Source: an uncultured delta proteobacterium
Lineage (GTDB): Bacteria; Desulfobacterota; Binatia; UBA9968
Direction of reading: 5' to 3'
DNA: 64,000 bases
NCBI GenBank assembly: GCA_963728565.1
Contig: CAVSLC010000012.1
Coordinates: forward strand, 1-64,000
Both the position numbers and the translations under genes were made by a program. Below the pieces are notes generated by a model, which made no database searches, was not told the DNA's origin, and saw only the letters and a program-made list of their open reading frames with translations. This document shows, piece by piece, positions 1 through 64,000 of this stretch; position 1 is the first letter of the stretch; each line of letters starts with the position of its first letter.

Positions 1-4
1 CGAA

Positions 5-583
5 ATGGGGCAGAAGCTAACGGAGAAATTCGGTGTGCCGGTGGCCGCCGGACTGACAGCGGAGGTCGAGGCGTTGAAGGCAATGAAAATCAAAAAGCTC
101 GTTGTCGGCACGCCCTACGAGGACGAGATCAATCAGAGATTGAAGCGGCATCTGGAAGCCTCCGGGTTCGAGGTGTTGCAGATCGCCGGTTACGGCGTCC
201 GGAAAAATGCCCAACTCACCGATCTTCCGGTTCATGCCTCCTACAAAATCGCCAAGCGCCTCTACGCCAAAGGGCGCGACGCCGACGGCATTTTCATCCC
301 GTGCCCCCGCTGGCCGACGATTGCGGATGTGGCATTGCTCGAAGAGGAGATCGGCAAGCCGGTGATCACCAGCAGCTTGGCGTGTATCTGGCACGCGATG
401 AAGCTCATCGACATCAGGGAAAATGTGAGCGGTTATGGCCGGCTAATGGCAAGCTTGGAAAGTAACCAAGGCTTAGCCCGCCTATTCCAGCGCGCTGCCC
501 CAGACTTTTGCCGCCTTCTCGACCATTACATCGAGCTTGCGGAATTGTTCGTCCTCGCTGAGAAGATTTCCCATGATGCTTGA
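5..583 (+). CDS. Maleate isomerase / arylmalonate decarboxylase (Asp/Glu racemase superfamily) protein, 5'-truncated by the window edge
   Basis: TPY-x4-N motif, 'ADGIFIPC' with the C-terminal Cys, and 'LEEEIGKPVITS'. The last ~35 codons overlap the convergent gene and may be read-through. Confidence 0.75.
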   Translation: MGQKLTEKFGVPVAAGLTAEVEALKAMKIKKLVVGTPYEDEINQRLKRHLEASGFEVLQIAGYGVRKNAQLTDLPVHASYKIAKRLYAKGRDADGIFIPCPRWPTIADVALLEEEIGKPVITSSLACIWHAMKLIDIRENVSGYGRLMASLESNQGLARLFQRAAPDFCRLLDHYIELAELFVLAEKISHDA

Positions 584-1642
584 GGCAAAGCCGCATTGCG
601 GGCTCAACGCAAGCTGCTCGATGGGGATATAGCGGGCCGCCTCATCGATGCGCCGCCTCAGTTCATCGACGGTTTCGACTCGGCCCACCTTGGTGGTAAT
701 CAGACCTAAAACAACCGTCTTGCCTTTCGGAACCAAGCGCAGGGGCTCAAGCTGCCGGCCCGTTCGGTGTCGTATTCGAGCAGCAGGCGTGGGTGATTCA
801 GGCCGTTGAAAAAGCTTCTCCGCAATGGCATCATAGCTGCCTTCGCGGTGCCACATGCTTTGGCGGTTGCCCCGGCATAAGTGAATTCCGAACGTGATAT
901 CGGGAAAACCGGCAATGACTTGATTGTCGGCTATGATCGAGCGCTCCATATTCCGCTCCGGATCTTCGCCGCGGGCGCACATGGCAGCCAACGACGGGCC
1001 ATCCACATAGGCGGTGTAACCCGGAGCATCGATGCCGACGTAGCGACAGCCCGCTTCGGCCAATTGACCGATCATTTGGCGTTCGACCGCAACCACATCC
1101 GCAACAAAATCGTCGATCGAGGGATAGACCGAACGTGAGCTATCGCTATCAAAGCACTGCGTGATTCTATCGGGGCCGATCAAGCTTACCTTGACTGGTC
1201 GGCGGGTCAGGCTCTGCGCGAAGCTGTAGTCCTCGAGCAAGCGATTGCGCAGCAGCCGCAACCTTTGTGTTACACGCTTGCGATTGAGAAGAATGGGATC
1301 CTGCCCCTTCTCTGTTTTCGACTCTTCGGTATCTTCACGAGCGAGAATGTTGTGGTAAGTCTTTACGCCGCTCTGCCATTCTTCGACGCCGGCGACAACC
1401 GAGAAGCTCTCCATGAAGTTGGTCCGACGAAACTCGCCATCGACGACCAGAGGCAGATGATGCGCCTCTTGCATGGCGATGACTTCACGGATCGCCTCAT
1501 CTTGAATTTTTTGCAGCTCCTCCTCCGAGATCTCGCCGCTACCCCATTTAGAAAATGCGTGTTTCAGCTTGGCGGGCCGGAGCAGGCTCCCTACCAAATC
1601 GACACGCAATAAGCTCAAATTTTCAGCTAAGGAAAGCGTCAT
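482..1642 (-). CDS. Cobalamin-independent methionine synthase II family protein (core MetE C-terminal-like domain)
   Basis: VGSLLRP, DGEFRR, HLCRGN and LSPQCGFAS motifs. The LLLEYD segment lies in another frame (ORF 706..915), implying compensating indels near 750 and 810. Confidence 0.85.
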   Translation of the reverse strand: MTLSLAENLSLLRVDLVGSLLRPAKLKHAFSKWGSGEISEEELQKIQDEAIREVIAMQEAHHLPLVVDGEFRRTNFMESFSVVAGVEEWQSGVKTYHNILAREDTEESKTEKGQDPILLNRKRVTQRLRLLRNRLLEDYSFAQSLTRRPVKVSLIGPDRITQCFDSDSSRSVYPSIDDFVADVVAVERQMIGQLAEAGCRYVGIDAPGYTAYVDGPSLAAMCARGEDPERNMERSIIADNQVIAGFPDITFGIHLCRGNRQSMWHREGSYDAIAEKLFQRPESPTPAARIRHRTGRQLEPLRLVPKGKTVVLGLITTKVGRVETVDELRRRIDEAARYIPIEQLALSPQCGFASSIMGNLLSEDEQFRKLDVMVEKAAKVWGSALE

Positions 1643-1999
1643 ATTCTATTTCCTTTATGGTCCGCCAATTAATCCAGCATCCGCTGCCATGCGCCGGAGC
1701 AACGCCAAAGCGACTGCTGTTGGAACCTATTCGTGCGCATAGTGACACTCGACCGACTCTCCGGCATTGCCGTGTAGAAGGCTAGGATGATATGAATCGA
1801 TATATACTAAATTGCGGCAGTACAGTAGTTTTCGCCTCCTGCTGAATATTCGGCCTGACCGGCAAAAACGTCGGACTATAACTGTTGGTGTTGATTAGGG
1901 TTTCGCCTAAACACAGGCAGCCGACAGCACGCTCTTGGATTTTTGACCTATGAGGATCGACCGCGTGACCAGTCCGACGGCGTTAAAACTTAATACCTG

Positions 2000-2485
2000 A
2001 TGGACACCGTTCAAGCCTACTACTTACTTGCCGCGCTGGTGGTCCTTGCCGGTCTGGCCGGTCTCGTGCTTCCGGGGCTGCCAGGATCACCGCTGATCTT
2101 TGCCGGGCTTTTTATCGCCGCTTGGGCTGAAGATTTTGTCTACGTCGGCGCCGGTACATTGATTGTCCTGGCGGTGCTCGCGGTCCTTACTTATGCCGTC
2201 GACTTCTGGGCAACTATGTTCGGCGCCAAGAAATTCGGCGCGTCCAAGCGCGCTGTCTTCGGCGCACTGATCGGCGCCGTGGTCGGCCTTTTTCTTGGTC
2301 TTCCGGGTGTTATCTTCGGTCCCTTCATCGGCGCGGTCATTGGCGAGCTTTCGGCTCAACGCGGCCTTCAAGACGCTGCCCGCGCCGGCTTCGGCGCTAC
2401 GATCGGTCTGGCAATTGGCGTCGCCGTCAAGATGGCCGTGGCATTCTCGATGATCGGAATCTTTATCTTCGCCCGATTTCTTTAA
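2000..2485 (+). CDS. DUF456 family membrane protein
   Basis: LPGLPG, 'AKKFGASK', 'GPFIGAVIGEL'; hydrophobic throughout. Confidence 0.8.
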   Translation: MDTVQAYYLLAALVVLAGLAGLVLPGLPGSPLIFAGLFIAAWAEDFVYVGAGTLIVLAVLAVLTYAVDFWATMFGAKKFGASKRAVFGALIGAVVGLFLGLPGVIFGPFIGAVIGELSAQRGLQDAARAGFGATIGLAIGVAVKMAVAFSMIGIFIFARFL

Positions 2486-2608
2486 CCTTCGAAAACCTCA
2501 AATCGGCAATCGCTAAAGCAATCACGAAACAAGCACGACCGCGCTGTTGCGCGTGTAGCTGCCGAGATACTATGTTGATGCGTTGGATGTGAAAGGAGAC
2601 TCGAGAGA

Positions 2609-3541
2609 ATGCGCGCGCTAAGAATGTCTTTGATAGTGATAACCTGGGTGCTGCTTTCACATCATGAAGCTGTTTCCATCACCATCGCCACCGGTTCCCA
2701 GGAAGGGACGTACTACAAGATCGCTCAAGACATCAAACAGATCGCCGAAAAAGAAGGAATCCCGATCGAGGTCATTTCAACCAATGGCTCCTTCGACAAC
2801 ATCAACTTGCTGGGCGCCGGGACGGTTGATCTGGCAATTGTGCAATTGGACGTTTTAAAATTCGTCTCGGAGATTATGCAAAAGGAAGCCGACTTCAACG
2901 TGTTCGAGCAAGCAAAGGTCGTCCTCAATCTTTATCTGGAAGAAATTCATGTGATCACCAGGAATGAAGGCTTGCTCTCGCTTTATCAGCTCGAGGGGAA
3001 AAAAGTCGCCGTGGGCCCGCAGCGGAGCGGCTCCGCTTTAAGCGCCGAAGTCTTATTGGCAGGTTACGATCTGCGCGTACAAGCCGTTTTCGACGCGCCG
3101 AACGATGCCCTGGGAAAGCTCAAAAGCGGAGAAATCGATGCCATGATTTTTGTCGGCGGCGCGCCCGTTCCCGCGTTTGAAAACTTGGACGATAGTTTTC
3201 GTTTAGTGCGCATGCCGGCAAACAGCGTGCTGGAACAAATCTATCGGAAACAAAAACTCGGGCGATCCGTCTACCCATGGGCGGGCGATAGCGAAACCTA
3301 TGCTGTTCCATCCGTAATCATGACTCGCGAACGCAGTGATCGCGAGTACGTCGCGACTCTGCAGAAACTGCTCATAGCCATTCTGCTCAACAAAGAGACT
3401 CTGGACTCAACCGGACATCCGAAATGGCAGAGCTCGTTTATCCGTTCAATTGTAGGTAACGCCGGTTATCGTCCCGCCGTCGATGTTCTGCAGATCTTTA
3501 ATATTTTAGAGGGCAGTGGCTACCGTATCATCAAAAAGTAA
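2609..3541 (+). CDS. TAXI-family TRAP transporter solute-binding protein
   Basis: Signal peptide, 'IATGSQEGTYY', 'STNGSFDN', 'LYLEEIHV', 'GKKVAVGPQRSGS'. Confidence 0.85.
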   Translation: MRALRMSLIVITWVLLSHHEAVSITIATGSQEGTYYKIAQDIKQIAEKEGIPIEVISTNGSFDNINLLGAGTVDLAIVQLDVLKFVSEIMQKEADFNVFEQAKVVLNLYLEEIHVITRNEGLLSLYQLEGKKVAVGPQRSGSALSAEVLLAGYDLRVQAVFDAPNDALGKLKSGEIDAMIFVGGAPVPAFENLDDSFRLVRMPANSVLEQIYRKQKLGRSVYPWAGDSETYAVPSVIMTRERSDREYVATLQKLLIAILLNKETLDSTGHPKWQSSFIRSIVGNAGYRPAVDVLQIFNILEGSGYRIIKK

Positions 3542-3634
3542 AGCAGGTGCAAGCGACTGCGATCGAAATTGCCGCCGGAAGAGCCGATAGCCGTTCTATC
3601 CGACAAAAATCTTGTAAACGACTGGAGATGCGCC

Positions 3635-4000
3635 TCACGGATCGTCGCGATGAACAGTGTCGGGCGAAAAGGCCGGCAGGCAAACTGCAAGGTATTCCGC
3701 GCCCGCGGCACCGGGCGTGCTGTAGCGCACCCACTCACCGGCATTGACTATAATGGCTTGCCCGGCGGAAACCTGATGCACAGCATCGCGCGTCTCGACC
3801 TGCAGTTGACCGCGCAATACAACGGTGAACTCGTCGAACTCCGGCGTCTGACCTTGCTCACGCCACCCTGACGGGCTGGTCATTTTGGCGATGCTAAGTT
3901 TGGACGTTGCAGAATTCACCCGGCCGATAAACTCTTCGATAATCTTGGGCGGCTGCCCTGCCGCCGGGATAACTGTCGGTGCTGCAAAGAGTCTTGCCAT
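3635..4000 (-). CDS. Cupin domain protein
   Basis: 'KIIEEFIGRVNS', 'GQTPEFDEFTVVLRG', 'EWVRYSTP', 'CLPAFSP' fit a small cupin family. Confidence 0.75.
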   Translation of the reverse strand: MARLFAAPTVIPAAGQPPKIIEEFIGRVNSATSKLSIAKMTSPSGWREQGQTPEFDEFTVVLRGQLQVETRDAVHQVSAGQAIIVNAGEWVRYSTPGAAGAEYLAVCLPAFSPDTVHRDDP

Positions 4001-4185
4001 GGTGAAAAACTACATGCAAAAATCGACAAGCGCAATTGAGTTGAGGCGGCGTCATTCAATCCGCTTGCTCCGGTGGGATAATAGCGCGCTGGTCTTGACC
4101 AACTTCTGCGCGAAACGCCGGCGCGGCAACAGGCGGAGTCGATTCTGAACGAACGCGGAAGAGTCAAAACGGCGACAAGTGATCG

Positions 4186-4812
4186 ATGGACAATCTAGCG
4201 CAATTTGCTCTGGTGTCGCTGACGTCGCTGCTGTTTATCGTCGATCCGATTGCGGTAGTTCCGGCTTACCTGGTTATCACTAATGATGAGGCAGCCGAAG
4301 ACCAGCGGCGCACTGCTAAACGGGCCTGCATCGTTATGACGATTCTGCTGATATTTTTTGCCGCGACAGGTAATTTGCTGTTCCGCGCATTTGCAATCAC
4401 GCTGCCCGCGTTTAGAACCGCGGGTGGATTAATTCTCTGGTATGTTGCCATGGACATGCTGCGTGGCGAGCGGCGCACTCAGGGAGGACAAGAAGAAGTG
4501 CTCGAGGGCCAGACCAAGGAAGACGTGGCCATCACGCCGCTTGCGATTCCGATGCTCGCCGGACCAGGCGCAATTTCGACAGTCATTGTACTTTCGTCCC
4601 AAGCACGAGGTCTGCTTGAGTTGGGAGTCGTCTACGGCTCGGTGGTCGTGACAGGGCTGGTCTCGTATTTCGTCTTGCGGCTCGGCGAAGTGCTGCTGAG
4701 GCGGCTTGGCAAGACCGGAATCAGAGTTTTGACTCGAATCATGGGGTTGATCTTGGCCGCAGTGGCAGTTCAGTTTGTTTTGAGCGGAATCAAGGAGGCT
4801 TTCGGCATTTGA
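4186..4812 (+). CDS. MarC family (NAAT) membrane protein
   Basis: 'IVDPI', 'PLAIPMLAGPGAI', 'RIMGLILAAVAVQ'. Confidence 0.9.
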   Translation: MDNLAQFALVSLTSLLFIVDPIAVVPAYLVITNDEAAEDQRRTAKRACIVMTILLIFFAATGNLLFRAFAITLPAFRTAGGLILWYVAMDMLRGERRTQGGQEEVLEGQTKEDVAITPLAIPMLAGPGAISTVIVLSSQARGLLELGVVYGSVVVTGLVSYFVLRLGEVLLRRLGKTGIRVLTRIMGLILAAVAVQFVLSGIKEAFGI

Positions 4813-4941
4813 TGCTCCGAGTTTTTAGTCTAACAGGGTGCTTGCCGCCGCAAACATCGAGTATGCCGATGAACCGGTTATTCGACCAGGACGTTTGCTT
4901 ATTACCCCGTTCAATTACGACGACGAGAGGAGAAAAAGACC

Positions 4942-5682
4942 ATGGAGTGGATATTTGACCCGCAGGCATGGATTGCCTTCGCCACGCTGCTCGCGCTAGA
5001 GATCGTTCTTGGAATCGATAATATCGTTTTTATTTCCATCCTCGCTGGAAAACTACCCGCCTCTCAGCAAGCCCAGGCCCGTTATGTCGGCCTTGGTTTG
5101 GCCATGGTGATGCGCATCATTCTTCTTTTTTCGATCTCCTGGGTCATCGGCCTGACGGCGCCGCTCTTTACTGTCTTTCAACAAGAAATTTCCGGGCGCG
5201 ACATCATCTTGCTGGTCGGCGGCCTTTTTCTCATCGCAAAAAGCACGCATGAGATTCACCAGCGTCTCGAAGGCGAGGAAGAACACGCCTCGGCGGCGGC
5301 AGCGGCGACTTTTACCAGTGTGATCGTTCAGATACTTTTGCTCGATATCGTTTTCTCTCTCGATTCGGTCATCACCGCAGTTGGCATGGTCGACGATATC
5401 AGTATCATGATTTCCGCCGTGGTTATTGCGGTGTTATTCATGATGGCATTTGCCGGCCCCATTGGCCGCTTCGTAGAACGGCATCCAACGGTGAAAATGT
5501 TGGCGCTGAGCTTTTTACTATTGATCGGCATGACTCTCGTCGCCGAAGGTTTCGATCAACATATATCGAAAGGTTACATCTACTCCGCCATGGCGTTCTC
5601 GGTGTTTGTAGAAGTACTCAATCTCAACGCCAAAAAAACTAAAGCCGCGCCGGTGAAGCTACGCCAACGCTATGCAGAATAA
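4942..5682 (+). CDS. TerC family membrane protein
   Basis: 'LEIVLGIDN' and 'DIVFSLDSVITAVG'; GAGGAG RBS upstream. Confidence 0.9.
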   Translation: MEWIFDPQAWIAFATLLALEIVLGIDNIVFISILAGKLPASQQAQARYVGLGLAMVMRIILLFSISWVIGLTAPLFTVFQQEISGRDIILLVGGLFLIAKSTHEIHQRLEGEEEHASAAAAATFTSVIVQILLLDIVFSLDSVITAVGMVDDISIMISAVVIAVLFMMAFAGPIGRFVERHPTVKMLALSFLLLIGMTLVAEGFDQHISKGYIYSAMAFSVFVEVLNLNAKKTKAAPVKLRQRYAE

Positions 5683-5840
5683 TGAGCGGGATTATGGAAT
5701 ATGGCTACAGACACTACGATGTCGGTTTTGCCTGAGCTATAGCAGACGGTCGTCACGACTACATTGCAAGAAGCCGTGCCGCCCCTGAATCTGTGATAGA
5801 CTTAATTTCTCCCGGTCCCGCGGGGATCTCAGCGTGATCC

Positions 5841-7343
5841 ATGTTTGAGTCGCTAGCGAGCCTTCTCCACGGCTTTAACATCGCTCTGCAGCCTCAAAAC
5901 CTTCTTTATTGCTTCATCGGCGTCACCATGGGAACTCTGGTCGGGGTTCTACCCGGAATCGGTCCGACGGCTACAATCGCGCTGCTTTTGCCTGCCACCT
6001 TCGCGCTCAATCCGATCTCCGCCATCATCATGCTCTCCGGCATTTGCTACGGCGCCATGTACGGCGGCTCAACTACTTCAATCCTGCTGAATATCCCTGG
6101 AGAAGCTTCTTCCGTCGTTACTTGTTTCGACGGCTATCAGATGGCCCGCCAGGGCCGAGCCGGCGCCGCCCTCGGTATTTCCGCATTCGCATCCTTTATT
6201 GCCGGCACGTTCAGCATCTTCGGTCTCATTCTGCTCGCGCCGACGCTGGCTAATTTCGCGCTTCGATTCGGTCCGCCGGAGTATTTTGCCCTGATGGTAA
6301 TGGGTTTAACGGTAGTCGCCTATCTGGCGAGAAAATCGATGGCCAAAGCTCTGCTGATGGCGGTTGTCGGCATCCTGCTCGGATGCATCGGCCTCGATCC
6401 GATCACGGCGACGCCGCGGTTCACTTTCGGCATGCTGGAACTGGCGGACGGCATCGGCATAGCGCCAGTGGTCATGGGCCTCTTCGGCATCGCCGAAGTT
6501 CTGGAGAACCTCGGCGTGCAACGCAAGACCGAAGTCTTTGCCGAAAAAATAAAAGGGCTTTTCCCCAACCGTGAAGACTGGAAACGGTGCGCCGGCCCCA
6601 TGGCTCGCGGCTCTCTGTTAGGATTTTCTCTCGGGCTCTTGCCGGGTGTCGGAGCCATCGTGCCGCAGTTTTTAAGCTATGCCCTGGAAAAGAATCTCTC
6701 GCGGTACCCCGAGCGATTTGGCAACGGCGCCATCGAAGGCGTCGCTTCGCCGGAGGCCTGCAACAACGCCGCGGTCGGCGGCACCTTCATCCCGCTCCTC
6801 AGCTTGGGCATACCTTCTACGGCGATGACAGCAATCTTGCTCGGCGCGCTCATGATCTATGGTCTCACCCCCGGCCCTTTGTTGATCAAGAATTCCCCCG
6901 ATCTGTTTTGGGGCGTAATCGCGAGCATGTACATCGGCAACCTTATGCTCTTGATCCTCAACCTGCCGCTGATTCCCCTGTGGGTGCGTGTACTGAAGAT
7001 CCCTTATGCTTACCTTTCTTGCTTCATCATTCTCTTTTGTCTGATCGGCGCCTACAGCCTCAACAACAGCACCACCGATATTTATGTCGCGATCGTCTTT
7101 AGCGTAGTCGGACTTCTCATGAAAAAATTCGCCTTCGAGCCCGCGCCGCTGGTGCTAGCATTCGTATTGGGTCCTTTGCTCGAAACCGCTTTAAGGCGCT
7201 CGCTAATCCAATCAGACGGCAGCCTTTTGATCTTCCTGCAGCGGCCGATCTCGGCGGCGTTCATTGTATTTTCCATGGCTGTGCTCATCGCGCCGCTGTT
7301 TAGCCGTATAAGATTGGGGCGTGGACTCAGTGAAGAGGACTAA
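5841..7343 (+). CDS. tctA: Tripartite tricarboxylate transporter large permease
   Basis: 'GVLPGIG', 'YGGS..SILLNIPGE', 'PEACNNA', 'LGIP'. Confidence 0.92.
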   Translation: MFESLASLLHGFNIALQPQNLLYCFIGVTMGTLVGVLPGIGPTATIALLLPATFALNPISAIIMLSGICYGAMYGGSTTSILLNIPGEASSVVTCFDGYQMARQGRAGAALGISAFASFIAGTFSIFGLILLAPTLANFALRFGPPEYFALMVMGLTVVAYLARKSMAKALLMAVVGILLGCIGLDPITATPRFTFGMLELADGIGIAPVVMGLFGIAEVLENLGVQRKTEVFAEKIKGLFPNREDWKRCAGPMARGSLLGFSLGLLPGVGAIVPQFLSYALEKNLSRYPERFGNGAIEGVASPEACNNAAVGGTFIPLLSLGIPSTAMTAILLGALMIYGLTPGPLLIKNSPDLFWGVIASMYIGNLMLLILNLPLIPLWVRVLKIPYAYLSCFIILFCLIGAYSLNNSTTDIYVAIVFSVVGLLMKKFAFEPAPLVLAFVLGPLLETALRRSLIQSDGSLLIFLQRPISAAFIVFSMAVLIAPLFSRIRLGRGLSEED

Positions 7344-7791
7344 AGCAATCGCCGCGAGCGCCGGCACGCTCTTCTGGATTGCTGTCGGACTACTGGCATC
7401 TTATGGAGCGACCGGGCTCGGCGTAGGAAGCATCACCGATCCGGGCGCTGGTTTTATTTTCTTCTGGTCGGGACTGCTTCTGATCGTCTTATCCCTTGTC
7501 GTCTTTGCCGATGCGCTTCGTAGCTTCGAGAATACTCTGCGGCAATTGCCGGAAATAAACTGGCCGAAGATTGCTCTGGTACTTTTTGCCCTCTTGTTAT
7601 ACGCCTTCTTCTTGGAAAAACTCGGGTTTGTTTTTACGACATCTGTTCTTATGATTTTTTTGCTGGGCTGCATCCAGGGCGCGGGCTGGTTCCGATCCTT
7701 CGTGGTAGCAGGCGCGGCGGCGCTAACGAGCTATGGGATGTTCGAGCTCTGGCTAAAGATTAGGCTTCCTAAAGGGATCCTCGGTTTCTGA
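7330..7791 (+). CDS. tctB: Tripartite tricarboxylate transporter small subunit
   Basis: 'PGAGF', 'LEKLGF', C-terminal 'LPKG'; lies between tctA and tctC. GTG start assumed. Confidence 0.85.
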   Translation: MKRTKAIAASAGTLFWIAVGLLASYGATGLGVGSITDPGAGFIFFWSGLLLIVLSLVVFADALRSFENTLRQLPEINWPKIALVLFALLLYAFFLEKLGFVFTTSVLMIFLLGCIQGAGWFRSFVVAGAAALTSYGMFELWLKIRLPKGILGF

Positions 7792-7808
7792 TTCGAAAGG
7801 AGAAAAAT

Positions 7809-8807
7809 ATGGCTCTCTCGTATGATAAAATTTGGCTGACGCTCGCTTTGGTGCAAGCGATCGCTCTTGGGTCGGCAGCATCACAGTCCTGGTCACAGGA
7901 AAAATATCCTTCAAGGCCGATCGAGATGGTCGTGGCATTTCCTGCAGGTGGTTTCGCCGACGTGACCGGCAGAATTTTCGCCGAAGAGATGTCGAAGGTT
8001 CTCAACACTCCCATCGCGCCGATCAATAAGGGCGGCGCCACCGGCAGCCTGGCCGCCACATCGATGCTCAGTGCAGCGAAGGATGGCTACAGCATTTTGG
8101 TAAACACGCTAGGCGGCATGGTTCTCGCGCCGGTTACCCTCAAAGATATCAAATACGACACCAACAAGGATTTTCATCCTGTGGCCTTCATCACGTCCGC
8201 TCCCGACGGACTGACCGTGCGCGCCGAGTCGCCGTATAAAAATCTCAACGACCTGATCGACGCGGCGCAAAAGAATCCGAGTAAACTATCTTATGGAACA
8301 GCGGGCACCGGCGTTGGCGGTCACTTCAATTCTCTGATTCTGTCCCAGGTCGCCGGCATCAAGATCAAACATGTCCCATACAAAGGCGGGGGCGAATACA
8401 TTCCGGCGCTCTTAGGCGGGCATCTGGATCTCGTCATCGGCACCGCAATCGCGACCCTGCCGCAGGAAAGCGCGGGCAAGCTCAGAACATTGGCGCTCCT
8501 GGGCGGCAACAAGATGAAAGGATTGCCTTCGGTCCCAACCACCGCCGAGCTGGGGATCAAAGGAAATTATCTCGATAGTTGGTCCGGCGCCTTCGTCACT
8601 GCCGGCACTCCCAAGCCGGTCATCGATACCCTCACAGCGGCGGCCGAGAAGGTGATCAAGTCAAAAGAATTCGGCGCCAGAATCGAAAAAACCGGTGGCA
8701 TCGTTCAATATATCGCGCCTGCCGATTTTCGCTCGTTGATCGAGCGCGATAAAAACACGGCGCTGGAAATAGCTAAGAAGGAAGGACTGGCGGAGGCGCC
8801 CAAGTGA
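7809..8807 (+). CDS. tctC: Tripartite tricarboxylate transporter substrate-binding protein (Bug/TctC)
   Basis: 'YPSRPIEMVVAFPAGG', 'HVPYKGGG', 'VPTTAELG'. Confidence 0.92.
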   Translation: MALSYDKIWLTLALVQAIALGSAASQSWSQEKYPSRPIEMVVAFPAGGFADVTGRIFAEEMSKVLNTPIAPINKGGATGSLAATSMLSAAKDGYSILVNTLGGMVLAPVTLKDIKYDTNKDFHPVAFITSAPDGLTVRAESPYKNLNDLIDAAQKNPSKLSYGTAGTGVGGHFNSLILSQVAGIKIKHVPYKGGGEYIPALLGGHLDLVIGTAIATLPQESAGKLRTLALLGGNKMKGLPSVPTTAELGIKGNYLDSWSGAFVTAGTPKPVIDTLTAAAEKVIKSKEFGARIEKTGGIVQYIAPADFRSLIERDKNTALEIAKKEGLAEAPK

Positions 8808-8980
8808 AAGAGACAAAAGTGCATATTCCAATACACTGAGGGCTGATATCCCCATGTAATACCGGCAGCCCTAATCATGTTAATGAATGCAGGTTTGTTT
8901 TTGAGACGGGTGAAGTCAATTCTATTACACTGCTCGAATTGCGGCAGTAGACTCAATAGTTAGACGTCAAGATCGCGAAC

Positions 8981-9390
8981 ATTGCGTACTTCATCGATTT
9001 GTTCTCGCCGGAAAATTACGATGAATTCGCGCGCTCAACTCGGGATATTTCCGGGTTCCGCCTTCGTCACAAGGGGATGGCAGATCGGATCAAATCAGGT
9101 GACGTCTTCGTCTGCTATTTGACTCGGCTATCCCGCTGGTTCGGACTGTTGGAAGTCATTGAAGGACCCTTCATTTACCCGCGGACTTGAGAGAGGCTCC
9201 AGCGCTTGGACTGGAAAGGTCCGCGGAAGCCTTGTACGTCTGGACGATCTCGACGGTAAATTTCTCGCGGAGAAAACTCACCGCTCAATCGACGCAGGAC
9301 AAACTGTATTCCCTTGATGAGCAAGACACCAAAAAGCTCCTGACTCACACTGTCAACCGTCCCGATAAGGTCGTTACCGTCGAGGAAGCG
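8981..9390 (+). pseudogene. Degraded remnant of an EVE-domain-like protein
   Basis: Fragments in different frames: 'YFIDLFSPENY...ISGFR...IKSGDVFVCYLTRLSRWFGLLEV', 'WTGKVRGSL' and 'THTVNRPDKVVTV'. No start codon, truncated. Family recalled from memory. Confidence 0.5.
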
Positions 9391-9518
9391 ATTGAACTAT
9401 ACACAAAATATGGCACGCTGCTGCCACCGCCGACCTCTGGGCGTGACTTTGCGACAAAGATGCAAAACGTTGCCTGATCGATCGATACGACCTCTCCCTG
9501 CACGCTGGATTAATTTAC

Positions 9519-9911
9519 TTACTCCGCCCGCGTGGTCAGCTCGATTTTGTAGCCGTTGGGATCTTCGAGGAAGGCGATGGCGTTGCTGCCGGTCCCATGT
9601 TTCATCGGACCGGGTTCCCGGACGATCTTCACTCCTTTGGCGCGTAGCTCTTCACAGGTCTTATAGACATCCGGCACGCCAAGGGCGATATGGCCGAAAC
9701 CGTTGCCGATATCATACGAATGCGTATCCCAATTGTATGTGAGTTCGATGACTGCTTCCGTCTCTTCGGAACCATAGCCAACAAAAACGTTGGTGAAGCG
9801 ACCGGACTCGTATTCGCGCTTTCTTAAAAGCTTCATGCCAAGCCCATCGCAATAAAACTTTAAACTCTCGTCAAGATCATTGACTCGGATCATCGTATGA
9901 ACAATTTTCAT
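9519..9911 (-). CDS. gloA: Lactoylglutathione lyase (glyoxalase I)
   Basis: 'HTMIRV', 'ELTYNW', 'GFGHIA', 'DPNGYKIEL'. Confidence 0.95.
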   Translation of the reverse strand: MKIVHTMIRVNDLDESLKFYCDGLGMKLLRKREYESGRFTNVFVGYGSEETEAVIELTYNWDTHSYDIGNGFGHIALGVPDVYKTCEELRAKGVKIVREPGPMKHGTGSNAIAFLEDPNGYKIELTTRAE

Positions 9912-9946
9912 CGCGCCTCTCCCTCGTCGTTAAATAACGCGACCGA

Positions 9947-10948
9947 TTAGCCCATCGCTTTGGCAAAACCGCGGATCGTCTCTTCCCTGCTGCCGCCCGG
10001 CGGGCTGTAGGGAATAATCGCAATCTGCTGTATGCCGGATTTTTTAATCCGTTCGATTTGCGTGCGGCAGTCGGCGACGCTTCCGGCAATCGCGAACTTG
10101 TCTACCAACCAGTCCGGTATCACCTCGGCATGGTTCGCTTGCTGATCCATGTGGTGATAATAATCGTAGGTTTTACGGATTTCTTCCAATACTTTTTGCT
10201 CGGTGGGATCGAGCACGTAGGGAAGCGGATGCGCCACAACCCGAGCGACATGGGCCTTGACCGCGTCCTTAGCGGGCGCGGTGTCTGACACAGCGCAAGG
10301 AACCCAGAGAACCAAGTTGACGTCTTCGACTTTTCTTCCGGCCGCTTTGGCGCCGGCGGCGATCCTCTCTCTGGCATGAGCGAGATATTCGTCAGCCACC
10401 CCGACTAAAACAATAATGCCGTCGGCGATGCGGCCGGATAATTCCAGCATCTTTGGCCCGCTAGCTGCAATGTAAATCGGCACCCTGGCTTTACAGGGAT
10501 GCAATAGGTGAATCTTGCCGGTCTCCAGTTGAACTTCTTGGCCGTCCAACAGTTGGCGCATCTGCGCCATAGTTTTTTCGAAGTAAGAGAGCTTCGCCGG
10601 CTTCATCCCCATCGTCTCCACCGAGCTATCCCCCAATCCGATGCCGACAATAGTGCGACCCGGCGCGTATTCTTCCAGTGTCGCATAAGCGCTGGCGACC
10701 ACAGATGGATGGCGCGTGAGCGGATTGGTAACGCCGGTGCCGAGCTTGACCCTAGTGGTACTGAGTGCCATCGCCGCCATGTTGACATAGGCTTCACGCC
10801 AGATCAGATGGGAGTCGCCCACCCAGATGTGGCTGTAACCCAACTCTTCAGTCACCTTGGCGAGTTGCACCATCTTCGGCAGCGGCTCGGTGGGAAAAAG
10901 CCCTACGCCAAATTCAAAATTACTCACAACGAATTCCTCCAAAGCCAC
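9947..10948 (-). CDS. LLM-class flavin/F420-dependent oxidoreductase (Mer-like)
   Basis: 'LGTGVTNPLTRHP', 'IYIAASGPKML..GRIADG'. Confidence 0.88.
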   Translation of the reverse strand: MALEEFVVSNFEFGVGLFPTEPLPKMVQLAKVTEELGYSHIWVGDSHLIWREAYVNMAAMALSTTRVKLGTGVTNPLTRHPSVVASAYATLEEYAPGRTIVGIGLGDSSVETMGMKPAKLSYFEKTMAQMRQLLDGQEVQLETGKIHLLHPCKARVPIYIAASGPKMLELSGRIADGIIVLVGVADEYLAHARERIAAGAKAAGRKVEDVNLVLWVPCAVSDTAPAKDAVKAHVARVVAHPLPYVLDPTEQKVLEEIRKTYDYYHHMDQQANHAEVIPDWLVDKFAIAGSVADCRTQIERIKKSGIQQIAIIPYSPPGGSREETIRGFAKAMG

Positions 10949-10996
10949 TGTGGCAGGTTCATTAAGCAGCGCTTGTCTGCGACTAAGTCGGGAAAT

Positions 10997-12169
10997 TCAA
11001 CAACAGGATTGACTCGCCACCCGCTCAGGCGGCGGCGTTTGCTGGCTGCGGCCGGCGACTCGGACTTCACCGTCGATGATCACTGTAGAGATACCGGGAA
11101 GATCGCCCTTGGCAAAGGACTCCAGAGCGTCTTTCGCCACCGAGCCGGTTATTTTGTGCAGCAAGACCAGATCAGCCGGTCGCCCCTCTTCGAGAATACC
11201 GATATTTAAACCGTGTGCCCGGCCGACGTTGCCGGTCGCCATGCAAATTGACTTCTCAGGCTCGATTTCACCGACAGAAGAAATAAAGGCGATCTCGCGC
11301 AAAATGCCGCGTGGCACAACGCCGGTGCCGCCCGGAGTGTCAGTGCCGATGAGCACACGATGATGCAAGTTGTTCGCTTTGACATGACGCGCAAGAACCA
11401 ACGCCAGGCGATAATTTCCCGAGGTGCAAATCTCCATGAAGCACTCGGTCTCCCTGGCGATGCGGATCATATCTTCTTCCGCCATCGGAATCGGCCCGCC
11501 TGTGATATGGCCGATGATGTCCGGCTGGATTTTATCAACGATATCGAATCCCGCCACCTGGCTGACACCGGATCGCGAGACACCGCCGGAATGGATCTTG
11601 ACCTTGATACCGCGGGATCTCGCCCACTTCACATAACGTTCCGCTTCGCCGTTGGGCAACAAGCTGTAATCGTAAAAGATGAACTTCACCAGCTTGATCC
11701 CCAGCGCCTGAATTTCGTCGAAATCCTTTTCCGTCAGCCCGGGAACCAATAACAGTGTGCCGGCGTGCACTTTGACACCCGACGGCCGGAGATTGTCATA
11801 ACAGCGCTTGGTTACGATGGCCACCGACAAAGCGGTGCGAGCGTCGGGCGGTAGCGGCAGGCCGGGAAGGTGCAACTCGCCGGCGGATATCAACGCGGTC
11901 ACGCCGCCATGCATGTAATTGGTTATCCACGAGAGCGAATTTTGCGCTGGGGTATATTCACCGATGGACGGATGCGAATGAGAATCGATCAACCCCGGAA
12001 TGGCGGTAATCCCATTGGCATCGATTGATTGATCCGCTCTGTGCTTCAAGCCATTACCGATGGCGCGGACCAAGCCGCTTTCAATATAAATAGAGTCCGC
12101 CTCGCGCAACGGATCTTCCAACTTACCGGTAACCAGCGTGCCGATGTTGCTGATGAGAATTGAAGCCAT
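10997..12169 (-). CDS. Metal-dependent amidohydrolase, enamidase-like
   Basis: 'PGLIDSHSHP', 'SAGELHLPG', 'HSGG', 'GHITGGP', 'GTDTPGGTG'. Confidence 0.8.
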   Translation of the reverse strand: MASILISNIGTLVTGKLEDPLREADSIYIESGLVRAIGNGLKHRADQSIDANGITAIPGLIDSHSHPSIGEYTPAQNSLSWITNYMHGGVTALISAGELHLPGLPLPPDARTALSVAIVTKRCYDNLRPSGVKVHAGTLLLVPGLTEKDFDEIQALGIKLVKFIFYDYSLLPNGEAERYVKWARSRGIKVKIHSGGVSRSGVSQVAGFDIVDKIQPDIIGHITGGPIPMAEEDMIRIARETECFMEICTSGNYRLALVLARHVKANNLHHRVLIGTDTPGGTGVVPRGILREIAFISSVGEIEPEKSICMATGNVGRAHGLNIGILEEGRPADLVLLHKITGSVAKDALESFAKGDLPGISTVIIDGEVRVAGRSQQTPPPERVASQSCC

Positions 12170-12428
12170 TTGGGCGAAACTATATCAGAGCTTCTATGGC
12201 TGTAAAGGCTAAGCCACATTTAGCAGCCTGCTGAAAAGGCTTATCCTGAGAATGAACGCGGAGCGAAGATGCGAGTGTGGAGGCCGCAGACGGATACCGG
12301 GCCGGTGCTGCCAAGCCCAAACTATTGGCATCAGTACCTTTGGGGTTGTCGAGGGCGGCCTTGGAACCAGAGACCTATCGGCTGCGGCCGGTAGGCTTGT
12401 CCCTTCGCTTACTTGCGGAGAAATCGGG

Positions 12429-13871
12429 CTACGTACCGAAGATTTCGCGAACAATTTCTTTGACCGCGTCGAAAGACAATTGATCCAGGCGCGCGCCAGT
12501 GGAAGAAGTGACTTTTTGAATCCGGCGTTCCCACGCAACCGTTCCGTCGTCGATACGAACCAACCTGAACTCCAGCCAACTCCGTAACGGTCCGTGCGGG
12601 TCGCTGTCCCACCGGCGAATGTCCGCTAACAGCAGGTAACCCGATATATTAGCCTGGCGCGCGCCGGTGGCGGCATTGATTGCATCGAAAGGAAACGCGC
12701 CAAGGCGGTCGTCGCGCTGCTCCGGAAAACCGAACTTCACGGTTCTTCGTTCCAGCTCGTTTCTGATCTCGTCGCGCAGCAGATCCATGACCGTCGGACG
12801 GTAGCCGGTATCGACTTTCTTCGCCATCTCCGTGAGAGAACGGAGCGGATTGGTTGCCGGCAGACGCAGATTGCTGCTCGTGCTGTTGCGCACCGCGGCG
12901 ATCCAGAGATCGTGTTGCCCCAGCGCTTGCGCATTCGGAAATGGTCGCGGCACCGGCGCGCTACAACCAGCGAGTGCGACGAACAAGAGCAACCACAGCC
13001 CGGCGGAGGACCGGTATTTACGCAGCCCTGCCTGCACAGCATAGGTTAAAAAAATCACTGCGCACCCCAAAGTTACATCGGTAGGGCCGAGCGGCAGATC
13101 TAACCGAACTGAGAGATAGAAACCCAAGATGGCGATAGCGACACCGAATAGCGATGATAACGAAAAAAACGAAGCCATACCGCGCGCGAGCGCGCGCGCC
13201 GCTAGCGGCGGCAAAACCATAAAGCCAAACACCAGCAGCGGGCCTGCCATAATGACTCCTATGGCGATGCTGAAGCCGCACAGGACGTAAAGCCAAAAAC
13301 TCCAACGCCCGCCGCCATTGGTCAATAAGAATGACAGATCGGGATCGAAGGAGTTGAGCAAAAACTCGCGACGGAAAAGAATCAAACCGAAATAAACCGC
13401 GCTGTAGGCGATCGCGAGAATCTTGAGCTCCTCTTTAGAGAGGGAAATCACTTCGCCTTTGAGCAAGTTGAGGATTTCGAGGTCGCCGGCGGGATTGAAG
13501 ACTACGAACAGAATCGTCAGCGCCGAAGCCAGCGCATAAGCGGCGGCGAGCCGGCCCTCGGGCGATCCGCTCGCGTGAAGGTCCAGATAGGCGAGCAAGC
13601 CCATGCCGACCAGGGTAAAAACCAGAGAGCCTGCCATTGCCAAGAGCCGCTCGCCGCCGACACCGTGGCTCCAGCCGACCCAATGATAGAGCCAGAAAGT
13701 AAACGCCACGCCACACGCGGCGATCTGCGGCAAGGTGAGGCCGAGAAAAATTCTCCGACGCAGCATCAGGTGGGCGCCGACCAACGGGCAGACGAAAGCC
13801 AGGATCGCGCTCCCGAGCAACGCTGGGAAAAGCAGAAACGAGGGGCTTAAAACGTCAAAAAAACTCACCAT
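12429..13871 (-). CDS. Zn/Mn ABC permease (ABC-3) with a fused C-terminal lipoprotein-like domain
   Basis: 'RRRIFLGLTLPQ', 'SFDP', 'DLPLGP', then an internal 'LAGC' lipobox and a ~180 aa soluble domain. Confidence 0.8.
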   Translation of the reverse strand: MVSFFDVLSPSFLLFPALLGSAILAFVCPLVGAHLMLRRRIFLGLTLPQIAACGVAFTFWLYHWVGWSHGVGGERLLAMAGSLVFTLVGMGLLAYLDLHASGSPEGRLAAAYALASALTILFVVFNPAGDLEILNLLKGEVISLSKEELKILAIAYSAVYFGLILFRREFLLNSFDPDLSFLLTNGGGRWSFWLYVLCGFSIAIGVIMAGPLLVFGFMVLPPLAARALARGMASFFSLSSLFGVAIAILGFYLSVRLDLPLGPTDVTLGCAVIFLTYAVQAGLRKYRSSAGLWLLLFVALAGCSAPVPRPFPNAQALGQHDLWIAAVRNSTSSNLRLPATNPLRSLTEMAKKVDTGYRPTVMDLLRDEIRNELERRTVKFGFPEQRDDRLGAFPFDAINAATGARQANISGYLLLADIRRWDSDPHGPLRSWLEFRLVRIDDGTVAWERRIQKVTSSTGARLDQLSFDAVKEIVREIFGT

Positions 13872-14581
13872 GGATGGTCCGCCGCCGCCCCTTCCTCCCA
13901 ACTCGCCCGGCCGCGGTCGACGCGCAGGATTTTTTTCGTAACGCTACGGACCATCCTGAGATCGTGGCTCGAGAAAAAAACCGCTTTGCCTTCTTGCCGA
14001 TTGATCTTGAGCAGCAACTCGGTGATCGCCGCCCGAGACTCTGTATCCACTCCCGAAAGCGGCTCATCCAGGATGAGAATCTTCGGCGCCACCATCAGCG
14101 CGCGCGCAATCAGAATACGTTGCTTTTGACCGCCGGATAGAGAAAAAAAAGCACGCGCGGCGAGATCGCTTACGCCGACTTGCTCCAGCACGCGATCGAC
14201 GCGGTTCTTTTCGGCGATCGGCAACCGCTCGAAAGGCCTAAGCCGTCCATAGGCGCCCATCTCGACTATCTCTCTAACGGTAATTGGAAACGTGGCGTCC
14301 AGCGCCGCGCTCTGGGGAACATAGCCGAACTCACTCAACGCGCATCCGCGCGTCAATGAGCCGCTCAGCACGGGAAGAAATCCGAGAATTGTCCGGAATA
14401 GAGTCGTTTTGCCCGATCCGTTGGGCCCCGCCATCGCGACCAAATCGCCGGGATTTAGTTCGACGGCGACATCATAGAGAATCGTGGCGTCCTCGTATCC
14501 GAGATTGGCTCGGTGAAGACGCACCAATGCGCTTGCTTCACTCATCTGAGCACCCGCATCCGTAGCGTCTATTTTGCTCAT
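13865..14581 (-). CDS. Zn/Mn ABC transporter ATP-binding protein
   Basis: GPNGSGKTT, GYVPQ, LSGGQKQR, LDEP, SSHD. Confidence 0.92.
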   Translation of the reverse strand: MSKIDATDAGAQMSEASALVRLHRANLGYEDATILYDVAVELNPGDLVAMAGPNGSGKTTLFRTILGFLPVLSGSLTRGCALSEFGYVPQSAALDATFPITVREIVEMGAYGRLRPFERLPIAEKNRVDRVLEQVGVSDLAARAFFSLSGGQKQRILIARALMVAPKILILDEPLSGVDTESRAAITELLLKINRQEGKAVFFSSHDLRMVRSVTKKILRVDRGRASWEEGAAADHPW

Positions 14582-14595
14582 TACGGTTTGCTGCT

Positions 14596-15537
14596 TTAAC
14601 CTTTTTTCACGGCGGCGAGCAAGCTCCGCAGATTGTAATCGATGAACTTGATATAGCTGTCAGTCTCCCGCAAGCCACCGGCGATGCTCTGCAAGCGCAC
14701 CACGCCAGCCCCGGTCTGATTCGCCAGTTGGCGTGGGTAGCGGTCACTCTGCGCGCCGTAAATGATTAACTGAACCTTTTCCTGCTGCATCCTCTGAGCA
14801 AGCGCAACTAAATGATTCGGCGTCGGCTCGATTCCCGGCTTCAGTTCGATCATCCCAACCTGCTGCAAGCCAAATCGGTTAGCAAAGTACGACCACTCGA
14901 CGTGATAGGTAACTATCTTTACGCCCCTGAGCGGGGCGGCCACGCTTTGCCAGCGCGCAATTGCATTGTCCAACTCGCCCAGGTAGGCGTTTAGATTTCT
15001 CTCGAATATTGGTTTGTGTTGCGGATAATTGCGCGACAAGCCTTCGGCGATGTTGCGCGCGATGATTTTGCCCCCTAGAGGATCGAGGTTGTAATGGGGG
15101 TTGCCCTTTGGGTGCACGTCGCCTTCAGACCGGTCAATGGAGCGTGGCACTTCCAAAACGCTGATGCCGACTGAGCAATCGATATTGCCTAGTTGGCCGG
15201 GAAGGATCTTGGAATTATTGGCAACCTCAAACAATGCCGGCAGCCACGATATTTCCAAATCCAATCCCATTTGGACTAGAATGTCGGCGCGGTTCAGCTT
15301 CGGGACGAAACTCGGCTTGACGGGCACCGCGTGCATAAATTCGACGCCGCGCGTGAGGCTCTCAACGTTGACCAGTTCCTTGCCGATATGTTTCGTGATA
15401 TCGGCCAGTTCGGGGGTCGTCGTGATAACATGAATCTGCTGGGCGCCGACTGGAACGTTAAACCCTACGACAAAGGCCGCGAACGACAAACTACAAACAA
15501 ACTTTATCCAAGTCATATTCATTTGAGCATCTCCCAT
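14596..15537 (-). CDS. Zn/Mn ABC substrate-binding protein (cluster A-I, ZnuA/TroA-like)
   Basis: Signal peptide, 'GDVHPKGNPHYNLDP', 'TYH', 'ELKPGIEPT'. Confidence 0.9.
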   Translation of the reverse strand: MGDAQMNMTWIKFVCSLSFAAFVVGFNVPVGAQQIHVITTTPELADITKHIGKELVNVESLTRGVEFMHAVPVKPSFVPKLNRADILVQMGLDLEISWLPALFEVANNSKILPGQLGNIDCSVGISVLEVPRSIDRSEGDVHPKGNPHYNLDPLGGKIIARNIAEGLSRNYPQHKPIFERNLNAYLGELDNAIARWQSVAAPLRGVKIVTYHVEWSYFANRFGLQQVGMIELKPGIEPTPNHLVALAQRMQQEKVQLIIYGAQSDRYPRQLANQTGAGVVRLQSIAGGLRETDSYIKFIDYNLRSLLAAVKKG

Positions 15538-15548
15538 TTAAACTATAG

Positions 15549-16814
15549 CTAACGGTTACGGAAGCCATGCGTATGGCTACCCAGAACCGTCGTCCATTGT
15601 AAGAAGAACTGATTGCCGCGCTCGGCTCTTTCCTCCCTTACGTCGTCATCAAGATAGCTGTATTGAAAGCGCAGCCGATTAAACTCGCTGAGATTCCACG
15701 TCACGTACGGCGAGTAGCCCTTGGTCTTTCTGGCTGGATTGTCGATGCTTGGAGCATAGTCAAAGAGAAAGCCAGTAGACCAGTTTTTGCTGAGTTTCAG
15801 CTCGCCATAGCTGTAGCCGCCGAAGGCTCGTCGGCGCTTGGCCGCCATGCTACCATCCTCGAGCTCTAACGGCCTTCGCTCGCTATTGCCGAAGAGTTCT
15901 CCACCTAGGGTGAAGCCTTGATAGAGAGTGCTTCCGAGCGGCTGGTAACGGTAGGTCACGTCGATTCCGGCTAAAGACCGGCTTCCGCCGCGGGGGTCTT
16001 CCACAAGTCGGACCGAAGGCGTGTAGGCCAGACTGGTTCCGAACTCAATGCCGTGACTATCGGCAAGGTCGAAATAGGTGTGCAGCCTACTAAGATAGGT
16101 AAAACGGCTCCAGGCGCGAGACTTGGTATCGTCCAGCCGCTCGTTTTCTGCGCCCAGTTTGTTGTATCCACCCAACGTTGCTCTCAAAAAGAATGGAATG
16201 GGAAAGAGATAACTCAATTCGACACCGTCAGCCTTGGATTCTCCGCCGACAATTCGATCCAACGATAACGGGGTATTGACGAACGGATACTCGTGCGGAT
16301 GGAATTTAGCCAGTCGGCCGAAGTCGGCGAAGAAGCGCCCACCTCTGGCTTGAAGATTCCAGGGAAGCGAAGTCGTAACGATGGCCGCTTCCTCCAACTC
16401 CACCTCGTCTCTGGTGGCATTGATAAAGGCATAGGCGCGCGCATACGGATCGATAGACGCCGAGATTCCCAGCTCGGCGGCGCGCAGGTTAAAATCTCCA
16501 CCGGTCTTGGCGCGGTGTTCCGCTGTGGCATCGATCGCCATACCGATTGCCGGATTGAGAATCGATGGCGAGCTTTGCACCGCCTGCACCGATTTCTCGA
16601 CTTGACCCAGCTTTGCCGAATCGACAGCTTTCTCCTTTTCAAGTTGCTCAATCCGGCTCAGCGCCTTCTTGAGATCCTGTTGCATCCCTTTGACCATGTC
16701 TCTCAAAGCTTCCAATTCGGAGCTTTGGGCCATGCATAGTGCAGGAAGCAGAAACCACGCACCGACGAAAGATATTGCCGCTACCCAGCGCGGCTGCCTG
16801 AATACAAAGATCAT
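15549..16814 (-). CDS. Outer-membrane beta-barrel (porin-like) protein of a metal uptake operon
   Basis: Signal peptide, coiled coil, 'LNPAI', 'IDPY', 'LEEA', 'HPHE', 'SEFNRLRFQY' and C-terminal 'LGSHTHGF'. Confidence 0.75.
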   Translation of the reverse strand: MIFVFRQPRWVAAISFVGAWFLLPALCMAQSSELEALRDMVKGMQQDLKKALSRIEQLEKEKAVDSAKLGQVEKSVQAVQSSPSILNPAIGMAIDATAEHRAKTGGDFNLRAAELGISASIDPYARAYAFINATRDEVELEEAAIVTTSLPWNLQARGGRFFADFGRLAKFHPHEYPFVNTPLSLDRIVGGESKADGVELSYLFPIPFFLRATLGGYNKLGAENERLDDTKSRAWSRFTYLSRLHTYFDLADSHGIEFGTSLAYTPSVRLVEDPRGGSRSLAGIDVTYRYQPLGSTLYQGFTLGGELFGNSERRPLELEDGSMAAKRRRAFGGYSYGELKLSKNWSTGFLFDYAPSIDNPARKTKGYSPYVTWNLSEFNRLRFQYSYLDDDVREERAERGNQFFLQWTTVLGSHTHGFRNR

Positions 16815-16913
16815 AACAACCTCCCTCCAGGACGAATGGATAGCCCTCCCACTGACTTGGAATTAGAAAGTCGGAGGGCAATGAAGATAGATACTGTTGA
16901 GTTGAAGTTCGAA

Positions 16914-17210
16914 CTAAGCGGAGAGAGAAGCGGGAGGTCCACGAACCCGTTTGAGCTGAGTCCATTGATTGACCCAGAGCAAGTCATCTTGGGTGATGAT
17001 GTACGTCGTCCGGTATGACGGCGCGATATTACAAGTGTCGGCCGCCAGTGCCAGCTGTGTGCGAGTGCCGTGGATACAGCTGCATTCTTTGCTGATCTGG
17101 GGGGCGGCGGAGAAATGAACGTGCAAAGGCAGGAGAACAACGAACAACAGTGCTGCAACACTGATGATGCATCGGAGCTTATCCGGTTTGGAGGTAAAAG
17201 ACGGCAGCAC
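16914..17210 (-). CDS. Small exported His/Cys protein ending in RGPP (DUF2946-like putative arrest leader)
   Basis: Hydrophobic N-terminal segment, 'HVH', 'ECSCIH' and C-terminal 'RVRGPPASLSA'; directly upstream of the metal porin gene. Confidence 0.65.
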   Translation of the reverse strand: MLPSFTSKPDKLRCIISVAALLFVVLLPLHVHFSAAPQISKECSCIHGTRTQLALAADTCNIAPSYRTTYIITQDDLLWVNQWTQLKRVRGPPASLSA

Positions 17211-17410
17211 GATGGTGAATCTAGCCTAATCGATTTATCTAAGTCAACGAGCGCAGACACTTAGAATTAAGCGCACAAGTGTTGCCCGGCCAATAGCGCC
17301 CGCTCCCACCGGCGATTGAGCCTGATCGGTCTGCTGCAGCCGCCCCGCATTGCGAACACCCCCTGAGCGTCCTAAGCGTCTGAAACTCCGACCCATTTCG
17401 CCTCGGTCTA

Positions 17411-17438
17411 GTAAACCTTCTGCTCACCAGCGCGTCTA
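17411..17438 (+). promoter_or_regulatory. Putative ECF-sigma promoter (GTAAAC-N16-CGTCTA)
   Basis: AAC -35 and CGTC -10 elements with a 16-nt spacer, upstream of the ECF gene. Confidence 0.4.
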
Positions 17439-17609
17439 AGTAGTTACGCCACGCTATCCTAGATGAGAGGGGATCTTCTCTAACAGCTAAGGATCGGCTG
17501 TGTGCTTGAAATAGCGGCGGAAAGTCACTCAACCTGAACACCGAAGGTACTCATGGCATTTGCTTTTCAAGGTTGCGCATTGGCTCTTGATGGTGCATTT
17601 GAACAGTGC

Positions 17610-18188
17610 ATGGAAACCGCGCCGGACAAGCCGCGTGACGAAACGCTGGTGATCTTAGCTCAGAAGGGCGACTCCAAAGCATTCGAAGAGCTGGTGGAGC
17701 GGTACAAACAGAAGGCTTTTCGTATCGCCTTCGACTTTTCTCGCGATCGGGACGAAGCCAAAGATCTGTCTCAGGAGGCGTTTCTTCGCGCCTACACGCA
17801 TTTGAAAAATTTTGACGGCCGATCAGGTTTTTATACCTGGTTCTATCGGATTCTGGTGAACATATGCCTGGATTACCGGCGCAAAACCAAACGCACTTCA
17901 GCCGAAGAGTTTAACGAGACCATCGAGAGTCAAGTGGAACCCAGCCATCCGGCCGCTCATTCCGTTTCACCGGATCAGCAGGCAATCGCGGCGCAGATGT
18001 CGCGCCAGGTGGACGCGGCCCTGGATGCTTTACCGCCGAGACAACGGATGGCCTTCGTTCTAAAAAACCATCAAGGGCTATCGATTCGTGAAATTGCCGA
18101 AATGATGGAAACCGCCGAGGGGACGGTTAAGGTTCATTTACACCGGGCGGTGACGGCGCTCAGACTAAGACTGGCTGAGTTCGCCTAG
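17610..18188 (+). CDS. ECF RNA polymerase sigma factor
   Basis: 'AFEELVERY', 'DLSQEAFLRAY', 'FYTWFYRI', 'EGTVKVHLHRA'. Alternative start at 17553. Confidence 0.92.
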   Translation: METAPDKPRDETLVILAQKGDSKAFEELVERYKQKAFRIAFDFSRDRDEAKDLSQEAFLRAYTHLKNFDGRSGFYTWFYRILVNICLDYRRKTKRTSAEEFNETIESQVEPSHPAAHSVSPDQQAIAAQMSRQVDAALDALPPRQRMAFVLKNHQGLSIREIAEMMETAEGTVKVHLHRAVTALRLRLAEFA

Positions 18189-18196
18189 GAGGATTT

Positions 18197-18691
18197 ATGC
18201 CTACGGCTTGCAACGAGTTTGAACAAGATCTGGTGCTCTACCATTATGGTGATCTGAGCGGCGACAGTCGTGATCGGCTCGCAAGTCACCTGCGCTCTTG
18301 CCCAGCTTGCGCCTCTTACCTGAAAGAATTGGCGACTCTGCTTCCGCTAACGGTAAACACCGACGAACCGGGCCAGGAGTTTTGGCAAAATTATAGCCGT
18401 GAAATGCGTCACAAGCTCGCAGACCTGCAAGAGAAAAAATCCTGGTGGCAAGCGTTGCAGACCGCCCTGCGCCCCTGGACATTGCCGGCTCTGGCGGGAA
18501 CCGCGGTTATCGCCTTAGCCGTCACCTTAAATACCTCCAACCAAACAACCACCGACGTGCCCTCGGCGGATCCAGCTCTCATGGAAGTTTTGCCAATGGC
18601 GGAGAATCTGGAGTTGTTCAACAATATGGACGTTCTTGAGAACATCGAGGTTCTCGAGGTCATGGAGGGTTCTGGGAACGAAGCAGCTTAA
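18197..18691 (+). CDS. zf-HC2 zinc-binding transmembrane anti-sigma factor
   Basis: 'HLRSCPAC' (HxxxCxxC) and one TM helix; directly follows the sigma gene. Confidence 0.85.
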   Translation: MPTACNEFEQDLVLYHYGDLSGDSRDRLASHLRSCPACASYLKELATLLPLTVNTDEPGQEFWQNYSREMRHKLADLQEKKSWWQALQTALRPWTLPALAGTAVIALAVTLNTSNQTTTDVPSADPALMEVLPMAENLELFNNMDVLENIEVLEVMEGSGNEAA

Positions 18692-18913
18692 AGTCCAGCT
18701 TACTGAGTTACAGCTTGCTAATCTTGCTACGCGGCTCCGGCCGAGCCGCCAAGAAAGGCAAGCAGCGCGTGATCGTGCGGTGCTAGGCAAGATGAAATTG
18801 TTGCGGCAATGGGACTGATCAACCAGATGGATGTCATGGGAATGGCAGGACCAAGGTATCGCCGACGAGAGGTCAGGCGTCGAAAACTGCCGTCTCCAGG
18901 AAGAAGTCCTATA

Positions 18914-19514
18914 ATGAACTCAGCAATGATTTGCCTTCTCGTCTTACTTAGCCTCCTATCGGCGCCGGCCGCGGTTTGGAGTCAGTCGAAAGATGGAGGC
19001 GAACCGCCGGCGCAAAACAATCGTAACGCCGCCGACCGCTGGCCAGGGATGACGCCGCGAGCAAAAGCAGAAACTGCGCGAACGTTGGAAATCGCTACCG
19101 TCTGAGGAGAAGGCGGAAATGCAGAAAAAATTTGAGCGATGGCGCGGCATGTCAGCCGAGGAGAAGGCCTCGGCGCGCAAGAACTTTGAGCGTTGGCAGC
19201 AACTCTCGCCCGAGGATCGCCAGCGTTTGCGCGAGCGTTGGCAACAATGGCGTGAACTACCGCCCGAGAGCCGCGAAGCCCTGAAACGCCGCCTCGAGCG
19301 CTTCCGCGAGCTGCCGCCCGAGACCAGACAGGACCTCAGGGAAAAAGCGCGCGAGCGCTTTGAAAAAATGTCCCCGGAAGAAAAGCAGCAGCGGCGCGAG
19401 CGCTTTCGCCAACGAATGGAGCAACTATCACCGGAAGAACAACGCGCCCTGCGAGAAAAGTTTCGTGCGCGTAAGCAGCGTGAAGCAGAGGAACGAGGCA
19501 ATTCTTCGCAATGA
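18914..19514 (+). CDS. Secreted helical-repeat protein (DUF3106-like), frameshift near 19055
   Basis: Signal peptide 'MNSAMICLLVLLSLLSAPAAVWS' followed by ~18-aa repeats of W/F-xx-L-[SP]-PE-E-R. Confidence 0.7.
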
Positions 19515-19556
19515 CCTAGGAAATCGCTTTCCAGAAAACCCGCAAAGGACTAGACC

Positions 19557-20966
19557 ATGGCAGCATCGCTCACCCAACAGCAAAAGCTGGTGCACTTTCT
19601 CAACCGCACCAGCTTCGGCCCGACACGTCAAGAACTCGAAAAACTTCAGCAGTCGGGAATTACCGCCTATCTAGACCAACAACTCAGCCCGGACCAAATC
19701 CCCGATTCGGTTGTCGCGGATAGAGTTGCCGAGCTCAAAACCATGCGTTTGAGCAGCCGCGAGCTGCTTGAGCTATATCCGCAAGCCGCGGTCGCGCAAG
19801 CCAAAGGCATGGACATGACGCAGATGCAGGGGCCGCGGCAGGTGATTCTGGAGCTGCAGCTTGCCAGATTGATCCGTGCGGTTTACAGCCGGCGCCAGCT
19901 TTACGAAGTGATGGTCGACTTTTGGAGCAATCATTTCAATATATTCGCCGGCAAGGGCGCCGATCGCTGGCTCTCTACCTCCTTTGACCGCGACACCATC
20001 CGGCCCCATGCACTCGGGCGGTTTAAAGATCTTCTAGCTGCAACCGCGCAAAGCCCGGCGATGCTTTTTTACCTGGACAATTGGATGAGCGTCAGTCCGC
20101 AAAGTCCTGCGGCTCGAGGGGGACCGAATAACCGCCGCCGAGGTATCAATGAAAACTATGCCCGCGAGGTCATGGAACTGCACACGCTCGGGGTGGACGG
20201 CGGTTATACGCAAAAAGATATCCAGGAAGTCGCCCGCTGTTTTACCGGCTGGACGATCGAGCGACCGCGCGGCCAGGGCGAATTTCGTTTCGAGCAACGC
20301 TTCCATGATAGTGGCGCCAAAACTGTGCTTGGCACGCACATCGCCGCGGGCGGTGGCATGGAAGACGGCCTAAAAGTTATCGACATTCTGGCAAATCATC
20401 CGGCAACGGCAAAATTTATCGCGACGAAGTTAGCACGTCGTTTTGTCGCTGACGATCCACCGGCAGCCGTTGTCAGCAAAGCCTCCGCGGTTTTTCAACA
20501 GAGCGGCGGAGATATCGCGTCCGTAGTCCGCGCGATCATCGATTCGCCGGAGTTCTTTTCCGGCGAGTTTTACCAGAGCAAGGTGAAGAAACCCCTCGAA
20601 TATGTCGCCAGCGCGCTGCGAGTTACGAATGCTGAGACCAAGATTACCCACCCTCTGTTGCGTTATTTAAACCGCATGGGCGAACCGCTCTTCCTGGCGC
20701 AGCCGCCCACCGGCCATCCGGATATGGCAGCTTCCTGGATCAGTCCCGACATGTTGCTGACACGGGTGAATTTCGTCAGTGATTTGGTTGGCAATCGTCT
20801 GCCCGGCGCGCGCGTCCAAAAAGACATCGTCGGAGATCAGGAGTCGATGATTCGTCTGATCGCGCCCGACTCGATTTCCGCCGCCACGCGCGCGGCGATG
20901 AACGAAGCCAGCGGCACCGAATCGCTCGTTCTTCTGCTTGCAGCGCCGGAATTCCAGAGGAGATAA
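19557..20966 (+). CDS. DUF1800 family protein
   Basis: 'HFLNRTSFG', 'FWSNHFN', 'PAMLFYLDN', 'NENYAREVMELHTLG', 'PEFQRR'. Confidence 0.92.
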   Translation: MAASLTQQQKLVHFLNRTSFGPTRQELEKLQQSGITAYLDQQLSPDQIPDSVVADRVAELKTMRLSSRELLELYPQAAVAQAKGMDMTQMQGPRQVILELQLARLIRAVYSRRQLYEVMVDFWSNHFNIFAGKGADRWLSTSFDRDTIRPHALGRFKDLLAATAQSPAMLFYLDNWMSVSPQSPAARGGPNNRRRGINENYAREVMELHTLGVDGGYTQKDIQEVARCFTGWTIERPRGQGEFRFEQRFHDSGAKTVLGTHIAAGGGMEDGLKVIDILANHPATAKFIATKLARRFVADDPPAAVVSKASAVFQQSGGDIASVVRAIIDSPEFFSGEFYQSKVKKPLEYVASALRVTNAETKITHPLLRYLNRMGEPLFLAQPPTGHPDMAASWISPDMLLTRVNFVSDLVGNRLPGARVQKDIVGDQESMIRLIAPDSISAATRAAMNEASGTESLVLLLAAPEFQRR

Positions 20967-20968
20967 TC

Positions 20969-22189
20969 ATGGAAGCCTCACGCCGATCATTTTTAAAATC
21001 AGTCGGTCTCGGTTTTGTCGCGTTAGGATTGCCGCCGACATTTCTGGTTCGGGCGGCGGGTGCCGAGCAAAATGGCCGCGGCAAAGTCTTCGTCGTAGTG
21101 TTCCAGCGCGGCGGCATGGATGGGCTGAACGTAGTCGTGCCGTTTAAAGATCCCGCCTATTATATATTGCGTCCCAGTATCGCCGTGCCCGATCCGGCCG
21201 CGGTCGAAGACAAAGCCATAGATCTCGATGGCTTCTATGGGCTACATCCGGCACTTGCCCCGCTCAAGAGCATTTACGACAAAAGACATCTGGCAATCAT
21301 CCACGCGGCGGGTTCGCCGGATAATACGCGTTCCCATTTTGATGCCCAGGATTATATGGAACTCGGCACGCCTGGGCTAAAGAACACTCCGGATGGCTGG
21401 TTGAACCGATCGTTGGCCGGAAGGTCCAACTCGCCGATGCCTTTGCGCGCGGTCGCGATGACGGCGCGCACCCCAAGGATGCTCGCCGGCGAAACGCCTA
21501 CCTTGACTATTTCGTCCGTCGACGAATTTCGTCTGCGCAACGAACAGCTAAATAGCAGCCTGCAGAAACTCTACGCCACCACCACCGATCCGCTGTTTCG
21601 CCGGGGCGGTGAAAGCCTCTTCCAGGCGATGGCTACGCTACGCCAGGTTCAAGCGACGATTCCTGAAAGCACCGCGACCTATCCTAACGGCCGATTCGGC
21701 CAAAGTATGAAACAGATTGCCCGGCTGATTAAGAGTGAAGTCGGAGTGGAAATTGCGTTTGCTGAGATCGAGGGTTGGGATACCCACGTCAATGAAGGCG
21801 GCGCCAAAGGTCAACTGGCTAATCGGTTAAAAGAGCTGGGCGAAGGACTCAGCGCGTTTTATCAAGATCTCGGCGATCGGATGGAAGATGTCGTGGTGGT
21901 AACGATGTCAGAGTTTGGCCGCACCGCCCGGGAAAATGGCAATCGCGGCACCGATCACGGTCACGCCAACGTGATGTTCGCGCTTGGTGGCAACGTCCGC
22001 GGCGGCCGGGTTTTAGGTCGGTGGCCGGGCTTGGCTCCGGAAGTTCTTTATGAAGGACGCGATCTCGACCTGACCACTGATTACCGCGCCGTTTGCAGCG
22101 AAGTGCTACAGAAGCATCTTGGCCTTAAATCTTCAACAGCGGTATTCCCTGGATTTCGGTCTTCAGGATGGCTCGGATTGATCGGCTGA
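20969..22189 (+). CDS. DUF1501 family protein with Tat signal
   Basis: 'SRRSFLK', 'RGGMDGL', 'RSHFDAQ', 'GWDTH', 'SEFGRT', 'GTDHG'. Confidence 0.92.
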   Translation: MEASRRSFLKSVGLGFVALGLPPTFLVRAAGAEQNGRGKVFVVVFQRGGMDGLNVVVPFKDPAYYILRPSIAVPDPAAVEDKAIDLDGFYGLHPALAPLKSIYDKRHLAIIHAAGSPDNTRSHFDAQDYMELGTPGLKNTPDGWLNRSLAGRSNSPMPLRAVAMTARTPRMLAGETPTLTISSVDEFRLRNEQLNSSLQKLYATTTDPLFRRGGESLFQAMATLRQVQATIPESTATYPNGRFGQSMKQIARLIKSEVGVEIAFAEIEGWDTHVNEGGAKGQLANRLKELGEGLSAFYQDLGDRMEDVVVVTMSEFGRTARENGNRGTDHGHANVMFALGGNVRGGRVLGRWPGLAPEVLYEGRDLDLTTDYRAVCSEVLQKHLGLKSSTAVFPGFRSSGWLGLIG

Positions 22190-24010
22190 GATTGGTCCGC
22201 TATCAGTAGATGCTTCGGCGTCCGCGCCGTTTTGCCGCTCTAAGCGGTACTGCAAATCATAGAGCCGCGCGTACAGTCCAGCGCGGGCCAGCAATTCGTC
22301 GTGTCCGCCCTGCTCCCAAATCTGGCCTCTGTGAATGACTAGGATGCGGTCGGCATTCTTGATGGTCGAAAGACGGTGCGCGACAATGATCGCGGTTCGC
22401 TGTTTGAGCAACTCTTCAAGCGCCGTCTGGATCAGCAGCTCAGTCTCCGTGTCGACCGAACTCGTCGCTTCATCCAAAATTAGGATGCGCGGATCGAAAG
22501 CCAGGGCACGAGCGAAAGAAAGCAACTGGCGCTGTCCCTGCGACAAGGTCGAACCCCGCTCCTGAACTTCCGCGCGATAACCACCGGGCAACCTCTCAAT
22601 CAAGGGCGCGATTTGCGCGCGCCGCGCCGCTTCGATCATGCGCACCTCGCTGATACGTTCATCGCCAAGAGTTATATTGCTGGCAATGTCACCGGAAAAA
22701 AGAAAAACATCCTGCAGAACCAGCCCGAGTTGCCGACGTAATGCCTGCTTGTCCCAATCTCGGATGTCCACGCCATCGACCAGGATTGAACCGCGATCAA
22801 TCTCGTAGAAGCGACAAAGCGCCGAGACAATCGATGTCTTACCGCCGCCGGTGGCGCCCACTAGCGCAAGGCGCTCACCGGGCCGGGCGGTGAACGAGAT
22901 CCCTTTGAGAATCGGTTCGCCGTGCTTGTAAGACAGCCAAACGTCCTTGAACTCCACGGCGCCACGCAAGCGCGCGGGCATTACCGGCGCGGCGGAATTC
23001 TGAATGACTGGCTGGGTATCCAAAGTGCTGAAAATGCGTTCGGATGAGGCCATCGCAGCTTGCATGATATTGTACTTCTCCGCCAGATCGCGGATCGGTT
23101 GGTACATGCGCTGCAGGTACTGAATAAAGGCAACAATAACCCCCGCCTGCAGACCATCGATGCCGATCAACCAACCCCCATACCAAAGCACCAACCCAAT
23201 CGACAGCGCGCTGAAAATCTCGATGATTGGAAAAAAGACTGCATTGTAGCGCACGCTGCGCAGAAGCACGTTGCGGTAATTGGAGTTGATCTCCTGGAAC
23301 CGGTCGTACATCTTGCCTTCCTGACCAAAGACCTGGATGGTAGCGATGCCTGCAATGGTTTCTTGAAGCCTGGCATTGAGCCGAGCCAGGATTAAACGGC
23401 TTTCGCGATATACCTCGCGCGCCCGCCGTCGATAAAAGCGCGATGCGTAAATAATTACCGGAAAAACGCACAGCGCGATCAATGCCAGCTTCCAGTCCAG
23501 CCATAGCATGGCGCCGGCGATTCCGAATACAATGAACACGTCGCCCAACAAACCGACCACGCCGGTACTGAACAGTTCGTTCAGCGTCTCAACGTCATTT
23601 ACCGTCCGGGTCATCAAACGTCCGACGGGATTGCGATCGAAATAATCCATGTCTTGCCTCTGCAGATGCGTGAAGATCTGCATCCGCAAATCGTGCATCG
23701 CTCGCTGGCCGGCGTACTCGGTCGTATAAGTTTGAATGAAAAGAAAAATGAAACCGGCAATCACCGTGCCGAGATAGATGAGCACCATGGAATCCAAACC
23801 GCCGATGTCCCCGGTGGCAATATAGCGGTCGATAGCGATTTTGGTGATATAGGGGCGGAGCAGCTCGGTTGCCGTATGGGAGATCAAAAACGCAAGCGCC
23901 ACCGCTAGCAGCTTCCAATAGGGTTGGAGATAGCGCAGTATGCGGCGCATCAAGCGGGCATCGTAAGCTTTGCCCAGGATTTCGTCTTCGGCGTGCGGAT
24001 CTTGGCTCAC
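22163..24010 (-). CDS. ABC exporter subunit (MdlB-like, TMD plus NBD)
   Basis: GATGGGKT, degenerate LSQGQRQ signature, LDEATSSVD. Confidence 0.9.
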   Translation of the reverse strand: MSQDPHAEDEILGKAYDARLMRRILRYLQPYWKLLAVALAFLISHTATELLRPYITKIAIDRYIATGDIGGLDSMVLIYLGTVIAGFIFLFIQTYTTEYAGQRAMHDLRMQIFTHLQRQDMDYFDRNPVGRLMTRTVNDVETLNELFSTGVVGLLGDVFIVFGIAGAMLWLDWKLALIALCVFPVIIYASRFYRRRAREVYRESRLILARLNARLQETIAGIATIQVFGQEGKMYDRFQEINSNYRNVLLRSVRYNAVFFPIIEIFSALSIGLVLWYGGWLIGIDGLQAGVIVAFIQYLQRMYQPIRDLAEKYNIMQAAMASSERIFSTLDTQPVIQNSAAPVMPARLRGAVEFKDVWLSYKHGEPILKGISFTARPGERLALVGATGGGKTSIVSALCRFYEIDRGSILVDGVDIRDWDKQALRRQLGLVLQDVFLFSGDIASNITLGDERISEVRMIEAARRAQIAPLIERLPGGYRAEVQERGSTLSQGQRQLLSFARALAFDPRILILDEATSSVDTETELLIQTALEELLKQRTAIIVAHRLSTIKNADRILVIHRGQIWEQGGHDELLARAGLYARLYDLQYRLERQNGADAEASTDSGPISADQSEPS

Positions 24011-25779
24011 AGACGACTGTCCATTCGATCGAGCCTCTCAACTTCGCGCACTAGTTGTTGACGGCGGTAAAGCTCGTAGTAGGCACCCCGTCGTTCGAGC
24101 AGCTCGTCGTGGCGGCCTCTCTCGATGATCTCGCCCTGGCGCAGGTAAACGATCAGATCCGCATCGCGCACGGTTGCGATGCGATGGGAAACCAGCAAGG
24201 TAGTGCGGCCGGCCATAAAATCGCGCAGTCGCGCAAGGATCTTCTCCTCGGTTTCTGCATCGACACTGGAAAACGCATCGTCGAGGATCAAGATCGGCGG
24301 GTTTTTGATAATTGCCCGCGCCAATGCAGTGCGCTGCTTTTGCCCACCCGAGAGTCGCACGCCGCGTTCACCTATTATAGTTTCGAACTTGCCTGGAAAT
24401 TCCTGAACCGCAGGCAGAAGCTGCGCCGCGCTCGACGCCTCTTCGATGGCTGCTTCGTCAACTAGGTTCGTCCCGAACAGAACGTTTTCGCGAATGCTCC
24501 CCGAGAAAAGAAAGATGTCCTGCGAGACGTAGCCGACGGAATCAGTCAGTACTCGGGGCGGCATCTTGGTAATATCCATACCGTTGATGAAGATGGTGTC
24601 GGATGGCGGCTCGTGGAGCCGCAGCAGCAAATTAGCCAAAGTGCTCTTCCCCGAACCCGTTTCACCGACGATAGCGCATACGCTGCCCGCCGGAACGGCC
24701 AGGGTGATATTTTTCAGAGCCGGTCCATTATCGCCATAAGTGAAAGTAAGATTACGAAACTCTACCGCCAGATCGCTTGCGGGTTGCTGATCGGTAAAAA
24801 CGGCTGCGTCGTAGCGCGGCGACGGTTCGGCGTCTAGAACTTCGCCGATTCTGCTCAAAGCCGCGGTACCTCGCTGATACTGGTTGACAACGTAGCCGAT
24901 CGCCATTAACGGCCAGGTCAACATGCCCAGGTATCCGTTGAACGCGACAAACTCGCCGAGGCTCATGGTTCCCTGAAGCACCTGGCGCCCGCCGAGCCAC
25001 AAAACGATCGTCGCGGCAATACCGGAGACGACACGCATGAGCGGCCAGAATATTCCCCAGAGAATCGCCAGCCACATGTTTTTGCGCATGCACTCTGCGC
25101 TGATCTTCTCGAATCCGCGAATCTGATTGTCTTCCTGGGCGTAAACCTGAACAACGCGCATGCCCGCGAGATTCTCCTGGACGTAAGCACTTATGTCGCT
25201 TAACTGTTCTTGCACCGAATGGGACCAGCGGAAGATATGCCGGCCGAACGTGCGAACCGTCAGCGTGATCATCGGCATCGCCAGCAACGACCACAACGTG
25301 AGCCACGGATCGATATAGATCATGCAGGCTAGACTGAAAATAATCGTGATGATGGCATCGATGCTGGCAAGCGAACCGAATCCGAGCAATTCCCGCACCG
25401 CCTGAACGTCGATAGTAAGGCGGGACATCAAATCACCCGTCTTATTGTGCTGAAAGTAGCCGAGAGGGAGCTTCTGCAGATGACGAAAAACCTTTTCGCG
25501 TAGATCGGCTTCCGCTTTGCGTGAAAACCCGTTGATGTTGATGCGCCAGCAGTAACGAAAAAAACCCTGGAGGATTGCCGCCAGCAGGATCAGCAAGGGA
25601 AAATAAATCAGTGAGACGCCGGCTAATTTCTTCTGCACCGCCATATCGATGCCCTCCTTGATCAGCCACGGAAGCGCGATGCCCGTGATATCCGTACCGA
25701 TCAGTGAGAGCACTCCGAGAATGAGCTGGCGCCGATAGCGGTCGATGAGAAACTTGATGCGAAGGTAGTAGCGGTAAAT
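24007..25779 (-). CDS. ABC exporter subunit (MdlA-like, TMD plus NBD); start uncertain
   Basis: GETGSGKS, LSGGQKQR, degenerate Walker B 'LDDAFS'. The frame stays open upstream of GTG 25713. Confidence 0.88.
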   Translation of the reverse strand: MYRYYLRIKFLIDRYRRQLILGVLSLIGTDITGIALPWLIKEGIDMAVQKKLAGVSLIYFPLLILLAAILQGFFRYCWRININGFSRKAEADLREKVFRHLQKLPLGYFQHNKTGDLMSRLTIDVQAVRELLGFGSLASIDAIITIIFSLACMIYIDPWLTLWSLLAMPMITLTVRTFGRHIFRWSHSVQEQLSDISAYVQENLAGMRVVQVYAQEDNQIRGFEKISAECMRKNMWLAILWGIFWPLMRVVSGIAATIVLWLGGRQVLQGTMSLGEFVAFNGYLGMLTWPLMAIGYVVNQYQRGTAALSRIGEVLDAEPSPRYDAAVFTDQQPASDLAVEFRNLTFTYGDNGPALKNITLAVPAGSVCAIVGETGSGKSTLANLLLRLHEPPSDTIFINGMDITKMPPRVLTDSVGYVSQDIFLFSGSIRENVLFGTNLVDEAAIEEASSAAQLLPAVQEFPGKFETIIGERGVRLSGGQKQRTALARAIIKNPPILILDDAFSSVDAETEEKILARLRDFMAGRTTLLVSHRIATVRDADLIVYLRQGEIIERGRHDELLERRGAYYELYRRQQLVREVERLDRMDSRL

Positions 25780-25864
25780 CGTCGTTACCTTTTAGGGTCT
25801 GAGCAGATTTCAGAAAGACTGCTTGCTATATGGCGCCGCCCCGACGCATTAGACTGGAGCGAGA

Positions 25865-27328
25865 TCAGTCGGCAGAAGCGACAGTAGCAACGCCAGAACT
25901 TCCAACGACGTCGTTCCAATGGCCGGTCATTAGCTCCGACATAACGATTTCGACGTTAGCCAGCGGCACCCGAATTTGTTGCATTGTGTTACGGTCGCGG
26001 ATGGTGACTTTTTCATCAGCAGCCGACTTACTATCGCCAACGGTCTGAACGTCTATCGTCACGCAAAACGGCGTGCCTACTTCATCCTGCCGCCGGTACA
26101 GCCGGCCTATGGAGGCGGTGTCGTCGTAGACAGCGTGCCAGCGTTTGCGCAGATCCAGCATGAGCTTTTTTGCGGTTTCTACGATGCGATCGTTTTTCTT
26201 CAATAGCGGCAATACCGCGGTTTTTATCGGCGCGAGTTCGGGATGAAATTTCAATACAACTCGCTTCTCCGATCTAACTTCCTCTTCCTGATAGGCATCG
26301 ACCAAAAACGCCAGTGTCGCGCGGTCGGCGCCGGCGGAAGGTTCGATCACGTAGGGAACGATCTTCTGCTTGCTTTCTTCATCAAAGTACTCCAACGCTT
26401 TGCCGCTAAACTGCGCATGTTGTTTGAGATCGAAGTCGGTGCGGTTGGCGACGCCTTCCAATTCGCTCCAGCCCATCGGGAATAGATACTCGATATCGGC
26501 AGTGCGCTTGGCATAATGCGCCAGCTCGTCCTTGTCGTGTTCGCGCAATCGCAGGTTGTCTTTGCGGATGCCGTATTTCGGATACCAAGCAAAGCGTTCA
26601 TCGAGCCATCTTTGATGCCATTCTTCATCGGTGCCGGGCATGACGAAAAACTCGATCTCCATCTGCTCGAATTCACGGCTGCGAAAAGTGAAATTTCCCG
26701 GCGTGATCTCGTTGCGGAAGGACTTGCCGATCTGCGCGATACCAAAGGGCAGCTTCATGCGCATGGACTGAATAACGTTATCGAAGTTGACGAAAATACC
26801 CTGAGCAGTTTCCGGCCGCAGGTAAGCCACCGCGGCGTCCTCCTCCACCGCACCCATGAAAGTCTTGAACATCAAATTAAACTGGCGCGGTTCGGTGAGC
26901 TCGCCCTTGCCGCAAGCCGGGCACAGCGTGCGTCCGGCGCCGCAGTGTTTACAGGCCTCGCCAGGAGGCACGATAAACTTATTGCCTTTTGTCGCTGCGC
27001 AATAATGAACCCATTCCATCTCTTCGAGCTTGTCTGCACGAAATCGCTTTTTGCAGGCCCGACAATCCACCATCGGATCGGTGAAATGGTCGAGATGCCC
27101 GCTCGCCTGCCAAACCCTCGGATGCATAAGGATCGACGAATCCAACCCCACCATGTCCGGCCGCGACTGCACGCTGTCGCGCCACCACGCGGCCTTGACG
27201 TTATTCTTGAGCTCCACGCCCAGCGGCCCATAGTCCCAGCACGAACCGGTGCCGCCATAAATCTCACTCGATTGAAAAATAAAGCCGCGCCGCTTCGAGA
27301 GCGACACGATCTTGTCCATCTCTACCAT
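25865..27328 (-). CDS. glyQS: Glycine--tRNA ligase, alpha2 type
   Basis: '[15 protein letters not shown]', '[11 protein letters not shown]', 'FRNEITP', 'REFEQME', 'EPSAG', '[10 protein letters not shown]'. Confidence 0.95.
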
Positions 27329-27603
27329 TAAACCGCCTTGGCTAAATTGAGAATAGAAATCAATGTAAAGGATGCGGCGGGCGGAGTCAAAAAGGCAATT
27401 CGTCGCCGCAGCAAAGTTAACGCGCAAGACTAACAGATTTCGCGCGATTGAAAAATAAAGCCTCGCCGCTGCGAGAGCGACACGATCTTGTCCAAATCTA
27501 CCATTGAGCCGCCTTGGGTAGTTGAGAATACGTTAATCTAATGGATGCCATGGGCAGAGTCAAAAAGGGAATCTACGCCGCCGCAAAGTTAAGGCGCAAG
27601 ACT
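27269..27603. repeat. Diverged tandem duplication (~160 bp x2: 27269-27431 and 27445-27603) of the glyQS upstream region and first ~20 codons
   Basis: Shared blocks CGATTGAAAAATAAAGCC, GAGAGCGACACGATCTTGTCCA, GAGTCAAAAAGG, GCAAAGTTAA and GCGCAAGACT. Confidence 0.9.
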
Positions 27604-28146
27604 GTCAAGCCGCTGCGTGGCATCGCCACTTTTGATTCAGAGGCGTATCCTCCCCATGAATGGTCGCAGCAGTGATCACGCTCCAAAGCATCGTCAAACC
27701 GCAGCATGTCCTATGAGTATTGCCTGTGCGAATCGCCTGCGGCGGGCATGCCGAATCTGCGTGGGCGCCCGCCCCGACCGCCTCTCCCATCCGCTGCCTT
27801 GCCAGCCTGACCAACGATCCTGCTCGCCTCTGCGCCGCTTCAACCAGCAGATGAAGGCAGGCACTGCAGGGCGCGTCTACTTTTCGAAGAAATGCTGCTC
27901 GAGGTTTCGGCATATGCCGCGCTAGAACCGGTAACGAAAAAGATACGTACGGGTTTCAAAGTATGCGGTCCGAGATGACCCAAAGTCGATTGTATATATC
28001 GGCCCTTGACCCGTGGTTACGAAACGTACTAAGTAGCTGCGGTCCCGCAACATATAATGTTGTGGATGGGAGCCGGAACGGGCCGCTGTTATTTTGATAC
28101 TAGTCGCGTCATGGAACATTCAACGAGTCAGCCACAGGAGTTGCCA

Positions 28147-30819
28147 ATGATCAAGCTACCATTATCGCTGGCATTGTTCCTAGCTTTTCTGTTTGCAAGC
28201 TTTTCCCCCGTCATGGCTGCGCAACCGACGCCACAAACCAGAGATATGTTCCGGATGAAATCATCGTCAAGTTTCGCCCGGAAGTCGATGAAAGTCAAAA
28301 AGACCTTGCGCGTTTTCGTGTATTCGGAGCGCGCAAGAAGGCTTTCAAGGTACTCCGAAACGCCGAGGTGGTTAAACTTGGCCGCGGCATAACGGTTGAA
28401 GAGGCAACTGAAATTTTGAGTAACAACCCTGATGTTTTGTACGCTGAGCCTAATTACATTGTACATACGACCGCTGTTCCAAATGAGACTCGTTTTGGCG
28501 AATTGTGGGGTCTTAACAATATAGGGCAATCGGGCGGCACGCCGGGCGCTGACATCGATGCAACCAGCGCCTGGAACATCGCGACCGGTGACAGCAATGT
28601 TATAGTTGCAATTATTGATTCCGGAGTTGATTATAATCATCCGGACCTTTCTCCTAACATGTTCCGCAACACGGCCGATTGTAACAACAATGGTATCGAC
28701 GATGACGCGAACGGCTATATCGATGATTGTTATGGTATCGATACCCAAAATAACGATTCAAATCCCATGGACGATAACAATCACGGCTCGCATGTGGCAG
28801 GGACAATCGGCGCTGCGGGAAATAACGGCATCGGCGTTGTCGGAATCAACTGGAATGTAAAGATTATGGCGTGCAAATTCGTAAACGCCAGCGGTTCTGG
28901 AAGTACGGAAGCCGCCATCGATTGCTTGGAGTACGTCAGAATCATGAGAGATCGCGGCCTGAACATTGTCGCGACGAATAATAGCTGGGGCGGAGGAGAC
29001 TTCTCACAGGCGCTGATTGATGCCATCGAACTTCAGGGCCAAAGCGGGATTCTGTTTATTACCGCTGCCGGCAATGGCAATTTCTTCGGATTGGGCTTGA
29101 ACAATGACCAGACTCCTTTTTATCCCTGCAATACTTACTTGCCCAATGTTATCTGCGTCGCTGCAACAACAAGAATCGACGGGCAGGCGGTGTTTTCAAA
29201 CTATGGCCGTCGCAACGTTCATATCGGCGCCCCAGGCAGCGAGATTTTGAGCACCATGCGCAATGGTAACTACGGAATATCGAGCGGCACATCAATGGCC
29301 ACTCCTCATGTCACCGGCGTCGCGGCACTACTAAAAGCGGCCGACCCGAGCTTCGACTGGATCGCAATTAAAAACTTGATTCTGGCCGGCGGCGACAACG
29401 TCACTTCCATGGCGAACACCGTTACGCAAAAGCGCCTTAACGCTAACGGGGCGCTAACTTGTTCCGACTCGACAGTTCTTACAAGGGTCAGACCCATCGC
29501 AAACACGATCAATGGTGAGGTCGGCACTCCGATTGATTTATCCGCATTACACATCAACTGCGCGAACCCCAACGGCAATGTCGTCATTGATGTCAATTCA
29601 GGAAGTGAAACAGTAACTCTGACCGACGACGGCGTCGGCAACGACCAAATAGCGAATGATGGAATGTATTCAGCTCAATGGACTCCTTCGTCTCACGGCA
29701 CCTTTGTCCTAACGTTTCCTGACGGCGACACCATCACAGTGACAATCGGAGAAGTCGATTCCATCACACCTAACCCGATCGATTTGGCTTCACCGCCGTC
29801 AAGCTTCACGATCACCGGCGGCGGCTTTGCCAACTTGGGCTTTGGTTTGCCGGTGGTTAACTTCTATGCATAGCACGAGTACCACGTTCATCGCCCAGGC
29901 ACGCGCTATTTCGATGAACTCCAATGGCACACTCAATCACCGTTCCTTATCCCACCAATGCTACCAGTATCTCCGGACCCTTACCCGGGCTGAGGGCGGG
30001 AACCATCACCGTAAAGGTGTTTAACCAGCACGCAAACACCGGATCTTCTCAGTGGACGCTGATCGGCAGCACAACCCTAACCGTCAGTGATACACGGCCA
30101 CCGCCTGGAGTTAGTTCCATCACTCCCAATCCCATCGACTTGGCTTCACCGCCGGCAAGCTTCACGATCACCGGCGGCGGTTTCGCCAACTTGGGCTATG
30201 GTCTGCCCGTAGCTAACTTCTATGCTGGGACGACCTTCATCGCCCAGGCACGCGCTATTTCGATCAACTCGAATGGCACATCAATCACCGTGCCTTATCC
30301 TACCAATGCTACCAGTATCTCAGGACCCCTGCCTGGGCTGAGGGCGGGAAACATCACCGTAAAGGTGTTCAACCAGCACGCAAACACCGGATCTTCTCAG
30401 TGGACGCTGATCGGCAGCACGACCCTAGCCGTCAATGATACACGGCCAGTGCCAGGAGTTGAGTTCCATCACTCCGAACCCCATCGATCTTGGCTTCACC
30501 GCCGGCAAGCTTCACGATCACCGGCGGCGGTTTCGCCAACTTGGGTTACGGGCTACCCGTAGCTAACTTCTACGCGGGGACGACCTTCATCGCCCAGGCA
30601 CGCGCTATTTCGATGAACTCGAATGGCACATCAATCACCGTGTCTTATCCTACCAATGCTACCAGTATCTCAGGACCTCTGCCTGGGCTGAGGGCGGGCA
30701 ACATCACCGTAAAGGTGTTCAACCAGCAGGCAAACACCGGATCTTCTCAGTGGACGCTGATCGGCAGCACCACGCTGGCGGTCAACGATACGCGTCTACT
30801 GGCTAAGGGAGCGAAGTAA
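28147..30819 (+). CDS. Secreted S8 subtilase with prodomain, choice-of-anchor-X-like segment and 3 C-terminal repeats; several frameshifts
   Basis: Signal peptide, 'YVPDEIIVKF' prodomain, catalytic IDSG / HGSHVAG / GTSMATPH, and 'LTDDG..DQIANDGMYS'. Breaks near 28240, 29870-29930 and 30460-30490. Confidence 0.85.
29760..30795 (+). repeat. Three near-identical ~350-bp coding repeats (starts near 29760, 30116, 30466)
   Basis: Each encodes SITPNPIDLASPP.SFTITGGGFANLG.GLP...AQARAIS.NSNGT...WTLIGSTTL.V.DTR. Confidence 0.92.
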
Positions 30820-31078
30820 ACAACATCGAAGCTATCCAGACTAGGCAATCGCTATTAAAAACGTTCTTGAAACGACTCCATGCACGGGCAGCAAGGCGGA
30901 AGTCGGAAATTGCAGACGGTATTGGCTATATAATGATAGGGAGTAGGTGAACGTTGTTGGGGTAGGACTTAGAAATCCAAGGCACCTGCCACTACGCACC
31001 CATTCTGCAAAGCATCTCTATAGGACTCTCTGTATTTGACTCATAGGTCAAAACCAATTGATGGGCGAGCTAATCTAT

Positions 31079-32608
31079 TCAACGTAGACGTTGATAAATC
31101 TTATAATCCCCGTACGATTTTATTAGATGGAATGCACCCGTGCTTAGTACGGCCTCATATAGCGGCCAAAGTTTGCGACGTGGACCGACTATAAGATATT
31201 CGGGATCTTGCGCTAACGGATCATACTCGATGGCTACTGGTTGACGAAAGATGTAACGCCGAATCAGCTGAATGTGAAGTTGATCAGGTGGGTAGTGATA
31301 TGGCCTCTCCAAAAGGAAAAAAAGCTCCGGATCGTATGTTTCAATCAGCGCATCGGAGGATGTCTCGGTGTTGAGGAAATCTGATACCTGCAATACGGAT
31401 GAATCCGCATTCGTGAAATAAGTGTAGTGAAGCATTCTTAGAGTCAAAGGTACAGATGCCGCCACGACAAGGAGAACGAGAGTGGTCACAATGCCGCGCA
31501 TTCTCAGCCAAGGGCCGCATGTACTAGAAGCGAGGGGACTACGCTGAGGACGTTGGGTTAAAGCGGACGTTAGATTCACGAGCATGGCCGCCGTGAAAAT
31601 ACTGCCGATAACCGTAACTGGAAAAAGATAACGAAGCCAACCAGCGGAAAGCATGAGGAACCAGGCAAACCAAGTGGCCGCCAAAACGAGAAGGGAGAGT
31701 TGGACAATGTCTGTTTGATTCGATACAAGAAATTGTCTTTTATCTTTCATCAACCTCCATGCGACGTAACAAAGGCCGCCGACCGTTGGGATTCCAAAGA
31801 ACACGGTGGATGATAACGCAAGCGCACGAGCCCGCGGTGCCGTGACCAGGGCGGTGACGTAATAAAGTCCTGGCAGCGGCGATAATCGGGTTGTTGCGCT
31901 GTCTAATAGAATCTGCTGTAGCCTGAGCATCGCGCGAGCCGACAAAAACGATGCACACAGTCCGACGGTGAGCAACAATATGATCTTCCAGCGTCGCGTC
32001 AACACGGCTATGGCCAAGGGAACGAGTAATGAAGCGAGCCAAAAAGGAAACACCTGTAGTTTCGTGACTAGTGCAGCCCCCCAGAAGCACGCTGACAATG
32101 GTAGGGCGATCAGAGGGCGTTTTTGCGCCGACAAAAACATCGTATAGCCCGCCAGCAGGAAGAACAACGCAGGTATTTCGCCAAGCACTTGTCTGCCCGC
32201 AAGTACAGGATGAATGTCGTGATGGAAAGGGGTAAACAGCAAGACCAGAAGAGCGGTGATCGCAACTCGGCGATCGTAAAGGTGCCGCGCTAGGTGGTAT
32301 AACAGAGCCAGGGTTGCAAGTGTGAAGAGTACGCTAGGAATCCTTCCTTGAATTAGGCCCACGCCAAAGAAGCGAAAGCTCATCGCAACAGAGGCCGTCA
32401 CCGGGAAAGCGGCCGCCAAGTCCGGAGGCGCTGGCTGTCCAAGCAAATACCTCCCATAATGTCCGTCGACAACCCAATTGCGAGCGACAGACAATGTCCA
32501 CCCCTCGTCCCACCAAACCGGCGGGGCACTATCGAGATTCACCGTTGCTAGAGCAAGGACAAAGAATCCGAAGAACCCTGCAGTCGCCCTACGCAAGTAT
32601 AATCTCAT
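31079..32608 (-). CDS. GT-C fold (ArnT/PMT-like) membrane glycosyltransferase
   Basis: 'WWDEGW' first-loop acidic motif, many TM helices, 'RYLFP'. Confidence 0.8.
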   Translation of the reverse strand: MRLYLRRATAGFFGFFVLALATVNLDSAPPVWWDEGWTLSVARNWVVDGHYGRYLLGQPAPPDLAAAFPVTASVAMSFRFFGVGLIQGRIPSVLFTLATLALLYHLARHLYDRRVAITALLVLLFTPFHHDIHPVLAGRQVLGEIPALFFLLAGYTMFLSAQKRPLIALPLSACFWGAALVTKLQVFPFWLASLLVPLAIAVLTRRWKIILLLTVGLCASFLSARAMLRLQQILLDSATTRLSPLPGLYYVTALVTAPRARALALSSTVFFGIPTVGGLCYVAWRLMKDKRQFLVSNQTDIVQLSLLVLAATWFAWFLMLSAGWLRYLFPVTVIGSIFTAAMLVNLTSALTQRPQRSPLASSTCGPWLRMRGIVTTLVLLVVAASVPLTLRMLHYTYFTNADSSVLQVSDFLNTETSSDALIETYDPELFFLLERPYHYPPDQLHIQLIRRYIFRQPVAIEYDPLAQDPEYLIVGPRRKLWPLYEAVLSTGAFHLIKSYGDYKIYQRLR

Positions 32609-32636
32609 CTCGGTAGAAGGGGAAAACTGTGGTCGA

Positions 32637-33443
32637 TCAGGAAGATTTTCGCGCGAGAATCACGTATGCTCCGCAGGTCAACTCGTCGCGGTTATAATTG
32701 GCAAGTTCACACTCGATGGCGGGCGTCAAGAACTCTTCACCCTCACGCATTGCGCAATACTTTTTGATAATTTCAAAATGTTTGGAAAAGGTCTTGAGGA
32801 ATTGGTCTTGACGCCACTCGTTCAAAGGCACGTGAAATGTTAAACGGCGTCTCCTCAAGTGATCCCAAGGCTCGACACCACTTGGAATGTTGCGAAGAGG
32901 GGTCTCTGCCAAACTGATGTTATGGCCTCCTGATAAACTCGTAAATAGATGGACCAAGACCCAAGCCACGCCCCCGGGCCGTAAAACTCGATGCATTTCC
33001 GCAACGACACCAGGGACATCGTAAAAATGCTCGAAGGCAGCGATGGAGGTCACCAAATCTAAACCGTTGGACGCCAAAGGTAATTCGGCGACGGAGCCAC
33101 AAATTAGAGAAGAATTGGAATCGCTCACGCTGATAGGGATCTTTCGAGCATACAGCCAACGGGCTAAGCGATAACTTGTTTCTACTCGACTATGTTCAGC
33201 TCGATTGTTTATGTCGATCCCATACACCTTGTGGCCTGCCGCCTTTAACAACATGTATTGGGGTCGCAAGCGGCCATTGGCAAGATCGAGGATTTTAAGC
33301 GTTGGGCAGCCGTTAAGAAAGGGAGCGATGTCTCTTTGACGCATCTCGAATAGCCATCGCTCATGTTTCTCGCGCTTTCCGTTCACGAGCTGCCACCCAT
33401 ATCGAAGCTGCTCGATGAAAGAGTTCGCGATGACGAAACGCAT
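32637..33443 (-). CDS. Class I SAM-dependent methyltransferase
   Basis: 'ILDLANG', 'AFEH', 'EMHRVLRPGG'. Confidence 0.85.
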   Translation of the reverse strand: MRFVIANSFIEQLRYGWQLVNGKREKHERWLFEMRQRDIAPFLNGCPTLKILDLANGRLRPQYMLLKAAGHKVYGIDINNRAEHSRVETSYRLARWLYARKIPISVSDSNSSLICGSVAELPLASNGLDLVTSIAAFEHFYDVPGVVAEMHRVLRPGGVAWVLVHLFTSLSGGHNISLAETPLRNIPSGVEPWDHLRRRRLTFHVPLNEWRQDQFLKTFSKHFEIIKKYCAMREGEEFLTPAIECELANYNRDELTCGAYVILARKSS

Positions 33444-33450
33444 GTTTGAT

Positions 33451-34161
33451 TTAATCTTGACAAGTGACGGGTGTTGCCAAAACAAAAAGCTCGTCACCGC
33501 GTTTGTGAGAGTTCAGCATGAACAGAGAATAAATAATCAGCGATATCGCCTTGCGAACGGGGCCGAACTGTCCGGTCGTCCCTTTACTGTCCGTTAGATC
33601 CAAGAGGTCACGATAGAGCGGCGAGTAGAACGGAAACCCCCATTGCACAACGGAGATCGCTTTCAAACCGATTGATTCAAGTTTCCTGACAAGATCTCCT
33701 GGTGCATAATTCCGGACGTGCCCAATCTGTTTCTCGAATGCGCGCATCCGTCCCTGTGGTGTCGAAACCAGCAGGTATTTGTTGGTCATTTTGCCAAGAT
33801 TCTCCATTGCGGCAATATCGTCTGGAATGTGCTCTAAGACTTCGCTACAAACAACCAAATCGAATCTTGTATCGAGTGAAGTCTGGGCGATATCGAGAAT
33901 CCGGAAATCCCCGTCGGGCATGCGCCGCCGCGCCAATTCGATCGCGGAAGACGAGACGTCCACACCCATCGGTTTGATGTGAGGGAATTCGGATTTCAAT
34001 TCCGCCAGCAGCGAGCCTGCCCCACAACCCACATCCAGTACAGATTGAAACTTAAGGGAGCAAATCATCTCTTTGATGATACGGTGTAAATGACGATGAA
34101 ACGGGCCGTAGGTTTGTACATCGCCCCAAGTGGTTTTCCATATGGCTTCGTAATCGACCAC
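33451..34161 (-). CDS. Class I SAM-dependent methyltransferase
   Basis: 'VLDVGCGAG', 'SEVLEHI', 'GHVRNY'. Confidence 0.88.
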   Translation of the reverse strand: MVDYEAIWKTTWGDVQTYGPFHRHLHRIIKEMICSLKFQSVLDVGCGAGSLLAELKSEFPHIKPMGVDVSSSAIELARRRMPDGDFRILDIAQTSLDTRFDLVVCSEVLEHIPDDIAAMENLGKMTNKYLLVSTPQGRMRAFEKQIGHVRNYAPGDLVRKLESIGLKAISVVQWGFPFYSPLYRDLLDLTDSKGTTGQFGPVRKAISLIIYSLFMLNSHKRGDELFVLATPVTCQD

Positions 34162-34265
34162 GTCCAGTTAAGCCTCATTTGAGAGAAAAGCCTCGCAGCA
34201 CGGGCTAGCATGACAATAGGCCGAACAACGGCCCAATAAATTCACGGAGGCGGAGATGGGAGAAT

Positions 34266-35471
34266 TCATTGTATGTCCTCACAAACCCGATCTTGTCGCG
34301 CCACCGACGTACATATGACGCCGCGAGCAATCTGGACGCATAAATCCAAATATCTTTGTGCCATACTTTCCCAAGAAAACTTGATCGCAATTTGTCGACT
34401 CGCCTGCCCCAACCGGTGACGCAATTCTCGATCTCCTGCCAACAAAGTTAGGTGTTCGGTTAGGGCTTGGACATTTGCCCAGGGCACAACAAACCCATTC
34501 ACATTTTCGCGTACAAGTTCCGCCGTTCCGCCGGTTTCTGTAACAATCGCCGGCAAACCCGAGGCCATCGCTTCCAAAAGTGCAATCGACATCCCCTCAT
34601 TCTGTGAAGGCAAAACAAATGCATCGGCTTCTCTATAAATCTGAGGCATCTTCTCGTTTGAGACAACGCCAACAAACTCCACTTCTTCATCTACAAACAA
34701 GTCTTTGGCTAATTTCTTGAGAGAAGCCTCCTCGTCTCCCGTTCCAACCAAAGTCAACTTGATTTCTTGCTTCAACTTGGGTCGCAAGTTCGCGAAAGCT
34801 CGAATAAGATAGGCCTGTCCCTTTCGCTCGATTAAGCGGCCCACAGAGAGGATATTGATCCTGTCACTCTCTGTTTGCTTTTCCGACGGAAAAAACAGCG
34901 TGATGTCAACGCCATTATGGACAATCGGGATGTTCGGTTTGGCTGTTGTATCATGTGCCAACCGACGATGATGATCACTGATAGCTGTTACCACGGCCGC
35001 ATGATGCCAAATATGTCGAATTAACGGTTTTAGAATTAAGTATAAATAAGTGTAGCGAGCTTCAAATCCCGGAACATCCGGCCCTTGCAAAGAAACCAAA
35101 TAAGGCAATTTGTTGGTAGAATGCAGCGCATAGCTGATCGCCCCCGCGGGCACCGTGGAAAATGCAAAGCTCAAAGCAAAACGATGCTGCCGGAGGAGTT
35201 TTCGACTGTAATCGAAGCCACGCCAAGCATAAGTCAGCAGTTCGCGGTTACTGGCATGGTGGATGTTCTTATTATCGACCGGAACTTTATATATAGTAAT
35301 TCGCTCGCCAAAGCGTTCACTCTCAAAGGTGCTACGTGATCTAGAGGAAGTTACCAAATCGATCCAGAGGTTGGGCACGGTGTTGAAGAGTCTCAGGAGG
35401 TGATAGTTGACTACACCCGTACCGCCGCCCAACGGTGGAAACTCATTGTCAAGCATCAATATACGCATCAC
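34266..35471 (-). CDS. GT4 family glycosyltransferase
   Basis: 'EFPPLGGG', 'GRLIERKG', 'EGMSIALLEAMASG'. Confidence 0.9.
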   Translation of the reverse strand: MMRILMLDNEFPPLGGGTGVVNYHLLRLFNTVPNLWIDLVTSSRSRSTFESERFGERITIYKVPVDNKNIHHASNRELLTYAWRGFDYSRKLLRQHRFALSFAFSTVPAGAISYALHSTNKLPYLVSLQGPDVPGFEARYTYLYLILKPLIRHIWHHAAVVTAISDHHRRLAHDTTAKPNIPIVHNGVDITLFFPSEKQTESDRINILSVGRLIERKGQAYLIRAFANLRPKLKQEIKLTLVGTGDEEASLKKLAKDLFVDEEVEFVGVVSNEKMPQIYREADAFVLPSQNEGMSIALLEAMASGLPAIVTETGGTAELVRENVNGFVVPWANVQALTEHLTLLAGDRELRHRLGQASRQIAIKFSWESMAQRYLDLCVQIARGVICTSVARQDRVCEDIQ

Positions 35472-36427
35472 TGCCGTCCGGTCATACGGCGCAAAATGTA
35501 AAGCGGCCGTCTTTTGGCCTCTTCAAATATGCGACCGACATATTCGCCAATGACGCCTAAAGTAATCAGTTGAATCCCGGCAAGAAAAAATATGGATACG
35601 ATAATACTGGCATACCCGGGCGGGTTTAGGCCATAGAGAAGTTTTTTTGTAAAGAAGAAAGCCGCCATGATTAGCGACAATAGGGACACGCTCAGGCCAA
35701 GCAGAGTGATGATGCGCAATGGCACATAGCTGAATGAGATCAATCCGTCCAAAGCCAGAAGCATTAACCGCTGGATTGTATATTTCGAGCTCCCAGCGTG
35801 GCGCAGCTGGCGCTCAAAGGGTACGCCTACCTGGCGCAGCCCCACCCAGCTGCGAATGCCCCGTATGAAACGATTGCGCTCGGGCATGGTTTTGAGCAAA
35901 TCCACGACCCGACGGTCCATTATACAAAAATCGCCGGCATCTAAAGGAATATCGATACTTGATACGTGGCGCAGCAAGCGATAGAACGCCGCGTAACTTG
36001 TCTTTTTGAACCAACCTTCTTTGCGCTGCGCACGCACCGCGTATACAACCTCATTGCCCTCGCGCCATTTGGCAATGAAGTCGGGCAGCACTTCCGGGGG
36101 ATCTTGCAGATCCGCGTCCATTACGGCAACAGCTCTCCCGCGCGCGAAATCGAGCCCGGCTGTGATCGCAATCTGATGACCAAAGTTGCGTGCCAGACCA
36201 ATTACCTGAATACGGTTATCCGATGCTTCCAGGTTGTTTAACATCTGCGGGCTTTCGTCGTTGCTACCGTCGTCCACGAAAAGGATTTCGAATTCGATCT
36301 TTGCACCTTCCAGCACACTTACGAGTCGGTCATAGAGCGTGGGGATGTTTTCCTCTTCGTTGTAGATCGGAACGACAACAGTCAATTCCGGCGATGACGC
36401 ATTCTCAGCCACTAGGCCAAATTTCAT
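35468..36427 (-). CDS. GT2 polyprenol-phosphate glycosyltransferase (GtrB/ArnC-like)
   Basis: 'VVPIYNEE', 'VDDGS', 'RNFGHQ', 'DADLQDPP' and two C-terminal TM helices. Confidence 0.9.
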   Translation of the reverse strand: MKFGLVAENASSPELTVVVPIYNEEENIPTLYDRLVSVLEGAKIEFEILFVDDGSNDESPQMLNNLEASDNRIQVIGLARNFGHQIAITAGLDFARGRAVAVMDADLQDPPEVLPDFIAKWREGNEVVYAVRAQRKEGWFKKTSYAAFYRLLRHVSSIDIPLDAGDFCIMDRRVVDLLKTMPERNRFIRGIRSWVGLRQVGVPFERQLRHAGSSKYTIQRLMLLALDGLISFSYVPLRIITLLGLSVSLLSLIMAAFFFTKKLLYGLNPPGYASIIVSIFFLAGIQLITLGVIGEYVGRIFEEAKRRPLYILRRMTGRQ

Positions 36428-36667
36428 ACTGCCATATTTACGGTCTTGGTCGTCAAAAATGGCTAATGACGCGATAGGCATCTGACCGGCAAGTGCTCGG
36501 CAAAAGCGCAACGCAGCTTCCGGATTATCGGTGGGAATCCGCGAAACCGACACTAGATCCGTTCGTATCTGTTCACCAAGGCTGGGTGCGGCTTTGTTCA
36601 CGAAGAATCTGGTAGACACAACAAAAGCTATACAGACCGGCATTTTAATGGGTATCCGGTTCTATGG

Positions 36668-38403
36668 CTAGCATAATTTCCGATGACCTTCGCGCCTGAA
36701 CCACGTCCATACTGAGCTATCGGTTAAGCACGGCAAGGAGTCAGACTGCGTCGAAACGGTGGTTATTGCCGGGGCGTTGATCTTTGATCTGGAGGGCGCG
36801 GTAAGGCATAGATTTTGTGCAATCCATCGCTGCTTTCGAAAACAAGCTCGGGTTCGACACTGGTACGACCGCAATAGATTCGCGAACAACTCGGCGGCAG
36901 CGACCCTTTCGCTGTATCCTTCCAGCGGATTCACGACGAGAAACCGCACGCCAAGCTTGTTCAGGCTATCCCTGATTTCCTCAACCGATCCGAGATCGGG
37001 CGTGGCGTTGCCGATAAGGATAGAAATAGGTTTCCGGACGGTGGATCCACGGTCTTACAGCCTTTCTTCCGGTGTAGAGATAGTACATCGGATCGTAGGC
37101 GGTCGCGAGAACGTCGTCGCTTCGCGTGTTCTGTTTGATCCAGGAAAAGGTCTCGCCGAAACCGGTCCATCCGTACGATGCACGAAAGCCGTGCCCACAG
37201 GGCGAGATGATTCCTCGCGGTCGAGTTGGGTATAGCTCCAGAGCCATGCCGCTGTTAAAACCACAACAATGGCGATAGGGATGCGGATTGCAAATGGAAC
37301 TATCGCGGCAGACCAAGTGTTCCGTGGCGCATGGCCGGATGACGGCGGTAGCAGCTTGCGCTCCTTGGAATAACGAAAGAAGCACGACTGGGAACAGAGG
37401 CATCAGATAGCGCGCCGGGTGCCAGGGCCAAGACAGGATCAACACGGTGTAGAGCAAGCATGAAGCCGTTAAAAAAAACATTTTGCCGCCGCAGTGATGG
37501 ACCAGAGCCCCCAGATCATCAGGGGATAGATCACGACTCTCAACTCAGGAAGAATATGAAGGAAGCATCATAGAATCCACGGTCAGAGCCGAATATAGGA
37601 GATTGGCTCCAGATAATCTGAACCGCGAGCACCGGGATCGGAGCCCGCCAAAAAAAAGGCCGGACTTTCGTACGATTGATAATAAGCAAGCAGCGGGTTC
37701 TCGACGGCGACTGAGCCGTGCATGGCCTGCCATAAGACCCAAGGGAGTATCAGGCAACCGACAACGACAACATAAAGGTAAAATTGTTTTCGTTGCCTAC
37801 CGAGAAGCGCATAAGTTAAACCGGCGAGGATCAGCGCCGCGCCGGCGCTACGAAATAAAAAAGCGCTGCCGGCGCCGGCTGCCAGAAGCACAATCGATCG
37901 CGTGCGACTGGTAAAGCCGTTTGCTGGAATTGCGACAAGGTCAAACAAAACAGCGCGGCCGCCATGAACGGGATGTCGCTCAACGGATAACTGGTCCAGG
38001 AAAAAACAAACGCATTCGCCCCGACCAAAAAAACATAGAGAAGGGCATCCGCCTTTCCTCCCTCGGTGTTCTGTACATAAAAGACATAGGCCAGCAGGAG
38101 AGACGCGAAGTAAGAAAACACTGTGACGAAATTCAGAAGCGAAATGTTACTGGGAAACTGAGGATTGAGACTCCACGCCCACGAAAGTAGATACGAATAT
38201 AAAAACGGGTACTTCGTCTGGTATGGTTCGCCGGGCAAACTAATGATTCGATATCCCTCGCCCTCGCTGAGCGCCTTTGCGACCACGGCATAAATTCCAT
38301 CATCATGGAAAAGGCCGATAATGTTTGGCGCCGAGAAAAACGCCAAAGACGACAGACCTAGCGCAAGCAGAAGAACCAGCGGCCATGCGCTTCGTAACTT
38401 CAT
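36668..38403 (-). CDS. Second GT-C-like polytopic membrane protein, broken by multiple frameshifts
   Basis: Consecutive ORF pieces: 'HDDGIYAVVAKAL..GEGYR...KYPFLY', 'LFRSAG', 'RYLMPLFP', 'DPMYYLYTGRKA'. Confidence 0.65.
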
Positions 38404-38783
38404 CGATTGTGCTATGGCGGCGCCTCGATGAAGCGCAGCTGTTGGCTCGCTCGTATGTCGCGGAATGGGAGGACGAGGACGATCAAAGGTCTGATTGAGC
38501 ATGCGATTTCCGGGTGGCGACTGGAAGGCAGTTTAAACCAGGTGCTTATTTCTCACCAGTGCTTTTTGATTTACGGCGCAGCGCTGTCAGGCCGGCAATT
38601 CTCCGCTGTGGATTCAAGACTCAACCGCGACCAGATTTATAGCTGAACATGCCTCGCATGTGTAAGGCGACTCCCCTGAAGGGCCGATGGGAAGGGTGGC
38701 AAAAGACAACTTTCTTCGTCGTCTGCGAAAGTAGCAGGCTACCGTGATCTGCCAGGCAAGAATGAGGGTGGGAACTTGGTCAT

Positions 38784-39594
38784 CTACAAGCGCAGCACAT
38801 CGTGCATCCCGTAAAGTCCAGGCTTTTGCCGGGCGAGCCACCGAGCGGCGCGGATAGCGCCGTGGGCGAAGGTGTCGCGGCTATGCGCGCGGTGGATGAA
38901 CTCGAGGCGCTCGCCGATGCCACCGAAAATCACCGTATGCTCGCCGACGATGTCGCCGGCGCGAACGGAGAGAAGAGCGATCTCTTTTTTTGATCGTTCT
39001 CCGACAATCCCTTTGCGTCCATGAATACCAACTTTGTCCAAATCACGGCTCAGCGCTCCAGCGATGGCGCGGCCGAGCGCCAGGGCCGTACCGCTGGGCG
39101 CGTCCTTCTTGAACCGGTGGTGCGCCTCGACGATCTCGACGTCGTAATCGTCGCCGAGCATTCTTCGCGGCGGTGCCGAGCAGGCTCACAAGCACATTCA
39201 CGCCCAGGCTGGTATTGGCCGACAAGAGAGCCGGCGTCCGGCGCGACAACCGTTTGATCTCCGCGGTTTGCCGAGGGTCAAACCCTGTTGTCCCGACGAC
39301 AATGGGCACGGCTTTTTTCGCCGCTGCCCTGATATAAGTCAATGAAGCCTCGGGTCGAGTGAAATCGATGATGACAGTTCCGGGTTTGAGGTAAGGCTCG
39401 ATCTTATCGCTTACAGTAATGCCGAGATTGCCGGCGGCGGAAATTTCGCCGGCGTCTTTTCCCAGCCTCGGGCTACCGGGTTTGTCGATGGCGGCAGCTA
39501 GCGCCGTTCCCGCGCTTTGCTGGATCGCGCGCACCACCGCTGTGCCCATACGGCCGCCCGCGCCGCAGACGATCAGGTTGAGATTTTTTGCCAT
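38784..39594 (-). CDS. dapB: 4-hydroxy-tetrahydrodipicolinate reductase (frameshift near 39165)
   Basis: 'GAGGRMG', 'GTTG', '[15 protein letters not shown]'. Confidence 0.93.
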
Positions 39595-39630
39595 TAGGTG
39601 GAACGAAGTCGAAGAGTCTCGGCCGGCGAT

Positions 39631-40509
39631 CTAATGAATCAAGTGGAAGTCCGCCAATGCGCGTTTGAGCTTCTTGACATTGCCGTCGGCCATGGGCGTG
39701 AGCGGCAGGCGCAGCTCGGCGGTGCATTTACCCATCAGCGCGGCGGCCGTTTTGACCGGTATGGGGTTGGTTTCGATGAAAAGGCTGCGGATCAGCGGAG
39801 TCAGCTTGAACTGCAAATCGCGCCCTTTCTCCCACTCACCGTTAAGGCAAGCTTCGGTCAGCTGTGACATTTCTCTGGGTGCGACATTGGCAACCGTCGA
39901 AATCACACCTTTGCCGCCCAACGCCATGAGAGAAAACGTCAGCGTATCTTCACCGGAATAAACGGCGAGATTGTCGCCGCAAAGCCGGATAACGTCGATG
40001 GCTTGATCCACTGAGCCAGTCGCTTCTTTAACGCCGGCGATGTTCTTGATTTCGGCCAAGCGGGCCAGCGTCTCCGGCTCAATTTTCGATCCGGTCCGCC
40101 CCGGAATGTTGTATACGATGATCGGAATGCCGACTTCGGACGCAACTGTCTTATAGTGTTGGTAGATTCCTTCCTGGGTCGGGCGATTGTAATAGGGAGA
40201 AATCATCAGCGCGCCGTCGGCGCCTGACTTTTCGGCTGCGCGTGTTAACCGCACGGCTTCGTCCGTCGAATTAGAACCGGTCCCCGCGATCACCGGCAGC
40301 CGCTTTTTAACGGCTTTGATGACGGCTTTGATGACCTCGTCGTGTTCTTCATGGCTCAAGGTCGCCGACTCGCCAGTGGTGCCGCACGGCACAATGCCAT
40401 GGGTGCCGCTCTGGATGTGAAAATCGATCAGCCGTTCAAGACTTTGCCAGTCGACCTTGCCGCCTTTAAAGGGTGTGATCAAGGCGACCATAGAACCGGT
40501 AAACATCAA
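39631..40509 (-). CDS. dapA: 4-hydroxy-tetrahydrodipicolinate synthase
   Basis: 'GTTGES', 'YNIPGRT', 'ETNPIPVK'. Confidence 0.96.
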   Translation of the reverse strand: MMFTGSMVALITPFKGGKVDWQSLERLIDFHIQSGTHGIVPCGTTGESATLSHEEHDEVIKAVIKAVKKRLPVIAGTGSNSTDEAVRLTRAAEKSGADGALMISPYYNRPTQEGIYQHYKTVASEVGIPIIVYNIPGRTGSKIEPETLARLAEIKNIAGVKEATGSVDQAIDVIRLCGDNLAVYSGEDTLTFSLMALGGKGVISTVANVAPREMSQLTEACLNGEWEKGRDLQFKLTPLIRSLFIETNPIPVKTAAALMGKCTAELRLPLTPMADGNVKKLKRALADFHLIH

Positions 40510-40516
40510 ACTGCTC

Positions 40517-41338
40517 CTAACTAACTTTGACGCTGCCTTGAAAGACCTCTTCGGCCGCGCCAGTCATATAAACACGATTATTGTCGCGCCAGTCGATAAA
40601 TAGGTCGCCGCCCTTAACATGCACTGTCAGCTTTCTTTCGGTTTTACCGCCGAGCACGCCTGCGACTGCCACTGCTGACGCGCCGGTGCCGCAAGCCCAG
40701 GTTTCGCCTGCGCCGCGCTCCCAGACGCGCATGTTCACCTCATTGGGGCTCAGCACTTTGATGAATTCCGTGTTCACTCGTTTAGGGAAAAAGGCGTGAT
40801 GCTCAAAGAGAGGGCCGATCTTCTCTAAATCGAGAGCATCGATATCGTCGAGGTAGAGCACGCAATGCGGATTGCCCATGGAGACGCACGTCACGCTGTA
40901 AGTCCGGCCTTCGACGATCAGCGGTCGGTTTACGATCTGACCATCGGCATCAACGGGAATCTTGCGTCCCTCGAGAATCGGCTCACCCATATCGACCTCG
41001 ACCAAGTCGCCGACGATCCGGGGACGAATAATACCAGCTAGCGTTTCAACTTCCAGTTCCTTGTTCCGTGTCAGACCGTGTTCATAAACGTATTTGGCGA
41101 AACAACGAATGCCGTTGCCGCACATTTCCACCTGACTGCCGTCGGCGTTGTAAATCTCCATTTTGAAGTCCGCGCTCCTGGATGGATGCACCGTCAGGAG
41201 TTGATCCGCGCCGATGCCGAAGCGCCGATCACAGAGCTTGCCGGCGATAGCGCCTAGATCAGGGATATCGTTTTTCAGGCAATCTATAAAAATGAAATCA
41301 TTGCCGCAGCCATGCATCTTGGTAAACGGAATTTCCAT
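40517..41338 (-). CDS. dapF: Diaminopimelate epimerase
   Basis: 'KMHGCGNDF', 'EMCGNGIRC', 'ERGAGETWACGTG'. Confidence 0.96.
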   Translation of the reverse strand: MEIPFTKMHGCGNDFIFIDCLKNDIPDLGAIAGKLCDRRFGIGADQLLTVHPSRSADFKMEIYNADGSQVEMCGNGIRCFAKYVYEHGLTRNKELEVETLAGIIRPRIVGDLVEVDMGEPILEGRKIPVDADGQIVNRPLIVEGRTYSVTCVSMGNPHCVLYLDDIDALDLEKIGPLFEHHAFFPKRVNTEFIKVLSPNEVNMRVWERGAGETWACGTGASAVAVAGVLGGKTERKLTVHVKGGDLFIDWRDNNRVYMTGAAEEVFQGSVKVS

Positions 41339-41353
41339 CTCATTCGAACCTTG

Positions 41354-41478
41354 CAGGCTGCGGAAAAAGAGTCATATGATGAGTTGCACTCCGTCGACTC
41401 GCTTCAACGTACTGAAGCGGACGCCTCAGCTCGTTGAACGTCACGCGCTTCGGCTCTGAGATCTTTTCGAACAGCCTG
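41354..41478. repeat. ~125-bp intergenic element with imperfect terminal inverted repeats (REP/MITE-like)
   Basis: CAGGCTGCGGAAAAAGA at the left end and TCTTTTCGAACAGCCTG at the right end. Confidence 0.55.
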
Positions 41479-41557
41479 ATGAAAACATTTTCCAAATCGG
41501 CCTTAACTCGACCTTCGTCACCTTCAACCTTTGAACATTGAAACGTTTGAATGGTCC

Positions 41558-42829
41558 TTATTGTAGCGCCGCCGGTATTGTCTCGCCACTGATCAAATCT
41601 TCAAAAGACTCGCGTTTACGGACAACGTAGTATTTGTCGCCGTCAACGAGAACCTCGGGAGCCTTCGGATGAGAATTGTAGTTCGATGCCATAGTAAAAC
41701 CATACGCGCCGGCGCTCATGACTGCCAACAAATCGCCGCGTTGCGGCCGCGTGATGTCGCGATCCTTAGCGAGGAAATCGCCGCTCTCGCAAATCGGACC
41801 GACGACATCCGCGACGATCTTCTCGGCTCTGGTTTCCACCACCGGACGGATCGCCTGATAGGACCCGTAAAGCGCCGGACGTATGAGATCGTTCATGCCG
41901 CCGTCGACGATTACGAAGTTTTTGGCTTCATTCTCTTTGACGTATTGGACCTCAGTGACAAGAATGCCGGCATTGCCGACGATCACTCGCCCGGGCTCCA
42001 GTATCAATGTAACGTCCAGACCTTCCAAGCCTTCGATGATCGCCCTGGCGTATTCCTCCGGCTGCGGTGGAGTTTCATCGTTATAATTGATGCCCAGCCC
42101 CCCGCCCAAATCGAGGTAACGAATCTGCGCGCCTTCTTTTTCTAACGATCCCACCAGCACGCGATCGAGATACTCTCGGACCCTGGCCAAAGCATCGACG
42201 AATGGCGAAAGAGACGTTAGCTGCGAACCGATGTGACAATCGACCCCAACGACGTCGACGTTGGGCAATGCTGCGGCTTTCTTGTAAGTCTCCAATGATT
42301 TTTTGATTTCGACGCCGAACTTCGCTTTCTTCATCCCCGTCGAGATGTAAGGATGAGTTTGCGGATCGACGTCAGGGTTGACCCGTATACTGATCGGAGC
42401 TTTCTTGCCGATGGCGCGGGCGATTTCGTTCAAAGCCACCAATTCGTCTTCGGACTCGACGTTGAACATCAAAATCTCCGAATTGAGGGCGTACTCGATT
42501 TCATCCTTTTTCTTGCCCACGCCAGAGAACACGATCTTTTTCGGATCGCCGCCGGCCTTTAGTGCGCGGAACAGCTCGCCGCCGGAAACAATATCGAACC
42601 CGCTGCCTTCCTTGGCGAAGGTTCTGAGCACGGTCAGATTTGAGTTGGCCTTAACCGAGAAGCAAACAATGTGCGGAACCTTGGCAAAAGCCTGATCAAA
42701 GACCTGGTAGTGCCGTTTCAATGTCGCTAAGCTGTAAATATAAGCCGGCGTGCCGACTTCACGGGCGATGCGTTTTACCGCCACCCCTTCTGCATACATT
42801 TCCCCATTTCGATACTCAAAATGATTCAT
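41558..42829 (-). CDS. lysA: Diaminopimelate decarboxylase
   Basis: 'SVKANSN', 'HIGSQ', 'EPGR', 'GPICESGD', 'SNYNS'. Confidence 0.96.
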   Translation of the reverse strand: MNHFEYRNGEMYAEGVAVKRIAREVGTPAYIYSLATLKRHYQVFDQAFAKVPHIVCFSVKANSNLTVLRTFAKEGSGFDIVSGGELFRALKAGGDPKKIVFSGVGKKKDEIEYALNSEILMFNVESEDELVALNEIARAIGKKAPISIRVNPDVDPQTHPYISTGMKKAKFGVEIKKSLETYKKAAALPNVDVVGVDCHIGSQLTSLSPFVDALARVREYLDRVLVGSLEKEGAQIRYLDLGGGLGINYNDETPPQPEEYARAIIEGLEGLDVTLILEPGRVIVGNAGILVTEVQYVKENEAKNFVIVDGGMNDLIRPALYGSYQAIRPVVETRAEKIVADVVGPICESGDFLAKDRDITRPQRGDLLAVMSAGAYGFTMASNYNSHPKAPEVLVDGDKYYVVRKRESFEDLISGETIPAALQ

Positions 42830-43269
42830 TATGGACCTCGCGTAGCTTCAACTTCATTGGACGGGTTGCTTAACGATCCATCCTTCAACTGCGACGACAC
42901 CCGGTAGCGATAAATCGTCTGTGCTTGGGCATTTTCATCAATGAAGCGATACTGCTTTTGTTTGACGAATTTCTCCCGATCCTCGACGTTCACGGCAGCC
43001 AGGGGCCGATACGGCACCGGACATTCCGGGCACGTTGGCGAGAGATCTTTGCGAAAGATAACAAACCCGGTCAGATCGGTGAGTGATCTGCCGTCGACAT
43101 ACTCGGTGGGGCGGCTCCAGGTGAGTACAATGCCATTGCGGTCCGGTTTTGCCGTGAGGTTCTTAATAAGCTGCGGCATCGCTAATTCGGGAGCGCGCGG
43201 CTCACCCTTTTTACCGCAACCGATACACAGCACTACGATTATACTGCCTAGGGTAAAGAAAGTTTTCAT
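42829..43269 (-). CDS. Lipoprotein with LptM/LppL-like N-terminus and a beta-rich (FN3-like) domain carrying CxxC
   Basis: 'IGCGKKGEPRAP', 'CPECP', 'YRYRV', 'SNPSN'; located between argH and lysA. Confidence 0.7.
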   Translation of the reverse strand: MKTFFTLGSIIVVLCIGCGKKGEPRAPELAMPQLIKNLTAKPDRNGIVLTWSRPTEYVDGRSLTDLTGFVIFRKDLSPTCPECPVPYRPLAAVNVEDREKFVKQKQYRFIDENAQAQTIYRYRVSSQLKDGSLSNPSNEVEATRGP

Positions 43270-44655
43270 CCAAGCCCTATCTCTTTGAGGCGACGCTCCA
43301 CATTCTTTCGAGCCGTGCCTCCCAGTGCTCGACGCCGGCCAACCACCGCTTCGGCAGAAAGATAGCGGTATATATCTTTTTCAATTTTTTTAGAAAAATC
43401 TTTCAGTTCATTGAGAGCCAGTTCTTCAATGCGTCGCCGCCTTAACCATGCAATGTTTCACTATCCCGCCGGCGATCTCATGTGCTGAGCGAAACGGTTC
43501 CCCGCGCTCAACCAGATAGTCGGCCAGGTCGGTTGCGTTCATAAAACCATCCTGCGCCGCGCTTAACATTCTGTCGGCATTAACCTTCACTCCCTGAACG
43601 ATTTCTCGCATCATCTGCAAGCTGGCCTTGACCGTATCGACCGTGTCGAATAGTGGAATTTTGTCCTCTTGCAGATCGCGATTGTATGCCAGCGGCAACC
43701 CTTTCATGATCGTCAGCAGCGCCTGGAGGTGACCGAACACCCGGCCCGTTTTGCCGCGAATCAACTCCGGCACATCGGGGTTTTTCTTCTGCGGCATCAT
43801 CGAACTTCCGGTACAGTAACCGTCAGGCAGCTCGATGAACGAGAATTCCTGACTAGACCACAACACCCATTCATCCGCAAGGCGACTCAAATGAACAAAG
43901 AGTATCGACGATCCGGCTAGAAACTCGATGAGAAAATCGCGATCGCTGACCGCGTCGATGCTGTTTTTGGAGATTTGGGGGAAAGTCAGAAGCCGGGCAA
44001 GATAGGCGCGGTCGATGGGAAAAGTCGTTCCGGCCAGCGCACCGGACCCCAACGGCAAAACATTGATCCTTTTCAGCGACTCAACAAATCGCTGGCGGTC
44101 GCGGTCGAACATATCGTAGTAGGCAAGCAAATGATGCGCTAACAGGACCGGCTGCGCCCGCTGCAAGTGCGTATATCCAGGCATGATCACATCAATGTGC
44201 CGTTTGGCCAGACGGGCGATTTCGCGCTGCAGCGCATTTAAGGAATCGATGACTAATTGAACCTCTTCACGCAAGAACAGTCGCATGTCGAGCGCCACCT
44301 GATCGTTGCGACTGCGGGCGGTGTGCAGCATGCCGCCGGCCGCGCCGATCTTTTCGGTCAAACGGCGCTCGATATTCATATGGATGTCTTCGTCAGCCGG
44401 AGAGAAGTGAAAATCGCCCTGCTCGATCTCGGCTTGAATCGCCTTAAGCCCGCGCACGATCTTACGCCCCTCACGGGCGGGAATGATACCCTGCTTTGCC
44501 AGCATTTTCGCATGGGCGATGCTGCCCATGATGTCGTATCGATAAAGCCGCGAATCGATATGAATTGAAGCGGTGAAAGCTTCCACCGATGCCGCGGTGC
44601 CGTAAGCGAAACGCCCGCCCCAAAGTTTTTTCTCTTTTGTTTTTGTACCCTTCAA
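43266..44655 (-). CDS. argH: Argininosuccinate lyase (frameshift near 43435)
   Basis: 'LWGGRF', 'RSRNDQ', '[12 protein letters not shown]'. The C-terminus continues in another frame to TGA at 43266. Confidence 0.95.
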
Positions 44656-45860
44656 TACGATCTCTTAGTTTTGCTCAGTTTCTGCAAGCGCAACCGTAGA
44701 GCGTTCAAGCGAATGAATCCTTCGGCGTCCGCCTGCTGATAAACGGTATCTTGTTCAAAAGTCGCCACTTGGGGATCGTAGAGCGAAAAGTCGGATTTAC
44801 GCCCGGCGACAACGACATTGCCCTTGTAAAGCTTCAACCGCGCTGTTCCGTTTACATTGCGCTGCGCCGCATCGATTGCTCCCTGCAAGACCTCACGTTC
44901 CGGCGAGAACCAGTAACCGTAATAAATCATTTCAGCGTAGCGCGAAATCAAGGAATCTCTCAGCCGCATCACCTCGCGATCCATAGTGATAGACTCTAGC
45001 GCGCGATGAGCCGCATGAAGTATGGTCCCGCCAGGCGTCTCGTAAACGCCGCGCGACTTCATGCCGACATAGCGATTCTCGACCAGATCGACGCGGCCGA
45101 TACCATGCTTGGCGCCGAGATCGTTCAACCGCGCCAGAAGTTCAGCGGGAGACAATGTCTTGCCATTGATCGCAGTCGGATCGCCGCGCCGATAATCGAT
45201 TTCAACATACTCGGCTCGATTGGGCGCCTTCTCCAACGGCCGGCACCAGACAAACATGTCTGGCGGCGGCTCTTTCCATGGATCCTCAAGAATGCCGCCC
45301 TCATAACTAATATGAAATAAATTTCGATCGGTGCTGTAGGGACGGGCTTTGGTAACCGGCACTGGAATGCCATGCTTGCGCGCGTAGGCGATCAAAGAGG
45401 TGCGTGAACTGAGACTCCAAAGCCGCCACGGCGCAATCACCTTGATGGCCGGCTTGAGCGCATAATAAGTCAATTCAAAACGCACCTGGTCATTGCCCTT
45501 ACCGGTGGCGCCGTGCGACACCGCGTCGGCGCGCTCGGTTACGGCGACGTCGATCTGTGCCTTGGCGATGAGCGGTCGGGCGATGGAGGTGCCGAGCAGG
45601 TAGGAACCTTCGTAGATCGCGTTGCCGCGCAGCATCGGGAACACATAATTTTTCACAAACTCTTCGCGCAGATCGCCGATTACCGCTTTGCTTGCACCGG
45701 TGTCGATCGCCTTCCGTTTGACCGCCTGCAGGTCTTCCCCCTGTCCTAGGTCGGCGCAGAAAGCGATGACTTCGCAGCCATATTCTTCCTTAATCCAACG
45801 CAGAATAACCGATGTGTCTAATCCTCCCGAATAAGCCAGCACCACCTTCTTTACGTTCAT
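44652..45860 (-). CDS. argG: Argininosuccinate synthase
   Basis: 'AYSGGLDTS', '[14 protein letters not shown]', 'SRGVYETP'. Confidence 0.97.
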
Positions 45861-46859
45861 CTTTTCTTATTGGAACCTTTGCTTCCTCTGGATTGATTTC
45901 CCATTTTCCTTGAACCTTCGAGCTTCTGAACGGTTGAACTTCTCGTGCCATTCAGCAACCAGACCATGATGGCTTTTTGCGCATGTAATCTGTTTTCAGC
46001 CTGATCGAAGGCAATGCACTGCGGGCTTTCTAAAACCTCGTCAGTGATTTCTTGACCGCGGTGGGCCGGTAAGCAGTGCATAACCACCGCATCTTTCTTG
46101 GCCATCGCCAGGACTCGGTGGTTCACCTGATATTCATGAAAAGCTTTGAGGCGGGTGGCCACGTCCCACTCCTGTCCCATGCTGGTCCAAACGTCGGTAT
46201 AGACCGCATCGGCTCCGCGCAAAGCATCTTTAATGGAATGCGTCACCGTCACGTCAGCGCCGTTTCTTTTTACCCGAGCTTCAATCTCTCGGTTGGGCTC
46301 GTATCCTTTGGGACACGCCAGGGCGAATGAGAATGGGATCTTCTCGGCCGCCTCCATCCAGGAATGCACCATATTGTTGCCGTCGCCGATGAAGGTAATC
46401 TTAAGTCCTTTCAGCTTTCGCTTGTGTTCCAACAATGTAAGACAGTCGGCAAGGACCTGACATGGATGATAGAGGTCGGTCAGAGGCGTTGATCACCGGA
46501 ACGGACGCGGCACGCGCCATTTCCTCCAGAGTTGCCTGCGCGAATGTGCGCACGACAATCATATCGACCCAGCGGCTCAGGCTGCGCGCGCAATCTTCTG
46601 GAGTTTCGCGGACTCCCATCTGTACTTCGGTGGGCGAGAGAAACACCGCATGGCCGCCGAGCTGAACCATCCCCGCCTCGAAAGTCACCCGCGTTCTCAG
46701 ACTGGGTTTCTCAAATAACATGCCCAGCCCCTTGCCCTCGAGCAGGCGATGCACGACGCCCTGCTTCTGCTTCTGTTTTAGATCTTGCGCCAGTCGCAGA
46801 ATCGATTCGAGCTCGTGGCGGCTCCAATCAGCGAAATTCAACAAATCTCGTTTACTCAT
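45857..46859 (-). CDS. argF: Ornithine carbamoyltransferase (one extra base near 46484)
   Basis: 'FEKPSLRTR', 'HPCQ' once the frame is corrected, 'HCLPAHRG', 'QAENRLH'. Confidence 0.93.
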
Positions 46860-46880
46860 GGCTGGGATACCGACGAGCGT

Positions 46881-48068
46881 TTATTGGCGGGCGAGAACCT
46901 TCTCAAGAATGTCGAGGCCGCGATCGATTTCGTTTCTCTTTATCGTCAGCGGTGGAACAAAACGGAGGACTTTGTAGGCGGTACAATTAAGGAGCAATCC
47001 CTCTTGCATGCAGCTGTCCGCGACTTTGCTGCCCTCGATCTCCAGCTCCACGCCGATCATCAGCCCCTTGCCGCGCACTTCTCGTATAAACGAAAAGCGC
47101 TTTTGCAAAGCTTCGAGGCCTTTGACGAAATACTGCCCCATCTGCCGGCAGTTCTTCAGGGCGCCGCCTAACAGGGTTTGCATCACCACCAACCCGGCGC
47201 TGCATGCCACCGGATTACCACCGAAGGTCGATGCATGACTACCAGGCCCGAAGCTTGTGGCAATCTCTTCGCGCGCCAACATCGCGCCCAGAGGCAGGCC
47301 TCCCCCGAGAGCCTTGGCCAAGGTCATGATGTCCGGTTTGATAGCAAAATGCTCGTAGCCGAACAGCGTGCCGGTGCGCCCCATTCCGGTTTGAACTTCA
47401 TCGAAGATGAGCAAGATACCGCGCTGGTCGCAGAGCTCACGCAAGCCTCGCATGTAGGCCTCGTCCGGGACGTTGACGCCGCCCTCAGCCTGAATCGGCT
47501 CGACTAATATGGCGGCGGTTTTCTTCTCGTCGATGGCTTCTTCGATGGCAGCGAGATTATTATAGGGCACCTGGCGAAACCCAGTGGGCAAAGGATCGTA
47601 ACCCGCGCGGATCTTCTCCTGCCCGGTAGCGGTCAGGGTCGCGAGTGTGCGGCCGTGAAAGGAGTTGTGGGTGGAAAGTATCTCGTACTTACCTCCGAGT
47701 CTCTCTAGACCGTAGCGTCGAACCAGCTTGATCGCCGCCTCGTTTGCTTCGGCGCCGCTATTGCAAAAGAAAACCCGCTCGGCAAACGAATGGTCGCACA
47801 ACTCGCGCGCCAACTCTGATTGCGGCAGGATGTGGTAGAGGTTGGAGACGTGCAGCAGCTTTTTCGACTGCTCCCGAATCGCCCGGACGATAGCCGGGTG
47901 ACAGTGACCCAAACTGTTGACCGCGATTCCGGCCAGGAAGTCGAGGTACTCCTTGCCCTCGGCATCCCAGACCTTGGTGCCTCTTCCCCTGACTAATGCG
48001 ATTGGGATGCGGGCGTAGGTTCGAGCAACATATTTGTCAGTCAGCGCGGCGATTTCCAAGTTGTTCAT
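46881..48068 (-). CDS. argD: Acetylornithine aminotransferase
   Basis: 'NSGAEANE', 'FHGRT', 'DEVQTG', 'AKALGGG', 'STFGGNP'. Confidence 0.95.
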   Translation of the reverse strand: MNNLEIAALTDKYVARTYARIPIALVRGRGTKVWDAEGKEYLDFLAGIAVNSLGHCHPAIVRAIREQSKKLLHVSNLYHILPQSELARELCDHSFAERVFFCNSGAEANEAAIKLVRRYGLERLGGKYEILSTHNSFHGRTLATLTATGQEKIRAGYDPLPTGFRQVPYNNLAAIEEAIDEKKTAAILVEPIQAEGGVNVPDEAYMRGLRELCDQRGILLIFDEVQTGMGRTGTLFGYEHFAIKPDIMTLAKALGGGLPLGAMLAREEIATSFGPGSHASTFGGNPVACSAGLVVMQTLLGGALKNCRQMGQYFVKGLEALQKRFSFIREVRGKGLMIGVELEIEGSKVADSCMQEGLLLNCTAYKVLRFVPPLTIKRNEIDRGLDILEKVLARQ

Positions 48069-50358
<2,290 letters not shown>

Positions 50359-50454
50359 TAGAATACGTAACTCCTAGCAACTTCAAAGACAAAAGCAAAT
50401 ACTCTTGTAGCGCGGAAACCTACGGCTTCCCGCGTCTATCGAAGCGGCTCACGT

Positions 50455-50985
50455 TTACGCCAGCTCTTCAAACGTAAGCTGCTCGTTTGTATAGACGCAG
50501 ATACTGGCGGCCACGCGCATCGATTCTTCAGCAATCCCGCGCGCGTCAAGCTGACTGTGCTTCACAAGTACCCGAGCTGCTGCCAATGCGAAATTTCCTC
50601 CCGAACCGATAGCAATGATGCCATCGTCGGGTTCTATCACATCGCCGGCTCCGGAAATCACCAACAGGTCATCGATGTCGGCGATGATTAGTAGCGCTTC
50701 CAGTCGTCGCAAAATTCGATCTGTGCGCCAGTCCTTCGCGAGCTCCACTGCGGCGCGCTTGAGATTGCCGTTGAACTGTTCCAGCTTGGCCTCAAACTTC
50801 TCGAACAAAGTGAATGCGTCGGCAGTGGCGCCGGCAAAACCTGCGATGACTTTGTCGTGATGAAGCTTGCGCACCTTCCGGGCGCTGTGCTTCATCACCG
50901 TTTGACCGAGACTCACCTGTCCGTCGCCGACGACCACCACTTTTCCTCGGTGTCGAATCGCCAGTATGGTCGTTCCTTCAAACAT
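50455..50985 (-). CDS. hslV: ATP-dependent protease subunit HslV
   Basis: 'GTTI', 'GDGQV', 'GSGG', 'ICVYTN'. Confidence 0.97.
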
Positions 50986-51075
50986 CGCTCAACTCACCAT
51001 TCATCATTCAATTTCAATGATCCACGATTCGAAGATAATCTCGCGTTAACCCGCGCGTATCGCTTAAGCCCTGCT

Positions 51076-51985
51076 TCAGGCGCGTGGATGAGCTTTATCG
51101 TACACCGCCGTTAGCTGATCCAGGTTTAGGTGCGTATAGTGTTGAGTTGTGGAAAGACTCGCATGGCCAAGCATTTCCTGTATCACTCGAAGATCGGCGC
51201 CACTATTTAAAAGGTGAGTAGCAAACGTGTGCCGCAAACCGTGCGGGCCGATATGCGACCGGGATCCCGCAAGCTTTCAAATGCTTTTCAACGCTGCGCC
51301 CTACGCTTCGGGTCGTCATCCTTTTACCACGGCGGTTAAGAAATACCGCATTTTCGCCTTTGCAGGGCAGATTCCAATTCTTTTTATGTTCTAAACTATA
51401 ATCTTGTAGCGCTTGCATTGCTATCGTGCCAATCGGCACGACGCGCTCTTTGGATCCTTTTCCGACGACTCGGATGATGCCCAGCTGAAAATCGATATCA
51501 CTCCAGTTAAGCCCCACCAATTCACTCGCCCGTATTCCCGTCGAATAAAACACCTCGAGCATGGCGCGATCGCGCACATCTAACGATCCTTTGATCGTGA
51601 TACCGCCCAGGAGCTGGAACACATCGTCGACCGAGAGAAAAGAGGGCAGCGGCTTGTCCTGCTTGGGCGTCTGAATCAGCAATATAGGGTTTGTTGCGAT
51701 CTGCCCGGTGGCCGCCAAATATTTAAAGAATCCTTTCAGCGCCGCCAGCTTGCGCGCCACAGAACTCTTTTTACGATGCTTGTTTATTGAAGCCAGGTAA
51801 GCGCGCACGATATGAATGTCCAGTTTTTGCTCGTCTATGTTCCCGTTTTCGTCCAGACAAAAATCGCTATCGCGAAGAAACTGTTGGAACTGATTGAGAT
51901 CGCTTAGGTAATTTCTAAGTGTGTGCGACGAGAGGTTGCGCTGATCGCGGAGATGATCGATAAATATCTTAATTAGCTCGTTCAC
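51076..51985 (-). CDS. xerC: Tyrosine recombinase XerC (frameshift near 51255)
   Basis: 'TGIRASEL', 'GKGSKER'; the other frame gives '[36 protein letters not shown]'. Upstream of hslVU. Confidence 0.88.
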
Positions 51986-52136
51986 TTGTGCTGCATGGCC
52001 AGATCCTTCAAGGATAACATGCCGCCTCATCAAACGAAATCAGCAAGTTCAATGTTTCTGCTGTCCACCGATCTCGACAGCTGACTTCAAAGTTAAATAA
52101 ATCTAAGCTAGAGTCCTGCTAACTCGCGCGAGCCAA

Positions 52137-52904
52137 ATGTTGGAAGAAAGAATATCTTTCGGTAGTAGCGGCGCTAAGAATATCGTTGGCATACTGCATC
52201 ATCCGGCCGGCGATTTGCCCCGCGGTGCGATTATCCTGTGCCACGGCATGGACTCCAACAAGGACAGCGAAAAATTGATTTCTCTCAGTCGCGGTTTAGC
52301 TGCAAGCGGGTTTCTCACGCTCAGATTTGATTTTGCATACGTCGGCGAATCCAGCGAGAGGTTTGAAGACATCACCTACAGCGGCGAGATCGAGGACCTG
52401 CGCGGCGCATGTTCTTTTATCCGCGATCGTTATTCCGGCGACATCGGAATTCTCGGCTCCAGCATGGGCGGCACTGTGGCTTTGCTGTTTGCCGCCGAAG
52501 ATCCAGGCATTGCTGCTCTGGTCACGATCGCCGCGCCGGTCCACCCTGAAGATTTCCCGCGCCGGATTCTCAGCCCGGACGCATTGCAAAAATGGCGGGA
52601 CCGCGGCTTTACCTTCTACAACCGGCAGCGGCTTAATCTGGCGTTGCTTGAGGACTTAGAATCCCTCAATGTCATCGAATCGGCGCGCAAAATCGCTTGT
52701 CCGGTACTGATCATTCATGGCGAAAGCGACGAGGTCGTGCCGGTCGAAGAAGCGCATGAACTGAACGCATGCATCTCGGGTAAAAAAAAATTGTTGATAT
52801 TGAAAGGAACCGACCATCGCCTGTCCAATCCGCTGATGATGCAGCAAGCTCTTACCGAAGCCGTCGATTGGCTCACGGCACACGTTGGTCGTCGCGCCCA
52901 ATGA
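52137..52904 (+). CDS. Alpha/beta hydrolase
   Basis: 'CHG', 'GSSMGG', 'HGESDEVVP', 'TDH'. Confidence 0.88.
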   Translation: MLEERISFGSSGAKNIVGILHHPAGDLPRGAIILCHGMDSNKDSEKLISLSRGLAASGFLTLRFDFAYVGESSERFEDITYSGEIEDLRGACSFIRDRYSGDIGILGSSMGGTVALLFAAEDPGIAALVTIAAPVHPEDFPRRILSPDALQKWRDRGFTFYNRQRLNLALLEDLESLNVIESARKIACPVLIIHGESDEVVPVEEAHELNACISGKKKLLILKGTDHRLSNPLMMQQALTEAVDWLTAHVGRRAQ

Positions 52905-53311
52905 AATTCATTCGCACATCTCCCTACGTGCTTATTGCTCTTATCGCTTTATTGGCCATTGGCTGCGGTCGCGATCTCAGTACTGCGCAAGGCGTAACCG
53001 AAGCCTTCGTCGATCACCATTATGTGAGTTTCGACTTGCAAAAGGCCAAAGATTACACAGTCAGTATCGCTTTGGACAAGGTTAATGACGAGATCAGGCT
53101 AACCACGGGCCAGACAATCGATGCCTCGACTCAGAAGCCTCGAGTCAACTACCGGCTACTAGAGAAAAAGGAGGGAGAACGGCGAGCCTCTTTTCTTTAC
53201 GAAGGGACGATACAATCCGACGATGGCACCTCTTTTACCCGCAAGTGGTTGATAGCCGCGCGCAGAGACGGAGATCACTGGCGCGTGTCGAACTTTACCG
53301 AATCTGACTGA
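52901..53311 (+). CDS. Hypothetical lipoprotein
   Basis: 'LLAIGC' lipobox; ATGA overlap with the hydrolase stop. Confidence 0.7.
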   Translation: MKFIRTSPYVLIALIALLAIGCGRDLSTAQGVTEAFVDHHYVSFDLQKAKDYTVSIALDKVNDEIRLTTGQTIDASTQKPRVNYRLLEKKEGERRASFLYEGTIQSDDGTSFTRKWLIAARRDGDHWRVSNFTESD

Positions 53312-53346
53312 CAGCAGCCTGCGCTTTCAGCCTGCGTTTATGTCGG

Positions 53347-54675
53347 TCAGGCTCCTGCCGGCTGCGCGTGCGCCGTCACCGGCGGAACTGCCTTAGGCTT
53401 GGTTTTAATCTGCAATGCCAGTCCCGCGGCGACCAGCGCAATCACCCCGCCGGAAAAAAAGGCAGAATGATAGTCGCCCAACCAGGTGCGAAGCGCGCCC
53501 GCGCTTGAAGCCATAATCGCCGCGCCGATCTGATGCGACATAAAAATCCAGCCATAAACCTTACCTACGTTTTGCTTGCCGAACGTATCCGCAGTGATCG
53601 CCATCGACGGCGGCACTGTGGCGAACCAATCCAATCCGTAAATCACTGCGAAAAGAAAGAATCCTGAAATACTATGAACAAACGGCAGCATGAGCAGCGA
53701 AAGCCCGCGGAGCGCGTACACCAACGCCAGCCATCGTTGCGGCTGGACACGGTCAATCATCCAACCTGAAAAAATGGTGCCGACCATATTGAGCGCGCCC
53801 ATCACCCCGAGTAAAGACGCCGCAGTGATCTGTGGAATACCTCGGTCGATTTCGTGGGGAATCAAATGGGTACCGATCAGACCGTTGGCGGTTCCGCCGC
53901 AAACAAAGAAGCTAGCCGCCAATAGCCAGAAGGTTGGATGGGAAATCACTTCGCGCGCTGTGATGGTTGCATTGCCGGATCGCATGCCCCGCAGCGAAGC
54001 CACGCCGCCTGAACTTGCACCCGCCGGATCTCCCGCTCCATAAGGTTCCAGTCCGACCTCAGACGGATCATCGCGCATGAAAAAGTAAATCAGCGGCACC
54101 AAGATAATCGCAACAATGATCAACGCCATCGATCCCATGCGCCAGCCGGCATAAGTGATTGCGGCCATGAACAAAGGCAGAAAGATTATCTGCCCGGTGG
54201 AGCTGGCGCTGCCAAGAATCCCCAGTGCCAGGCCGCGTCTGGCGACGAACCAGCGGTTTCCCACGGTGGCCGTTAGAACCGAGCCCACCCCGCCTGCCCC
54301 GAGTCCGACGACCACTCCCCAGACCAGAAAAAATTGCCAGAACTGATCCATCGCCATCGTGCCGCTTACGCCGAAAATCAATAGAGCCAGGCTGCCGATC
54401 ATGACTTTGCGCGGACCATATTTGTCGATCAGCCAGCCGCTGATCGGCGCGGCAACGCCAAACAGCAATAGATTCATGCTGACGGCCGAGGCGATCAGGG
54501 CGCGGCTCCAGCCAAATTCAGCTTCTAAGGGGTGAATCAGCACCGACGGCGAGGAACGAACCCCGGCACTGGTCAATGTTGTCAGAAAGACAATCGATAA
54601 AACGAACCAACCATAATAGAATGGCAAGGATAACGGCGGGCGCGCTGCGGTACCTATCTTGTTGTTCTGCATCAT
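53347..54675 (-). CDS. MFS transporter
   Basis: 'GWLIDKYGPR', 'WFVARRGLA', 'GLDWFATVPP', 'HQIGAA'. Confidence 0.9.
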   Translation of the reverse strand: MMQNNKIGTAARPPLSLPFYYGWFVLSIVFLTTLTSAGVRSSPSVLIHPLEAEFGWSRALIASAVSMNLLLFGVAAPISGWLIDKYGPRKVMIGSLALLIFGVSGTMAMDQFWQFFLVWGVVVGLGAGGVGSVLTATVGNRWFVARRGLALGILGSASSTGQIIFLPLFMAAITYAGWRMGSMALIIVAIILVPLIYFFMRDDPSEVGLEPYGAGDPAGASSGGVASLRGMRSGNATITAREVISHPTFWLLAASFFVCGGTANGLIGTHLIPHEIDRGIPQITAASLLGVMGALNMVGTIFSGWMIDRVQPQRWLALVYALRGLSLLMLPFVHSISGFFLFAVIYGLDWFATVPPSMAITADTFGKQNVGKVYGWIFMSHQIGAAIMASSAGALRTWLGDYHSAFFSGGVIALVAAGLALQIKTKPKAVPPVTAHAQPAGA

Positions 54676-54846
54676 TTTATATAAACCAGTTTGGGCTTAC
54701 TTCACAAACCCGGTCGGTCGCTGCCCGGGTTGACCCCGAAGCATCCGGGCAAACACTTTGTAACTATACGACAGCCGCTACCCAGAACCTAATCGCCATG
54801 CTGAGACAAGGCTTCGATATCATTTAGGATTATAGGTCGCGATGAA

Positions 54847-55074
54847 CCCGGATTCCGCAGTTGAAGGAGGAGTCATGAGCGAGGAGCAAACCTCCGCAGC
54901 GCAGACAATGCGTTTCTACCTCTGAGAGGCGAGAACTGTCGGTGCCGTGCGTAACGCCGTCACGCAAATAGAGGCGGCGAGCCAAGCATCAAAAAAGACT
55001 TTGAAACTGAGCACTCCGGCTTCTTCGCTTCTCCAGGCCTGCCGCTCGCTCAGTTTTCAACTGCGGAATCCGGG
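54847..55074. mobile_element. 228-bp MITE / internally deleted IS with perfect 19-bp TIRs and a 5-bp target duplication
   Basis: CCCGGATTCCGCAGTTGAA (54847-54865) and TTCAACTGCGGAATCCGGG (55056-55074), with ATGAA flanking both sides. Confidence 0.85.
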
Positions 55075-55644
55075 ATGAAAGAAAAATTATCCTCGCTGGT
55101 TATCTTCGTTTGGCTACTCGCTTGCGGCGTTGTTGAGGCAACTGCAGACTTTCCGGAGGAAATCCCTTTTGTCCCGACGCCCATCGAAGTCATCGACAAA
55201 ATGCTCGAAATGGCTCAGGTCCAGAAAAATGATGTGGTGTATGACCTCGGCAGCGGCGACGGTCGAATCGTGATTCGCGCCGCCAAGAAGTACGGCGCGC
55301 GCGGCGTCGGCATCGAGATGGACCAGACGCTCCTGGATAAAGCGCGCAAATCCGCCGAGGCGGAAGGCGTCAGTCACTTAGTCGAATTTCGCGCAGAAGA
55401 TGCTTTGAAGACCGATCTTTCACCGGCAACCGTGGTAACGCTTTACATGCTTCCGTGGTTCAATGAAGCTATGAAGCCCAATTTCAGAAATTACCTTAAA
55501 CCGGGATCCCGCATTGTCGCTCACGACTTCGGCATCGAAGGTTGGACACCCGATAAGACGGAAAAGTTAGCTGAACCGGAGAAGAAAGCCGGCGGATACG
55601 TTCACTACCACACGATTTTTCTGTGGAATGTCCGTGACAACTAA
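55075..55644 (+). CDS. Class I SAM-dependent methyltransferase with signal-peptide-like N-terminus
   Basis: 'PFVPTP', 'YDLGSGDGRI', 'PGSRIVAHDF'. Confidence 0.88.
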   Translation: MKEKLSSLVIFVWLLACGVVEATADFPEEIPFVPTPIEVIDKMLEMAQVQKNDVVYDLGSGDGRIVIRAAKKYGARGVGIEMDQTLLDKARKSAEAEGVSHLVEFRAEDALKTDLSPATVVTLYMLPWFNEAMKPNFRNYLKPGSRIVAHDFGIEGWTPDKTEKLAEPEKKAGGYVHYHTIFLWNVRDN

Positions 55645-56376
55645 CTTCCGCGATTCGCAACGGACGCTTAGGCGGGAAGCCAGCAACTCTGCCGAAGTGA
55701 GTTCGGCAAGCACAACCTTCAGCAGCCTGGATATCGATTTATCGCTGCAAACTACCCCAGCGAGCCGCTCATGCACCACTGCGCGGTGGTGCCAACCTTG
55801 TGAATCATCGTGATCCAGCGCGCGCTTTAAGGATGAGGACGGCATCTCCCGTCCCAGGCTAGACATGAGCTTGTACAAAGCTTCACGGCTGCTCCATAAG
55901 CGATAGAATGCCGCAATCCGATCATCATCTGGTTGCTGCATCAGCCAAAGCTGCTCGTTAGGTTCAAATGACGCTTGGCTAAGAGCGACAATATCACGAT
56001 CGGGATGGGTGACTTCTAGATCGAAGCCCAACATCACGTCGGTGCTGAGCGCGCAGCCAACCCAATCCCCACTGTGAGAGATGCTGAAATTCGGCGGTAA
56101 GGATTGTCCATCGGCAAAGAAAAGCTTTGGAGCGGATCCCACCCGGTCTATGACTGTGATGTCATGGACCGGCACATTCATCATTTTGGAAACCGCTAAT
56201 CGAAGGAGCATTCGCCCAACCAGGAACTGCCGCTTACGCTGTTTCCGCGCAAATGTGGCGTATCGGTGGGCCTCGGACGCGGCGAGTCGCTGCTCGAAAC
56301 CAGCGACAGCAAACTCAGTTACCCGTCGAATGTCGAGCAACCAGACGGTTGCGCAGCGGCTGTTTCGCTCATCCAT
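55567..56376 (-). CDS. 4'-phosphopantetheinyl transferase (Sfp-like)
   Basis: 'NFSISHSG', 'GFDLE', 'FYRLWSSREALYK'. Confidence 0.85.
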   Translation of the reverse strand: MDERNSRCATVWLLDIRRVTEFAVAGFEQRLAASEAHRYATFARKQRKRQFLVGRMLLRLAVSKMMNVPVHDITVIDRVGSAPKLFFADGQSLPPNFSISHSGDWVGCALSTDVMLGFDLEVTHPDRDIVALSQASFEPNEQLWLMQQPDDDRIAAFYRLWSSREALYKLMSSLGREMPSSSLKRALDHDDSQGWHHRAVVHERLAGVVCSDKSISRLLKVVLAELTSAELLASRLSVRCESRKLVVTDIPQKNRVVVNVSAGFLLRFS

Positions 56377-56815
56377 CGGCAAGTTTTACGAAATCGCCTT
56401 TCAACGCCACGCCAGCAATGATTGCCCCCGCATGGCATTCGAACTCGGTCGCGCTCGACATTACTTTTTTGTTGTAATAGCTAACGATGTTGATGACCGC
56501 GTTTGCGCCCAGTTGCTGCGCGCGTGTTTGGAGCGCCACCATAGCTGAAAGGAAGGCCCAATTGCAGGCTTTCTCATCGGATTTGCCAAACGCATTGGTC
56601 TTGCGATTGGATACATCGCTGCCTAAATTGGTTAAAACCTGCGGCGGCAATTGATCACCGAAGTAGAACTTCACTGAACCATCAAGCTTGTCCTGCGCGT
56701 CTTTAACCTCCATCGCAATCGCAATCGGCAGGAGATGTCTCGTGTCGCGCCCATGCGCGGGTAAACCGATTGCCAGACACAGAATCAAAACTGCCACCGA
56801 TATCACATTTCTCAT
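56369..56815 (-). CDS. Exported protein typical of aryl-polyene clusters (often mis-annotated as excinuclease subunit)
   Basis: Signal peptide, 'KTNAFGKSDEKAC.WAFLSA', 'FECHAG'. Confidence 0.7.
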   Translation of the reverse strand: MRNVISVAVLILCLAIGLPAHGRDTRHLLPIAIAMEVKDAQDKLDGSVKFYFGDQLPPQVLTNLGSDVSNRKTNAFGKSDEKACNWAFLSAMVALQTRAQQLGANAVINIVSYYNKKVMSSATEFECHAGAIIAGVALKGDFVKLADG

Positions 56816-56855
56816 TTGCTTCTCCTTCGACTTTCGTCGCACGGCCACGTTCGCC

Positions 56856-58085
56856 TCAATCATACCTCTTGAAGATCAACGAAGTATTAATACCGCCGAA
56901 GGCGAAATTGTTGGACATGACATATTCGCATTCGAGATGCCGGCCGGCGCCGACAATATAGTCGAGATCGGCACAGTGCGGATCGATCCGGGAAAGATTG
57001 ATCGTCGGCGCAAACCACGCTGCGCGCATCATCTCGATGCTGATCCATGATTCCAAAGCGCCGCAAGCTCCGAGCGTGTGTCCCATGTAGCTTTTAAGAG
57101 AACTGATCGGCACCTGGCCGCCGAAAACTTGCCGCGTAGCTTGCGATTCCGCGATATCGCCGTGTTCGGTCGCAGTCCCGTGAGCGTTGACGTAACCGAT
57201 AGACGATGGCGGGATACCGGCGTCAGCCAGCGCCAACTCCATCGCAATTTGCATAGTGCGCGCATTTGGCTGGGTGATGTGACTGCCATCGCTGTTGGTG
57301 CCGAAGCCGACCACTTCGGCAAAGATCTTAGCGCCGCGGGCGCGGGCATGTTCGAGATTTTCCAAAACCAAGCTGCCAGCGCCCTCGCCAAGGACAAGGC
57401 CATCGCGCTCCGCATCGAAAGGGCGCGGTGTCGAGTCGGCGGCTTCGTTGCGCGCGCTGGTGGCAAATAGAGTATCAAAAACGGCTACCTCGGTGACGCA
57501 CAGTTCTTCGGCACCGCCGGCAATCATCGCTAGCTGACGCCCGCTGCGAATGGTTTCATATGCGTACCCGATTCCTTGACTACCCGAGGTACAAGCGCTG
57601 GAGGTTGTGACGATCCGGCCCGTAATGCCCAAAAAAACCCCGAGATTTACCGGCGCGGTATGTCCCATCATTTTTATGTAAGTCGTCGCATTGATGCCCT
57701 TGGTACTTTTTTCATCGATCATCTTGCCGAAATCGCAAATAGCTTTGGGGGTGCCGGCCGAGGAGCCATAGGCGATGCCCAACTGACCGCTTTTTAACAG
57801 CGGGTCATCGATCAGCCCGGCATCCCGTAAAGCTAGTTCGCTGGCGCGGGTTGCCATCAAAGCTACTCTCCCCATGCTGCGGGTTGCCTTGTTAGTGTAG
57901 CGTTCCGACAGCTCAAACGGCGCCGCCGGCGCGCCCAGCAACGTATTCAGACCATCGTAGTCGGACCACTCGGGCATGCGCATGACGGCATTGCGATAGC
58001 TTCCCAAGCGCGTACGAATGCTGGCCCAGTGGTTGCCGATGGGACTGATGCCAGCCATGCCGGTGACCGCGACCCGTCGCCTCAT
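56856..58085 (-). CDS. Beta-ketoacyl-ACP synthase (APE ketosynthase-like)
   Basis: 'SSACTSGSQ', 'NAHGTAT', 'GHTLGA', 'NNFAFGG'. Confidence 0.9.
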   Translation of the reverse strand: MRRRVAVTGMAGISPIGNHWASIRTRLGSYRNAVMRMPEWSDYDGLNTLLGAPAAPFELSERYTNKATRSMGRVALMATRASELALRDAGLIDDPLLKSGQLGIAYGSSAGTPKAICDFGKMIDEKSTKGINATTYIKMMGHTAPVNLGVFLGITGRIVTTSSACTSGSQGIGYAYETIRSGRQLAMIAGGAEELCVTEVAVFDTLFATSARNEAADSTPRPFDAERDGLVLGEGAGSLVLENLEHARARGAKIFAEVVGFGTNSDGSHITQPNARTMQIAMELALADAGIPPSSIGYVNAHGTATEHGDIAESQATRQVFGGQVPISSLKSYMGHTLGACGALESWISIEMMRAAWFAPTINLSRIDPHCADLDYIVGAGRHLECEYVMSNNFAFGGINTSLIFKRYD

Positions 58086-58807
58086 ACGAGCCCGCCATCG
58101 ACCGAGATGACTTGGCGAGTGATGTACGCCGCCCCATCCGTAAGCAGGAAACTCACTGCCGCCGCGACCTCGTCGGGAGTGCCGGTTCGACCTGCGGGAA
58201 TCAGTTTGAGTATTTCATCCACAGGCGCATGATCGATCATTTCCGTCTCAATCAGTCCCGGAGCGACACAGTTTACGGTAATCTCGCGTTTTGCCAGCTC
58301 CAGCGCCAACGCTTTAGTCGCACCAATGATGCCGGCCTTCGCTGCGCTGTAATTCACTTGACCGCGATTGCCCATCAACCCGGACGCCGACGCCAAGGTG
58401 ACAATCCGCCCCGGCGCTCGTCGCCGCACCAACGGCATAATCAAGGGATTGAGCACATTATAAAACCCGTCGAGATTTGTTCTGAGAACAACGTCCCAAT
58501 CGTCTCCTGACATGGCGGGAAAAACACTGTCGCGAGCAACGCCGGCGTTACATACGACACCGTAGTAACAGCCATGCCGCTCAACGTCCTCTTCCAGTGT
58601 TGCTGCGGCGGTGGCGCGATCGCCAATATCGAATTGCAAGACGCGAGCTTGGCGGCCGAGTGCGATAATGGATCGGCCTAATTCATCGGCCTCTTCGCGG
58701 CGCGCTCGGCAATGGGCCACGATGTCGTAACCATCCCGCGCGAGCCGGTAAGCGATGGCTTTTCCGATGCCGCGGCTGGAGCCGGTTACCAGGACGGTTT
58801 TATTCAT
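58082..58807 (-). CDS. 3-oxoacyl-ACP reductase (FabG-like)
   Basis: 'TGSSRGIG', 'NAG', 'YSAAK'. Confidence 0.9.
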   Translation of the reverse strand: MNKTVLVTGSSRGIGKAIAYRLARDGYDIVAHCRARREEADELGRSIIALGRQARVLQFDIGDRATAAATLEEDVERHGCYYGVVCNAGVARDSVFPAMSGDDWDVVLRTNLDGFYNVLNPLIMPLVRRRAPGRIVTLASASGLMGNRGQVNYSAAKAGIIGATKALALELAKREITVNCVAPGLIETEMIDHAPVDEILKLIPAGRTGTPDEVAAAVSFLLTDGAAYITRQVISVDGGLV

Positions 58808-59255
58808 TCGAGCTCCCTTTGATGAAATCAACGGCATCGGCCGGTTGAAATACCGTGAGCGTGGCTGTGGCGACTTCTTGTTCCTCATGCTCGATACGGC
58901 ACTGAAACGAGCCTAAACCATTGTCGCTCTGCAGGACGCGCCGGACATGGACTCTGAGCAAGCTGCCCGGACTGAACATCGGCAGGGTACACTCATAGCG
59001 TCTTGCTCCGAGTAAAAACCCGGGCTTGACGGCTTCGCCGCGCGCGTAAGCGGTATATCCTGCGAAAGCAGCTATGGTTTGGGCCATATATTCGAGACCC
59101 ACCCAGGCGCCGACGCCGTCCGCCGCGCAGAACAAGCTATCAAGGCGGATACGCACCTCCGCGCACAGGCTCTCTTCATCTGCCGCGATTACCCGATCGA
59201 GTAGCACCATTGCGCCACTGTGTGGAATCAAAGACCTAATATCCGGCCAACCCAT
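58800..59255 (-). CDS. Hotdog-fold acyl-ACP dehydratase (ApeP-like)
   Basis: 'LIPHSGAMVLLD', 'LEYMAQ', 'GFLLGAR'. Confidence 0.85.
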   Translation of the reverse strand: MGWPDIRSLIPHSGAMVLLDRVIAADEESLCAEVRIRLDSLFCAADGVGAWVGLEYMAQTIAAFAGYTAYARGEAVKPGFLLGARRYECTLPMFSPGSLLRVHVRRVLQSDNGLGSFQCRIEHEEQEVATATLTVFQPADAVDFIKGSSNE

Positions 59256-59377
59256 CTCATCCTTCGAAATCAAGAGATCCGAACTATCGCATTGCTCTGC
59301 TAAGACATGTCACTGCTATGAATGGAAACCACATAGGGGTCTCGTCAAGATTAAGAATCTGATCAGGCGAGGTCATC

Positions 59378-60562
59378 TCATCCCCGGCCAAAAACGAGGG
59401 CTGCATTGGCGCCGCCGAAAGCGAACGAATTGCTCAATATCCAATCCAACGGCCGGCCAAGATGGCTGCCTGGTTGCGCCACATTCAGCGCCGGCAGCGT
59501 CGGATCGGGTATGCCATCCCAGAGGTGCGGCGGGAATCTGCCGGCAGGATTATCATCCTGCATCGCCAACCAACACAATCCAGCCTCGATGGCCCCGGCC
59601 GCCCCCAGCGCATGCCCGGTCAATGGTTTAGTCGAGCTCACCGCAACCGCATCACCAAAGAGCGCGTCGATGAGGCGAGCTTCCATGGCGTCGTTCTGCA
59701 CAGTTCCAGTACCATGGAGGTTTACGTAGTCGATCGTTTCAGCAGAAATTCCAGCTCGAGAAAGAGCCCGTTCGACGGCCAGACGCGCCCCCGCGCCGCT
59801 GGGGTCCGGAGCTGACATATGATAGCCGTCAGACGATTCGCCCCAGCCGCGCAGCGCGACAGGTCCGGGCTCACGGCTCATCAAGAATAGCGCGCCGCCT
59901 TCGCCGATATTGATGCCATCGCGATTACGGCTGAGCGGATTGCATCGTCTCGCACTAACGGATTCGAGGGCGGCAAAACCGGCAACCGTAAACCCGCATA
60001 AAGTATCCACACCGCCGGTTAAAACCGCATCGCAAGCGCCCGCGCACAGCAAACGAGCGGCGCTGGCGAGGGCCTTGGCGCTTGAGGCGCAGGCACTTGA
60101 ATGGACGTATGCCGGCCCCCAAACGCCAAGCTCGTCTGCGAGCAGAGTAGCCAGCGAGCTCAATTCCTGCTGCCCATAGTGGAACTGGTCCGGCAGGCTT
60201 CCAATCCTGGTGAAGTGACGAAACGCGGCTTCGCTCTCGGCGATTCCGGAAGTACTCGTGCCGATCACGATCCCGAGACGCCCCTTGCCATAGTGCTCAA
60301 TCGCGTCATCGACCGCAGTTCGGATCTGCGCCAATGCAGCCAATGCCACTCGGTTGTTACGGCTCCTTGCGATGACGTCCAAATGGCTGACTGCCGGCAG
60401 CGGCAGCTCGGCATCGATGCGGCCCAGGGGCAGCAGTCGTCCAGGCGAATACTCTTCAGACAACGAAACGCCGCTTTGCCCTGTATTCAGCAGCCGTTGT
60501 TTCACCTGCTCACCGGAATTTCCTAATGGGCAGACGATTCCAAGTTGATTGAGGTAAATCAT
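59378..60562 (-). CDS. Beta-ketoacyl-ACP synthase (ApeO-like)
   Basis: 'GTSTSG', 'SACASSA', 'NLHGTGT', 'GHALGA', 'SFAFGG'. Confidence 0.9.
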   Translation of the reverse strand: MIYLNQLGIVCPLGNSGEQVKQRLLNTGQSGVSLSEEYSPGRLLPLGRIDAELPLPAVSHLDVIARSRNNRVALAALAQIRTAVDDAIEHYGKGRLGIVIGTSTSGIAESEAAFRHFTRIGSLPDQFHYGQQELSSLATLLADELGVWGPAYVHSSACASSAKALASAARLLCAGACDAVLTGGVDTLCGFTVAGFAALESVSARRCNPLSRNRDGINIGEGGALFLMSREPGPVALRGWGESSDGYHMSAPDPSGAGARLAVERALSRAGISAETIDYVNLHGTGTVQNDAMEARLIDALFGDAVAVSSTKPLTGHALGAAGAIEAGLCWLAMQDDNPAGRFPPHLWDGIPDPTLPALNVAQPGSHLGRPLDWILSNSFAFGGANAALVFGRG

Positions 60563-61111
60563 CTAAGGCTCATTGGGAACGGATTGGATGGTTATGCGGT
60601 AATCAAGCTGCAGGTTGGTTACTTCGACTTTGCCGCTCCAAAGCGGCAAGGCACTGTAATCAATTATCATGATGGCTAAACCATCTTGTCGGATGGTGCG
60701 GCGCAGATCGTTCTCTTCGATGCTCCAGCCGACGGGTAAGGCTTGTCGGATTGCATCAACCGGCCAAAGTGTGAGTTGTAGGTTTTCAAGCACCTCTTCG
60801 CCGCGCAGGTGGACTGGCCACATCGGGTGGCGCCATGATTGTAGGGTCTTGCCATCGTAATGAAGCGACAACACTCTCCGACCGAGCGCGAGGCCAATCA
60901 AATCGATGCGTGCAGGGTCGATTTCGAGTGCGACGTCGAGCTGAGCGCTGCGGCCCTGCCCTTCTACATCCAGACGCTGCTGCAAGCTGATCGATTCCCC
61001 GAGCGCCGCCGGCCTCAACTTCAGGCCCACACCGACCGGTCTTGACTCTGGCGCGACACACGCACCGAGCGACAAAACCAGAAATGCGAAGATGGCGTAT
61101 CGGGCCGGCAT
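60563..61111 (-). CDS. DUF3261-like lipoprotein of APE clusters
   Basis: 'LSLGAC' lipobox, 'LQLTLWP'; cluster context. Confidence 0.7.
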   Translation of the reverse strand: MPARYAIFAFLVLSLGACVAPESRPVGVGLKLRPAALGESISLQQRLDVEGQGRSAQLDVALEIDPARIDLIGLALGRRVLSLHYDGKTLQSWRHPMWPVHLRGEEVLENLQLTLWPVDAIRQALPVGWSIEENDLRRTIRQDGLAIMIIDYSALPLWSGKVEVTNLQLDYRITIQSVPNEP

Positions 61112-61113
61112 CG

Positions 61114-62335
61114 CTATGAGCACAACTCCTCCAATGCCGCCAATCGTCGTCTCGGCTCGCGCACGTAAGGATTGCTTACATCCCAAGCGTATCCGGCGAG
61201 GATCGCCGAGATCATGCGCCGAATTTCCACGGGTTGATTGTGGTGGAAGACGATCCGCTGAAAGCCTCCGCGGTACCAAGATTCGACAAAGGCCCGGAAG
61301 GTATCGACGCCTATTTTGAGCGGCTCAGCGTATTGGCTAGACCAGTCAACCGCTTCACCGGCGAAGCGACGCTGCAGGACTGCGGCGGCAAGGCTCGCCG
61401 ATTTGAAAGCGATCGTAACCCCGGACGAAAAAATCGGATCGAGAAACTCCCCAGCATTACCAAGCAGGGCATAACCTGGACCCGATAACGATTTGACGTT
61501 GGCCGAATAACCAACGATGCGTCGGGCCGGGGTATCCCAACAAGGCATTTTCAAGCAGATTGGCCAAGGTACGGTCTTCGCCTACCAAGGCCTGCAAACG
61601 TTGCGTATCCGTTCCCTGATAACGCTCGAGTAAAGCGGGTTCAGTCACAACCCCCAGAGAACAGCGGCCGGAGGCAAACGGGATCAACCAAAACCACACG
61701 TCGGTACGTTGCGGGTGAACTATCACTCGTATCTTATTGCGGTCGAACTCCGAGTGTGTGATCCGGTCTTCGATGTGCGTGAATATGGCGCTACGCACGG
61801 GAAAATTTGACGGCTTCTCTAGTTTCAGCAGGCGCGGCAGAATCCGCCCAAAACCGCTGGCGTCCAGAATGAAACATGCTTCGACAAGATAATGTTCGCC
61901 CTGTGGATCCTTGACTTTTACCCGAGGCCGGTTGCCGCCGACATCGATCGCGACTACTTCGTGGCGGTAGCTTACTTCGGCCCCCTGAGCCTCTGCCTCT
62001 AACGCCAGCAGATGATCGAAGCGAGCCCGCGGCACCTGGTAGGTAGTGCTCCAGCCGGGTGAATATTTTTCGCTGAAATCGAAGTCGCTGTATTGCTGGC
62101 CTTGAGCGAAAGCGGCGCCATTCTTCAACTGAAAACCGGCCGCAACTACGGCGCGCAGCATCCCGCCCTGCTCGAGGTACTCCATACTCTGCGGCAGCAG
62201 ACTCTCACCGATGCTAAAGCGCGGGAACTGCTCGCGCTCGAGCATCAGAACATGCCGGCCCTGCTGTCGCAGCAACGCCGCCGCTACGGATCCGGCCGGA
62301 CCGGCGCCGATAATGACAACTTCCACCTTCTTCAA
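61114..62335 (-). CDS. FAD-dependent oxidoreductase / halogenase-like protein (frameshift near 61545)
   Basis: GAGPAG, 'PRFSIGESLLP', 'WFWLIP', 'GNAGEFLDPIFSSG'. Confidence 0.85.
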
Positions 62336-62360
62336 CGTTTCTCCCCTAAGCCAGCCAACC

Positions 62361-64000
62361 TCATACGGTGACCCCAAGCCGCTCGGATGGAATCTCATTG
62401 GCTCTTGCTGCAACAGCAAAACAGGGGACGACCAGACACACGGCGACTGTTCCGATCAACATGGTCAGGCCAAAAGCTTGCAAAGCAGGAGTCTTGCTTA
62501 AACTGAGCAGGCCGAATGAAAGCAACGTGTTAATTGCCGAAAGCGCCACCGAGAGCCAGGCGATCGCGTCGCGCCGGCCGAAATGCTCTTGCAAAAAAAT
62601 CCCATAATCGATGCCAATGCCCAGTAGGAGCATTAGGCCGAGCACATGGAACAACTGCAGACCTGCGCCGACGCTGCCCAGCAGCGCAAGCGTAGTCAGA
62701 CTCGCGATTGCTGTTGGAGCGACTACTCGCCAGGTGTGGCGGCCATAGCGCGGGTAGAGCAAGCCGTAAACGGCAAAATAGGAAAATACCACGAGCCAAG
62801 TCATATATCGGCGGTAAGCCGCTAGGACGGACGAGACTTCACTGACTTTGTCCACCCACTGAACTCCCTCGAGGCCGCCGGCGGCTTGCTGCAGAATTGC
62901 TAGGGTATCTTTTTTCGCTCCCCGCACCGCGACAATGCTGGCGTAGATGCCGTTCAGATTGCCGAGCCAGATAGGATGGCTGAGTTCAGCGATCGACGAT
63001 TTAAAAAAATTTTCGGGTGAGAGAGGCAAAGCCGATGCAAGCAGAGCTTCACGGGAGCGGGACACCCATTGGTCGTCTTCCCCGAGTTTTTTCGCCAGCA
63101 GGTTGAGCGCGCCGCCGTCATTCAGAAGCTTGTTTTGAATAAGTCGCCGGTGCTCGCCCTGCACCTGCAAAGAAGGCACCCAATTCGATAGCGCCTGATA
63201 GCCGCTGATCAGGCGCTTTTCAATCATCGGCTCAAGCCGTTCTCTTAGCACTTCCTCGCGCTGAAGCACCGCCTCGGCCGTGGACCCGCGAACTAAATAG
63301 AATTGAGCCGGCGCGGGGACGTCCAGCAGTTGGCTGAGCTTGATCTGCTCCTCGACCAGATGTTTGGGCGGATTCTGCAGCGACCGGATATCGTCGTCTG
63401 TATGGAGCCCTGATAAGCCGAAAGCCGCCAAAGCGATCGCCAATAAACTAAACGTCAGCGTCCCTTGATCGCAACGCAGCACCGGCCAGTGCTGCATCGT
63501 ACCAGCGTACTTCTCGGCCAACCGACCACTCTTAAATGTGCCGCGCCACGCCAAAGCCGGGAACCAACAGATCACAGTAAGCCATGCGAAAACCAACCCG
63601 ACGGCGGAAAATACCGCCACCTGCCGCAAGCCCGGAAACGGCGTCAGCGCAAGGCCGAGATAGCCAATTACTGTCGTTACCAGGGCCAAAGTCAGCGCCG
63701 GCGTGAGCCGACGCAGTAATTGCCATGAGTTAAGTTGACGCGCATCGGCCGCAAATCGGTTGCATAGGAAGTAGGTTCCATAATCCTGGGCGCCACCGAT
63801 CAGACTGGCGCCGAATACCAGGGTCAGTAGGTGGACGCGATCGAAAACCACCCAGCAGACCGATAAAGCGCCTAGGCAACCGATGGCCACCGAAATCATC
63901 ACCCAGGCTATCGGCTTTAACGAACGAAATGCGATCCAGGTCATCGCAATGATGCCGAGCATCGAGCCAAGGCCGATGGTGCCGATTTCTTTCCTTGACT
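62361..64000 (-). CDS. MMPL/RND-type exporter of APE clusters (5' part outside the window)
   Basis: 'TLVFGASLIG..QDY', 'PFPGLRQ', 'GIGIDYGIF', 'SFGLL..S.TPAL'. Confidence 0.85.
   Translation of the reverse strand, partial: SRKEIGTIGLGSMLGIIAMTWIAFRSLKPIAWVMISVAIGCLGALSVCWVVFDRVHLLTLVFGASLIGGAQDYGTYFLCNRFAADARQLNSWQLLRRLTPALTLALVTTVIGYLGLALTPFPGLRQVAVFSAVGLVFAWLTVICWFPALAWRGTFKSGRLAEKYAGTMQHWPVLRCDQGTLTFSLLAIALAAFGLSGLHTDDDIRSLQNPPKHLVEEQIKLSQLLDVPAPAQFYLVRGSTAEAVLQREEVLRERLEPMIEKRLISGYQALSNWVPSLQVQGEHRRLIQNKLLNDGGALNLLAKKLGEDDQWVSRSREALLASALPLSPENFFKSSIAELSHPIWLGNLNGIYASIVAVRGAKKDTLAILQQAAGGLEGVQWVDKVSEVSSVLAAYRRYMTWLVVFSYFAVYGLLYPRYGRHTWRVVAPTAIASLTTLALLGSVGAGLQLFHVLGLMLLLGIGIDYGIFLQEHFGRRDAIAWLSVALSAINTLLSFGLLSLSKTPALQAFGLTMLIGTVAVCLVVPCFAVAARANEIPSERLGVTV

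Follow-up and report, generated by a model that had tools for sequence, protein, structure and literature searches.

Metal-sensing arrest peptides are, to our knowledge, represented so far by two cases, both of which concern copper. CruR (Bp2923) of Bordetella pertussis, a protein of the DUF2946 family (PF11162), is reported to carry a CxxC pair upstream of genes for a TonB-dependent transporter and a PepSY-type protein and to act on them through Rho-dependent termination; its 45 intervening residues are kept within 1-2 across more than 2000 DUF2946 proteins, and altered spacing impairs control (PMC9426467). According to a later report, CruR stalls with two Pro codons in the P- and A-sites, and both RAPP and RGPP arrest robustly (PMC12992588). 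CutF of Rhodobacter capsulatus is described as a leader with a CxxxC motif and a copper-induced, EF-P-dependent PPP stall that controls a detoxifying oxidase (PMC9973294), and its stalling is said to melt a stem-loop shielding the ribosome-binding site of the next gene (10.1101/2025.02.05.636593). In ApdA, ApdP and the Streptomyces lividans set, RAPP or RGPP stands at the C-terminus of a small protein, membrane-bound or secreted, that is encoded ahead of the gene under control (PMC7897499, PMC10951233, PMC12992588), an arrangement shared by the locus reported here. A 2025 survey placed RAPP/RGPP leaders upstream of metal-homeostasis genes and regarded those bearing Cys or His as candidate metal sensors (PMC12992588); the main text of this survey has 0 occurrences each of ABC transporters, binding proteins, porins and zinc. 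In view of this survey, the idea of such a leader is less new than supposed in an initial annotation, which knew of no description in the lineage.

We analysed a DNA stretch of 64,000 nt (the window), in which the leader-operon region occupies 12429..17210 on the minus strand. The genes of the operon, its predicted promoter and the divergent neighbours are as follows.

16914..17210, minus strand: leader ORF, the candidate arrest peptide, 98 aa, GTG start at 17210, stop codon included
15549..16814, minus strand: porin-like barrel gene, 421 aa, ATG at 16814
14596..15537, minus strand: ZnuA-family periplasmic binding protein (PF01297, E 8e-48)
13865..14581, minus strand: ABC ATPase (PF00005)
12429..13901, minus strand: ABC-3 permease with a C-terminal extension (PF00950)
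17218..17247, minus strand: predicted sigma-70-like promoter from a consensus scan (TTGACT, 18 nt, TAGATT), 7 nt before the GTG
17553-18188, plus strand: ECF sigma factor, divergent to the leader operon
18197-18691, plus strand: zf-HC2 anti-sigma factor, divergent to the leader operon

The 98-aa ORF with its hydrophobic segment, HVH, CxCxH (C43-S-C45-I-H47) and RGPP was confirmed on the minus strand, as was its position about 100 nt upstream of the barrel, binding-protein, ATPase and permease genes, the spacer from the leader stop codon to the barrel ATG measuring 99 nt. Over 24 cases, comprising the window and all of the 25 leader-bearing loci except L014 and L026, the spacers ranged from 73 to 107 nt. 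The divergent sigma and anti-sigma genes form a conserved context, an ECF homologue being located upstream in 22 of the 25 close loci. The pattern TTGAC[AT]-N17-18-TAnnnn-N5-8-[A/G]TG, in frame with the leader, was detected in 24 of 25 cases (the window and 24 loci), the one without it being L016. Judging from its sequence, the predicted promoter looks like a constitutive one of the consensus type, and its end only 7 nt from the GTG start implies that the leader mRNA is probably leaderless.

Four segments of the leader peptide, all encoded on the minus strand, stand out.

17124..17171, minus strand: hydrophobic segment, residues 14-29, signal- or anchor-like by sequence and AF2 helix
17115..17123, minus strand: H30-V-H32 (L-P-L-H-x-H) at the end of the hydrophobic segment, recognized by conservation
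17076..17084, minus strand: C43-x-C45 (K-E-C-S-C), recognized by conservation
16932..16943, minus strand: R90-G-P-P93, predicted stall site, with the first Pro in the P-site and the second Pro in the A-site

The hydrophobic segment is preceded by the basic residues K8, K11 and R13, and the AF2 model consists of a single helix at 9-26 (pLDDT about 90) with coil elsewhere; the leader is probably exported. The stall register was assigned from the CruR toeprint as reported (PMC12992588), and the chain ends with R90-G-P-P93 followed by ASLSA and the stop codon. Three marks of the RAPP/RGPP class, namely a C-terminal motif, an N-terminal hydrophobic segment and a co-oriented upstream position, are found in this leader.

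Among 23 leader homologues with 46-89% identity, L-P-L-H-x-H, K-E-C-x-C and R-[GA]-P-P are invariant; RGPP and RAPP swap among the close homologues, in keeping with the published arrest class, and the R, P and P of R-x-P-P do not vary. A profile search of a 1.84-billion-protein library returned 136 cluster representatives, 126 of which carry R-[AGSD]-P-P within 12 residues of the stop (100 RAPP and 22 RGPP); the 10 without RxPP are mostly fragments, and the tails after RAPP or RGPP (122/136) are 2-8 residues long. CxC was found in 124 of the 126 sequences with an RxPP tail, and HxH lies 9-12 residues N-terminal of it in 123 of those 124. The spacer from CxC to the Arg comprises 44 residues in 119 of the 124 sequences, 45 in 4 and 42 in 1, and its sequence is free, with a mean column identity of 17% over 127 sequences. 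Across the same number of sequences, H32 and C45 are invariant and H30 and C43 are at least 90% conserved, which makes H30, H32, C43 and C45 the candidate metal ligands by conservation. The CxCxH of the initial annotation is not general in its last position, since the His (H47) varies among homologues, being Q, G or H. The conservation of the leader lies far beyond chance, and its homologues are named only 'hypothetical protein' in the source databases. All 25 close orthologous loci whose contigs include upstream DNA (25 of 25) carry the leader. The initial annotation would have been refuted by a lack of conservation of ORF and RGPP upstream of orthologous porins; this conservation was observed, with RAPP as an interchangeable form. 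A barrel homologue follows the leader in all 25, and homologues of the binding protein, ATPase and permease come next wherever the contig is long enough (those of L002, L005, L015 and L027 stop before the complete operon).

For the barrel protein no Pfam family match was found. Its AF2 model (pLDDT 78) has a 16-strand porin-like outer-membrane fold with an N-terminal coiled coil, the best Foldseek matches are OprP and OprO (TM about 0.54), and its conserved motifs HPHE and SHTHGF contain invariant His residues. The ZnuABC-type (cluster A-I) set of PF01297, PF00005 and PF00950 is complete in a single operon, and the permease continues in frame into a fused C-terminal domain of ~195 aa that starts with a lipobox-like LAGC. 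In the binding protein, the three-His site H69, H148 and H212 is invariant in 69 of 69 sequences. Alignment with PsaA places His at the Glu-ligand position and Gln at the Asp-ligand position, and the fourth-ligand Asp position of PsaA is non-Asp in 68 of the 69. With the aligned positions assigned from what we take to be the metal ligands of PsaA and ZnuA, this sequence pattern points to a zinc-type three-His site and not to the His2-Glu-Asp manganese type. The ZnuA-family and other NCBIfam equivalog models all score below their cut-offs for the importer genes, including AztA, the model closest to the ATPase, which leaves zinc as a best guess.

With CruR (PMC9426467), this locus has in common a small leader ORF that heads a metal-uptake operon, a Cys pair at a fixed spacer (45 in CruR, 44 here) from an R-A/G-P-P near the stop, an N-terminus of export-like character, and a long intergenic spacer followed by an outer-membrane uptake protein. 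The logic proposed for CruR, in which metal relieves the arrest and uptake is turned off, has the same sign as the one we propose below. Unlike CruR, the family described here combines HxH with CxC, precedes a porin and a ZnuABC-type importer, and has a predicted output through Shine-Dalgarno (SD) unmasking. As reported for CutF (PMC9973294; 10.1101/2025.02.05.636593), a nascent sensor (exported in CutF, probably so here) would combine a Cys motif with a C-terminal proline stall, and the stalled ribosome would melt an mRNA stem that shields the ribosome-binding site, a step that is predicted only in our case; because the operon encodes an importer, the sign of control is expected to be opposite to that of CutF. 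The comparison with CruR and CutF made in the initial annotation was apt, given the same order of parts, the spacers of 44 and 45, and the weakly DUF2946-like leaders in other phyla. The cargo, a ZnuA-type binding protein with its ATPase and permease, is that of znuABC operons under Zur/Fur control, unlike which the control here would act on a nascent chain and translation initiation with no DNA-binding repressor.

The RNA elements predicted to link the stall site with the barrel gene are the following.

16920..16928, minus strand: CU-rich anti-SD element UCUCUCUCC, codons S95-L96-S97, +10 to +18 from the first base of the P-site
16820..16828, minus strand: SD of the barrel gene GGAGGGAGG, predicted to pair with the anti-SD
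16843..16879, minus strand: predicted intergenic hairpin of the GCCCUCC...GGGAGGC type, nested in the anti-SD:SD helix

In the free mRNA, the SD was predicted to be 97% paired (n=24 close loci), with 0.62 of this pairing on average directed to +7..+27 after the P-site and the remainder mostly to the Pro codons. As Pro-Pro codons are inherently anti-SD-like, part of the pairing comes free. A ribosome placed at the stall site gave a mean unpaired fraction of 0.19 for the SD, and a mock ribosome 30 nt upstream gave 0.03; in the window, the fraction was 0.23 with a ribosome at RGPP versus 0.04 in the free mRNA. The predictions follow the same trend for 29 distant loci, the leaders of which are unrelated. 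Opening of the SD by a stalled ribosome is incomplete in the thermodynamic model (0.00-0.04 unpaired in L002, L006, L007, L013 and L020), and the 5' arm of the intergenic hairpin can replace the anti-SD as the partner of the SD. In L018 the CU-rich element is located 3' of the leader stop codon at an unchanged distance from RxPP, which argues that the anti-SD is conserved at the RNA level. In an alignment fitted to the proposed structure, with 7 of its 22 rows forming the training set, 90.2% of cells pair, a value reached by 0 of 500 shuffles (76.9%), pairing falls to about 60% when the partners are slid, and 15 of 19 pairs vary on both sides. Helix 2, the intergenic hairpin, is 95.7% paired in this model-fitted alignment and has both-sided changes in 6 of its 7 pairs. 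RNAalifold on a plain MAFFT alignment found no consensus structure, and when the segments of the window itself are ranked by the strength of their duplex with the SD, the one at the stall site comes only 17th among 106.

We further extended the analysis to 48 more distant related operons, 32 of which have other RxPP leaders, several of them weakly DUF2946-like. The remaining 16 have an adjacent Fur-family gene and no RxPP leader, so that a Fur-family neighbour occurs in 16 of 16 leaderless operons versus 1 of 57 leader-bearing ones. Two changes on the barrel tree suffice for this pattern, which therefore counts as one replacement event and not as repeated independent evidence. Proteins of the Fur family are typically repressors that act with metal bound; an attempt to assign those of the distant operons to Zur did not succeed.

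On the basis of sequence, the best reading is that the leader would be a regulatory member of the RAPP/RGPP arrest-peptide class with CruR/CutF-type architecture, and we consider it rather probable that, like CruR and CutF, it senses metal through its nascent chain and thereby unmasks the ribosome-binding site of the porin gene. From the computed conservation of ORF, motif, ruler and synteny and the predicted RNA pairing, we infer stalling, export, metal binding, metal identity and control direction in the following scheme, which retains the secretion coupling and metal response suggested by the initial annotation. The sigma-70-type promoter would yield a probably leaderless mRNA, and the hydrophobic N-terminus would bring the nascent chain to the membrane. 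The ribosome would then pause at R90-G-P-P93 with Pro92 in the P-site, cover or unwind the CU-rich stretch at +10 to +18 and free the porin SD, so that translation of the porin, and probably of the operon likewise, could start; without a paused ribosome, the CU-rich stretch would pair with the SD across the nested hairpin. When the transported metal, most likely zinc, is plentiful, it would be bound by the His2-Cys2 set (H30, H32, C43 and C45) at 44 residues from the Arg, and this binding may fold or pull the chain and release the arrest, after which the ribosome would terminate, the helix would re-form and uptake would be turned off. A more tentative version is that this is the first zinc-responsive nascent-chain sensor, in which a His2-Cys2 'zinc knuckle' 44 residues from the arrest site, encoded on a leaderless mRNA, lets chain-tethered metal binding release the ribosome and re-mask the porin ribosome-binding site; it could then be a translational substitute for Zur in soil phyla (Binatia and neighbours) and share a general 44-45-residue ruler with the copper sensors.

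A transcriptional output as in CruR, in which stalling keeps Rho from loading or changes an attenuator and so affects premature termination before the porin gene, may coexist with SD unmasking, and we regard it as rather unlikely. CruR itself is reported to work via Rho (PMC9426467), C is abundant and G scarce in the first 45 nt past the leader stop (mean C 0.30 and G 0.17; in the window 0.33 and 0.09), and a U-rich 8-mer follows 14 of 24 intergenic hairpins under loose criteria. However, a ribosome at RGPP would not cover this C-rich stretch, the window's own hairpin has no U-tract, a terminator scan of the spacer found nothing, and a purely transcriptional switch has no need of the pairing between SD and stall footprint seen in 24 close and 29 distant loci. 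Quite improbable in our view is a reversed or redox logic as for CutF, in which oxidation of periplasmic Cys aids release and metal or reducing stress prolongs the stall and turns the operon on. Such a logic with Cu-induced stalling is proposed in the CutF model (10.1101/2025.02.05.636593), and it would fit both the export-like hydrophobic N-terminus with an invariant Cys pair and the ZAS-type (zf-HC2) anti-sigma factor as a conserved neighbour. Against it, the downstream genes are a ZnuABC-type importer set, for which induction by substrate would be maladaptive, and in sister operons the regulatory position is held by a Fur-family gene, the typical product of which is a metal-bound repressor.

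That the leader monitors membrane insertion, secretion capacity or envelope state instead of metal, like SecM, MifM or ApdA/ApdP, is very doubtful: an N-terminal hydrophobic segment with a C-terminal RAPP/RGPP is described as a hallmark of Sec/YidC monitoring substrates (PMC7897499, PMC10987492), but no Sec or YidC gene was found downstream of the leader, and this function leaves the invariant His and Cys and the exact spacing unexplained. We give hardly any credence to the leader being a small, stable protein of the membrane or periplasm, for instance a metallochaperone or an accessory subunit of the transporter, in which RxPP is a structural or slow-translation feature of no regulatory role. 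Conserved ligand-like residues and conserved operon membership fit such a protein, but the leader has no predicted fold beyond its single helix, the 44-residue spacer is fixed in length and free in sequence, the CU-rich element holds its distance from RxPP despite the shifted stop codon of L018, and RAPP-like motifs are reported to be strongly excluded from ordinary proteins (PMC12992588).

If true, metal sensing by a CruR/CutF-like nascent chain would carry this principle over to another kind of metal system, the combination of a porin with a ZnuABC-type importer, and to soil lineages that have received little study. The locus offers handles for experiment in its four candidate ligands, a length-fixed spacer near the CruR value and a short anti-SD:SD helix at the leading edge of the stalled ribosome. 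It also makes testable a question left open by the survey, namely the source of the arrest-releasing force where there is no monitored translocon component (PMC12992588). Pfam misses these ~100-codon genes, and recognizing them would point to metal uptake under post-transcriptional control in many metagenome-assembled genomes.

The relationship to DUF2946, for which the initial annotation had proposed an HMM search, was not supported by that model: Pfam DUF2946 (PF11162) gave no match at E<=10 for the window leader and matched 1 of 127 members of its family (E 0.11). The family has CxC and neither the CxxC of CruR nor the CxxxC of CutF. In hhalign against five Pfam-positive or near-positive DUF2946-like leaders, the probability was 1.5% for the leader family versus 55% for a set of 15 CxxC leaders from sister operons. 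In the ESM Atlas, 24 of the 30 nearest named matches are DUF2946-named clusters, which we take as a lead only. Weak DUF2946 matches were obtained for 13 of 29 scanned RxPP leaders and for 9 of the 15 CxxC leaders, the latter all under the gathering score; the only match above threshold (27.4 bits) came from a Myxococcota leader outside the 15-leader set. Comparison of the leader family with these 15 CxxC leaders by hhalign gave a probability of 94.8% (E 5e-8).

A small open reading frame (ORF) ahead of a porin–ZnuABC-like operon at 12429..17210 on the minus strand, which the initial annotation had read as a metal-sensing RGPP arrest leader, was confirmed at the locus, and comparative evidence backed the regulatory reading. 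The elements on which the analysis turns are as follows.

17210 to 16914, minus strand: leader ORF, 98 aa, GTG start
16920-16928, minus strand: CU-rich element
16820-16828, minus strand: Shine-Dalgarno (SD) sequence of the barrel gene
15549-16814, minus strand: porin-like barrel protein, 421 aa

After a spacer of 99 nt, the leader is followed by genes for the barrel, a ZnuA-family binding protein (PF01297, E 8e-48), an ABC ATPase and an ABC-3 permease, all co-oriented on the minus strand. The 421-aa protein matched no Pfam family. AF2 modelled it (pLDDT 78) as a long N-terminal helix followed by a 16-strand barrel, with the porins OprP and OprO as top structural matches (TM about 0.54), and its nearest named relatives come from metagenome-assembled genomes that carry the label Candidatus Binatia or 'Deltaproteobacteria bacterium'.

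The leader has a basic N-terminus, hydrophobic residues at 14-29, H30-V-H32, C43-S-C45 and a C-terminus reading R90-G-P-P93-ASLSA-stop. A word-indexed search returned 23 homologues of 91-99 aa and 46-89% identity, which keep L-P-L-H-x-H-F-S, K-E-C-x-C-..-G-x-R and V-R-[GA]-P-P and vary freely over residues 55-88. When the leader profile was scored against 1.84 billion cluster representatives, 136 proteins were matched at E<=0.001, most of them from metagenomes. R-x-P-P lies within the last 12 residues in 126 of the 136 (100 RAPP, 22 RGPP, 3 RSPP, 1 RDPP), and the remaining 10 are mostly visibly truncated or unrelated fragments. The motif is followed by five residues in 76 proteins, two in 26, three in 10, four in 9, six in 3 and eight in 2. 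Among the 124 proteins with both CxC and RxPP, the gap from the second Cys to the Arg was 44 residues in 119, 45 in 4 and 42 in 1. Mean column identity over 127 aligned members was 17%; invariance is confined to H32, C45, R90, P92 and P93, with conservation of at least 90% at L27, P28, H30, C43 and G48. The linker thus keeps its length but not its sequence, as would be expected of a ruler from a sensing site to the peptidyl-transferase centre rather than of a folded domain. AF2, run on the 127-sequence alignment, gave one helix (9-26) and coil elsewhere, with no fold past that N-terminal helix. Pfam and NCBIfam scans of the leader gave no meaningful match. Judged by sequence comparison, the ORF represents a genuine gene under conservation.

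Genomic context was surveyed by scanning the barrel alignment over one genome per species, which yielded 80 loci. In all of the 28 closest (barrel 60-81% identical), homologues of the binding protein, ATPase and permease lie downstream where the contig is long enough. The leader profile matched upstream of the barrel in 25 of these 28, the ORF ending 74-111 nt before the estimated barrel start; the three loci with no leader call (L022, L025 and L028) have less than 200 nt of upstream DNA. Conservation of the ORF and its motif upstream of orthologous porins, the absence of which the initial annotation had named as refuting, therefore held. At one close locus, L014, the leader is split (5522-5827), with the N-terminal half and the RGPP-bearing half in different frames, either a frameshift or an assembly error. 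Another, L004, carries a second leader copy 1.3 kb further upstream, ending RAPPYFL and lying 258 nt before an NlpC/P60 gene; the region upstream of its operon (1004-5339) also holds a Fur-family gene, a second ZnuA gene, a MerC-like membrane protein and a weakly GNA1162-like lipoprotein.

A consensus scan placed a promoter match, TTGACT-18-TAGATT (17218-17247, minus strand), so that it ends 7 nt before the leader GTG, and no Shine-Dalgarno sequence precedes the leader start in the window. The pattern TTGAC[AT]-N17-18-TAnnnn-N5-8-[A/G]TG, in frame with the leader, recurred in 24 of 25 sequences (the window and 24 loci; absent in L016), and the starts linked to it, often GTG, give leaders of 97-101 codons. 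We infer that the leader mRNA is leaderless and arises from a near-consensus promoter, an arrangement that fits control after transcription initiation.

In the minimum free energy (MFE) fold of the window, UCUCUCC (codons S95-L96-S97) pairs with GGAGGGA of the barrel SD, and this long-range helix encloses a hairpin, GCCCUCC...GGGAGGC. We delimited 24 spacers (the window and 23 loci), leaving out L014, L026 and the second L004 copy for want of an RxPP frame or a clean barrel start. Four elements could be seen by eye in most of the 24: a CU-rich run after RxPP, a C-rich arm, a G-rich arm and the SD. The L018 ORF ends one codon beyond RAPP, with the CU-rich run 3' of the stop; the position of the element therefore follows RxPP and not the reading frame. 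When the 24 free mRNAs were folded by partition function, the SD hexamer had a mean unpaired probability of 0.03, which was 0.19 when -12..+15 around the P-site was kept single-stranded and 0.03 when the same block sat 30 nt further upstream. Wilcoxon tests gave p 4e-7 and 2e-5, from loci that are related and hence not independent. The SD opens only in part, since the hairpin 5' arm can stand in for the lost partner. A mean of 0.62 of the SD pairing in the 24 spacers falls at +7..+27, and most of the remainder lies upstream of +7, largely on CCN-CCN Pro codons.

RNAalifold found no consensus pairs in a plain MAFFT alignment of the 24 spacers. Seven close sequences and our own two-helix structure went into a covariance model, which recovered 22 of 26 sources at E<=1. 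In the alignment fitted to this model, which is biased towards the structure and includes the training set as seven of its rows, the paired share of cells is 90.2%; shuffles gave 76.9% (none of 500 reaching the observed value), and sliding the partners gave 58-63%. Both-sided changes occur in 15 of 19 pairs of the fitted alignment, and its SD helix and hairpin are 84.9% and 95.7% paired. With the first Pro codon in the P-site, a register borrowed from the CruR toeprint (PMC12992588), the 5' arm of the SD helix occupies +10 to +18, where the leading edge of the ribosome lies. When duplexes with the SD were ranked along a sliding window, the top segment overlapped the stall footprint in 16 of 24 spacers and was the hairpin 5' arm in 4; in the 64,000-nt stretch itself the best SD duplex lies 183 nt upstream. 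The hairpin might instead act as an intrinsic terminator, a reading that we keep only as part of a rival explanation: by loose criteria a U-rich tail follows it in 14 of the 24, but the hairpin of the window has none. Under the reading that we prefer, the leader would be a nascent-chain metal sensor, with zinc the probable ligand, whose arrest at RGPP would unmask the porin ribosome-binding site and whose bound metal would release the arrest. That the ORF is an arrest-type regulatory leader, taken as a claim by itself, is very probable; the whole chain of steps we hold to be moderately probable.

The metal was approached through the binding protein. Aligned with pneumococcal PsaA at the positions that we take to be its His, Glu and Asp ligands, it keeps both His ligands and has His at the Glu position and Gln at the Asp position. 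All 69 binding proteins encoded in these operons share H69, H148 and H212, and a single one has Asp at the Asp position. Three His without Asp is the ZnuA-type zinc pattern. The candidate ligands of the leader form a His2-Cys2 set. At L052 (5971-7326) and related loci with a Fur-type regulator, the barrel has a long His/Glu/Asp-rich insertion, HAHAHGHEAEGEEHEEHEEE..., that the barrel of the window does not have and that looks like a metal-binding loop. The three-His site, the L052-type loop and the His2-Cys2 ligands together point to zinc; against it, the characterised relatives of the leader sense copper, the NCBIfam equivalogs for zinc, manganese and iron all scored below their cut-offs, and no type could be assigned to the Fur-family neighbour described below. 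Zinc as the metal is an even call, and the sign of control is just as finely balanced.

The copper-sensing relatives are CruR and CutF. CruR of Bordetella pertussis is a DUF2946 protein with a signal peptide, a CxxC motif and 45 intervening residues, a spacing that shifts by no more than one or two across over 2000 homologues; only three residues follow its RAPP, its gene precedes that of a TonB-dependent transporter by 162 nt, and copper frees the arrest, which allows Rho termination (PMC9426467). In CutF of Rhodobacter capsulatus, periplasmic copper leads to a stall that melts a stem-loop over the ribosome-binding site of the next gene (10.1101/2025.02.05.636593). A 2025 survey named RAPP and RGPP as the strongest arrest variants, depleted in proteomes yet over-represented where small secreted or membrane proteins end, with such ORFs upstream of genes for TonB receptors, YcnI, PCuAC and PepSY; the main text contains zero mentions of 'zinc', 'ABC transporter', 'substrate-binding' or 'porin' (PMC12992588). 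Our full-text literature searches, supplements aside, found no arrest-type leader described on a ZnuABC-type operon. Compared computationally, the leader shares its predicted mode of working with CruR and CutF in every feature examined, whereas its CxC differs from the Cys motif of DUF2946. The DUF2946 search that the initial annotation had proposed was negative: the Pfam model does not match the leader. By hhalign, the leader family aligned with the CxxC leaders of sister operons at 94.8% (E 5e-8) and with a five-sequence set of Pfam-positive DUF2946-like leaders at 1.5%; the CxxC set scored 55% against the same five. ESM Atlas neighbours, which serve as leads only, were DUF2607 and DUF2946. 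Remote common ancestry of the leader and DUF2946 is plausible.

We extended the analysis to 52 more distant loci (barrel 36-60% identical), of which 48 were usable and 4 had no upstream DNA. An ORF of at least 50 codons, ending at most 450 nt upstream of the barrel and with R-x-P-P or a near variant among its final 14 residues, was present in 32 of the 48. Most distant leaders read hydrophobic segment, P-L..G-H-x-H, C-A-x-C-V-x-x-H-H, 44 residues, G-R-A-P-P, the spacing being 44 in 14 of 15; other His/Cys patterns occur in leaders from Nitrospirota, Myxococcota and Rokuibacteriota. Among 29 RxPP leaders scanned from distant loci (24 upstream of the barrel and 5 elsewhere), 13 gave weak matches to Pfam DUF2946 (E 6e-6 to 0.03), and one of these, the L074 leader, exceeded the gathering score. 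In the 29 distant loci with a placeable barrel start, a mean of 0.66 of SD pairing falls on the stall footprint and the SD opens from 0.14 to 0.26 on mock stalling.

A Fur-family gene lies beside the operon in all 16 loci without an RxPP leader and accompanies 1 of 57 leader-bearing loci, namely L004, where it is 4.5 kb away and adjoins the second ZnuA gene. This distribution shows a putative metal-dependent repressor gene and the RxPP leader sharing one regulatory position in the operon family. On a barrel tree of 64 rows, which left out 16 with split or short matches (12 of them Fur-type) and labelled L022 and L025 by clade and not by observation, the three regulator types form one group each and two changes suffice; one historical replacement, not many independent ones, is therefore indicated. 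As candidates for Zur, the Fur-family neighbours scored far below the cut-off of every NCBIfam model.

Several further features of these loci were recorded. Upstream leaders of three loci (L031, L032 and L035) read H-x-H...R-Q-E-C-Q-L-C...R-S-P-P and look intermediate in sequence between the K-E-C-S-C and C-A-x-C types; they may help decide whether the two families share ancestry. RAPP-ending Cys/His ORFs were also found elsewhere, at L041 8772-9152, L044 8259-8993, L074 4536-4973 (minus strand), L075 784-1176 and L076 708-1118, and may head other metal-related operons; those of L074 (above the cut-off), L075 and L076 match Pfam DUF2946, whereas those of L041 and L044 do not. The barrel carries invariant His motifs, F-H-P-H-E near residue 172 and S-H-T-H-G-F at the C-terminus, which are kept across 42 homologues from several phyla and could form a metal site. 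The permease ORF runs in frame into a C-terminal domain of about 195 aa (12429-13016, minus strand) that matches no Pfam family and opens with the signal- and lipobox-like LLLFVALAGC; this extension is present in most clade-A loci, matches more weakly in two Myxococcota loci (L074 and L075) and is missing from the other distant loci. Upstream of the operon lie divergent genes for an ECF sigma factor and a zf-HC2 (ZAS-type) anti-sigma factor (17553-18691, plus strand), and an ECF homologue is upstream in 22 of 25 close loci, although the operon promoter looks sigma-70-like.
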